Under the pieces are notes generated by a model that was not told where the DNA came from, searched no databases, and saw only the letters and a program-made list of their open reading frames with translations. Shown piece after piece: positions 1 to 64,000 of a stretch of DNA of 64,000 bases. The position numbers and the translations under genes are program-made. Numbering within the stretch: the first letter of the stretch is position 1; each line of letters starts with the position of its first letter. Origin of the DNA: Eledone cirrhosa (lineage: Eukaryota); NCBI GenBank assembly GCA_964016885.1, contig OZ024740.1, positions 180,358,001 to 180,422,000 on the forward strand, in the 5' to 3' direction.

Positions 1-8
1 ATTTACTC

Positions 9-222
<214 letters not shown>

Positions 223-624
223 AATTTGGAGCAGGAACAGCCGTACAGTTTATATAGCTGTACAGTTCCGCATTGCAAATTAAATGGGTAGATAAACATA
301 AATCAACTGACAGTATGCAAGCAATTTTAAAAACGATGCCCCGTTTGGAAATATTCATAATCTAAATAATTGAAAAGCATGTTTTTTACAACGTAGTGTT
401 ATTTGTCATTATATTTTTGATGAAATCAACTGACGTATTCCAGTTATATCCTTCATCCAAAAGATACCATATTCTTGTGACATTTGTCTTTGGTATCATT
501 TCATTTGAACGAAGCTATAATTTCCCTATGAATAAACTTATATATGTATACAAAGCCATATTAACATAAACACTCTCACACACACATATGAACATATACA
601 TATACACATGTATACATGTGTATA

Positions 625-1090
<466 letters not shown>

Positions 1091-1150
1091 TATAAATTCA
1101 GATGGTGAAAGTAAACATCATGCAATATTATATATATATATATATAATAT

Positions 1151-1698
1151 AATGGGAATAGGGAAGATGATGTGGTTGAGAGGAAGAGCAAAGCATGGTC
1201 GGCGTGCTACAGCTTGAGATCGGTGTGGGAGTCGGACCTTCGTAAAGACCTGAAAATCCGCCTCTTCATTGCTGTAGTCGAGTATTTGCTGCTGTACGGG
1301 TCTGAGACTTGAACACTGACCAAGAAACTCACTCAGATGGTGGATGGGTGTTACACGAGAATGCTGAGGATGGCTCTGAACATTAATCAGTATACACTGA
1401 GGATGAAAACCTCAGAGCTGTATGGGTGCCTCCCAGACGTCAGCTCAAAAGTGACACAGAGGATACTGAGGGTAGCTGGACATGTTCACCGACATCCAGA
1501 GTTGCCATTGCACTCAGAGCTCCTGTGGGAGCCCCTACATGGACACACCAGAAGACGAGACCGAGGTTAACATATGTTGATGATGCCCTAAGGACAGACA
1601 ATGGTCTGTTGGAGACGCAGGAAATGGCAGCGATAATGAGGGACAGATACCGCTGGAGAGAACTCGTCCATGGATCTCGGGAATTTTACCCGTCCTAG
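1151..1698 (+). mobile_element. RTE-clade LINE, 5'-truncated 3' fragment
   Basis: Translates KSKAW..LRSVW..LLYGSET*TLTKK..DGCYTRMLRMALN..AGHVHRH..RPRLTYVD (RTE C-terminus); same 3' end (ggatctcgggaattttacccg..tag) as copies at 33163 and 47994. Confidence 0.9.
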
Positions 1699-1763
1699 AA
1701 TATATATATATATATATATGTATATATAAGACAAGGGAAGTAAAGCTCTAAATAAAACAGTGG

Positions 1764-2017
1764 GTATAGAGAAAAGGTGAAGTTGGAAATAGCACTGAAA
1801 ATATATTTTCGATATATTATTAAAATCGAAACCGATAATACTTTATATAGTTTATATACTTTATATACATTATAACAATTTAAAACAAAAAAGCATAGTC
1901 CCTCTCTTTATTTCAATAATGTCACTTTGACGAATCAAAGAAAGGAAAAAAAAGAAAAGAAAAACAGACCCTAAAATATATTTTCCGTGCGATTTCCAAC
2001 TTCACCTTTTCTCTATA
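1764..2017. repeat. Small inverted-repeat element (about 45 bp arms) next to (TA)n
   Basis: tatagagaaaaggtgaagttggaaat..aaaatatatttt (1764-1809) is the reverse complement of about 1973-2017. Confidence 0.75.
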
Positions 2018-2365
2018 TATATATATATCCTATATTCTATTCTATGTTTGGAGTCAACGTAAACATGTTACATAACTTTGCAAATACCCCTAATCTTGCA
2101 TGAAAATCAGATGATAGGGCTAGGCCATTGAAATATGTATTGCGCTTCGCTGTATTAAGATTCTAAAGTGAAATTTCCAGTCGGGCATTCTGTTGTTCTT
2201 TTAATGACTACTTTACTCCGTTCCCACACCATCCACTGGATACCAAATCTGCGAAGAATGATTTGCATAACATCGAGTGGTTTATTTAATTTGTTGTTCC
2301 ATCGTTTACCAACTTCAACCGCCTGTTATACCCATTGGTAAGCAGCTTAACATAATTTATATATG

Positions 2366-2424
<59 letters not shown>

Positions 2425-2587
2425 ATATAGGCAACTTGATGTAAAAGCCGTATAATATTATCTCATCTTCTGAACGAAGCACATTCAATCAGACGGTTAG
2501 GCTCAACTTGAATGGTGAATTATATATAGTAATTGGTAATGGAATCATTCCTTCAATAAATAAATAAAAATATACCTTTGTATGAGG

Positions 2588-2634
<47 letters not shown>

Positions 2635-2649
2635 ATAAACAATATTTTG

Positions 2650-2818
2650 TTGAGACGAAGCGAAAGTGTATTAAAATTCATACAAAAATGAAAAACCTCA
2701 AAGCCAGATTAGCTGTTAAAATAGCTCCAAACTATTTTGGCTGTTTTAACAGCTATTCTAATCGTGGAGTTTTCTCATTTTTGTACGAATTTTAATATAA
2801 TCTCTCTTCGTCGCGACA
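2650..2818. repeat. Imperfect hairpin (about 75 bp arms)
   Basis: attaaaattcatacaaaaatga..tagctgttaaaatagc / gctgttttaacagcta..tcatttttgtacgaattttaat. Confidence 0.75.
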
Positions 2819-3265
2819 CGTGATATCAGTGCTTTCTATTTTGAACTGACACTACATTCCTTCAGTGCAAAATCCCGCCTTTTCCATTTTGCAGTCTTCT
2901 GTCACCCATTCTCTCTTTTTCCCGCTCTCCCCGCTACACACTACTTTCTGTCTCTCATGTTTTCTACCACCTCTTCTGTTCTCTTATTTTCTTCATCTTC
3001 TTCAAATTTGTCTTCTTAAGAAACGCACAGGAGTGTCTCTAAAGAAGATAGCTGAACAAACAGCAATTTAGTGACTAAAAGTAGGTGGTAACGTAACTGT
3101 TAACATGCTAGTCGATACATCGAACTTCAAAGATCAATAGGCCCTCTGAACCGATCGTAAAACAATGAACTAATTCAGTACTTTGACTATGTATTGTTTT
3201 CATTCATACACACACACACACACACATATTTACATATATATATACACACACACACACATATATAT

Positions 3266-3316
<51 letters not shown>

Positions 3317-3365
3317 TATATTAATTCAAAATATTAACAAAAATAGAACTTCTTGTGATCAAGTA

Positions 3366-3432
3366 TATTTTATTATACATATTTCACAGGTACTGAGCTA
3401 ACTTCAACAGTACGTCCTCATCAGATAAAATA
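3366..3432 (-). ncRNA. Type I hammerhead ribozyme motif (mirror of 5553-5619)
   Basis: Exact reverse complement of the + strand motif. Confidence 0.7.
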
Positions 3433-5552
3433 AGATGATGAATGACATACCCTGACATAGTAGATGGTTAAGATCCAGTCATGGTAGTGAGTAAGATATG
3501 ACAAAACTCAATATTTATATACCTTAAGATTGATACATGAAAAAACTAACATATAATACATATAATACAGAGGGTGCCTTTAAGAAAGCTTAACAATGCA
3601 TAACAGTAATTTAAATAATTGTTAGAGATTCAAATAATTATTGAAGAAAGAGGAAAGAAAAAAAGACAGAGAGAAATCAGATGAGGGGAAAATATAGCTA
3701 GAGAGCAAAAGAGAATTGATGAACGAAAGGCAGACAAAGAGGAATAATTATAATTATAGAGAGGGATGAATTATATATATCTATACATAACTATACGTTT
3801 GGGCATAGCTATGCGATAGAGTAAACTCGAATCATTGAATTATTGAATTATCTAGAAACATTCATCAATCTAAATCCTAAATATAACTGGGTGTAATCAA
3901 TAAAGGCTAATTTCCATAGTTAATTAGTTATATATACTATCCAAACGTATCCGGTTGACCGGTAACTTTCAAATCATTTAAGTTAGTTCAGAATAATGAA
4001 TTAATTAAAGTGTATAATATTTCAGGCTATAAAGGTTTATAAATATCTGTATTAATATTAAAGTATATTATCATACTTAATTCATAAAATTATATTTTAT
4101 GAATTCATATTTAAACTATTTGCAAACATGTGAGAAAAGACATGCTATTTTTCATCCTCTCGAAGGTAAATCTTAATAATTGTATTATAATACATTTAAT
4201 TATTTATATTATATTGAAGATAAATCGCATTATATAATTTATAAAATAATTACAGTTATGAATTTAAAAAAAAAATCAGATTAACAATTAGAATGCCTTA
4301 AAGCAACAAAATGCCTTATAATTAAACTTAAAAAAGTTTATTATTAAATTAGATATATGCATTTGTCTAAATATAAACTAAGATTATATTGTCTAAATAT
4401 TAAGATGATACCTATCATTTATATATAACATAATATAATACAATAAATAAGTTACTGATAATATTGTTAAACATTAAGGTTTTAGATCAATTATTATAAT
4501 AAGGTAACACATATATACTATAAATATACAAGTCATACTTCTTGAATCATACGGATAAGAATCTGATTCAAAGTAAAAAAAGTGAATTGTTTGCGATCTT
4601 AGATTTTCTTTATAAATTTATATAGTAGTATAATATGTTTGCAAACATGAGAAGAAGAGAGCCTAAGGGTTTCATTGACTCGAAGGTAAGCCAAATTTAA
4701 TTTAATTAATCTGAATGTTATAACTGTAATTATTTTATAAATTATATAATGCGAAATATCTTCAATATAATATAAATATTTAAATATATTATAATAAAAT
4801 TATTAAGATTTACCTTCGAGAGGATGAAAAATAGCATGTCTTCTCTCTCATGTTTGCAAATAGTTTAAATATGAATTCATAAAATATGATTTTATAAATT
4901 AAATATGATAGTATACTTTAATATTAATACAGATATTTATAAACTTTTATAGCTTGAAATATTATACACTTTAATTAATTCATTACTCTGAACTAACTTA
5001 AATGATTTGAAAGTTACCCGTCAACCGGATACGTTTGGATAGTATATGTAACTAATTAAATAAGGAAGTTAACATTTATTGATTACATCCAGTTATATTT
5101 AGGATTTAGATTGATGAATATTTCTAGATAATTCAAAAAATTCAATGATTCGAGTTTACTTTTAGCTATGCGCAAATGTATAGTTATGTATAGATATATA
5201 TAATTCATCCCTCTCTATAATTATAATTATACCTCTTTGTCTCACTTTCCTTGATCAATTCTCTTTTGCTCTCTATACCTCTTCTAGCTATATTTTCCCC
5301 TCATCTGATTCATCTCTGTCTTTTTTTTTTTCATCTTTCTTCAATAATTATTTGAATCTCTAACAGTTATTTAAATTACTGTTATGTATTTTTAAGCATT
5401 CTTACACGTACCCTCTGTATTATATGTATTATATGTAAGTGTTTTCATGTATCAATCTTAAGGTATATAAATATTGAGTTTTGTCATATCTTACTTTCTA
5501 CCATGAATGGATCTTAACCATCTACTATGTCAAGTTATGTAATGCATCATCT

Positions 5553-5619
5553 TATTTTATCTGATGAGGACGTACTGTTGAAGTTAGCTCAGTACCTGTG
5601 AAATATGTATAATAAAATA
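5553..5619 (+). ncRNA. Type I hammerhead ribozyme motif
   Basis: tattttat-CTGATGA-ggac[gtactg..cagtac]ctgt-GAAA-tatgta-TA-ataaaata; 8-bp stem I. Confidence 0.7.
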
Positions 5620-5772
5620 TATTTGATCACAAGAAGTTCTATTTTTGTTAATATTTTGAATTAATATTAATAACTCCCGGAAAACCATAACAGTTGAGTG
5701 CTTCCAATCTATTGTAAAACCAATTCTTTGATTTATTCATTGAACCTTGTTGAACCTTTAAATATATATATA

Positions 5773-5841
<69 letters not shown>

Positions 5842-6766
5842 AATCTAACTGTCAGATGAACGTGCTTTGCCGAGGAGATATCATAATATTGCATGATGTT
5901 TATATATACCAAGCTGTCTAAAAGTGTTATAAAACATGTTTCAATGAAGACTACCTTTGATTTCCCGTTGGCTTGTTCCCTTTATTTAAATATTACCAAA
6001 GTGAGTTTCAATAAAACAATTTATTCACTGAAATACATCTCGGAAATTGTTGATCATCATTAACAGCGTGTGTAAAATTTCGGGTATTATTTTATGTAGT
6101 TATCATGTGCTGTGATATAACAGACCTTCGGCAAACGTGTAGCTAATATTATAATGGCATTGTGCTGTTTTGAAAACATATAATACTATATAATTGTAAA
6201 CGATATATATGTAGATATATCAAATGTTCTGAACAGAATTTGATTGAACTTTTTACCTAGAAACATCATTGATATATAAAATTGATCCATCTGAAGCTCT
6301 TTCTAGCACTATATAAGGCCTATACTGTCTTGCTTGTGGACACTTCTATAAAACGTCATACACCATGTGGAGATTATTTCAATATTATCTTCCAAGTGTC
6401 GATGACTTGAATTTCAATGCAGCATCAGATATATTTAGATCTAAACATATTGTAAAAAGAATCATGGTCGTAATAATGTTTACCAGCATCGATATAATGT
6501 GATCGATGCTTATTACGGTAATCAATGGTAAGCATTCTAAACATCTGCCTATGTAACTAGAGTAAGTAGAGTGTAATCTTTATATAAATACAGCACTATT
6601 TTAACACCTAAGATTATGTTTTTAAATGTGTATGTAAATCTACCTCTTTTGCTCTCTCTATATGTATAAAATACAAGTTTCTGTCTCAATTGATATATCT
6701 ACGTTTAAACACACACACACAGACACACACACACATACATATATACATTTGTGTGTGTCTGTCCGA

Positions 6767-6804
<38 letters not shown>

Positions 6805-6806
<2 letters not shown>

Positions 6807-7410
6807 AGTTGATGGACCCAGCATATTTATCAATGCCAGGACCGGTTGTATCTGAGGGTACTCAATAGGTAATGTAGGATACATTCTCAGAGTATGCACA
6901 TAATTATTCGCTTCAATACAACACACACGAACGGGTGCCTATGGTATTTCCAGGACTCGAGTTTCGGCCACCCTTAATGCAGCAGTGTGGTGCAATGCAC
7001 CCTATGTCTGCATATATTATGCAACAATGCATAATCGGCGCATGTGGCTTCATCAGCGGGTATCGCCTAATCAATAACAAATCGATCGACAGAATTCAAT
7101 CCCAGTCCATGCCGGCTATGACTGTATGTGACGGCCGACACGGTAAAGTGATTACCAACTGGAATCTGATAGAACTCTGTCCCCCGACCAGCCACTGATT
7201 TACAAATTTACGTGGTGGCGTGAGATTAGAAAACAAATATTTCCGCTCCCACCAAAAGACTTAGCCAACGTGTCTCAAACACAAATTAATAAGATAGTGA
7301 AAAGTTGGTTATTAGTAACAGCAGTACCATATCGACGTACAATAGAATGGTAGCATTCGGCTTAAGTCTCCAAGTCCCATGGCTAGTAACAATGGTAGTG
7401 CCAAGAACCT
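6805..7410 (-). mobile_element. About 600 bp non-coding dispersed repeat carrying an HHR (copy 1)
   Basis: Diverged reverse complement of 16413-17030 along its whole length. Confidence 0.85.
6950..7060 (-). ncRNA. Hammerhead ribozyme with long stem-II insert
   Basis: rc: cccg-CTGATGA-a-gccac-[~70 nt]-gtggc-c-GAAA-ctcgag-TC-ctgg. Confidence 0.75.
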
Positions 7411-8489
7411 TTATCGGACATTAACTGTTGTGGTTAGCATTTTTAGAAATAATTCTTATATATCAGTATATATATGAGGAAGCATTTCACTAATGGTCCA
7501 TTACGTAATAGAGACGAAAGGTCATTTCTAGTCATTGGTATAAATGAACGCGACAAAAAGAAAATTAATTGTTTGCACCTGCATTCAACACTCACCTAAC
7601 TGGAAATTTGCAGAGTGCGTTAAAATTAATGTCATACGAGTAGGAAATATTGTATGGTACATCGTTACTTGTTTCACAGTGATAAGGTTGATAAAGATTT
7701 AAATAAATATTATGTTCTCTTGAACTTTTCAACTAATTGCTGAAACAAGCTTTTTTGAAATACATTTATTATGGTATTCTGCCATTTAGGACATCCGATT
7801 ACCTTCTACAGGAAGGTGCATGGACTATTTAACTGAATATATCACATGTTTGGTGTTTATTAATACTTTTCTGATAAATGCTAAAATCAATCGTGTATAA
7901 ATTTGAATAGATAATGTAAAACGACCTTTGCCAAATAGTTATATGTATTTATATAATCGATATTATATTTTAAATAAACCAAATGCCAAACATAATTCAC
8001 ATTTTCCATCTATATTTTGTAGTTCAAATAAGTACTTTAAACGCTGTCGATTCAATTGATTATATCACCCCAGGACGGAATGTCTGGCATATTGCCAATC
8101 ATAACAGTATTTTTATTGTTGGAGGATTTTCTATGCGATAATCAATAATGCATAGTACAAAATGCTTTTGTACGTATTTGATTAGGTTTCATGACACCAT
8201 GAGTTCTAAACTTACGTAGAGGAGACGTACATATCAGTAAGCTAGTTCACATAATCTAAATACGGAAAGAAGTTACTGGTTGTATGTCTAATCGACTGAC
8301 AATCTCCACTTAAAATGCGAAGCACAATACATAAAGCCTGTATTAAAATTGCTTTAATAAGAATCTGAATGTTACAACTACTGTTACTGTGGTAAAACTT
8401 TAACAAGGTCAACTACAGAACAAAATTGAAGACGTAATTGTGATATTTAGCAGATGTCCAGCGGGGAATTCAGCTAGTCATATATATAT

Positions 8490-8890
8490 TGAAAAGTGAA
8501 ATGACAGGTGTCCAAATATGGTGATTTTCTTTATTTTTTTATTACTTTAAACACTATGCACATTTCATTTGCCAGGTTGCGTAAGAACCCAGTCATCTCA
8601 TCAGGAGTAAATTGAATAATAGGTGTATACCAACGGATTGTTTGTAAGCTTTAAGGAAACAAGCAAACAGGTGGGCGAGCAATGTGGCAGCATGCTACTA
8701 CGTCCGTCTCTCTGTCAGAAGCATAGCATACACATTTTTCTCTCTTTCACTTTTCTTTGCTTGTTTCCTTCTATTAAGCAATTTACACCTTTTCTTGCGA
8801 AAGCTGACCACTGAATGTGCATAGTGTTTACATTAATAACACATTAAGGAAATTCAATATATTTGGCCTCCTGTCGTTTCACTTGTTAAT
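8490..8890 (-). mobile_element. Small element with inverted ends (8495-8564 / 8814-8885) and HHR at 8551-8608
   Basis: rc: actc-CTGATGA-gatgactgggtt..aacctggcaaat-GAAA-tgtgca-TA-gtgt; ends are reverse complements. Confidence 0.65.
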
Positions 8891-9669
8891 ACATTTACTC
8901 CGTTCAGGCACCACCAAAATGATTCAACATTGAAGATGGAAGAGTTGCATAATGTCGAGTGGTTTTCTCATATTACGTCAGGATTAACACTGCAGAATGA
9001 TCAATTCTACCCTGACGTGTATATATATATATGGTTTGAAGTACTGCAGGTTATGTAACCTTGAGCTATTTTACATACTAAAATCCCAAAACAAACTACT
9101 TAACGATAGAATTGAACGATCATTATACTGCAACCACAAACTAAAAGCTAAATTCTCTCACTATAAAATAACTTAACATTCGAACCCGTAACTACAACAC
9201 CACTTTCTAGCTAACAACCTTCTCTTCTCCCCCACACTACAAGACAATACACTGCTTATCACTATACATGGTAACTCAGTACAATTCCTAGATTACTACT
9301 ACAAAACCAAAAGTTCACTCACCACATATACTTTATCTGTCCCCTCTCTACCTATATATCTCTCTCTACATCCATTACACACTCTCTCTCTCACCTTTGA
9401 CCTACCACCCTCTCAACATCTATGAACCTGACATCTGGGGCAATAAATAATTCCGACCTCAACTATCTACGCATCTCTCCAAAAGTAACTATTAAAACCC
9501 CTACCATAACATTTTGATTAAGATATCTATAAGCCACTCTCTCCTACTTCTCCAACCCCTGCATATCTTTCCTTCTCTCTCCTTCTTCCCCACTTTTCTC
9601 TCTTCATGTTCCACTCTATCTTCCCCAACAACCCCACTTAAGGGTTTTTACATTGTATATTTACCATTC

Positions 9670-9781
9670 TGCTCTGAGGAAACAGTGGTCACAGCATTGG
9701 ATATTCGAGTTCTGCAAATACTTGTGAATTTGCACGTAGCGGAACTAGGCTGCAGTACCACCGTGGAAACACTTGTAAGCA
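9670..9781 (+). ncRNA. Hammerhead ribozyme with long stem-II insert, at the 3' end of a CT-rich pLTR-like segment (about 9033-9975)
   Basis: tgct-CTGAGGA-a-acagtggt-[~65 nt]-accaccgt-g-GAAA-cacttg-TA-agca, followed by AATAAA. Confidence 0.7.
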
Positions 9782-9973
9782 CACGGAATAAACTACCTTT
9801 TTATGATGTCTACCTGTTATTATTCATTCTTTATATACACTCCGGAATACTGAAGGATCAGGAACTAAGTTTCTTGAACAATTCTTCCATAACTCGTAGA
9901 GTAACCTCTTACCGTACGTCAACCATATCCGGTTTAGTAATTAACCATCACTACATCTTGGATAATCCTATAC

Positions 9974-10022
<49 letters not shown>

Positions 10023-10359
10023 ATCATTCTGCAGTGGCTTGCTTGCATAATTGCAAACCAATCGAATATTACTATTAATATTCGAAACACTCAGGTTACA
10101 TTTATTGTATCAGGCCATGTAGAACGAAATTTTGTTTATATTATTTGAATATGGCAAAGCCGGCCATTGATCGCTCGTATATAGGAAACTGACTGGCCAA
10201 TCTGCTGATATGCAAATGTGGTTGATCAGTGAATCTGCTATTATGCAGATCTGACTGATCAGCGAATCTGCTAATATGCAATTCAGGCAGATCAGTCACT
10301 GTATATTTTAGAAAATATCATATATTTTCATTAGCTCTGACAGTTGGCAGGTGAACAGT

Positions 10360-10409
10360 GAACTGTACTGATGAAGGGTAATACCAAGAAACATTAGTGT
10401 CTGCAGTTC
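10360..10409 (+). ncRNA. Type I hammerhead ribozyme
   Basis: gaactgta-CTGATGA-agggtaataccaa-GAAA-cattagtg-TC-tgcagttc; 8-bp stem I extendable by gtgaacag/ctgtttac; weak stem II. Confidence 0.8.
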
Positions 10410-10525
10410 TGTTTACATGCCAACACAAGAGCAGGAATGAGGGGCACATTCTACTGATATGACTTTAACAATTAGGCTTGTTTGCATAATTGCAAACGAA
10501 TCGAATATTATTATTAATATTCGAA

Positions 10526-10713
10526 CGGTGGATTGGCAGTAGCGGTAAGGGATCGGACGCCTGCTTTGACGCATAGAGTTACGGCCCTTCCCATTCTGAG
10601 TTCAAATCCCGCCGATGTTAACTTTGCCTTTCATCCTTACGGGGTCGATAAAATAAAGTACCAGTAATACACTGGGTTTTTGCTGGCCTTGTGCCAAAAG
10701 TGGAAACAATTAT
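10526..10713 (+). mobile_element. tRNA-derived SINE, family B (cephalopod-type)
   Basis: A-box-like tggcagtagcgg, B box gagttcaaatccc, core tttgcctttcatccttacggggtcgataaaataaagtaccag, tail ggccttgtgccaaaagtggaaacaattatt; multicopy in window. Confidence 0.9.
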
Positions 10714-13089
10714 TTCATATACGAAAAACTCGAGTTATATTTATTGTATTCAGCCATGTAGAGCGAAAATGTATGTATATATATATATATATGTGTGTGT
10801 GTGTCTGTGTGTTTATACCTTATGAGAGTTTCATTACAAAAAATAAAAATCTCTTACCAAATTATAGACAGAGTTAACTGAAACCAATGAAGCGTAGTTG
10901 AACGTGTACTAGTACTTACACGAACCTTTGATCTTATTAGTGTATTTTGAACCTATGACCGATATAAGAAAGTACTGATTGAAGCATACCCAATTCAGAC
11001 AATGATGGCAAATAGACGTGTCCGTTGTTAACATTATAATAGTCGGTTATTGATGTTCAAACGAATTAAAGATAAATATTGAGTGAAAACTGCAAGACAT
11101 TCTAGAACCGATGCCAATAATGCTGGAAGCATTAGAATATTTACTGATTTCCACTATGCTTTCCTTACTTAAGTAGAATCTGCCAAACGGTGTTATATCC
11201 AGTCTATAACATCGGATTATGATAAATAACTCTCTTTTATATTAATATAAAAGAAATGTTGGAGACATGCGATGTTACAGAGATGCTCCTGCCTTCCTGA
11301 ATTTTCTCTTCTATAATTAATGAGAAAATTATGTTGGAAATATCAAGAAATGAAACAAAATTTTAAGTGACGTCAGATTCAAAATTACTATTTCTGTGTA
11401 TATTATTATAATTATAATGATATGAATAGTGCTTGTCTGTATTTATTTACTTCAAATTCATAGTAATATCATTCATTCATTTCTTCGTTGGTATTCTTCA
11501 ACTGTAATTAGTTATACAGTTGTTTTTATCATTATTTTAAATATCCTGTAAATATATTGCATATGGAACGTGTCTAACATCCAAATAGTCATGTATATTT
11601 TATATATAAGCAATTTCTAGGCACCACTTTATAATACTATTGTATTTATTAATGTATTTTACTACTCGAGACTTTACTGAAAGACGTTTTCATGTATATT
11701 ATTATAACTTATCATTCACCGGGGCTAGCCTTGCCTTTCACTTTTATGTGGCTTGCCGACAAAATAAAGTGCCAATATTGCATTGGCGTAGATTTAATCG
11801 ACATTTCTCTACATCACAGATTGTTAGCTTTGTGCCAAAATCATAAACCATTATTTTAACTGAATCCCACATTGTTTCAAGCCCTTCCTCGTTGACGCCA
11901 GGGATGCCACTGGTGTTCGATATGAGATTCTGTGACGTCATTGGCAAGGCAATACTTTTTCCGTGTGTTTATTGTGAGAGCTCCATGGGAAAAAAAGCAT
12001 ATTTATACTGATATATTTCTGAGAACATATATATCATATGGCTCAGAATTTCATTCTGTAACGACATGGCTTCGAGGTCGATTTCACTATAGCCATTATA
12101 ATTATCACCATGCTTACATACATCAACATTTTCAGCATCTACTTTATCATTGGCATTATCATCAGCAGGAACAATATAACAGATTAGTGCTAATATTGAC
12201 TTTAGAATACCATATTGTATATCATCTCGAAAACACATACTAACACGAACACAACCCTGTTCATCATCATCATCTTCAATACAATTATGATTCACGGCAT
12301 TATCCTTATACTCAATACAATGGTGATTTCATTAGCCTGTTAGATATTTTTTATTCATATGTCAACTAACAAATATGAATAATAACAGCACTTATACTGA
12401 AAAAAAAGCAAGGGAATATCATCACAAATAAGAGAGAAATAAATCGATAGGTTAATTATATTTTCTACTTCTAGTCTTCTCCCTCGTGTCAGGATTTGCA
12501 GAGTAGCAGATGAATTGCCGGATGTTACTTATGAATCATCGTTTCTTAGAATATGAGTTCAAATCTACTCTGTGTTGGCATTGGCAGTTATGCTCTCGTG
12601 TTTTATGTGAAATTATTTTATTAACATCGTATTAACACACATGTCACAATTCCTACAAACATGAACCAACGGAACACAATCCACAAGCTAGATTGAATTT
12701 TGTGTGAATTCAATAACATCTTATGTCATATATATGAGTAGGACATGTATTTTTTCGAAGAATTATGTAAGCAGTTCTAAGGAAGCAATAGCTTCGATAG
12801 ATCAAAGCAACAGCCGAATGGTTACTCCAGAAAGTTATATATCGAAACACCACTACGATCTAGGCACAGAGACTTTCACACTCTCCGCTTCCCCTCCATT
12901 TCTTCCATGGCCGAATAGTCCTTGCTTTTCTCTCCTTTTCATTTATGGCATTTCAATTTTACTTTCTTATATAGCCAGATCTGCCCTTCTTTACACTCTC
13001 CCCCTCATTTCATTTCTTAATTTTTGTTTACTTCCTTTTTTTTCTTATTGCCTTAATAGTGTAGCTATTTGTGTCTTGAAAACTCATGA

Positions 13090-13748
13090 AAGCAAGATGG
13101 CGTAGGACAGAATAAAGAGAGAAACAAACGAATAAAAACATAGTCACTGTGGAGATCAGAGAGTGTGTGACGAATGAAATTTGACAATATATAAACAAAC
13201 ATCGGGTTATCGAACCATCAACCAACCGAAAATTTATAATAAATTGAAGTGAAAACCAACAGGTGCGTGTATTTTTATTGGCAGCATAGCCCTCCCATAT
13301 TATAACAATATGTGTTTCAACACACGTTTTCAGACAAGAAATCTTGCAAAACAAATTCAAAACGAAATATATTCTTTTTATTAAGGATAAATAGTGCGAC
13401 TTGTTACTCTGGAGGTTCGCCTGGTTATCCTAGTCTCATCAGACAAGAAGTAATACTTCAATAGCAGACATAGTATTAATAAAGGAAGACTCGATGTGAT
13501 CTAGAGATATCTAATTTAGGAGGGGATAATTAAAGTAGGGTGGCGAGGGTAATGGTGGATGGTAGGTATGCGGGAAAAAGAAGATTATAATGGGTGATAA
13601 TCAACAAACCCATAGAAGTTTAGGTGGTCAGTTAGAGCCAGGTGGTGGATTTGAATGAGTGTTTATAGGGTGTGTTAGTGTAAATGTCGTTGGGATTGGC
13701 AGGATGAATTGGTGTATGGAACATACATATATCTACAATTACACATGT

Positions 13749-13789
<41 letters not shown>

Positions 13790-14652
13790 AATACATACAA
13801 ACGTATGCACACATAAGTAAACACTAAATAAACATACGCAGCTGCAGACATATATATACGGAAGACTTACAATGAAATAAAGAAAACATATTTTAATATC
13901 ATGAAAAAATTATGAAGAATTATAAAAAAAATTATAAAAAGTTATAAAACATTATAAAAAAAGAAATATGTATATATAAATATAAATACATGAATATAAA
14001 CCTAAACACACATTCACATACATATGAGCGCCCATATACATGTACAAATATTCGTACATATATGCGCAGAACATTACGCGCACTTATATAAGAAAAGACA
14101 TGCAGATATGAATATGAAAATACAAATTCCAATACATGTATACATATATACAATGGGAGGATGGGCTTTGGATACTATGGTGGTGGGACGGTGAGGATAG
14201 TGATGTTAACGGTGGAGATGCTGGTGTTGTGGGAATCAGTAAAGCGGGATAATTTAAAAATTCAAGTATTAAGTACGATGAAGATTATTGGAACATAAAC
14301 TTATAGTATAATAAGTGTGTGTGCATATATATATATATATATATATTTCGTTTATGAATTTGTTTAGCAAGATTCTTTATCTGAAAACGTGTGTTGAAAC
14401 CGATATTGTTATACTTTGGGAGGGTCATGTTGCCAATAAGAAATCACGCACCAGTTATTTTTTTTCAATTTATCATAATAAAGTTATAAATTTAAGAATT
14501 TATAAATTTCCGGTTGGTTGGTTGGTTCCACAGCCAGATGGTTGTTTATATATTGTCAAAGTTCTTTTGTCACTCATTATGTGACCTCTTCAGTGACTGG
14601 AGATTCTTTTCTTGTTTTTGTGCCTCTAATTCGTTCTGTCCTACGCCATCTT
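13090..14652. mobile_element. PLE-like non-coding element with about 280 bp inverted ends (13090-13370 / 14345-14652) and degenerate HHR (13399-13446, - strand)
   Basis: caagatggcgtaggacag / ctgtcctacgccatcttg; rc HHR cttgt-CTGATGA-gactaggataaccaggc-GAAC-ctccagag-TA-acaag; third end copy at 50025-50280. Confidence 0.7.
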
Positions 14653-14654
14653 GT

Positions 14655-14676
<22 letters not shown>

Positions 14677-14685
<9 letters not shown>

Positions 14686-16396
14686 TACTTGCCGCCACTC
14701 GCTTTACGCGATTTACTGGTCCCAATAACTTTTTTTAGTTATTGCTCGCACCAACCTGAGGTATATGACTTTTAATGCGATGAAAAATACCAATGATGGT
14801 TGGAAAATCACTGACGAAGGACTATTGTTATCATATGTAACCCATGTGCAACCACGCAGTATCCTTCTTTCTTCTCCTGTTTTTTATATATATTTACCTC
14901 GGCTGCGTTTATCTGTTTCTCTCTTACTGCGTCCCGCTCTCTCTGTGTCTCTCACCTTCTTTTTCCCCCTCTGTCAGTTACACTTTCTCTCGACAGACCT
15001 CTTCCGCGCACTTCCACTCACTCACTCTCTGTTTCTCCCATTCTCACTTCCTCCCGTTTGGCTTGTAGTGCGTCGCTTCTTGCTTCAATCTCACTCACGT
15101 CGGACGGTCTGTACCTCTCTTGCTCATGAAATCCACCCAGCTTTCGCTGACCGGACAACCATGTTGCTTGTTTATTTTCCTATCTTTGGTTTGCTTTTAT
15201 CCTTCTATGTTGTTTACTTGCCCCCCTCGCTTTACGCGATTTATTGGTCCCAATAACTTTTTTTAGTTATTGCTCGCACCAACCTGAGGTATATGATTTT
15301 TAATGCGATGAAATACCAATGATGGTTGGGAAATCACTGACGAAGGACTATTTTTTATCATATGTAACGCTATGTGCAACCACGCAATATTCTTATTTCT
15401 TCTCATGTTTTTTTATATATATTTACCTCGGCTGCGTTTGTCTGTTTCTCTATTACTGCTACCCCGCTCTCTCTGTTTCTCTCACCTTCTTTCGCCCCCT
15501 CTATTCGTTACACCTGCTCTCGACTGATCTCTTCCTCGCACTTCCACTCACTCACTCTCTGTTTCTCCCCTTCTCACTTACTCCCGCTTGGCTTGTAGTG
15601 GGTCTCTTCTTTCTTACATCTCACTCACTTCGAACGGTCTGTACCTCTCTCACTCATGAAATCCACCCAGATTATGCTGACCGGACATCCATGTTGGATG
15701 TTTATTTTCCTATCTTTGGTTTGCTTTTATCCTTCTATATTGTTTTCTTGCCCCACTCGCTTTACGCGATTTACTGGTCCCAATAACTTTTTTTAGTTAT
15801 TGCTCGCACCAACCTGAGGTATATGATTTTTAATGCGATGAAATACCAATGATGGTTGGGAAATCACTGACAAAGGACTATTTTTATCATATGTAACCCA
15901 TGTGCAACCACGCAGTATTCTTCTTTCTTCTCATGTTTTTTTATATATATTTACCACGGCTGCGTTTGTCTGTTTCTCTCTTACTGCTTCCCCGCTCTCT
16001 CTGTTTCTCTCACCTTCTTTCGCCCCCTCTTTCAGTTACACTTTCTCTCGACAGACCTCTTCCTCGCACTTCCAATCACTCACTCTCTGTTTCTCCCTTT
16101 CTCACTTCCTCCCGTTTGACTTGTAGTGGGTCTCTTCTTTCTTACATCTCACTCACGTCGGACGGTCTGTACCTCTCTTGCTCATGAAATCCACCCAGCT
16201 TATGCTGACCGGACAACCATGTTGCTTGTTTATTTTCCTATCTTTGGTTTGCTTTTATCCTTCTATGTTGTTTACTTGCTCCCCTCGCTTTACGCGATTT
16301 ACTGGTCCCAATACCTTTTTTTAGTTATTGCTCGCACCAACCTGAGGTATATGATTTTTAATGAGATGAAATACCAATGATGGTTGGAAAATCACT
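14677..16396. repeat. Tandem array, about 529 bp unit x about 3.25
   Basis: ttgtttacttgc-type anchor recurs at 14681, 15210, 15740 and 16268; paralogous spurious ORFs in the track. Confidence 0.95.
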
Positions 16397-16412
16397 TTCG
16401 AAGTCCGTTACA

Positions 16413-17030
16413 TGTTCTTGGCACTACCATTGTTACCATCCTTTTCCTCTAGCCATGGGGCTTGGAGACATGAACCGAATGCTACCATTCTATTTTATAT
16501 CAATGTGAACTGCTATTTCTAATGGCCATCTTTTCACCCGTTGATAATTTGTGTGTGAGCCTCGTTGGCTGAGGGCTTCTGACAGGAACTAAAAGATTGA
16601 TTCTTTTTAGTTCCCGTCCCCACGTAAAATTTGTAAATCAGTGGCTAGTTGAGAGATAGAGTCCTATCGGGTGCCAGTTGCTAATAGCTTTACCGTGTCA
16701 GTCGTCACAAACAGTCATGGCCGGCATAGACTGGTTTTAGAATTATGTCGATTGATTGGTTATTGATTAGGCAATACCCATAGATGAAGCCGCATAATAC
16801 GATTGTAAATTGTTGCATAATATATGCAGACAGATGGTCCAGTGCACCTTACTGCCGCATTAGTGCGGCGGAAACTCGAGTCCGGGAACCTTATAGGCAC
16901 ACATTTTACGTGTGTAGTGTTGAAGCAAATAACTTTGTGTATACTCTGGGAATTTATCTTACATTGCCCATGGTGTTTGCTATGATACAACCGGTACTGG
17001 CATTGATAAATATGCTGAGTCCGTCAAACC
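16413..17030 (+). mobile_element. About 600 bp HHR-bearing dispersed repeat (copy 2); HHR at 16777-16886
   Basis: ccca-taGATGA-a-gccgc-[~70 nt]-gcggc-g-GAAA-ctcgag-TC-cggg; homologous to 6805-7410. Confidence 0.85.
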
Positions 17031-17042
17031 GACTTCTTCTTC

Positions 17043-17091
<49 letters not shown>

Positions 17092-17184
17092 GACTGGTAA
17101 CTGCTAATTGTTTGGACACCTTCTTGTCTCTTTGGTTTTTCAGCGCCATGGATTGTGTCTATTACATTCCTTTGTTAAATTTCG

Positions 17185-17244
17185 AATATCTGATGATGTC
17201 ACCGGTTTCATACTGAACCCGGTCATTGAAATGTTCATAGCATA
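17185..17244 (+). ncRNA. Hammerhead ribozyme motif in a solo pLTR-like fragment (about 17088-17295)
   Basis: CTGATGA-tgtc-accggtttca-tac-tgaacccggt-catt-GAAA-tgttca-TA-gcat, then AATAAA; stem I eroded. Confidence 0.65.
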
Positions 17245-17289
17245 ATAAACCTTCAAGGAATTACAGCAGTCTAGCCTCCTCTTATTTTA

Positions 17290-17387
<98 letters not shown>

Positions 17388-19610
17388 TAGAAGGGATATT
17401 TAATTTGTTGGAAATTCAAAAATATAAATGTTTATAACTGATTCAGATATTTCTTCATTTTCAAATTCAGTTAGCAACAAACTGCTAATTGAATTTGAAA
17501 ATTAAGTAATATCTATTATACAAAACATTAAATTCAAGAAAAAAACAATTTATAGGCCAGGAATACCTTAACGACATCAAGAATAATATAGACAATCTTG
17601 AAATAACTAAGAAGATCCTCGTAAAATCTGATGAAACTAATAATGTATACGGAATGGAAAAGGACGAATATAATAACCTTATATTGAAAGAACTCAGAAA
17701 AAACTACAACATAATAACAAATGAAGACCTTTCAACGTTAAATAGAGAAGCTTCTGAAATAATTCATAAATTAGCTACCCCAAATAGGACTGAACCCTTT
17801 ATACCTAGAAAACAGAAAATGAACCTGAAAGACCACAAAAGGAATTTTGAAATAGAACTGCCAGTCAGACTTATAGCACCATCTAAATCAGACTTAGGCA
17901 TAATTAGCAAACATATATTAGAGAGAATTATACCGCTACTTAAAGAAAAATCACATCTGAAACTATGGAACGGTACTAACGAAGTTATAGATTGGTTTAA
18001 TAACATAAAATTTAACATAACAAAAAAATCATTCAAATGGATATTGCAAATAACTAGTCCTCTATAACTCCTAGTTTACTTAATAGGGCTCTTATCGAGG
18101 CATCTAAACATACAGATTTATCTAGTGATGAAATGCAAATAATTCTAACAGCACGGAAAGCATTAATAGAATTCAATAATCATCTCTGGACAAGAGCCGA
18201 TAGAAGAAATCATTTTGATATCACTATGGCATCATCTGACTTGGCGCAAATAAAGGATCTTGTGGGCTTATTTATTAATAATACACTGCATAGGAAAATG
18301 CCAGATATGACCGGTCGTTTATATCGTGACGATATGGTGCTTTTAATTGAAAACCATAGTAATTGCTAAATTAATGGGACAAGAAAATCCATAATACAAT
18401 TCTTCAATAATTATAACCTTAAGTTAGAAATAGAGATTAACAATAAAATCGTTAACTTCTTAGACGTAACATTAAACCTTAGCACATTGTTTTACTATCC
18501 TTTCCATAAAATTAACGAAAATCTAAATTACGTAAGTTTTAACTCTAATCATCCTAGATCTATTAAGAACACTATTGTCAATAGTGTCCAACAACGGATT
18601 TCACGCATATATGATAATAAAAAATATTTTTGATGATAAGGCTGAATATTATAATGAAGCTTTAAATAGACCAGGGAATTCGAATAAAATTAAATACATT
18701 GACGACAATAACATAGCAAATCACCCTAGTATTAATTATAATAATAATAAACAATTTAACTTAAACTCTAAACCAAACAAAATAATTAGAACTAGAAATA
18801 TTATTTGGTACTCCCCGCCATTCTCATTAAACGTTAAAACACCTTTAGCAAAGCTATTCTTTAAAGTACTAGACAAATGTTTTCCTGAAGCCCACAGATA
18901 CCACTCAATATTTAACAGACCTACTATAAAACTATCCTACTCTACTAATATGAACGTTGCACGGAATATAAATATAATTAATAATTGAAACTTAAATTTA
19001 AACCCTAACCAAAATAACCATAATAGCAATAGTAATATCCGAGCAACATCAACTCCGTAAAATGTAACTGTAGAATCAAATCAAAATCCCCTTTACAAAA
19101 TAAGTGTTTAGATAAAAACCTTGTCTATAAATGCACAGTTAAAACGAGAGATAATATATTTACCTATGTCAGTGCCACCTCTATACAATTTAAAGATCGC
19201 TGGAATAACCATAATCATTCTTTCAGAGGATCTGATAAAAAATCTTCTACTTCTATTTCACATATGGAACTTAAAAAGCAAGAATATAGACTATTCAATA
19301 TCTTGGAAAATGAGATCGATGGCACCTGCATACTGAAATATGGCTTTATCAAAATTCTGTAAATTGTGTATCGAAGAAATTTTTTATATAATTAACTGTC
19401 AAAACTCTATTAATCGCAGGACAGAATTAGTTTCTTATTGCAGACATCGCCAAAATTCTACATTCAGAACTATGTGTAATTTATAATATTCCTATCAATC
19501 TTCAAAACAATTTAACAATTTAAATTTTCAATATTTTAATATATTCATATTTCTAAATGGTAATATCTCTAATAGCTGTAGTACTTTCACCTTTCAGCAA
19601 AAATGTATTT

Positions 19611-19706
<96 letters not shown>

Positions 19707-20100
19707 GTGTATTGATATTTATATATATTTATGTATATCTATATAATTTTAATTTTAATTTGTTTAATTCTTTAATTCTTACATTATATTTTTCCAATGA
19801 CACCCTATAAAGATATTTTTAAACGTAGATTAATAACCATTAACTGACATAAGAAAGATGTATCCTATTCAAGACGATTTAAACATTCACACATCTCTCG
19901 ACTAAATAATTAATTAATCTACACTAACTCTTTAAAAAATGATCGATTAACAAAACAAAATTGGAGATATCTTTCCTTATTACATCAATATATACGTAAC
20001 TCAGTTAAATTAAAACATTCTCAAAGCCGAACAAGATATTCAAATATATAAATTCAAAATTTTAATTACCTATTTATTTACATAAAATACAAAATCAACA
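17388..20100 (+). mobile_element. AT-rich Penelope-like element (probably Nematis-type), decayed RT plus C-terminal GIY-YIG (about 17500-19480)
   Basis: Frameshifted ORFs: LKDHK..PVRLIAPSKSDLG, LYRDD, VNFLDVTLNL, NIIWYSPPFS, CNCR..PL..KCL..NLVY..YVS, CRHR; left end is an inverted pLTR piece (17390-17443). Confidence 0.9.
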
Positions 20101-20220
20101 CTTTTCAAAAGTAGAGTTGAGATGGAGGGTCTGTAGTTTTTCTCAGATGTGAGAAAAACCACAGACTCTCCATCTCAACTCTATTTTTGAAAAGCAGAAG
20201 AACTGCGAAACCGGTAAAGG
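20101..20220 (+). repeat. 45-bp-arm hairpin running into a degenerate HHR
   Basis: cttttcaaaagtagagttgagatggag..ctca-gatg-tgag..ctccatctcaactctatttttgaaaag, then gcag-aagaa-ctgc-GAAA-ccgg-TA-aagg. Confidence 0.75.
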
Positions 20221-20422
20221 AACCAAACAAATATATATATATTTTTTTTAAAATAAGACTCCAGTTACATTTTCGATTTCATCTGTATATATATATATAT
20301 AAGTATCAGTGCTTTGAAATAGCGATGTATGTATGAATGCATGTATAGTATATTTGATAATATACTGTATATTTATTATACATATATATACATACATACA
20401 CACACACACACACACACGCACA

Positions 20423-20454
<32 letters not shown>

Positions 20455-20985
20455 CATATATACGTATAAGTGAGAACCTGCGTCTGTGTATTAGTGTGTA
20501 TGTATGTGTATATAGGGTTTCGTGTATGTATGCATGTTTTTGTTATTGTATATTTTTGTATATATAAATATATATATTTACATATATATATATATATTCC
20601 ATGCACAACTACAAACCTACCCACGTTTACATTCATCACATGCCTTCCACTGAGCAGTTTAAAACCCTATTTCTAAGTATATTATCCCCTACTATATTGT
20701 CATATGTTTTACCACAGCCCTATTCCCCGACCTCACTGTCACTACCTCCTATCCACTTTATCTTAATTTCTCACCCTTTGATTAAATCGCCCTCCCCTAC
20801 CTCCAGTCTTCCTTTATTTGTACCGTGTTAGTTACTGAAACCTTAGTACTTGTCTGGTCACTCCAGAGTATGAAACTTACTATCTCACTTTAATAAAGTG
20901 AATACTAAAACTGTACACAGTTATTGAGTACACTTTTCACTCAGCCGTGAACCACATGCCGATATATATATATATACATATATAT

Positions 20986-22102
20986 ACTAGCTAGAAAAAT
21001 GCGTACAGCAAAAAAAAGTAATATTGTTGGAACAAACCTTTAAAAATACAGGACAAGGAAGTAAGATAAACCTTTAAAAATACAGGACAAAGAACTAAGA
21101 TAAAACTTTAAAAGAATAGGACAAGGAATATAAATTTTTACAATAATATTAGTGGCAAAATTCAATTGGTAAAAAATTGAGTTTCCATCATTACACCAAT
21201 TACAACTATGATGTTCCGCATGCATCCACTCCAACCATGATCACTTGTCTGTCATCTTTCCCGGTCCAACTCCTCGCGGATGACCCGGCGCAACTCGGAC
21301 TGGGTCGGAGCAGGAACTGGAGGGGGAGAGGGAGGGGTACGGGTCTTGACTCTGGGACGATGACGGCGAGTGACCAAGGTGAATGGGCCCGTGTTCGACT
21401 CGGAATCCTGCTGGTCCTCGATGACACTTTGAGGCACGGTTGACGGTTCCGGACTGGCTTCATGGGCAGTGGTAGAAGGGCAGGTGGATAGGGCAGAGTG
21501 CTTCTTCCTGGGAGAGCACTTGAAGCAGGTGAAGCCGGCGCCGGACTCGTTGAACCACTTCCAGACAGCACTGGGCATGTTGGCGCAGCAATGATGAAAG
21601 TTGAAGCAGGCGACGAGGGGGGAGGAGGTGGAGGCGTTGGTGCAGGAGCAACAGACTGCTGATTTGGGAGTCATTGTAGCTGGGGGATGCAGGCGCTGAG
21701 GGGGCTCGAGTAGAAGGGAAGAACAGAAATGAACCATGATGACTTTTCCTACATTTTTCCTGGCCCACTTCCTCATGAACCAATGAACCAGTTGGTACAA
21801 CTCGGACTTGGAGGAGGAACACAAGACAGGGATCAATTTCATTGTATTGATATTTCTCATTAAGTAATTTCGTGTTACTCAAATAAATCACTTTTATTTG
21901 ATCAATTATCTATTTTTCCAATAAAATGTTTGCCACTAATATTATTGTAAAAATTTATATTCCTTGTCCTATTCTTTTAAAGTTTTATCTTAGTTCTTTG
22001 TCCTGTATTTTTAAAGGTTTATCTTACTTCCTTGTCCTGTATTTTTAAAGGTTTGTTCCAACAATATTACTTTTTTTTGCTGTACGCATTTTTCTAGCTA
22101 GT
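20986..22102. repeat. 174-bp apparently perfect inverted repeat (20986-21159 / 21929-22102) with internal about 30-bp subrepeats
   Basis: actagctagaaaaatgcgtacagc..agtggcaaa / tttgccact..gctgtacgcatttttctagctagt. Confidence 0.95.
21252..21578 (-). CDS. Possible 108-aa ORF with a BED-zinc-finger-like N-terminus (transposon-derived or captured fragment)
   Basis: gccaacATG context; MPSAVWKWFNESGAGFTCFKC resembles S-x-VW-x-(F/Y)F...CxxC; the His ligand pair is not clearly present; GC-rich island. Confidence 0.4.
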   Translation of the reverse strand: MPSAVWKWFNESGAGFTCFKCSPRKKHSALSTCPSTTAHEASPEPSTVPQSVIEDQQDSESNTGPFTLVTRRHRPRVKTRTPPSPPPVPAPTQSELRRVIREELDRER

Positions 22103-22569
22103 TCCCTATTTTTCAAGGCAATGCAAACAACAACTACTTAATTAAATAGTTATTACTTTAGTTACTTCTATCAAAAAATCCCAAAAATGATGTTAATGAA
22201 AACTATAGGTGAAAGTGAAGCTATTCTTTTGTGACCTCTTAGTTACTTGTACCAATTTTGAATTTAATTCAAGCTACAGTGTCAGCCTGTGCATTGGAGT
22301 CACAGAAATAAGTTGAGATATTTTATCTAATTGGTACAAGCATCCACTCCACATGGCGGGGACATAGGTCAGATCGTGGAGCACTCACCTATCTTAAAAA
22401 TATTAACTTATGATAAATAAGAGTCATTTAAGAAAATACAATTTTTTTAAATTAGTAGGTGAGCATTAACAACTGAATCTAAATGGAGCAAATTTGCACC
22501 ATTTGCATTTAGTTGAAAATAACATTTTAATTAAACATGACAAATTCTAATGCAATAGAAGGCAAATAT

Positions 22570-22840
22570 CAATTTTCACATGCAAATTTTTTTGGGATTT
22601 TTTTCACGCGCGCCATTTTTGGTCGATTTTTTGTCAATTTTTCACATGCAAATTTTTTTGGGTTTTTTTGATTTTTTTTCACGCGCGCCATTTTTGTCGA
22701 TTTTTTGTCAATTTTTCACATGATAATTTTTTTTTGGATTTTTGGATTTTCTTCACGCACGCCATTTTTGTCGATTTTTTGTCAATTTTTCACATGATAA
22801 TTTTTTTTGGATTTTTGTATTTTCTTCACGCGCTTTTTGG
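22570..22840. repeat. About 70-bp tandem repeat, 3-4 copies (codes K/R/E-rich peptide repeats on the - strand)
   Basis: ttcacgcgcgccatttttgtcgattttttgtcaatttttcacatg recurs. Confidence 0.85.
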
Positions 22841-23415
22841 TATGCATTATTCATATGTTTTGCTTGTTCTGATTGTCTTTTTTCTTTTATTTCAGCAGCT
22901 TTCCGTTTTTTATACTCCCTATTCCTAATGGCATTTTTTCTCCGTTTTTCATTCTCTTTATGAATTTTTTGATCTTTGGGACATTCGGAAGCACTATCAG
23001 TCTCATTGAATTCAAATTCAGGTCCAGGATTTAATTCAACACAACCGATAATAAGCAATGATAAGATCAGTGCACGTGTTCTATATTTCTGATTGGAAAT
23101 CGGGTAAATTCGTTTATTGGATTTGTAAAAAGCCGCCTGAATGTGAATTTCATCATTCGAATTGCCCGATTGTGGAATTGTTTCATTCGAAATGGAAATA
23201 TTGCATTTTCGCGCCAGGCAAAAAAGTAATAAGCCGATCAAAAAGCCGCGAAACGTATATGGTGACTTTTTTCGAAAGCCGCGAAACGTATGAAGTGACC
23301 TTTTGCGATTTTTTTTGCGACCATTTTGGCGAGACTTTTGCAGGGAAACAAATTTTTCATTTGTAATAGTCAAAATAAATAAGCCGATAAAAAAGCCGAG
23401 AGACGTCATTTTCAT
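22753..23415 (-). CDS. 220-aa ORF: hydrophobic leader, 2A/StopGo-like peptide (GCVELNPG|P at 23046-23020), then K/E/R-rich helical region; probably a truncated 5' end of a transposon polyprotein
   Basis: RTRALILSLLIIGCVELNPGP fits G(D/C)(V/I)ExNPGP preceded by an aliphatic helix; open frame in non-microsatellite DNA. Confidence 0.6.
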   Translation of the reverse strand: MKMTSLGFFIGLFILTITNEKFVSLQKSRQNGRKKNRKRSLHTFRGFRKKSPYTFRGFLIGLLLFCLARKCNISISNETIPQSGNSNDEIHIQAAFYKSNKRIYPISNQKYRTRALILSLLIIGCVELNPGPEFEFNETDSASECPKDQKIHKENEKRRKNAIRNREYKKRKAAEIKEKRQSEQAKHMNNAYQKAREENTKIQKKLSCEKLTKNRQKWRA

Positions 23416-23739
23416 ATGTCAAATGAGCACACTATTCGCACCTATCGCAAATGAGTTCACTACTCGCACCTATCGGTACAAAAAATAGCACAACTATTCA
23501 CAACTATTAGTACAAATCCAAATGATTTTCTGAATTTCTAGTATATCAATCAGCGACTGCTTTGAAAGAGAACAATGCAGTGAGTGATTACTCATTTGAA
23601 TATAAATAGAAGACAACCTCAACTAGTTTGCAACGTGTGACCACTTATCGCGAGATAGGAGAACATAATAGCTCCTAATTAGCTCAATGATTAATGTTTA
23701 CTGCCACATTGTATCAACATTTAAAATTCAAATTCAAAA

Positions 23740-24305
23740 AAATAACCGCAGTCACTGGGGGGGGGGTTCAAATAACCACCGCACCCCGAATAACCGCAGT
23801 CACTAGGGGGGGTTCGAATAAGACCCTCACCCCAAATAACAGCAGTCACTGGGGGAGGGTTCGAATAAGCGCCTCACCCCGAATAATCGCAGTCACTGTG
23901 GGGGGGGGGGTTCGAATAAGCGCCGCACCCCGAATAACCGCAGTCACTGTGGGGGGGGGGGGGGGGGTTCGAATAAGCGCCTCACCCCGAATAATCGCAG
24001 TCACTGGGGGAGGGTTCGAATAAGCGCCGCACCCCGAATAACCGCAGTCACTGGGGGGAGGGTTCGAATAAGCGCCGCACCCCGAATAATCGCAGTCACT
24101 GGGGGGAGGGTTCGAATAAGCGCCGCACCCCGAATAACCGCAGTCACTGGGGGGAGGGTTCGAATAAGCGCCGCACCCCGAATAATCGCAGTCACTGGGG
24201 GGAGGGTTCGAATAAGCGGGGGGGGGGGTTCGAATAAGCGTCTCACCCCGAATAATCGCAGTCACTGGGGGAGGGTTCGAATAAGCGCCGCACCCCGAAT
24301 AACCC
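23740..24305. repeat. About 39-40 bp GC-rich minisatellite, roughly 14 units
   Basis: gaataa(c/t)cgcagtcactggggggagggttcgaataagcgccgcacccc. Confidence 0.95.
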
Positions 24306-25891
24306 CTTATCCTCCTCTGACCGGTCCCAAGAGATGCATCAAATGCACAGAGCGTCACCCTTACTCACTCACTTACTCACTTGAACACAGTTTTTTTCAG
24401 CAAACTTTGATCATAACTTTTTTTGTGCTGAACGAAATTTCGAGATTTTTAGCTTAAGAGATGTGCAATGATTTACTCTCCATGCTCATATAACTTTCAT
24501 GTGATTTTGATAATCGGAAGACATTCTAATAATGCTGTAAAGAGACGATTGCCAACGAAATCACTAAGACAACAATATTACTAAACCGACTACCGTCGGT
24601 TTAGGATATAAAGAATTTGACGGCACTAGCAAAACGTATATATACTATATATATATATATAGAAATGATTTCTACAAAACTGAAAGACTTAGACGTATAT
24701 GAATTCATACGAATAAGACAGTTCTATTCCTGTAGAAAATAGTTCTATATATGATAAAGATGTTTGTACTCTACTCACATATTGAGGTCCTTCCTTCGTC
24801 TGTGGACACCTCCTGATGTCCAAAGATGATAGGGTGGTGCATGTGTGTGTGTGCGTGTGTTTATGGGTGTGTTTAAACGGATTTTTTAAAGAAATTGATA
24901 TTCGTAACGTTATTTTACTAAAAGGATATGACCCTGAGCAGTCACCTCTTTTATTCTTGATTTGTTTTGCAGCTATATTCAAGATGCAATTCCATCCTTT
25001 CCCCATAGTCTACGTTAGTGTATAAATAAGTGTCGCATTTTACGAAGATCGCTCCACAGTATAGGGTGGAAAATGTTAATATGACGAATATGCTATTCAT
25101 CTATAATCTATAATTCAATCCTGCCACAGAAGAACTTGACTAGAAATGAATTCAGGCAAGTTTACTTGTCCTTAATTCACTATGCAAAAGCATTTTATTT
25201 TGTAGATAATTTATGAACCGATAGGTGTAGGTGATCTACTGATTAATCTTATAACCATTTATCAACCTTATTGGATTAATCATATTTGTATTGACAATAT
25301 TAGGGTAAACATACATAAATAAATGCAGAATTTCGTATCCAGATTCATATATGCAAGACTATTTTAAAAACCTAAGTAAGGATCAGGCAAGTCTTTGCCT
25401 CCATACATCCCATTAAAATATAAAAACTTCCAAGTTTATTTAGAATCATCAGCAAACAAATTCACAAGTAACTATCTCTTAAAAATGTAAATAACCATTC
25501 CACATTTCATCGCAATTATTATACAGCACATTTTCCAATAATCAAATGATGCGAGATTCTATATTGGTGAAGGCTTCCGAAAACAAACATAAGTAGACAG
25601 TTTATGTTTATATGAGACGGCAAAAGTTAGTTTCATGTGCCAGCTTGCCAATTTTTTGGCAAACTAGACAAGATGGGATTATTGGATCTGTCACCAAGGA
25701 AATTAATTGGAATATGATACAATATATATTCAGAAACTGCAACGTATCTAGCGGTAATTAGAAAGAATATACATAGAATATATGTTCACACGCAAACAGA
25801 CGTTGATGGATCTCGATACACATAGAAACAGTATCTTACTAGCACTCTCATAAACATACAGTTATCCGGAATAAACATTAGGTTTATACTA

Positions 25892-25972
<81 letters not shown>

Positions 25973-26449
25973 TGAGGGGCATTCAAATTCAATATATTCA
26001 TTTGCTCTGATATTTGTGTTATTGTATACCATAAAACCTGTTGTTTTGATCACAATCGCAATATATCTACATATGTACGTGTTCATTTAATAAGGCTACG
26101 GCATCAAAACATTTTAAAGTAAGCCGTATATTTACATGAACTTAAGCCAACCATAAAGCTCTTGATTTACTTTATTTTCTGTATATTTGAACACTTTATT
26201 GACGTAAATACACAAAACTATGTACACCAGTCTCTTTTGTATAACTATCCCAGACTCTCTGGTGCACATTTTCCATCGTTCTAAAATGGTTATCATTAAT
26301 TATATCTGTTTCTACAATTCAACTCATCTAAATCACAGTTATAGAAAAGATACATACAATTAATATCTTCATACGTGGACTGACGCACAGTGAACCGTGT
26401 TGCAAGAAATGTGTAACTACTGCCGTACACATTCACTTTTGTATCAAAG

Positions 26450-27600
26450 TAAGATACTAACGTGTTTCATTTACTATTATTTCACATTTCCTCCCAAAAT
26501 AATTCATAATTTCACACAAATCTGAAATACATACACGAAATCCTGGCATATAAGCATTTAACGTTCTATCAATAAAAGGACGTCAACACCATATAATTCT
26601 GCTTGTAAAAAACCTCCACAATCCTATTATATTCAACGTACAGCATACATAGACGTATATAACATTTGTTAATTAATTTGCTAGAAATACTCAGATCTCA
26701 TTTCTTCATAAATCCACTATAACATTAACTTCACACCTGTTGGTACTTGATTCAGGCTACTGACTTTCATTACTCATAAACACGACCCGGCATACTTCAT
26801 CTTCTCTATCTCCTTCAGTGGAAATCCATTCACACTTAGAGCGTCACATTTTTCACATAACTGATTTATTCCAACCATGTAGCATCAGGCATAAAACCAA
26901 TCAAGTGCAAGTTGGAGATCACCTTCTATTTACATATTTACAATACGATATCATCTGCAAATTCGAGCCGACTGACTTTACACATGCCAGTCTTGATACC
27001 ACTTACAAATCGCATGTCAATCGTGTTAAAAAAAAATGAACATGATAGGTCACAGTACGCACCCTGGCAGATGTTGATTCCCACATTTATTGGTTTCGAT
27101 ATTTCAACATTTATTCGAACAAACATATTCAGGTATTCATTTAGAGAAAACAGAGCTACAGAAAGCTGACCAGCGATCTCACACACCTGCAGAACATTCC
27201 AGAGCAGGTGCCGAGAAGAGAAACGCGCTCATATGCCTTTGCGAGGTCTACACAGGAAGAATCAATCTGTTTGCAATAATCCTACGAGCTAGCAAAGGCC
27301 TGAGGCAGTGTGAATATTTGATCAGTTGTGCTGCATCCGGGGTGAAATCTACACTGTTCATCAGCTAGCTTAAAGTTGACAATCTTCCTACATCTTTTTG
27401 CCAGACACTTAACTTAGACTTTAGTGGGGAGGCTTAACGAGGAGAACCGTCTCTAATTGAAGCAATCTCTCTTGTTTCCCTTTTTGAATATTATGATTAT
27501 CATTTCCGATAGTGGTCACTTAGAAGCTTTTCTGGAGATACAGGCCACCCAGCACAAATTTAAAGATGGTTGGATAAAATCCATGAGCTCGGCTCGTCTC
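26450..27600 (-). pseudogene. Old non-LTR retrotransposon RT relic (RTE-like)
   Basis: Minus-strand motifs EQCRFHPGCSTTDQIFTL, VDLAKAYERV, GINICQG, LEFADDIVL with stops and frameshifts. Confidence 0.8.
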
Positions 27601-27792
27601 ACATTCAGATCCCCGTCACCTTGATTGTATTTTGAGCTGATCAATATCGAAACAACTGTAATATGTAAATACAGTTTGTACATGTGCTGCAACACTGACT
27701 TCGATTCTTTTAAAATCTATACACACACACACACACGCACACACACACAAACACACACATAAACACACATACATACACACACACACACACAT

Positions 27793-27859
<67 letters not shown>

Positions 27860-27869
27860 TATATATATG

Positions 27870-28036
27870 AAATGAGTTGGGAAGTCACTGGTGGCAAGCT
27901 GTTTAGGCCATTGCACAACATTGATGGCACGGAGAGAGGAAACTGTTATGCATGGGCGACTGCTGGTCTTCCTCAAACAACCTTGCCCGGACTTGTGCCT
28001 CGAAGGGCAACTTTCTAGATGCAAAACCATGGTCAT
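27870..28036 (+). mobile_element. SINE family A, 3' part
   Basis: gggcgactgctggtcttcc..aaccttgcccggacttgtgcctcg matches the reverse complement of about 785-870. Confidence 0.7.
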
Positions 28037-28181
28037 GTGCGAGTGTTAGTGTGTGTGCATATTTCCGTTTATTTGGTCTAAGATGTACATTTGATACAAA
28101 ATGGATATTGATGTGGGCTGCAGAGAAACTCGATTATTATGATAGTAATGCACAATAATACATTTGTAGAAACATTATTTC

Positions 28182-28352
28182 ACGGTAGAGGGTCGGAAAC
28201 CATGCTCTCCAGCAAAATTGCGTCTCTTTACGATCTGAGTTCAAATCCCGCCGAGGTTAACTTTGTCTTTCATCCTTACAGGGTCGATAAAATAAAATAC
28301 CGGTAATGCACTGGGCAGATGCTGGCCTTGTTCCAAAAGTAGAAACAATTAT
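28182..28352 (+). mobile_element. SINE family B
   Basis: ctgagttcaaatcccgccgaggttaactttgtctttcatcc..gtcgataaaataaa..gaaacaattatt. Confidence 0.9.
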
Positions 28353-29004
28353 TTCACTGAATAGCCAAATGCAATCTATGTTATTAAATGTGAGTTTCAG
28401 AATCTTATTTTTATTACCCGGCAAACTAAGTTTCTTTAAGATTATAGGAGCTCCTCGTGTCTCTCTATCATTACAAAAACGCGTTGGTCTAAACAAGTGT
28501 ATATATAGCTCTGATATTTTCCAACACGAGAGGCTTCAGGCACAGCTAGTATTTACAAGGAATAATAAAGCTAGATGGGGCTGGATGAAGTAGTTATTTT
28601 TTTATTTTAAATTCAATGCATTCTATTTTTCTTATTTAATGAAAAAAGATATATATTGATTTTTTTCCTGTTGAGTCAGATGTATGATTCTGTCTAGGTA
28701 GTTTATTGTTTGATATGACGGTCACACTAATCTTTCTGTGACAGATATCTCAAATGCAATATATACAGGAATGTTATGCGACGTCTATGAGAATAGATTG
28801 TGGCTTTTAAAACAACAATAGTCTTGTGAGATTGAAAAAAGTAACGAAATTATAAAAGTGGCAAGAAGAATAAAATTAGATATCCTGTTAAAAATGTAAA
28901 CCATTGTAATTATTGAGGTAAGATGATTGAAAACGTTCGTCACAGATGAACAATCATAAAATTAGGATATAGACAACGAACGAAAACAAGGCCGAACAAA
29001 ACAC

Positions 29005-29094
<90 letters not shown>

Positions 29095-29096
29095 GT

Positions 29097-29141
<45 letters not shown>

Positions 29142-29143
29142 GT

Positions 29144-29197
<54 letters not shown>

Positions 29198-30409
29198 TGG
29201 CAAATTTAGATCAATATAGCCAAAGGCAGAAATGTTGGGGCATTCTTTCAATGTTGTTTCCTATAGAAGTGCTCAACGTTAGCACGTGCATGGATAATTA
29301 TTTTCTTTATATGTTTCCCGTTGTGATTCAAGTGAAGTACAGCTTGTAATTTATTATTTGCTTTAAACAATTTATAATTTCACATCACAATATTCCTGTT
29401 CTATATGTTCGATCCATTCTATTTTTGTGTTTGCTAGAAATATATTAGATAACATTGGATCCTTTCAGTTTAGAAGTGGTGTAAAGAATAAATTGAAAAC
29501 CCATTTGATATCGGTATTGTATATTTGTGTTTAGTAAATTCGACCCTTGCGGAGCATTTTTATAGTTATATCATTAGATATAGTGTTTATATCTATAGGT
29601 AATTTATATCAACTTTAAGTTCTTCCAATTTGTATGTTCGTATAAATGACAAATATGCCACATTAAAAGAAGTGAAGTGGATACTTAATTTTTTTCAAAG
29701 CTGTTCCCGCTGAAAGCTTGTAATAGTATTACTTAATCGGAAAAAATCGTCGATCACAATGGAAATATTCTTCATGGTGAAGGAAATTTATATTCGTAGG
29801 TGGAGAGAAATATCATTGCACAATATGACGCACAGTCAAAACAAAATGCCTTTCTTTCCTGGTATGTTTTATAAATACTGGTTTAGAATGCTATCTTGTC
29901 TTTTCGTTTCTACCGCGTAGCAGCAAACATGAATTTTATAATTTCATATATAAAACAGGTTAATATATGTAATAAAAGAAGACAGCTGGTATTTGTTTTT
30001 ATTTTATCAATGTGATAAATGAGAAAGGAGCATTTTCGTTTTTCATCTTTTTAATACTTTGCTAAAAAGGAAAATCCATATTTTTCTTCTTACTGCGCTA
30101 TGTAATTTCACTCCTGATATGTGAGCAAAATATTGTTGTGATGAATGATAAGAAATGATCGCTTGAAAAAAGGATAGTTATCCCAGAAATTAAGATTGCT
30201 GCATACAGCATAGTACAGAAAGAAAATGATTCATTTAGATTGATGGGAAATTAGAATTAAAACCATTCCTTTACAGTTCTTTTGTGTTTTTATGTTACTT
30301 AGAATATATAGTAACAAGTTTGGCAATGATTTAGTCGAATGTCCAAATTTGTAGCAAAGAGTTATTTATTCTAATACAACCCACGTCGGATTATGTTTTA
30401 TACATTGGC

Positions 30410-30605
30410 AATGTCGTTAGATCATCAAGCACCCTGCTTCACAGCAAAGAGTTACATCCCTCTATGTTCTGTTTTCAAATCTTGCCGAGGTTAGCTTTGA
30501 TTTAAAGGGTCAATAAAAAAAATAAGCAGTGAGACATTGTGGGCGATTGAATTGAATTTCCCCTTCCCTCAACATTGTTTATTTTGTGCCTAGATCAGAA
30601 ACGTT
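30410..30605 (+). mobile_element. Degenerate SINE family B copy
   Basis: ttggca..ttcaaatcttgccgaggttagctttg..gggtcaataaaa..ttgtgcctagatcagaaac. Confidence 0.6.
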
Positions 30606-32009
30606 TATATGTTCTACATATATCAATTTTTTAAACATATTATATATTGATTTACTAGGAAACGAAACCAATATTGTACGATTTCAAATATGATTAATTT
30701 TTAAGAGGACTCTGGTGTTTATTTAATGTGAAATGCAGACATGTTAAGGTCTTTTAGAACATAAATTATTTTATTGGAATAAAAGAAATGATTTAATTGT
30801 GACACTAAATACTACAAAGTTACTTAGAAACATGCCCTGAACTCTATCGTAAACCACGTGACTGTAGAAATGTCTAATTGCAATGGCAATATTATGAATA
30901 GAAAAGGATTTAGGCGGGGACGCCTCTGCATCTCAAAGGAAAATATTTCAGATAAGGAACATTAAGATCTCCTTCATAAATTAGTATGAAAAAAGTAAAG
31001 TGATTGTTTTTAAATGTTGATGAGCGCCGTGATTGTCTTGGCCGGGCATTCAGTTATAGTACTTTTGATAACAAAGTGACGATATAGAAGGAATATGGAG
31101 TGTACATTATGGGGGGTAATATTGAGCGGCTAAGTAATTCAGAAGAGCACAAATAGTTTCATTGGGATGTAGCTCAAGTCGGATTGCCAGTTGAAAATAT
31201 CATTGTTATTTATGAAACAATAAACCGTGACATTCGTGTAGGAAGAGTTAAAACGTGACATTCAACAGAACTTATTTGAATACGCTATTGTTATATCAAT
31301 GAAGGAAACGTAATTTGAAAATTATTTATTGAATTGAATGAATAAACAATTAAATACCGTGACCAGCGTGGTCACCGTTAAATAGGAGAATTATCAAAAT
31401 AGTAAAGGAATATAGCTCTGAATCGTATAATTATTTGCTCATTCAATATCAAGAAATATAAAATTACAATAATTGCATTTATTTATTACTGACCTACTAC
31501 AAAGAAACCACAATTTTATCAAAGTTTTGATAAGTGAGTAAGAATAAAAAAAGTTATACATTTAGAAAGAGAACCATATCTTATTCCTTGCTTTCATTTA
31601 CTTCGTTTATTTATTTATTTATGTGTTTATTATCACTAATATTACAATTATTATTGTTCTTTGTGTTTTTCTTTTTCGTTAGTTTTGTTTCCATTTCTTG
31701 ACGAGTGTCTTCTCGACACCTTGGGCAGAGAATCTCAATGAATACATTGATAAACTACAAACTAAACACAGCAGATTGTTCGCGTCGCGCATTTTACACA
31801 GTTATAAGTATATCATTTCTATGTTTAAAATCATAATTACAACAGAATCATGTTCAATCGTATAAGAGCGCTCAATTATGCACAACTTACATAATTAGGG
31901 AATATAATCTAATAAAGTTATGTAAACATGTGAATAAAAATTACTTAGATGATTATCTTTCGCACAGCGATAGTGCTCTTCTCAATACATATACCGTAAT
32001 ATTTAAAAC

Positions 32010-32023
32010 ATTGTTGTTGTTGC

Positions 32024-32054
<31 letters not shown>

Positions 32055-32084
32055 CTTCTTCTTCTTCTTCTTCTTCTTCTTCTT

Positions 32085-32171
<87 letters not shown>

Positions 32172-32176
32172 GTTAT

Positions 32177-32261
<85 letters not shown>

Positions 32262-32290
32262 GTTATTATTATTATTATCATCATCATCAT
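32010..32290. repeat. Compound trinucleotide microsatellite (TTG)n(TTC)n(TTA)n(CTA)n(TTA)n(TCA)n
   Basis: Direct reading. Confidence 0.98.
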
Positions 32291-32368
32291 ATGTTACTAT
32301 AATTAATGCTGAGAACTAAGATAGCAAATCCAATTCAGAATCAAAGGAGGCAAGTGCGCATATATGAG

Positions 32369-32452
<84 letters not shown>

Positions 32453-32457
32453 CATAA

Positions 32458-32521
<64 letters not shown>

Positions 32522-33073
32522 GTATGTTTGTGCGAAACATATTTTATCTGATATATATTCCATTTTTCTATAATGAATTTGACCTATCCTACAAATAAAG
32601 GCTACATATAATAAATGAACTCAATTATATAATTTTCTACTGATTCGATTCGTTATCATTTGGTGGAGATGGGAATGCTAGTTTTCTTGTGTTTAATATT
32701 CTCTGTAGTTATTGCTTTATTGTTTGTATTGTTTGTGTTCTTAATTCAGTCAGTCATTAGTATTGTTTTTCTGTGTTACTTATATTTCCCTAGTGAATAT
32801 TGTTATTTGATTTGCATTTATGATTTTCTGTTTTCTTCTTATGATAATTTCCTGGAATAATTATATTGTAATTTCACTTTCTTGCAGGCAGTAAACAAAA
32901 CAGAAGTTATGTTTCAGTAAGGTAAAAAGACGGGAAACATTTGAACATGTTCTAATCAGCAGAAAGTTTTAATTATACACTGTGACTACTGTAAACATGG
33001 TAGTGAAACCCTAATGCATAACTAAGTCGTATATCTAAAGAGCTAAGGTACACACACAAGTATATTGGTATGC

Positions 33074-33162
<89 letters not shown>

Positions 33163-33163
<1 letters not shown>

Positions 33164-34238
33164 TGCTTGTATAGAGATTGTGTGGACGGTCACTTCCAAA
33201 TGAAGAACTTGCAAGCTTATGGAATCACCTAAGAAGATGGTGGACCGGATATCACTGCTCTTCACCAACACCAGAGTCTAAGTCATTACACCTGATGTGA
33301 TAACGGAGTTCTTTGAGATACTGACTGAAGTGTTCCAGGGAGATACATTGGCTCCCTACATTTTTATCATCACAGTGAAATATTTTGTGCGTCTTGTGCT
33401 GGAGAAACACCATGATTATGTGTTTGCTGAACCACTGGCTCAGAGCAGGTGAGTTAAGGCTAAACAGATATCAGATGCTGAATTTGCGGACGACATAATT
33501 TTGGTGACAATCACAGTGAAGGAGGCAGAGTATTTGATACAGGAGGTGGAGACTGAGGATGAGTGTGGGACAGAGAATCAATAAGATTACGATGAAGTAT
33601 CTGGTAGAGAACATTAAGAAGCCAGAGAAGATTATGAATGTACTCTGGAAGCCGCTAGATTCGGTTGAGGAAGTCCTGTATCTGGGCGCAATGATTGGAA
33701 TCACGGAATATGATATGTTTGAGAGGAAGAGCAAAGCCTGGGCGGCGTTCAACATTTTGAGATCAGTTTGGAAGTCAGACCTTCGTAAAGACGTGAAGAT
33801 CCATCTCTTCATTGCTACAGTGGTGTGTCTGATACTCTACAGGTCTGAGACTTGGACACAGACCAGAAACTCACTCAGATTGTGGATGGGTGATACACGA
33901 GAATGCTGAGAATGGCGCTGAACATTAATCAGTATACAATGAGAATTAAGAGCACAGAGTTCTACGGGAGATCCCCAAAGTCATCTCGAAATTAACACAG
34001 AGGATACTGAGGTTAACTGGACATGCTCAGCGACACTCAGAATTGACACTGCACTCAGTGCTCCTGTGGGGAAACCCCCCAAGGACACTTTAGAGGAGGG
34101 AGACCAAGGTTGACAGTTATTGATGCCCTAAGGAAGGACACTAGACACCGGGAAACGCAAGACCTGGCGTTGATAATGAAGGACAGAGACCACTGGAGAG
34201 AACTCGTCCATGGATCTCGGTAATTTTACTCGCCGTAG
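33163..34238 (+). mobile_element. RTE-clade LINE fragment (RT motifs to 3' end)
   Basis: VFQGDTLAPYIF, AEFADDI, YLG, KSKAW, LYRSETWT; same family as 1151 and 47994. Confidence 0.92.
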
Positions 34239-34363
34239 ATAGATAGAGATGTATAAAGAGAGAACTAAAGAGATAGAGCCATGAGAAGGAGACATAGAGA
34301 GATTAGAATGTGTTTGAAAGAGGGAGTGAGAAAGAGAGGGAGATAGGGGAAGCGAAAAAAATA

Positions 34364-34594
<231 letters not shown>

Positions 34595-35575
34595 GAAACT
34601 GTAAGGGAGAACATAATACGTTGCAGAACGGAATCTGATATATAATAAATTAGTTGTTTCATGAAAAGTGATAACCTTATGTCAGTTATTGACACACAGA
34701 CATTATTACTGGACTCTATAAATTACCAAAAATAGGATATGATACCAAACTATCCTAGACAAAAGCAGACAAACATGCCAAAATATCAAAACTCTTTCCT
34801 GCTCTCATTCTTAATGATTTTCCTCACTACTTCAATGATGCACTGGTTCCGTCATGTTTGAGATTTGAATCCATAAATCGACTCACTACATCCCTATCAT
34901 CTGACATTTATCGAAACCCTCAAAGTTGCCAAACATTTTTCTTTTACTCTCTCTATATTCTTTTCCTTACCATAAAATATAAAAGCAAATCACCTAATAA
35001 TGAAATCAAATAAAAGCAAAAAACCTAACTCTAAACTAACTGAATAAAAATCAGTATTGTAAAATTTCACAGAATAAGTATGATTCTTCTGTTATAGTTT
35101 TTCTGATAATCTCTAAGAAATAAATGGAAAAGATCGATGTGATGTAAAGCAAAAGGTGCGGTCCAAATTTGTCTTTTGTTGTAAACACGTTGCCTTCAAT
35201 TACATAGGCACATATTTTAAAAAGTGATGTTATTTTATTAAAGTCAGTATGTGGTCCGAAAAGATTTAGCTCCTATGAATTAGACTAACAATGCAGCAAA
35301 TCGATACAGATAATTAGCGTTGACATGGTACTTCTCAAAAAAATCTTTCAAATGATTGTTACCAGTGATAATTTCGACTGTTAAAAGTATCACGTTGTAC
35401 GTGGTCGGCGAGAAGCGTAATAAGGTTAGACTATTGACAAATAACAGGATTACTAGAAAAAGCGGTCCGTTCCAGCCTACTTTCGTACTCTAACGTAATG
35501 GCGTATAGAACAAATGTATGGAAGATGCACGCACGCAGGTACATACACACACGCACACACACACACACACACACA

Positions 35576-35642
<67 letters not shown>

Positions 35643-35644
35643 GA

Positions 35645-38600
35645 AGGAAATGTGGTAAGGAACCAGGTGGGCCATAACTTGTTGTCAACTACCCCCCGAA
35701 ATCCCCCGCACCTGACCGCTCACTTCTCAGTAGAGACCTGTCGAGCGGACGTCGAGTGATGTGTGCGACGCACCAAGCTACAGACACACATCTACAACAC
35801 ACCACCGGCTCCGGACGCCCCAAAGCGATTTCTCGCCCTGGGCCGACGACCATCTTTTTGGACGCCGGCACCCGGGAAATTTAGCACCCTGGACGTGTTG
35901 GTTGATGCCTGCCGTAGCGCAGTAAATCGCTTCGACTTCCGCCACCGCTCAAAACGGAATAACATCTCACGGGTCGAACTCCTCGCTCTCCACTCCCACC
36001 ATAGCCGCGACAACATCGTCAAACCGGCGACAATGGAGGCGCTGTGGTGGTGTGGTGCGCCGACCTCTACACGGCAGAGACCCTCAGGCAGCTCCACCAA
36101 CCCCTCTTCTAGAGTGCCATACCTTCGGACCCCAACCCGCTCTACCAACAACAAGTTTCCTCCTCGTCACCTCCTCTCTCCTACCGTCTCCCACCTCATC
36201 GTCCGCACCCCCACCATCTACTTCCTCCCCAAATCCACAAACCCGACAACCCCGGCCACCCAACGTTTCCGCTTGCAACTGCCCCACCAAAGTCATCTCC
36301 GCCTTTCTCGACTCCTTTCTCCGCGTCTTCTGCTCCATTTGCCCTACCCTCCAGTTCACCACCTCTATCTCCACAACCCACGCCCATTTCTTGGACATCT
36401 CCGTCGCCATCGACAACTTCACCTCCGCCTTCTTCAAACCCACCGAATCCCACTTCCACCTCGACTTCACCTCCTCCCACCCAACACACGCCAAACACTC
36501 CATTCCCTACTCCCAACTCCGCCGGATCAACCGCCTCTGCAGCCGAGAAGCTAACTTCGAGACTGAGGCCCTGTCTCTGATCAGCCATTTCATCCGGAGA
36601 GGTTATTGTCCATGCTACGCTCACCCGTGCTCACACAGTTCGCCGCTCCACCGCCCTCACCCCATGCCCCCGCGCACCAACCCACTGTCCCGACTTCCTC
36701 CTCACTTATCCCCCTCCACTCACCCCTCCACCGAACCATCCTCCGCCCCTTCCGACGCCTGCAGTCCGACCTATGTTCCCATTCCCCCCCCCCTTCGCAA
36801 CCTCCTCGTCCGCAGCTCCCTACTCCCTAACAGCCTCCCCGGTTCCCTTTCCTGCTCCAAACACCGCTGCCACACCTGCCCCCTAATTACCAGCACCACC
36901 ACCTTTCAGGGTCCCAACAGCAACTCTCTCACTGTCCAGCATGCCTTCCTCCAACCTCCTCCAACCTCGTCTATGGATTTCGCTGCACCGAGTGCAGCGC
37001 AAACTATGTCGGACAGACCGGTCGTTTCCTCACGGAGCAGCTCGGAGATATTCGTCTCGGCGGGAGTTTGCCCATCTCCCGCCACTTTGGTTCCCCTGGA
37101 CACTCCGCCAACAACATCACCGCCTGTGGCTTGATTGAATGCCAAGAGACCACCGCAAGGAGTTAAGACCAAACAACACACCATGTTCACCTTACAGACA
37201 TACACACCACTTGCCTGAACCCCCAATCATCTTCTTCCTTTAACCTTCGACCGTTCCCCTCCACCTGCCCTACACACACCGTCTCCTCTATTCCTGTCAA
37301 CCCACTCCTTGGTTCACCACTAACAACCCCACCCTTACCGCTATCACACACCCATCCACACCCACAACACGCACACACACACCAGTACATATATACACTT
37401 ACTCACAATATTCACACACACTAATACCACCCCTAACACGCACCCACATATCCACATCCGACCACCCCACCACTAATAATACTAAACATCCCCCCAACCA
37501 ATCTGCCCCCTCACCACGCACACACGAACACACACCAGCATACATACACTCACCCACACCCACGTACACACCTATACACAAATCACTCTACTATTAACCC
37601 CTCCCCACACACCCGTATTAGACCCCCCAACCACTAATAATACTAACACCCACCTTACCACAAACACCCGCACTCACACCCAAACACGTACACACACACA
37701 CACCAGTATATTACACTCAGTCATAATGTACCCAACACCTTCTCTCTCCACCCCGACTACGCCACCCTGTCCCTCAATTGTTCACACTAATCCACCTTCT
37801 CTCCTGCCCACCGCACCTGCGCAGACACATATACACTTGCCACACAGACATACAGGCCAAACCTGCCAACTACCACTCGCCTGTCTCTCACCCTATTAAC
37901 TGCTATCTCCTCTCTCCCGCGTCCTTCGCCCTGCTTTCTCCACCCCCTGCCCCGTACTTCTTGACCACTTCCTGTTGCGCGCGCGCCCCACAACTTTCTA
38001 CTTCCTTTCACCAATTCCACGGATCCTACACCACTGGTCACATGCTCTGGACATCCACCCTATTATACCCGGATTTGTTCACCATCTGTCCACACACTCA
38101 CCGGGAAAACGTTCAGGAACACACGCACACACAAAGGCTTACAATGTTTTGGCACACACGCAACCATACATTCCTACGTACCCACACCACACACAAACAC
38201 GTGCGTATCCTCACATACACCTACACGGCATCCGGGCACCGCATGCCCCCTCTCAAACATCCTTTCCGAAACCCCTCCTTACACACGCACACACACACTG
38301 ACTTACACCCCGCCGCATGTCCACACTGGTTTTCCTATTACCCGAATATTGAACCACGTTCCTCCCCAAACTCTCGCATTCACATCCACACATACACACA
38401 CACACGTACACCTAAACACACACATACACACACACCACTTCCCGCCCTCCCCGCTCGGAAACCCTGTTTCCTTCTCCCTTCTCCCCTTCCATCCAACCAT
38501 CACCAGCTCTACACGCCTCACACCCTTTCACCAATATTTTTTATTTTAATTTTGTTTCCTTCTTTTTAATTCCCCCCCTTTTTAATGTCTTTCCACCACT

Positions 38601-38770
38601 CTCCCTCACATCCTCGGAACTGTTTTCCTTCCCACTTTTCTCCTGATGAAGGGCTTATCCCGAAATGACGCCCCCCCCCCCCTCACACACACACTCTCAA
38701 ACATGAAGCTAATACCACACTGTTCGTACTGACATCTTTGTTATTGTGTTTGCTTCTTTATTTTTTAATT
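35645..38770 (+). mobile_element. GC-rich Penelope-like element (Neptune-type Cys linker), internally deleted; GIY-YIG, long C/A-rich 3' UTR and pLTR with HHR motif at about 38640-38675
   Basis: IYFLPK, FLDISV, SSHPTHAKHSIPYSQLRRINRLCS, RRGY, CSKHRCHTC, LVYGFRCTECSANYVGQTGR; CTGATGA-agggcttatccc-GAAA. Confidence 0.9.
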
Positions 38771-38802
38771 TTATATATTTATATATATAAAAAAAGTAAA
38801 AA

Positions 38803-38913
38803 ACAACGTTTTTCGAAATATTTACTTCTGCGTTCACAGATTGATTTTTTAGTTTCTGAAGATCCCGTTATGGGTGAAAGCAGCAATTATTTGCTTAAAC
38901 TTTAATCTGTTAT

Positions 38914-38917
<4 letters not shown>
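38803..38917 (+). repeat. About 115-bp dispersed repeat (inverted copies at 48743-48856 and 59456-59570) with HHR-like core
   Basis: Three homologous copies beside (TA)n; CTGAAGA-tcccgttatgggt-GAAA, stems I and III eroded. Confidence 0.65.
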
Positions 38918-38988
<71 letters not shown>

Positions 38989-39552
38989 CAGTTAATTTTA
39001 TTGATTTTTTCAGTTACTTATATTGACTGTTGAATTGCTCTGTTATATTTAACCATTCTGTCGAGAGCTTTATTCGATTTGTGATATTTTGCATTCTCGC
39101 AATAATACACAACTGAATCATTCGCTTAATAGAGGTGTTACCTCCCTTGCTGAATCCCACGAGGGGTCAGTAATAGCCACACTATCTATAGCATCGTGGA
39201 GCAAAACCCGTTGATAACACGACTGCCTTGTTCATCATCTCACCAGAAGCCCAACATTCTTTATGTAGGCGGACAGTACCTGATTTGGAGTCGCAGAAAC
39301 CAATACTGGATTTTACCATCAGTCCAGGGTCCGGGAAAGTATCAACACATATATTTTTATTGTTTGACCCGAATTACTTGGTCGTTTTGTTTTGGCTGTG
39401 AGGATGATATGTTTAACCATCATCTCAGTGTGTTTGGCCCTTAACGTATGTTGTAGCTCTGATTCATATGATTCATCGGGCGCTTGCCACACATATCGGA
39501 CGTTGATTTTCGTTAATTCCTGAGCTGAAAACGATTCTCGCTAATTTATATT

Positions 39553-39589
<37 letters not shown>

Positions 39590-39590
<1 letters not shown>

Positions 39591-40390
39591 AACGGAAAAA
39601 ATGAAACAAAATTTCATTTCCCACTCGATATGCAAATTGGGCTACTCAGCCGTTAATATGGATAAGGTAAGTATATACGTTCAACAATCTGGCAGGAAGG
39701 TATACGTTGCTGACGATAGCTAATAAGCTTGAAACTAGTACAGGGTTCCTTTGTCAGTGTTGAACAAACGAGCAAAGATTGTTGCTGGACACTACGGCTT
39801 AATACGGGATGTTTGTTTACAAACGCACCGAGCATTATAATGAATGTTCGGTGAATCCATACGTACATATATATATATATATGTGTGCATGTATGTATAT
39901 ATATGTACATACTACTGTACGTCTGTATACATATATGTATGTGCGTGTACATACTTATATTTAAGTAACAGCCGTACTAAGAATGGGAAATAACATTTTG
40001 TTTCATTTTTTCCGTTTATCGTTTTTGGTGCACCCGGCCGATTAACCCACTCGATATGCAAATTGGGCTACTCAGCCGTTAATATGCATGAGGTAAGTAT
40101 ATACGTTCAACAATCTGGCAGGAAGGTATACGTTGCTGACGATAGCTAATAAGCTTGAAACTAGTACAACGTTCATTTGTCAGTGTTGAACAAACGAGCA
40201 ACGATGGTTGCTGGACACTACGGCTTCATACGGGATGTTTGTTTACAAACACACCGAGGATTATAATAAATGTTTGGTGAATCCATACGCACATATATAT
40301 AATATGTGCATGTATGTATATATATGTACATACTACTGTACCTCTGTATACATATATGTATGTGCGTGTACATACTTATATATATATATA
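39590..40390 (+). mobile_element. Tandem 426-bp unit (about 1.8 copies) with one minimal HHR per unit; retrozyme-like
   Basis: HHRs at 39705-39745 and 40131-40171; short inverted left end (39590-39623 vs 39984-40017). Confidence 0.8.
40131..40171 (+). ncRNA. Minimal type I hammerhead ribozyme (intact core)
   Basis: cgttg-CTGACGA-t-agct-aata-agct-t-GAAA-ctag-TA-caacg. Confidence 0.88.
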
Positions 40391-40487
40391 TATATGTATG
40401 CATGTAGGTAAACAAAATAACAGCACAATTGGTACAGAATATAGAAGGGATATATTAAGTTAACGCTTGATATAGCAGGAAGAGGGA

Positions 40488-40521
40488 CTTAACGTTTCTG
40501 ACGCTAGACCTTCATCAGAAG
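40488..40521 (-). ncRNA. Minimal HHR motif in a pLTR-like fragment
   Basis: rc: ctt-CTGATGA-aggtctagcgtca-GAAA-cg-TT-aag; stem II eroded. Confidence 0.55.
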
Positions 40522-41202
40522 AATGAAGGAGAAATAAGATAGATTGAGGGTACGGATGGGATGGAATTAGAAAAAATGTATTTAGATAAAAATAACAGGT
40601 CCATTCATGTTGACATCTCTAGCAAAACTGTTGGTGCTGGCGTTTTGTGTATGATTTATTTTATACATATATATATAATTTAAAAAAAGGAAAAGAATAA
40701 ATTCAATTGTATCTCTAAACAATTTAATTTAATCTTACAATATTATAAATTTACAGTTTGATTTTGTAGATATGTGCTTAATTCGGTGGGGAGATTTTTT
40801 AAAGATTCCTGGTTATCTTTCCTGGAGTCCTTTCTTGGTGACGTGTGTCAACTGATCTAATGTTCTGTTGCGTTGTGTACCTCTATATGAAATAGTTCGA
40901 TGTGTCTGGGTGTGTGTAGGAGGTGTTAATGAGTGTGGGAGAGAGTACACACCGCTACTGAGCACAAAAAGAAAATTGTATTCCTTCTTCCGATAATGGG
41001 ATTCTCTCCTTAAAAATAAAATCGCATATTGGCTGAGAAACATATCCAAATAGAAGTGGATGACAACCGCACTTTAAAACTTTCGATCATTAAGAACAGC
41101 CCTCGGAAGTACTTTACCATTTTACTAATTACCCTTCCATTCCAATGTGAACCTAAATACTTGAGTTGATGTGGTGTGTAGGTGTGCATGTATATATGCA
41201 TG

Positions 41203-41262
<60 letters not shown>

Positions 41263-41299
41263 AAAGAATAGAGGTGTAACACACAAGTTATTATATAAC

Positions 41300-41530
41300 T
41301 TGAGATAGAGTGTCCGTGTTGTTTGCTCTGATTAGAGCAAACAACACGGACACTCTATCTCAAAATTATTTTTGAAAAGCATTTAGAAATGCGCAACCGG
41401 TAAAAACTTAAAAACTTAAAACCACCACTGAATACTAACCCATACAATCACTAATACTCTTTTATTCCTAGTTAAACCATTTTTCAACTGTGAACAATTT
41501 GTCAGAATTTTATATTCCGTTTACCAATAT
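41300..41530 (+). repeat. pLTR-like repeat starting with a perfect 30-bp-arm hairpin; near-identical inverted copy at 63518-63715
   Basis: ttgagatagagtgtccgtgttgtttgctct-gatt-agagcaaacaacacggacactctatctcaa; degenerate HHR ttgaaaa-gcattt-ag-aaatgc-gcaa-ccgg-ta. Confidence 0.8.
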
Positions 41531-41831
<301 letters not shown>

Positions 41832-41867
41832 TATAGGTGTGGATATGTGTATGTTTATGTGTATGTG

Positions 41868-41898
<31 letters not shown>

Positions 41899-41931
41899 GT
41901 GTGTGTATATATATATATACATACGTATGAG

Positions 41932-41966
<35 letters not shown>

Positions 41967-42019
41967 ATGTATATGAGCTGTTTGTATGTTTCCAGATAGG
42001 GAAGTAAATCTATAAGCTG

Positions 42020-42710
42020 GCATGATTACCCCACCTCACCTCCAAACCAATATCAACAAAATACATTTCTGTCAACAAAAATTCAAAAACTAACATTATT
42101 TTCCTCTTTGCTGTCAATCTATTGTTAAGAAAATACATGTATCTTACACCTCATTAACCAGATGCAAACCCAAATTCATCGTTAATATAGAACAGTTATT
42201 TAATATAGATTTAAGATAGTTGATTCAGCCATAAGAAAAGAATTTGAAAAACATCTTGCCATTATATTGGATTTACTAAAGGTCGTCTATTGCAATATAA
42301 CCAGCTGGAGGGTACTTTTACAACTCCTTTCTAAAACACACCTTAAACACCTCAACACATCCACTCCACTCCCAATCAATTATCTTGCTATTCCCATGCA
42401 CTATTTTCTGTATATACATATGTGTTTTAATTTCTTTAAATTTTCATCAATACTCCTTTACTTCTACACTCACTGTCCTATATATAAATTACACATCACA
42501 GCACAACCTGGTCTCAGTTTGACAATCACCGCCGACGAATGCGAGAAAAGTCTCCTGGAAAGTTAACCAGGAATCTTTGAAAAAAATCTTCCCACCGAAG
42601 TTAACAAATAACTTACTAGCTCTTGAAACCCAAATTGTAAAATTATATTATAAAATTAAACTAAATTGTTTAGATCTACAAGTGAAGTCATTATTTTCCT
42701 TTTTTTAAAT
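42020..42710 (+). mobile_element. About 700-bp dispersed repeat (inverted copies at 49295-49860 and, partially, 40690-40860)
   Basis: Shared acaacctg..cagtttgacaatc..ccgaYgaatgcgaga..ggaaagttaaccaggaat and atacatttctg..ttgctgtca blocks. Confidence 0.7.
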
Positions 42711-44584
42711 ATAAGTAACTTTACGAAGGATTTCACACATTTTCCGATATATATATATACATATATATACATATGCCTTATTGACTGTATTGACTTCTGC
42801 ATTATACACCCATTTTCCTTGCTTATAATTGTTCTGCCTACTTTTTTAGCATGTGCTTTTTTGGGGTCTTGTGCCTTTTTTTGCTTGTGCTTTTTACTTA
42901 TACCTATTACACTTCCAACCAGTGCTGCCTGTAATTGTGTTCTTTCAAGCAGAACATCTTTTTAACTTATGACTCTCCACATGATGCCTTTGACACTAAT
43001 AACAATTATGTACCCTAAATGTTCTAAATGACTGGGATTTTAGTTACATGTTTCGACATTCCTTATGCTCCGATAATTCCAGACTTTCTTCTGGAAGAAA
43101 CAATTGTCAGCTAACTTGATCGTTTTAACACTGTATATATATATATCAAGAGAAGTGTACATCATTTATCAGTTTTACTCATTGAATGATTATATTAAGT
43201 AATCAATTATTCAGAGCTTTATAGAATTATAGATGTGAAAATCAAACAAAAAATACATTTTTTTTTTGTACTCCGATGTCATGGTTGTAAGAAGCAGCTT
43301 GGATGTACCAATATTTTAGGATATCTGTCACTTTCAGATATCACAACGCATTAGTGATCTTCTCAATCCAAGGAAAATTCCTTCAAGTGAGTCTAACCAT
43401 TAATACTTTTTAATGGGAAAAATATAACGGTGTTCTTTTTTGTGTATTTGTGTGTATGGGGATTTGTGTTTGTGTGTGTGCATTTGCTTCTTTATTTGTG
43501 TCTTTAACTATGTGTCCAGTAAATAGGATAAATAAAGAGACTAAAACACAGATAGTATTTTATATATGCCTATTTGATTTACTGATTATGAATTTATTTG
43601 TTTGGTGTATGTTTACTGAGAAAAATATATTACCGAGGGAAATTACTAAAAACTGCAAACCGCCTGATAGTTTTTATTCATTTCTGATAAAGTAATTCTG
43701 TACATTTAATTAGTGATACGTTGTTTGGTTGAGTGTGAATCTTGACAATGACATTCCACGTTTCAATAAATAATAATTTCAAGTAGATGAAATACGTGAC
43801 ATATATCATAAATTCATAGAGTTTGCATTTCACTAGTTTTCATTGATATACCCTCACTTATGAAGCGTGCTCATCACCATATATATATATATAGTCTTCA
43901 TAACAATTGTCAACTTCATTATATTTATATTGGTTTACTATAATAATTACAAATGTTTTCATTGTCGTAGCCATTAAATTTGTTCTCGAAATCAATATTA
44001 TCATAAATATGACGGGGGAGAAAACAGGTTGGTCATTGCAGCTAAACATCTACATCATCCTAGATAATATCACCATCATCACCATCATCATCATCATCAT
44101 GATTACTATCATCATCATCATCCTAATCATCATCATCACTATTATCATCATCAACTTCTTCTTCGGTATCATCGTTAGTTTTGTCATTCTTATCAACATC
44201 ATCATAAATCACTATCATTATCAACACTATCATCATCAACAGCAACCTCACAGTGCAGTGGTGTCATTCTTCTTACCGCAACCTCTACTCTAACCAAATT
44301 AATTGTAGTCAACATTGTCATAAACCTCTCTATCATCATCATAGCCTAATCCACGTCACTATAAACGCATTTCCCCAGAATAATTATATTAGTTCTAAAC
44401 AATTCTATTTAATAATATAATATTACTAACAGAATGGCCCAGCGTTGCTCGGGATTTGCTCTAGAGTTCTTATATATTTGATATATATTTATCCTTATCG
44501 AGCCTCGTGAAATAAATACGTTCCTTTATATTTTGTTATTGTGTATGCAAAAATATTGTACACGAACATATAATTATATATATA

Positions 44585-46495
44585 ATGGAAAAATTTGAAC
44601 AGGAACAAAACAGAGAGTCAGTACAACGAATGTTTATTAATTTCACGCTCTGGAGAGTGGGGTGGTGGTGGGGAACGACGTTTCGGGCATAAGCCCTTCC
44701 TCAGGTGAGAAGTGTGTGGGAACAGAGTTCAAAGGGTGTGTAGGAGAGTGGTGGAGAGACATATAGCGAAAGGAAACGGTGCGAATGAAATGAAAAATAA
44801 AAATAAAAATAAAAATAAAGCATGATCAAAATACAAGGAATGAAATAAAATTAAATATAAAAGCATGATCAAAATAATCTGAAATTAAAAAGGGGGTAAA
44901 ACAGGTGGTGGAAGGGTGTGGGGTGTGTAGGAGTGGTGGCGGGTGGAGTGGGAGAGGGAGACAGGGTGTCCGAGCGGGGAGGGTTGAAGGTGGTGTGTGT
45001 GTGTGTATGTGAAAGTAAGGGTTGGGGGAAGAACGGGGTTGCATGTTCAGGAAGAGGTGTGTGCGGGGGGGGGGGTTGTAGGTCGGAGTGTCTGTGCGTG
45101 TGTGCATAGAGGGGTCGGGGGAGAGAGTAATCAGGAGGCTGAGGGTGTAAATATGTGGTGGAAAGCACGTGTGTGTGGGTTTTAAGCGTGTTGTGGGTGT
45201 AGGTGGCGTGTGGAGAAAAAAACATTTGTTGGATGTGTGTGTGGGTGAGTTATATAGGTGATCCCGTAAGAGGATGGTTGAAAAGTGGGTAAAATCCTAT
45301 GATGTTTAGTGGATTCCGTGGTGGTCAAGTTCCGCATACGAGTATTTCATGAAGAGATGGTCGGAAGAGGAGAGATGTGGGGTGCGCGCGCAACAGGAAG
45401 TGGTCAAGCAGTGGGAGTGCTGTGTGTCTGTTTGTGCTGGGAGGTGGTCAGAGGGCATAGCAGCAGACGGTGGAATGGTAAAGGGGCGAGGATGGGTAGG
45501 TGTGAAAGTTGGAGTGAGGAGGGTGTGTGTGTGTATTAGTAGAGGTGTTAGTGGGATGAGTGAGTGTGGAGCGAGGGTGTGGGTGGAGCGGGGAGAGAAG
45601 GGTGTGTGTAGTACTATGGAGTGAGTGTGGTGTACTGGTGTGTGTGTAGTTTGATGAAGGGGGTGTTAGTGGGTTTTAGTATACGGGAGGTGGGGAAGTG
45701 TTGAATGCAGGTGTGAGTAGGGTGTGTGGGTACGTGTGCGTGTGATAAGGAGGGGGAGGAGGAAAAGAAGGGAGGGATGTTAGTATGTTAGTTGGGGAAG
45801 GGTGGTCGGATGAGGGGTGGAGTGGATGTGTTAGTATTGTTAGTTTTGGGGTGGGCGGTGAAAAGGAGGGGTGTGTTAGTGGTGTTAGTGGGAGATAAGT
45901 GTGGGGGAGGGGGTGGTCGAAGGCTAAAGGAATAAGGGTGGGGAGTTCAGGCCAGGGGGAGTGTGGGTCTGTAAGATGAAGATAGTTCTTTGTTTGACTC
46001 TAAGGCGATTGGCGGGTGTTCCCTGGCATTGGAGTAGGCCACAGACTGTGAGATGGCGTGCGGAATGTCCAGGGCCACCAAAGTGGCGGGCGATGGGGGA
46101 ACTACCACCGAGACGAATATCCCGGAGGTGCTCAGTGAATTGGTCCGCCAGGCGACGTCCCGTCTGTCCGACATAAGTCCGTAGACTAGGTTGGAGGAGG
46201 TGCAGCGGAAGGCATGCCGTACAGAGAGAGAGTGGCCGTTGGGACCCTGGAAGGTGGTGGTGTTGGTGATGTGGGGACAGGTGTTGCAGCGGGGCCTAGA
46301 ACAGGAAAGGAACCGGGGGGGGGGAACATAGCGTGGGTTGGGGGTAGGGAGCTGTGGACGAGGAGGGTGCGGAGATTGCGTGTGCATTTGAAGGAGGGGA
46401 GTGGTGGGGTTGGGAATATGTGGGAGGTGGAGGGGTCGGACTGGAGGCGTCGGATGGTGCGGTGGCGGGGTAAGGTGGAGGGGTAGTAGGTAATG
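44585..46495 (-). mobile_element. Second copy of the GC-rich Neptune-type PLE, 5'-truncated at (TA)n; HHR motif at about 44674-44707
   Basis: [39 protein letters not shown]; rc CTGAGGA-agggcttatgccc-GAAA-cg-TC. Confidence 0.9.
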
Positions 46496-46509
46496 GGTAT
46501 ATACATATA

Positions 46510-46633
<124 letters not shown>

Positions 46634-46694
46634 GTAATTCCATCGGAAAAGTCCAGGAAAAAAGAGTGCTCTATGTAAGCAACAGAGCTTAATT

Positions 46695-47018
46695 ATTATT
46701 ATTATGTAATAAACAACATAAGGCAATTATTCCATTTACCAGTGGTTTCTTAAAAGCAAAAGGTTTTGCTTTCAATCCTCAGAATGAAAAATCCTGGTTT
46801 GTTTATTGAATATGGATTCTAAAAACAAAAATGCAATCTATATGAAAGTGAGGTTCCAGCCTCACTTTCATATAGATTGCATTTTTGTTTTTGGAATCCA
46901 TATTCAATAAACAAACCAGGATTTTTCATTCTGAGGATTGAAAGCAAAATCTTTTGCTTTTAAGAAACCACTGGTAAATGGAATAATTGCCTTATGTTGT
47001 TTATTACATAATAATAAT
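46695..47018. repeat. Near-perfect palindrome (about 159-bp arms, about 6-nt spacer) carrying two divergent intact HHRs
   Basis: Centre gaaagtgagg-ttccag-cctcactttc; HHR on + at 46925-46982 and its mirror on -. Confidence 0.95.
46925..46982 (+). ncRNA. Type I hammerhead ribozyme (intact)
   Basis: ttcatt-CTGAGGA-ttgaaagcaaaa-tc-ttttgcttttaa-GAAA-ccactgg-TA-aatgga. Confidence 0.85.
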
Positions 47019-47213
47019 ATATATATATATATACAGTTGAAGAGTAACCAATCGTAAAGAGAGAGATGGAGATAGTGGAGGTGATAGGAGAGAAGAAGAG
47101 AGCTTGGTGAATTAGTTAGAAGCCAAAGCGTAAAGGCATGTGCTCAATGTGCAATATTCAGTGGAAGGCAGCTAGGTGGCTGGGTTCATGCAGAGGTTTG
47201 GTGGACAGAGCTG

Positions 47214-47965
47214 GAAATATTCATTAGTTAAGCGAAACAAGACCAGACATTTCACAAGGAAGACATTATTAAAAGATTGTCAACGTATTTTATTTTGATG
47301 TAACGAATGTGTGAGAATAATAATAAAAATTGTTTCTACTTTTGGCACAAGGCCATCAAATACCCAGTACATTACTGGTACTTTATTTTATCGACCCCGT
47401 AAGGATGAAAGGCAAAGTTAACCTCGGCGGGATTTGAACTCAGACCGTAAAGGGACGTGACTATGCTGGAAAGCATAGCGTCCGACTCTCTACCGATATT
47501 GCCAATCCACACCCGGAGAATAATAATAATAATAATGTCCGTTTACAATTGTTTCGCTACTCCATATAGATATTTTTGGATCAAATGATTATAGATCATT
47601 ATTGATCTGGTTCAGTTGAAAATAATTAATAAATGTAAAATTAGAGTAGCTCATCGGAACTTCAAAAGGAATATAAATTAAAATAAGGAAAGAATGCTAC
47701 ATGAATGTAATGTTCCATATATTGGTATTTCACTATTTTACCTAAATTAATTATTTTCAACTGAACCAGATCAATAACGATCTCTAATCATTTGATTCAG
47801 AAATATTATATGGAGTAGCGAAACAATTGTAAACGGACATTATTATTATTATATTATTATTATTATTCTCTACATTCCTTACATCAAACTAAAATATGTT
47901 GACAATCTTTAAATAATGTCTTTCTTGTGAAATTTGTGGTCTTGTTTTGCTTAAATAATGAATAT
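47214..47965. mobile_element. Fold-back element (about 230-bp arms), left arm split by a SINE; long-insert HHR at 47541-47660 (-)
   Basis: 47214-47325 plus 47517-47642 is the reverse complement of about 47735-47965; rc gtt-CCGATGA-gctactc-[~80 nt]-gagtagc-GAAA-caattg-TA-aac. Confidence 0.8.
47326..47515 (-). mobile_element. SINE family B, full length with 13-bp target-site duplication (TSD)
   Basis: gagaataataata flanks both sides (47313-47325, 47516-47528). Confidence 0.93.
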
Positions 47966-47993
47966 ATTTATATATATATATATATATATCTAT

Positions 47994-48642
47994 CTAAGGC
48001 GGGTAAAATTCCCGAGATCCATGGACGAGCTCTCTCCAGCGGTCTCTGTCCCTCATTATCGCTGCCATATCCTGCATCTACAATAGACCAGTGTCTGTCC
48101 TTAGGGCATCAACATATGTTAACCTTGGTCTTCCTCTTCTAGGGTGTCCATGTAGGGGATCCCAAAGGAGCACTGAGTGCAATGTCAACTCTGGATGTCG
48201 GTGAGCATGTCCAGCCAACCTCAGTCTCCTCTGTGTCACTTTTGAGCTGACTTTTGGGATGTTCCCATACAGCTCTGAGTTTTTCATCCTCAGTGTATAC
48301 TGATTAATGTTCAGAGCCCTCCTCAGCATTCTCGTGTAGCACCCATCCACCATCTGAGTGAGTTTCTTGGTCAGTGTCCAAGTCTCAGACCCATACAGCA
48401 GCACATACTCTACTACAGCCATGAAGAGGCGGACTTTCAGGTCTCTACGAAGGTCAGACTTCCACACCGATCTCAAGCTGTGGCACGCCGCCCAGGCCTT
48501 GCTCTTCCTCTCAACCACATCATCTTCCGTATTCCCAATCTTTGCTCCCAAATACAGGAAGTCCCCAACCAATTCCAGCGGCTTCCCGCCTACATTAGTG
48601 ATCCCCTCTGGCTTCTCAACATTCTCTACCAGATATTTTGTC
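47994..48642 (-). mobile_element. RTE-clade LINE 3' fragment (best-preserved copy)
   Basis: FLYLGAKIG..KSKAW..LLYGSETWTLTKK..LRLAGHAHRH..RRGRPRLTYVD. Confidence 0.93.
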
Positions 48643-48656
48643 TTATATATATATAT

Positions 48657-48747
<91 letters not shown>

Positions 48748-48862
48748 TAACAGTTTAAAGTTTAAGCAAAGAATCGTTGCTTTCACCTTTAGCTGTATCT
48801 TTTGAAACTGAAATATAAATCTGTGAACGCAGAAGCAAATATTTCGAAGAACGTTACACACA

Positions 48863-48950
<88 letters not shown>

Positions 48951-49937
48951 ACATACACGCAATATATATACATATATACACACACACACACACGCACACA
49001 CACACAGCTACGTCGTAGTTTTGTAATGCAGACACACAGGCGTACAGACATATATTATAAGGGCGCAACGTTATATCTATATATCTATCTAAAAAGAGAA
49101 AGGCTAAGAGTTATAGAGCGAGATCGCAAAATCGCCTAATGCGGTCCGTAGGGCATTGAACATTTGAACACTCACAGGACCATAAGTATTACATGAGTAA
49201 AGTTTGAAAACAATTGGTTGGGTGGTTGTCGAGTTTTAGTGATCGGACAGCCAGACAGACAGACAGACATTCTGAGTTGGTATATCTAATAAGTACTTTG
49301 ATAACTCCGCTGGGAAGATTTTTAAACATTCCTGGTTAACTTTCCTGGAGAACTTTCTCGCATTCATCGGTGGCGATTGTCAAACTGAAATCAGGTTGTG
49401 TCGCCTTTATATAAAAGAGAGATTTGGATGTGACTGTAAGGATCTTAATGGGTGTAGGAGCGAAGGATTGTTGACGGAGAATTAAAGGTATTAAAACAGA
49501 CATATAGACACACACAGATATATATACAAATATATACACATATATAAATAGAAAATAGTGAATTGTAACAAGCTAATTGATTGGGGGTGCTGTTGGGGTT
49601 ATTTACAAAATGTGTTAGAAAGAGGCTGTAAAAAGTGCTCTCCTGCTGGTTCCATTTCAATAAATGATATTTGGTGGTGGTGGTGGTGGTGGTGGTGGTG
49701 GTGGTGTGGTTAATGAAGTGTAAGTTCCATGTCTTTTGATGAGAATGGGATGACAGCAAGGAGAAGAATAAGGAAAGTTTTGGAATATTTGTCAGAAATG
49801 TATATTGTTGATTTTGATTTGCGAGATGAAGTGTGTGTGGTGCAGATGGGGAATGCTAGCACACATATTCACTTCCCTAGATGTAAACATACTTGCAGCC
49901 CAAATACATTACATTCACACACATGCACGCACGCACG

Positions 49938-49969
<32 letters not shown>

Positions 49970-49980
49970 CACACACACAT

Positions 49981-50024
<44 letters not shown>

Positions 50025-50026
<2 letters not shown>

Positions 50027-50900
50027 TGTTATACTTTGGGAGGGTCATGTTGCCAATAAGGAACACACGCACCATCGCCTTCACTCCAATGTATTATAAA
50101 TTAAATTTATAAATTTAAGAAATTTGTAAATTTCCGGTTGGTTGGTTGGTTCCACAATCAGACGGTTGTTCATATATTGTCAAAGTTCTTTCGTCACACA
50201 TGCTGTGACCTCTTCAGCGACGGGGGATTATTTTCTTTGTTTTGTACCTCTCCTTTGTTCTGTCCTACGCCATCTTGTTTTTGTGTGTGTTGTGTGCTTA
50301 GTTTGCGCATGTGTTACATCCGGGTGTCTGTGTGTGTTTTTATTTGTTTATTTATTTTATTGTTTATTTACATGTTACTAGTTGGTTGTTTGTTCTATGT
50401 GTGTGTGTTTTCATTTTCTCCTTAATTGTTAGTTCTGATGTTGCTATTACATTCATGTTTTCTATTTAATTTTCGTTGGAGTTCATTTACGTTTATTGCC
50501 TCTGTGATTTCTCTAAACATTGCGTCTTTTCTGTGTGTAGATTTTATTTTTATTTCTATGTTCTCTAATTTGTCCTTGTATTCTTTTTGTGGAGGTACCT
50601 GATCTTTCCACTATCTTAATATTTAGTTTATGTTTATCTAGGGCCCTTCTAAATGTGTAAGCTAGTTCACCTCTAGGTGTTGTATTGATGAACATTACAC
50701 ACTGGTATTTATTGCTATCATACCATGAGTTTATTCTATTAACCTTATTACTATTTCTTTCTATTCTATTCCAAAATGTTCTCCTATACATGGGGCAGGT
50801 CCCATTTGTATCATTATTTACCATTTTTTCCCATTTGGTTCTGGCTCTTCTATATACTTTGATTTTATCTCTCTGATTGTAACCAGAGAATTGCAAAGCA
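50025..50900 (-). mobile_element. PLE fragment: post-RT thumb/linker remnant (50513-50896) plus the terminal repeat shared with 13090/14345
   Basis: FSGY..D..GTCPMYR..W..SWY..VMFINTTPRGEL..IKIVERSG is typical of the PLE region between RT and GIY-YIG. Confidence 0.7.
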
Positions 50901-51269
50901 TTCTCACTAAATTAATACAACAAAAATGCTTATCAGTCAAGCACTAAATGAATCTCCGGTTTATTGCCAATGTGTCAGACTTACACCACACGCATATACC
51001 TCATAAATACTGACTCCAAGTACATTTTATTAGTTATCTCTTCACTACCTTAGCACTACATCTAATGTACCCTATAGCAGTTTTCAAATGTCAATTTCAT
51101 ACATCTGTATCATATCAGTTCGTTTTAATATGCTAGATTCTTCATTATACTCTATTTCTTATTTATATTGATGTTATTTTAACTATTCAGTATCTAGTTA
51201 TTTTATTATTGATATTATTGTTCTGGTTTAATAAAAGCCATGCCTTGTATATCTTCATCACTTTCGCAC

Positions 51270-51377
51270 GCTCTGATGAAAATGACTGGTTATAAACAAA
51301 GATTTCGAGTTCATTTGACGCAACACCAAGCGAGTAGCGAACTCTAGACCTACCAGATCAAAGAACGATTTATCAGC
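51270..51377 (+). ncRNA. Degenerate long-insert HHR
   Basis: gct-CTGATGA-aaatga-ctggt-[~60 nt]-accag-atcaaa-GAAC-gattta-TC-agc..AATAAA; layout like 9670-9781. Confidence 0.45.
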
Positions 51378-51603
51378 AATGTGAATAAACCGCTTATTGT
51401 TTAGCAAACCATGTCACTCTTATTTCTTGAACTATTATTACTCCAAGTATAAACTAGATAGAAATGACCGTGAACTCGCAGCATCACTATGGAAAGTTCT
51501 TGTTGAGTCAAACTAAGCCATACGTTAATACCATCCACTACACAGAGTACTCTAACTGGAATACATCTAAGTGGACTGCCTACAACGATAACCTGTTATC
51601 CCG

Positions 51604-51680
<77 letters not shown>

Positions 51681-51685
51681 GTTTG

Positions 51686-51759
<74 letters not shown>

Positions 51760-51779
51760 GATATTCAGAGAGAGACAGG

Positions 51780-51841
<62 letters not shown>

Positions 51842-52074
51842 GAGAGAGATAGATAGAGAGAGAGAGAGAGTGAGAGAGAGAAAAGGAGAGAGAAAAGTGA
51901 GAAATAGCGAGAGATAGGTCGATCGATAGATATATAGATATATATTTTGATTTCACAAAAGAGACAACAATTAACATTTTCCATCAAAAAAAGCTGTAGA
52001 GAAGTATGAATACATATTACGTACATGAGCGATAATAGATCGGATTCAAGTGAAGGTAGGTAAATATCCTTTTT

Positions 52075-52138
<64 letters not shown>

Positions 52139-52439
52139 CACATATATATATATATATATATACATATATATCTGTGTGTGTCTGTGTGTGTGTGTGTGTG
52201 TATGTGTTTGTTTTTGCACGTGGGTGTGGGTGTCTGTACGTGTGTGTATAAGTGTGTGTGTATTATTAAGTATATCCATTAAGTATATCCGCAAATCGAA
52301 GACCAATTATTATCGGAAATGTCATGATTTCGCAAAATGCCGGAAAAGAAATTCATTTCTTTGTATTCTTTTTTTTTCTTCATGATTGATTATACATACG
52401 TAGATTGACACAGACATATATAAATATATATATAATATT

Positions 52440-52504
<65 letters not shown>

Positions 52505-52622
52505 TTAGGGTAAATATTGATGCAATTCAATTCAAGCACTCAAGGTACTTTTTCCACATAGGAGTGACGGAGTAAATATCGAATAAGGAAAAGCGAAGTA
52601 GTTTTAGATGTTCAAGTCTTTT

Positions 52623-52676
52623 AATAATTGTTTCTCCTTTAGGCACAAGGCCAGCAATTATCCAGTTCATTACTGG
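52623..52676 (-). mobile_element. SINE family B 3' tail fragment
   Basis: aataattgtttc..ggcacaaggccagcaattatccagttcattactggt; gttcaagtcttttaataat repeated on both sides. Confidence 0.75.
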
Positions 52677-53561
52677 TTCAAGTCTTTTAATAATAATACT
52701 GTGATATATATTTCAATGGTGACACTGGCCACACTATTCTGTGTGCCAGGGTCGCGATATTGTCAGACAGTTTGTTACATAATAAGGTTATGTTTCCGAG
52801 GCAATCCAAATTGAATGGACATGGGAACGGATGAAGTGTGTGCTTTTGGGTTCTTCATCCGGTCCCCTGTGAGTAACAATTCACGCCCCACCGGTCTGCG
52901 CAGGCGCATGTCCGAAGGAAGTTGACCATTAGCTACCGTAGATTTCAACAAAATTCGCTTAGTCAGTGCCCCCTCTCAGCCAAACAATCACCCATTCAGG
53001 CCTGTACCATAGTTTACTGCTACCCATCCCGTCTGTGACAGTCAGCCGAAAGCCAGAGGGAATGGGAGAGTGTTAGTATTTACAGGTACCAATACTACCT
53101 CTCACCAAGCATGGACAGTACAACTGACCATCAACCCCTAAGAGAAAATATACTTAATTCTATGTTAAACACTGTGGCCACCTGTGGCTTGTATGTTAAC
53201 TTGACCACTCACCTCAGTCTGTGCCATGATTCGGTCTTGTTTAATGTTTAATTTCTATTACCAACCCACCTAAAAATTTCCCTACTATATATCTGTTGAA
53301 TTACTATTCTTGGTGTTTTTATTTATTTATTTTTTTATTTATTTTATTTATTTATTTATTTATTCATTTATCTATTTATTCATTTATTTATTTATTTACT
53401 TATTTATTTATTTCAAAAAAGCACTCTGGCTAATTGACCACTCCCCCAAGAAAAAACGGCCTGTGCCATGTTGTGGTCCTGTGTATCTAAAAACCATCCT
53501 ACACCCACCCCTCCCTTACCACTATATAAATGTATAAATACCAGAACTTAATATGACACCC

Positions 53562-53612
53562 AGCTTCCTGAAGATTTCATCTGAATCAAACAGTACTAGT
53601 CCTGTAGAAGCT
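53562..53612 (+). ncRNA. HHR motif with G12C change
   Basis: agcttc-CTGAAGA-tttca-tc-tgaat-CAAA-cag-tactagtc-ctg-TA-gaagct. Confidence 0.65.
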
Positions 53613-53649
53613 CCTTCTATAAAATATATATATATATATTATATATATA

Positions 53650-56646
53650 TACAATTGATATTAAATAAATGGAAACTCTATTTATAAAACCATATATATT
53701 CTATTATATATATTTCAAGGTTACCAAAAATGTTGGTACGCTATCATCAGATAAAATACAAAATGTTTTATAAATATTTGACATGACCAAGGATGATATA
53801 CCTTAACGGTTCAAGTTATCCCTGGAAAGTAAAGGGAAGAGAGGAGAAAAGTAAGATATTTAAAATTATTAATATGATTATGCAAATGATGTGTATATTA
53901 AAGGGCCGAAAACACTTTATTTTAGACGCTATGGAAAATTTAAATATTTATGATAAGTAAAGTAGAGAAAGAGAAAATAATAACATTAATTGGGGGGAAA
54001 TGATTTTTGTTACTTATATTATGACTTATAAAATTATATGAAGAATTATGGTTGTAAGTATTTTATCTTATTACATTAGGATAGTTTATATGTATATAAA
54101 TAGCTATATGTATATTAATAATTTGCATATGCATTGATTTTTTATATGAACTGATATGAGTTACGAAGTATGTTGAACATTTTATTTTCAAGTTGTGAGA
54201 TTAGAATAATTTGTGGAATCAAAAATGTTCAACATTGAGAATGTTTTGAGAATATTGTTAATTTAACGATAAATTATCAAACTAAAATTGTTAAAGAAGA
54301 AAGAAAAAGGTAAAGGAAGACGACTTGAACGTTAATTTAGGGAAAATATATTCAGACATTTATCTATATTTATATGGAGAATTATTTAGCTTATTATAAT
54401 AATATATAAATATCTATATATGTATTTTAATAATAGCATATGTGTATTTTTTAAACGATCGTTTTTTAAAGGATATGAGTTACGAGGGATGTTGATTTAT
54501 AAATAAATAAATAAAATAAATAGGTGCTTGTTCCTAATATAGGTTACTAGGGATGTTGATTTTATGTAAATAAATAGGTTGTTACAATTTATAATGTGAA
54601 ATTAACGGAGCTATGTATAAAAAGTTTTTATGATTGAAAGAAGGAAACATAACTCCAATTTTTTTTATTAATCGCTAGTGTGGGATTAATTATTTATTCT
54701 AAAGAAATATGATAATTAAACACCATCCTGAATAGGATATATTTTACTAAAAACAGTTAATGGTTTTTAATCTACATTTAAAAAATTGCTTTAGAGTGTG
54801 TCATTGGAAAAATAAAGCTTTAGAGGGTGTCATTAGAAAAATAAAAAAAAATAATAAAAAAGAATTAGAGAATTTAGAGAATTAAACGAATTAAAATTAA
54901 AATTAAAATTAGAATTATATAGAAGTACATTATGTAGAAGTACATAAATATATATAAATAAATATATATACATACAAACATATATATATATTATAAGAAA
55001 TTTAAAAGATATTATGATTTAGAGATATTAATATATTAAACTATTAAAAATATAAAATGTTAGAGCAGATAGGATCGTTTTGGAGATTAATAGGAATATT
55101 ATAAGTATATTATAATTTACATATAGTTCTGAATGTAGAATGTTGGCGATGTTTGCAACAACTAAATATTTCTGTGCTAAGAGTAATAGTGTTTCGGTAA
55201 GCAGGTGCTTTCGAAATCGTTTTTCAAGATAATGAATAGTCTATATTCCTGCTCTTTAAATTCCCTATAAGATGTAAAAGAGAAGTAGAAGATTTTTTGT
55301 CAGATCTTCTAAAAGAACAATTGTAGTTATTCCAGCGCAATTTAAATTCTGTAGAAGTGACACCGACATAGTTGAATATATTATCACTAGTTTCAATTGT
55401 ACATTTATAAACTATGTTTTTATCTAAACACTTATTTTGAAAAGGGCAGTTTGATTTAATTCTACAGTTAGATTTTACGGAGTTGTTGTTACTCAGAACT
55501 GTACTATTGTACTGGATATCGCTAGAAATATTATTATTACTGTTATGGTTATTTTGGTTAGGGTTTAAATTTAACTTTCTATTATTAATTCTATTTATAT
55601 TTTGTGCTATGTTCATAGTAGTAGAGTACGATAATTTTATAGTATGTCTGTTAAAGATTGAGTGGTATATGTGGGTTTTAGGAAAACAGTTGTCTAGTGC
55701 TTTAAAGAATAGCTTTGCCAAATGTGTTTTAACGCTTAATGAGAAATAATATTTCTAGTTCTAGTTCTTTTGTTTGTTTTAGAGTTTAAGTTAAATTGTT
55801 TATTCTTATTATAATTAATAGCAGTGTGATTTGCCCTATTATTGTTGTCAATGTATTTAATTTTATTCGTATAGCCTGCTCTATTTAAAGCTTCATTATA
55901 ATATTCAACCTTTTCCTCAAACATATTTTTATTAGAAGAGATGCGTGAAATTCGTTGCTGGCCACTATTGACGATAGTGTTCTTAATAGTTCTAGGATGA
56001 TTAGAGTTAAAACTTACGTAATTTAGATTATCATTGATTTTATGGAATGGATAGTAGAGCCCTGTGCTAATGTTTAATGTTACGTCTAAAAAGTTAACGC
56101 TTTTATAATTATTCTCTATTTCTAACTTAATGTTATAATTATTGAAGAATTGTCTTATGGATTTTCTTTTCCTATTAATTTCACAATTACTATGGTGTTC
56201 AATTATACGATAAAAACCACCGGTCATCCCTGGCATTTTCCGATGCAGTGTATTATTATTAAATAAGCCCACAAGACCCGTTATTTGCGCCGAGGCTAAT
56301 GATCCCGTGGTGATATCAAAATTATTATTCCTATCGGCTCTTGTCCGAGATGATTTTTGAATTCTATTAAACTTTTCCGTGCAGTTAAAATGATATGCAT
56401 TTCTTCACTAGATAAATCTGTATGTTTAGATGCATCAAATATTTATGAAACATTTTGTATTTTATCTTATGATAGCGTACCAACATTTTTGGTACCCTTG
56501 AAATATATATAATAGAATAAATATGGTTTTATATATATAGTTTCCATTTATTTAATATCAATTGAATACTTACTCCTGAAACTGTCGAGTGCTTTCAATC
56601 AGTTATAAACATCTATATTTGTTGCATTTCCAACAAATTAAATATA

Positions 56647-56650
<4 letters not shown>
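53650..56650 (-). mobile_element. Second copy of the AT-rich (Nematis-like) PLE, 5'-truncated and capped by an inverted pLTR; HHRs at about 53697-53758 (-) and about 56459-56519 (+, mutated)
   Basis: VNFLDVTLN, SNHP, CRIKSNCPFQNKCLDKNIVYKC..YVGVT; 53652-53780 is the reverse complement of 56435-56564. Confidence 0.92.
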
Positions 56651-56732
<82 letters not shown>

Positions 56733-56799
56733 AGGAGGTTATAGTTCACTTGAAGCATTGTGTAATGAGGTATAAACATTTGAATATGTATAATAAAGC

Positions 56800-57815
56800 C
56801 AAAACAATGCAGGTATGGACATAGAAAAAAGTATGAAATTGCAAAAGATATTGTTGACAATTCGTCTTTTACCTTAGATTTATTTTAAATGTACTTAATT
56901 TTCGAGATAATATCTCTTCTTCAGAGGGAAATAAAGGTCTCAAACCAGCGTTCTAAATATCTTGCCAAGCCATGCTGACAGGAAATAGTATAGAGTATCT
57001 GTTCTATCTCTAATGTCAAAGAGTTAAAATTAGGTGGATAAAGAGTAGTCTCCCTTTAAAAGGGGTTTGTTTAGGTTTTTTTAATTATTTTTTTATATAC
57101 ATGCCTGTTTAAGTGTGTGGGAGATGCATGAAGGTGTAAGTATGTGAGTGTGTGTGTGTGAGTGTGAGAAGATAAGTCTATTCGTAAATGTGGGGGATAG
57201 GTGTTATCTGGTGTTAGAACTGGTTTTGTGTATGTATGTGTGAGAGAGAATAAGTGGAGGTGTAAGCGTGTGTGTGTGTGGAGTGTGTAAATATGGGGCT
57301 AGAAGTGCTATCAGGTTATAAATTGGGTGTTGAGTTCTAGACTATTATTGACTGGTGGTTGTGTTTTATCTACAATTAGTGCTTCCTTAATTCTAAGATT
57401 GCCGAGGTTTCTTTCCTTAGTTTCTATCCTAACTGTTATGGTTTTTCGGTGTTTCTGCATTTAACTAGGTGTTTCTTAAATGAGGAAGCATTAGTATTGA
57501 GGTGTTCTTTTATTCTTATGTAGAGTGGTCTGGTGGTGCTACCTACGTAGAAGTTGTTGCATTTGTCACAATCTAGTCTGTATACGACGTAAGCCTGGTG
57601 GCATAGGTCTGTGTCGTTGATGGGGCAGTTGGCTAGTCTGCAGCAGTTGTCATGTCTGGTGGAGTGTCCCGTTTGAGACCTTTATTTCCCTCTGAAGAAG
57701 AGATATTATCTCGAAAATTAAGGACATTTAAAATAAATCTAAGGTAAAAGACGAATTGTCAACAATATCTTTTGCAATTGCATTATTTTTTCTATGTCCA
57801 TACCTGCATTGTTTT
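56800..57815 (-). mobile_element. Third GIY-YIG-bearing PLE family: endonuclease remnant (about 57330-57665) with 145-bp inverted pLTRs, each with a minimal HHR
   Basis: CCRLANCPINDTDLCHQAYVVYRLDCDKCNNFYVGSTTRPLYIRIKEH..LRIKEALI (absent from the ORF track); cct-CTGAAGA-agagatattatctc-GAAA-at-TA-agg at 57689-57723. Confidence 0.88.
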
Positions 57816-57835
57816 TATATATATATATATACATA

Positions 57836-58009
57836 CTAGCTGAGGTACCCAGCTTCACCAGGGTTTACAAATGATAAGAGAAGATCGGCAAAAGATAAAA
57901 CGTCTGTATTGAATGCATTGTCTTGTTTACAGTGTGTGTGTATTGTGTGTGTGTATGTTTGTGTGTGTTTGTCTATATATATATATATTTGTGTGTGTGT
58001 GAGTGTTCC

Positions 58010-58041
<32 letters not shown>

Positions 58042-58253
58042 CACACACACACACACTAGGGATTCTCTCTCGAGTTCGTTGTCAATGATGATCGTGTTTC
58101 GCGGCCTATGTCTCCAATTCCAACGGTAGTTTACACCCCCCCACACCTACACGCACACGCACACGCACATACACGAACATTCACACAGGCACACACACGA
58201 ACACTCACACAGGCTCACACACACATATATATATACACACATATATATATATA

Positions 58254-58310
<57 letters not shown>

Positions 58311-59431
58311 ATATATATATATGTGTGCCTGTTCCTGTGTGAGTGTTCGTGTGTGTGCCTGTGTGATTGTTCGTGTGTGTGCGTGTACGTGTATGTGTGT
58401 GTGTGTAAACCACTGTTGGAAACGAAGACATAGGCCGCGAAACACGATCATCACTGATAACGAACTCGAGAGAGAATCCGTTATGGTTGATTCCCAACCT
58501 GCTAGAAATAGCAGTCAGTTTGGTTAGCATACGTGGTATGTCTTTCTTCTTCTTTGGTGTTATAAAATTAGTATCAATAAACTTTCCTGGGTATACTCTT
58601 ATCCCTATCTTGTACATACTTTCCGATTGTCACTTCGTTTTTTTCCGTGTGATACGCGAAGGAACCAACCAACAAACATCTCTCTTTTATATCTCTTTTA
58701 TTTGTTCATTCAAAATATTTTTCAGCTAATTCTATCGTACAATATACATCAGAAATCGTTATCTAATGTTCAAAACATATGAATAGCTGCAATAAATGCA
58801 CCATATCAATCAAAAACAATATGAGAATTGAATACCATACTAAAGCGCCAGTAAGCTTGCTAAGTACCTGCAGATAGAAATGTTAATAAATACAACATTT
58901 GGCTTAGGTAAACTTTAAGATGTTTTTTCATTGTAGGTTTCTTTTCTCAGCCAGTACCTTAAAGAAAATTGATAGTTACAACAATTATGGTTGAACAGAG
59001 AACACATTTTTTAACAAAGTTTACCATAATTTGTACAACCACAATGGAAATTCCAAGCAATAACATTGTTAGAGCCTCAGAGTATACAATATATTTTTTC
59101 GGCTCTCGGGAGCAAAGATGAAGAGATTGTTTAGCGAGCTCACTCTAGAGCATCCTACATACAATTGACCATGGTTTTCCCAGATGAAGGCCATCCACAT
59201 TTAGGGTTTGACCCTGAGCTTTGTTGATGGTAATCGCGAAGCTTAGTCTCTCTGTTGCTCTAGAAACATTTTTTCTTCTGGAAAATCTGATCTTGCGGCC
59301 AGGCTAGGACTTTTTGGGTGGCATATCGGCAGTAACAATGACGATAAGCCGTCTGTACTTTCCTGAAATAAATACGCTTGTTTATATTTTATTTTTGTGT
59401 ATGTGAAAATATATGTACACGAATATATCAT

Positions 59432-59462
<31 letters not shown>

Positions 59463-59818
59463 CAGATTAAAGTTTAAGCAAAGAGTCGCTGCTTTCACCC
59501 TTAACGTTATCTTCTGAAACTAAAAAAATCAATCTGTGAACGCAGAAGTAAGTATTTCGAAAAACGTTACAGCCGAAAGAAAACAGGAAGAAGACGTTAG
59601 GAATGTCGTATAACCGGAAGTGCTGACATTTGAAAATTTTAAAGAAGTGAATATTTAAATAGTGTCTTTAATCTTTTATCAAAATTCAGTAGACAGAAAT
59701 ACCCTCACTTTCTTAATTGGAGAAAGTTACATCTATGGTGCAAATTTGTTGCCGCTTGTTCCAGCCGCTTGGCGGAAAGTTTGTTCCTTACATACGGCTG
59801 TCAGCTTTATAGTATAGA
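57836..59818 (-). mobile_element. Non-autonomous canonical Helitron with PIF1 helicase C-terminal remnant (59070-59240)
   Basis: Minus strand A|TCTATACTATAAAG 5' end; imperfect hairpin plus CTAG|T 3' end; FAITINKAQGQTL..HGQLYVGCSRV..KNIVYSEAL. Confidence 0.8.
58059..58480. mobile_element. MITE-like element, about 155-bp inverted arms around a microsatellite core
   Basis: ggattctctctcgagttcgtt..tcgtgtttcgcggcctatgtct / agacataggccgcgaaacacga..aacgaactcgagagagaatcc. Confidence 0.75.
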
Positions 59819-59919
59819 TATATATATATTAATTGTTTGTTAAAATTATCAAATTAAACTAATTCAACAGTTAAACACACGTAGGAATAATAAGCTTATT
59901 ACCAGAGAGGAAGGAGATT

Positions 59920-60365
59920 GACAAGTCGAACCTAAATATGACTAATAACACTAGGAAAGCCATGAACGACACCACTTCTTTTAAACTTTGATTTCCAAAG
60001 TAGGTTTATAATTATTTATTTTCATTATACTTTTAAAGCTGTCTCGGCTGCTTAGATGGATGGACCGGCGTAGACGGTGGTGGTCCTGTTCGGGAGTAGG
60101 ATTCCCGGTAAACTTTTTCAGTTTTGTTTTTCTATGGTTTGTAAAATAATAAACTGAATATGATTACTTGCATCTCTTGACCAGGATTGAAACCAAGACC
60201 ATGATCTCCACCGTCTTTTGTATCTACCGCTAGACCACTGAGACAGCTACGAAGATTATCTGAAAATTCATACTTATAAACCTACTTTCAAAATTTCCAT
60301 TACAGAATGATGTTGTGTTGTTCATGTCTTTCTTATTGTTACTGTTCCTACTTAAGGTCGACTTC
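59920..60365. repeat. Diverged inverted repeat whose arms each contain a tRNA-like segment
   Basis: agctgtctc.. at 60037-60112 vs rc of 60176-60248 (A-box-like tggtctagcgg, B-box-like ggtttcaatcc); outer flanks also inverted. Confidence 0.55.
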
Positions 60366-60604
60366 TAAGCCATTTGGGTGTTCCATAAACTACATCCTCG
60401 TTTTGTATCTCATCTAAATATAGTCTAGATTTTAGACTATATTTTAACATGTAAACAATGTTTCATTTCTGCTGTACCTAAATTCTCCCTCTCCCCTCTC
60501 TGGCTATGTCACTTTCTCCGTAATATTTGAATCTTCTATGATTTGTAGTTACCTTATTCATATATAAATATTTTTGTGTGTTAGTTAGATTCAAACTTAC
60601 ACTG

Positions 60605-60730
60605 ATTGGCAATACTTTTCTCCTGATGAAGGGCTTATGCGCGAAACATACCCCTCCCCACTCTCAAGCGTGAACCTAATACTAACACTTTGTACTGCGC
60701 TTTCGTTATTTTTTTTGTTTTTTGTTTTAT
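60605..60730 (+). mobile_element. Solo pLTR 3' end of the GC-rich PLE family
   Basis: cttttctcCTGATGAagggcttatgcgcGAAA..cactctcaa matches 38635-38760. Confidence 0.75.
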
Positions 60731-60758
60731 CTGATATATATATATATATATATATATA

Positions 60759-61451
60759 CAGTGGCGGATCTGGTCTGAAAATATTGTTTGCCAGGAGATG
60801 AAGGGGGCTTACCAACATATAGAATGGTATCATTTAACTTTTGTAATGAATAAATAGCATTTAAAAAAAATACATAAGTGGAAAGAAAACAGTTTAAACA
60901 AATATTTGCGGAAAAATATCTCCCCTTCTCCAATAAAATATATTATGTATTTTGCGAAATCCAGAAACTATCAGTCATGACCCGGGTCTTTCCAGTCATT
61001 CCGCAGGGTGTCCAAGCTTGGTGTGGTTGCCGATTTAGACACCGACGCACCGACCATGAGACAGATTATATTGGTTTACATATTAGCAGTAGCACTGTAG
61101 AACGACCTGACACACACACATACACACATACACACCCATATATATGTATATAAACACGCAACCTTCCCTACTAATGGATTTAACAGATGTTATTAACCCC
61201 TTGATACCAAACATTATTTGGTCGGATTGGCAGTATCACTAGAATGTCGGACGCCATGTCCAGCATAGTTACGTCCCTTTACGGTCTGAGTTCAAATCCC
61301 GTCATGGTTAACTTTGCCTTTTATCCTTACGGGGTAGATAAAATAAAGAACCAGTAATGTACTGGGTAATTGCTGGCCTTGTGCCAAAAGTAGAAACAAT
61401 TATTTGGTCTGTAGTTCGTGTGTATGTGTAACTGTATATATATATATACAT

Positions 61452-61489
<38 letters not shown>

Positions 61490-61504
61490 TTGTGTGTGTG
61501 TGTG

Positions 61505-61586
<82 letters not shown>

Positions 61587-61595
61587 TATATATAT

Positions 61596-61666
<71 letters not shown>

Positions 61667-61965
61667 TGCAGACACGAATGAATACACTAAGCTTTAGATT
61701 TAGTAGAATGTACAACCACTGACTCCAGATATTTGCACTATCAAATATTTTGGTTTCTAGTAATTCCCCGGGGAATTGGTTGACCAAATGATTTGCTTAA
61801 TTGTTTTATTTTTTTATTTTTTAAATATTATTCTTTGTTATAGACTTTAGGTATCTTTTAAAAGCAAATTATTGGCCCCTAAAATATTACGCTGGGCCAT
61901 GCAATTCTACCGTGGGCCCCTGCAATGCAATTGGGAAATCTGGTAACCTGGAAAGTCCACCACTG
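60759..61965. mobile_element. hAT-type non-autonomous DNA transposon inserted in (TA)n
   Basis: Termini CAGTGGCGGAT / GTCCACCACTG; TA tracts on both sides compatible with an 8-bp TSD; subterminal gggcccc motifs. Confidence 0.7.
61222..61403 (+). mobile_element. SINE family B nested in the hAT element
   Basis: ggattggcagta..ctgagttcaaatccc..ggccttgtgccaaaagtagaaacaattatt; attatttggtc on both flanks. Confidence 0.9.
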
Positions 61966-61986
61966 TATATATATATATATATATAG

Positions 61987-62258
61987 GCAAAAGGGATATT
62001 TACTTTGTTGGTAATTCAACAAATATAAATGTTTATAACTTTATAACTGATTCAAAGCACTCAACAAGTTTTCTGGAGTATAATATTCAATGACATTAAA
62101 TAAATGGTAACTACATCCAGGAATAACTTGAACCGTTAAGATCCTATTCCTGGATATGTCAATATTTATGAAACAAACTTTGTATTTAATCTGAAGAGAG
62201 CGTACCAAATATTTGGTATTGTTTTATAAATATAGTTTCCATTTATTTAGTATCATTG
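61987..62258. mobile_element. Fold-back solo pLTR of the AT-rich PLE family with truncated HHR
   Basis: 61990-62112 matches rc of 56540-56650; 62115-62258 matches the sense pLTR (CTGAAGA-gagcgtacca..tggta, GAAA half deleted). Confidence 0.75.
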
Positions 62259-63379
62259 TATATATATATATATATATTTGTATATAGATATTCCCACATG
62301 ATATCATCTAAATGCAACGCAAATACGCGTGCACCTGCACATGTCTCATGCATAAGCCTCATCTCTCATGCATAAACCTACAAGTATACACGCATGTATA
62401 CTTGTAGGTTTATGCATGGATATGCATATGGGGTGAGTGTTTATGTACGTATGTCCATAGGTTCTTTAGAGCACGCGTTACAGACTTATAATAGTAGGGG
62501 TCCCCGAAATGTGACCGCCACCACCTCATCGGCGTGTACACATTCAGTGACCTATACGTAAGTATGACGCCTGTATGGGTCGATGAGTCCAACAATACAT
62601 ACAGGGGTGTCCAGGATCAATGATAAGGCATACACATCTGAGTCTTCATAACCCCCACGCACGCCTGTGTGGGGTGATGTATATATAGGAGCGCGTGTGT
62701 GTAGATGTGTGTATGTATGTATGCGTTTTAACGTTTGTGTATATATGTGCATGTATATATATATATGGGTGTGTGTAGATGTACATAAGGCCGTGCGTGT
62801 ATGCATGCATATTTGTATGTATGTGTATGCCTGTGTGTGCATGGATATATACGTGTGTATCTGACTGTGTGTGTGTTACACCCATGATCACAACATGTTT
62901 CCTCACTCGAGTGTGTGTATATATATATATATGTATAGTTTCATATGTATATGCTTTGTATATACACAATTTATAATATTCTTCTTTGTGTATACAGATT
63001 CTTACATATGCACCCCCCCCCACCACATCATTAACTCCTTATAACACAAGTCATCTTAACAACCCCTTACCACACCCAATACCCAACTATATAGTGAATC
63101 ACCGTAATCTTTCATCCAGTATTATATGCCGCACCTCCACCACATCAACACCCCGCACAGAAAATGAGCCTGAACATACACGCCAACTTTTCTAGTGACA
63201 GTCGAAAGGGCATGCACCGCCACTCACATCAACCTCTGCCCCTCACCTCTTACCTACATTACAGTTGAATATATTCCTCGTAACTAACCAACCAATCAAA
63301 GCAACTTTTACTGATCAGCATATGAATATTAGACTCTTTCGTACGCCAGGTATATTCATTCAGTCATTACTATCACAGA

Positions 63380-63464
63380 GGTCCGACGAGACATTGATTA
63401 CAGAGTACGGCTAGATCGATAGAGATCGAACCTTGAGGTGACCAAGGGCGAAACGGGAGTCACC
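63380..63464 (+). ncRNA. Degenerate long-insert HHR with CCGACGA core
   Basis: ggt-CCGACGA-gacattg-[~45 nt]-caagggc-GAAA-cgggag-TC-acc, then AATAAA. Confidence 0.5.
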
Positions 63465-63737
63465 AACAATAAATGTAATTAAGGACTAAACATTCGTATG
63501 TATATATATATATATATATTGGTAAACGGAATAGAAAATGCTGACAAATTGTTCACAGTTGAAAAATGGTTTAATTAGGAATAAAAGAGTATTAGTGATT
63601 GTATGGGTTAGTATTCAGTTGTGGTTTTAAGTTTTTAAGTTTTTACCGGTTGCGCATTTCTAAATGCTTTTCAAAAATAATTTTGAGATAGAGTGTCCGT
63701 GCTGTTTGCTCTGATCTGATTAGTTTTGGGAATTCTA

Positions 63738-63975
63738 CCTGTTTTTATGTTAAAAAAATGGCTCCAGCGTTATTTTTGTGTTGCAAAAATGCTTGTGGTC
63801 AAAACAATTTTGATTGGTCGGTAGAGGTCATGTGAATGTAAAAAGTTGATTTTGCGCCAAGACTGTTTTTATGTTAAAATGTTAGAAAAGTGGCTCCAGC
63901 AAAAATTATTGGTCAAAACAAATTTGATTGGTCGGTAGAGGTCATGTGGATAAAAAATTGGTTTTGCGCCAAGAT
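63738..63975. repeat. About 120-130 bp tandem repeat, about 2 copies
   Basis: tggtcaaaacaa(t/a)tttgattggtcggtagaggtcatgtg..ttttgcgccaaga occurs twice. Confidence 0.8.
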
Positions 63976-64000
63976 TGAGAAATGACTCTTTCAGAACAAA

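Follow-up and report, generated by a model that had tools for sequence, protein, structure and literature searches.

A 2A-like (StopGo) peptide held by selection was found near the start of the transposase of an HLE2 rolling-circle transposon from Eledone cirrhosa. The reading that we favour, with a probability of about 0.6, is that this peptide makes the ribosome skip a Gly-Pro bond, so that a leader is shed and a Rep-helicase (RepHel) with an N-terminal proline is made, probably at lower yield. As a recoding element 2A is known; what appears new is the class of element that carries it, a rolling-circle DNA transposon, for which we could find no earlier report. Outside viruses, the known carriers of 2A/StopGo are non-LTR retrotransposons and, in a few cases, host genes (PMC3708506, PMC13405545, PMC4981915; these and the other papers are cited here for their accessible parts). 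The initial annotation of this DNA knew of no such peptide described for Helitrons or Helentrons, and this held in the full texts searched, outside Repbase Reports, theses and subscription journals, where an earlier mention is possible: none joined 2A-like, StopGo or NPGP with Helitron, and the listed papers on Helentrons and polyproteins do not, judged by title and opening of the abstract, deal with 2A. The word 'Helitron' is absent from the main texts of PMC12338488, PMC12846837, PMC13405545, PMC3708506 and 10.64898/2026.09.24.754024, 'NPGP' is absent from the Helitron-VTD paper PMC9741609, and the supplements of PMC12338488 gave no Helitron or PIF1 entry.

The window (the whole stretch of DNA analysed, 64,000 nucleotides) contains an internally deleted copy of the element (Table 1). 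Its 220-aa minus-strand frame is uninterrupted, and RTRALILSLLIIGCVELNPGP occupies residues 112-132. The 2A-like peptide, the two hydrophobic stretches upstream and the K/E/R-rich region downstream that had been noted earlier were all present. The earlier figure of about 120 aa before the peptide is near the truth for the core Gly, which 123 residues precede, and too high for the peptide as quoted, which 111 precede. What had been taken for 70-bp coding repeats are the 74-bp 3' non-coding repeats of the element, which in the long copies lie about 7.5 kb downstream, after the RepHel ORF, and are reached here via the deletion; residues 196-220 are read-through into these repeats. About 7.5 kb was lost, with 4 shared bases at the junction, and the loose ends fell at the same place in runs X1-X4. 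The true coding repeats, 16-aa charged units, are found in the long copy and are missing from the window's copy. A Pfam search of the 220-aa ORF returned no domain. After skipping, the predicted product of this copy would be an 89-aa fragment without catalytic domain, and therefore the motif would be carried passively here. Elsewhere in the window, long GC-skewed low-complexity open frames (35926-38569 and 45000-46700) gave no Pfam matches and are likely simple-sequence repeats.

Table 1. Position, strand and basis of the features of the transposon copy and of its open reading frame in the window.
Feature	Position	Strand	Basis or remark
Non-autonomous copy, 3,620 bp, of an HLE2 rolling-circle transposon of 11.2 kb; internally deleted	20987..24606	-	98.7-99.4% identity to both ends of the long copies on C13 and C10
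5' end: TC, then hairpin with 4-nt loop	24581..24606	-	Identical in all subfamily-A ends compared
Left 12-bp sub-terminal inverted repeat	24571..24582	-	Reverse complement of 21017-21028
48-bp tandem array within the 5' non-coding part	23741..24287	.	
220-aa ORF: truncated RepHel N-terminus (residues 1-195) and 25 read-through residues	22753..23415	-	Comparison with long copies
Subfamily-A-specific leader extension, residues 1-66, with both hydrophobic stretches	23218..23415	-	35-nt direct repeat, 150 nt apart
Leader common to subfamilies A and B, residues 67-102	23110..23217	-	CTG at start in A, ATG in B
2A-like peptide, 30 codons, terminal GCVELNPG/P	23020..23109	-	A versus B: 11 synonymous, 1 replacement
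Predicted skip site, Gly131/Pro132	23025-23023 / 23022-23020	-	Within the 2A-like peptide
K/E/R-rich start of the predicted RepHel product, residues 133-195	22831..23019	-	In frame into DUF6570-Rep-PIF1 in the long copy L063
74-bp 3' non-coding tandem repeats	22589..22833	.	Deletion junction ~22830
3' cassette between a 174-190-bp inverted duplication of the element's terminus; 108-aa ORF inside (21578-21252)	20986..22102	.	
3' end: right 12-bp sub-terminal inverted repeat, then CTAG, then target T	20987..21028	-	Copy comparison

A 301-nt probe over the motif gave at least 40 scored matches (of 189 candidates) in the 3.0-Gb genome, all copy counts being lower bounds: at least 35 copies of a subfamily A, 97-100% identical over the whole probe and including the window's copy, and at least five of a subfamily B, 81-84% identical. 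By translated search, one locus (L063, contig C13) was found with an open frame of 1,904 codons, in an element of about 11.2 kb. Its 1,903-aa ORF shares the first 195 residues of the window ORF, with the same leader and motif in frame, and reads leader, motif, 16-aa charged repeats, DUF6570, Helitron_like_N, REP and PIF1. The Pfam matches were DUF6570 (PF20209, E 9e-18), Helitron_like_N (PF14214, 1.5e-26), PF23343 and PIF1 (PF05970, 3e-20), and an intact HUH motif and Walker A and B motifs were visible. A second in-frame part, a 485-aa ORF, holds the Pif1 C-terminus and a UCH peptidase. The rolling-circle host proposed by the initial annotation is thereby confirmed, and extension of the copies recovered the expected HUH Rep and PIF1; the APE domain sought with them was not recovered. 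Pfam detected neither APE nor RT domains in the two ORFs of the long copy, PF03372 being absent and the C-terminal domain being UCH. Since the long copy has no APE or RT, the LINE (APE-RT) linkage that would have counted against the proposal is not seen, and the link to RepHel holds. A LINE origin of the ORF was ruled out by the Rep-PIF1-UCH content of the long copy.

In the assembly, each of the two long A copies has one in-frame stop within the helicase, between the 1,903-aa and the 485-aa part. This stop lies within a 6-nt insertion that is absent from subfamily B; the long copy on C10 has a frameshift besides. A 2,615-nt contig of another sample has a sense codon in place of the stop, which makes it probable that one uninterrupted ORF of about 2,410 aa occurs in the population. 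An intron between the two ORFs was ruled out, the parts being in frame across one stop and aligning without gaps to a sister HLE2 family of the same genome; this reading is also countered by the subfamily B copies and by the sense codon of the other sample.

The selective regime of the peptide was read from the 30 codons ending in NPGP, compared between subfamily A (L063) and 11 B copies. Typically 11 synonymous changes and one replacement were counted (pS 0.51, pN 0.015, Fisher p 9e-8), whereas the 21 leader codons just upstream had one synonymous and eight replacement changes (pS 0.08, pN 0.16). The contrast was significant (p 0.0004), and it rests on one subfamily split, all A-B comparisons being mutually non-independent. 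Further up the leader, 14 codons had 2.5 synonymous and 6.5 replacement changes, and the K/R block after the motif had 4.5 and 16.5; for scale, the Rep region had 111 and 68 (pS 0.40, pN 0.065). Because of the 11/1 versus 1/8 proportions, the 2A-like peptide is under purifying selection, more constrained than Rep itself, and the leader before it looks free. A comparison across copies had been put forward earlier as a check on the motif, and it came out in its favour: the motif is held by selection between the two subfamilies. The core is unchanged in 11 of 14 motif-bearing B loci, the others reading NPGS, GCDE and EFNPGP; one further B copy is frameshifted inside the motif and one is without the region. 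Residue-shuffling of 164 long RepHel proteins gave 0.005 core-motif proteins per shuffle and, as the peptide is in addition under purifying selection, the core motif is not a product of chance.

The selected stretch of 30 codons is about as long as the ribosomal exit tunnel. Positions -19 to -10 of the window peptide read TRALILSLLI, hydrophobic and Leu-rich (4 Leu) and presumably helical. Conservation of a tunnel-length stretch at the peptide level, as in class A 2A, was thus found. The class A core GD(V/I)ExNPGP was not: the peptide reads GCVELNPGP, with Cys at the position where 43 of the 46 motif matches among homologues have Asp. The initial annotation had given G(D/C) as the standard consensus, which was mistaken, Cys fitting neither the canonical GDxExNPGP nor the non-canonical GxExNPGP core (PMC13405545).

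We consider a functional leader, be it a membrane or secreted protein or a dual-targeting signal like the 2A signals of sea-urchin NLRs, distinctly improbable. Hydrophobic stretches do occur in subfamily A, with one in part of B, the 2A helix is hydrophobic itself, and N-terminal 2A-like peptides act as signal sequences in the sea-urchin case (PMC4981915). However, both stretches are the product of a recent local DNA duplication in subfamily A, which extends the frame and which in B is absent or half present, and in many B copies they lie upstream of the first in-frame ATG. In the leader shared by A and B, pN is at or above pS. The B leaders start at an ATG 61 or 75 codons before Glu, a position that reads CTG in A. 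The stretches are about 13 residues long, and their Kyte-Doolittle maxima over 19-residue windows (1.4-1.65) are marginal for transmembrane helices. The membrane or secreted leader claimed earlier is therefore unsupported as a conserved feature, both stretches being made by the A-specific duplication and the changes in the shared leader being mostly replacements. Some leaders elsewhere are constrained, because 13 of 45 homologous leaders have the N-terminal pattern M-x-[YWH]R-x-x-[IV]G, which also speaks for a functional leader. In the window family, the upstream product being unconstrained, the benefit must lie in the stall or skip event, as dose control or N-terminus, and not in making two proteins.

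Published assays of look-alike peptides are divided in outcome. Those of PMC13405545 were run on 20-mers in human cells, shorter than the stretch of about 30 codons under selection here, and the accessible part of its table was compared for part of the 45 homologue motifs. The exact Helentron 20-mers of two homologues (P0059 and P0087) are classed there as 'nonskipping only', and a peptide of Acropora XP_044182051.1 as 'falloff only'; of the six relatives shown for the Acropora peptide, five are non-skipping (PMC13405545). We take the Acropora protein to be a Helentron fragment, with structure matches to PIF1 helicase and VTD. Complete C[VI]Ex[NH]PGP peptides skip in two of three cases, WLKVITALLIIRCIELNPGP among them, and the third falls off; of the LLIIG peptides (n=11), five skip, two fall off, three are non-skipping with reduced protein and one is inactive (PMC13405545). 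The Leu count of the window peptide at -19 to -10 is within the range tied there to reduced protein. Retrotransposon-associated 2A-like peptides mostly reduce protein (59% of ORF2p and 70% of ORF1p peptides), and Leu-rich helices drive the reduction (PMC13405545). For P2A and F2A, saturation mutagenesis left no D12 substitution at the activity threshold, and the conserved Asp, replaced by Cys here, contacts the ribosome (10.64898/2026.09.24.754024). Recent large 2A surveys include Helentron-derived peptides, filed as 'ATP-dependent DNA helicase' or as unnamed proteins. A coral protein listed in PMC13405545, XP_015766939.1 (supplement file 4, row 122), joins the leader and 2A of Helentron type to an SCP/ectin-like domain, possibly a Helentron 2A cassette donated to a host gene.

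These data bear on an alternative that we judge unlikely, namely that the peptide is a stall helix which throttles transposase output through stalling, drop-off or degradation, with little or no productive skipping. In its favour are the lowered protein abundance that Leu-rich helices bring about in most tested retrotransposon 2A-like peptides, the outcome of the three traced Helentron-derived 20-mers (two non-skipping, one falloff) and the Cys in place of Asp. Against it, NPGP is intact under selection, the motif coincides exactly with the N-terminal edge of the homologous protein, a placement that pure attenuation would not require, and the nearest natural look-alike skips (PMC13405545).

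The distribution of the motif was examined among HLE2 proteins. A search with the DUF6570-Rep region of the family itself gave 47 proteins, one of which (P0035, 26% identical) has the 2A core. A search seeded with P0035 gave 256 proteins, with the core in 45 of the 120 matches listed, always upstream of Rep. In the union of both, 45 of 164 homologues carry it (44 with a stricter pattern), a proportion inflated by the motif-bearing seed, and all 46 motif matches precede Rep motif II. With the window family's own sequence as query, the core occurred once in the best 150 cluster representatives, and once in the 51 of these whose part ahead of Rep motif II is 700 residues or longer. It was found in no frame of five metagenome loci read in six frames, at least one of them cut at the contig start. 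Nor was it found in any frame of the stretches fetched from the sister HLE2 family of E. cirrhosa, which is 55-62% identical in Rep and has single ORFs of 2,230-2,245 aa. On these counts (1/47, 1/150, none of the five metagenome loci, no sister family member) 2A as a general HLE2 trait was ruled out, and the wider group can do without the motif. The sister family (loci L083-L085; C3:72.98 Mb, C5:5.37 Mb and C14:27.66 Mb) has many open frames of 2,134-2,245 codons that read DUF6570-Rep-PIF1-UCH. It was probably active recently, without 2A, and two families of one genome, with and without the motif, form a natural control.

In a Rep tree of 158 rows (17 of 175 were left out, having no usable Rep window), the motif appears in three places. 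One is the window family; another is the branch with OTU and endonuclease, where 11 of 14 rows carry it; the third is a VTD branch with records from Hydractinia, Clytia, Acropora and further cnidarians. A single clade of 2A-bearing RepHels was rejected by an AU test (p 2e-5) on 28 rows chosen after the first tree had been viewed. The arrangement points to repeated gain of 2A-like motifs ahead of the HLE2 Rep. Motif presence takes a minimum of 22 changes on the tree, from which gains and losses are not countable because truncated gene calls hide some carriers. One VTD-branch RepHel (P0093) carries a pair of 2A-like motifs in tandem, the first with its end at residue 37 and the second at 106, and other 2A-bearing relatives, P0149 for instance, have a C-terminal APE endonuclease.

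In the VTD-bearing relatives the motif adjoins the first domain, and 17 of the 37 motif-free VTD-start matches have 16 residues or fewer before that point. Motif-free bivalve proteins start with MPK[RK]K, and the OTU-branch products after skipping would start with PR[QT]KK. From these VTD-branch starts and bivalve and OTU N-termini, NPG/P may be read as standing in for the start Met. Tentatively, and at slightly under even odds, we propose that animal HLE2 elements adopted StopGo at least three times independently (UCH family, OTU+endonuclease and cnidarian VTD), each time with the skip site at the place of the relatives' start Met, and with NPG/P as a regulated substitute for initiation that sets dose.

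The genome also contains 14 canonical GD[VI]ExNPGP matches (L133-L146; control 0), each followed by a Cys-rich, PHD-like finger, as judged by eye. A finger of this kind after 2A has been described for CR1/L2-type LINEs (PMC3708506). The 14 loci belong to at least two decayed LINE-type families with 2A. Could the window motif be a passively captured 5' piece of a LINE, or an unrelated hydrophobic or protease-cut segment, without recoding role? Helitrons capture gene fragments (PMC11417382), LINE-type motifs are at hand in the same genome and the distribution is patchy. Yet the one replacement against 11 synonymous changes is incompatible with neutral carriage, the genome's LINE-type motifs differ from the window motif in sequence and context, and three separate HLE2 branches, rejected as a single clade, have the motif at an equivalent place. 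We therefore hold passive capture to be very improbable. No LINE donor of the window motif was seen in the same genome. The cnidarian leader, searched among shorter proteins, gave seven matches; Helentron domains occur in three of them and LINE domains in none. An ESM Atlas search gave no usable match.

To map the ends of the element, distinct flanks were compared, 24 on the left and 20 on the right. AT precedes CC in all of the former, and in all of the latter the end is directly followed by T. The right 12-bp repeat is about 30 nt inside the 3' end, and the terminus is CTAG, or CTGG in most B copies. In subfamily B one stem pair of the 5' hairpin has changed from C-G to G-C, a compensatory change that preserves the hairpin. 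One copy is inserted in a satellite, whose empty units fit insertion of TC...CTAG between A and T without duplication, the T being assignable to either end; for two other copies, no usable empty site was found. Among the A copies examined, one (L031) has the 3' cassette in inverted orientation; in B copies the inverted terminus is present, but nothing matches the cassette's 108-aa ORF. This ORF is GC-rich, without Pfam match, and its start, W-x-W-F ... C-x-x-C, presumably recalls a BED finger. Two A copies (L006/L007, C15:42.866-42.870 Mb) are joined tail to tail within the inverted terminal duplication, possibly by template switching or recombination at the repeat. At six loci (L016, L024, L026, L027, L029 and L032) an extra 5' terminus lies 400-850 nt upstream of a full copy, sometimes with similar flanks, which suggests short 5' duplications or captured flank.

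Under the favoured reading, that of a selected peptide which promotes skipping, translation would start in the leader, and the Leu/Ile helix would stall the ribosome from within the exit tunnel. Some ribosomes would then skip the Gly-Pro bond and continue at Pro, giving RepHel with a Pro N-terminus and the basic segment behind it; others would drop off, leaving a discarded leader, so that transposase dose would be capped by a translational gate. Lowered downstream protein via 2A has been proposed for LINE ORF2p (PMC3708506). With a selected 2A-like peptide at the head of a DNA transposase, the mechanism reaches a second class of mobile element, and its presence in HLE2 implies a cassette that moves between unrelated elements. 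The family offers a clean test of what eukaryotic 2A peptides serve, and its Cys variant is informative about how strictly Asp is required. If the proposal of repeated adoption is true, HLE2 elements would be the first class II transposons known with ribosomal skipping, and the window family would add a naturally selected Cys-for-Asp variant of 2A.

Among known systems, the element is closest to HLE2 (Helentron/Helitron2), whose markers are DUF6570 upstream of Rep and UCH, with short sub-terminal inverted repeats of 12-16 nt (PMC11417382). It shares a RepHel with HUH Rep (Helitron_like_N) and PIF1, DUF6570 upstream of Rep, UCH and the 12-bp sub-terminal inverted repeats; DUF6570 is absent from both outgroup Helitrons scanned. 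In the Rep phylogeny the family stands apart from HLE1 and groups with VTD/OTU/EN Helentron proteins, away from DUF6570-less Helitrons; HLE1 labels in this tree, which is without Repbase references, were assigned from absent DUF6570 and present STPRs. It differs from HLE2 as described in the accessible part of PMC11417382 in having no endonuclease, a hairpin at the 5' end of the coding strand instead of a 3' stem-loop, TC...CTRR ends, a target between A and T and not between T and T, and an N-terminal 2A-like peptide that is outside the domains listed there. With UCH in place of the C-terminal APE endonuclease, it is not a Helentron in the strict sense. HLE1-like TC...CTRR ends and an A/T target thus occur here on an HLE2 transposase with a 5' hairpin. 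HLE2-reverse elements (FoHeli3-5) and proto-Helentrons share the 5' stem-loop ahead of the left repeat and the HLE2 transposase, and CTAG is found in the proto-Helentron (PMC11417382, PMC5148889). Those are described from Fusarium and Phytophthora, whereas ours is from an animal and has TC at its 5' end.

The nearest counterpart of the peptide is the 2A of APE-type non-LTR ORF2p (L1Tc, Ingi, CR1, L2 and Crack; PMC3708506), where a Leu-rich helix and ExNPG/P also precede the first enzymatic part, 40-80 aa from the N-terminus, and are proposed to reduce the downstream protein. Here, in contrast, the host is a class II rolling-circle element with HUH Rep and PIF1 and no RT/APE, and Cys replaces Asp. 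Class A viral StopGo/2A peptides (F2A, P2A and T2A; PMC12338488, PMC12846837) likewise have a hydrophobic helix followed by G-x-V-E-x-N-P-G/P, but with Asp where Cys stands here, and they part two functional viral proteins, whereas the present peptide follows a short unconstrained leader. The sea-urchin NLR signals are also N-terminal 2A-like peptides on a cellular-type eukaryotic ORF (PMC4981915); they are signal peptides of 26 aa at the very N-terminus, whereas the peptide described here lies 66-131 residues in, behind a leader without conserved signal.
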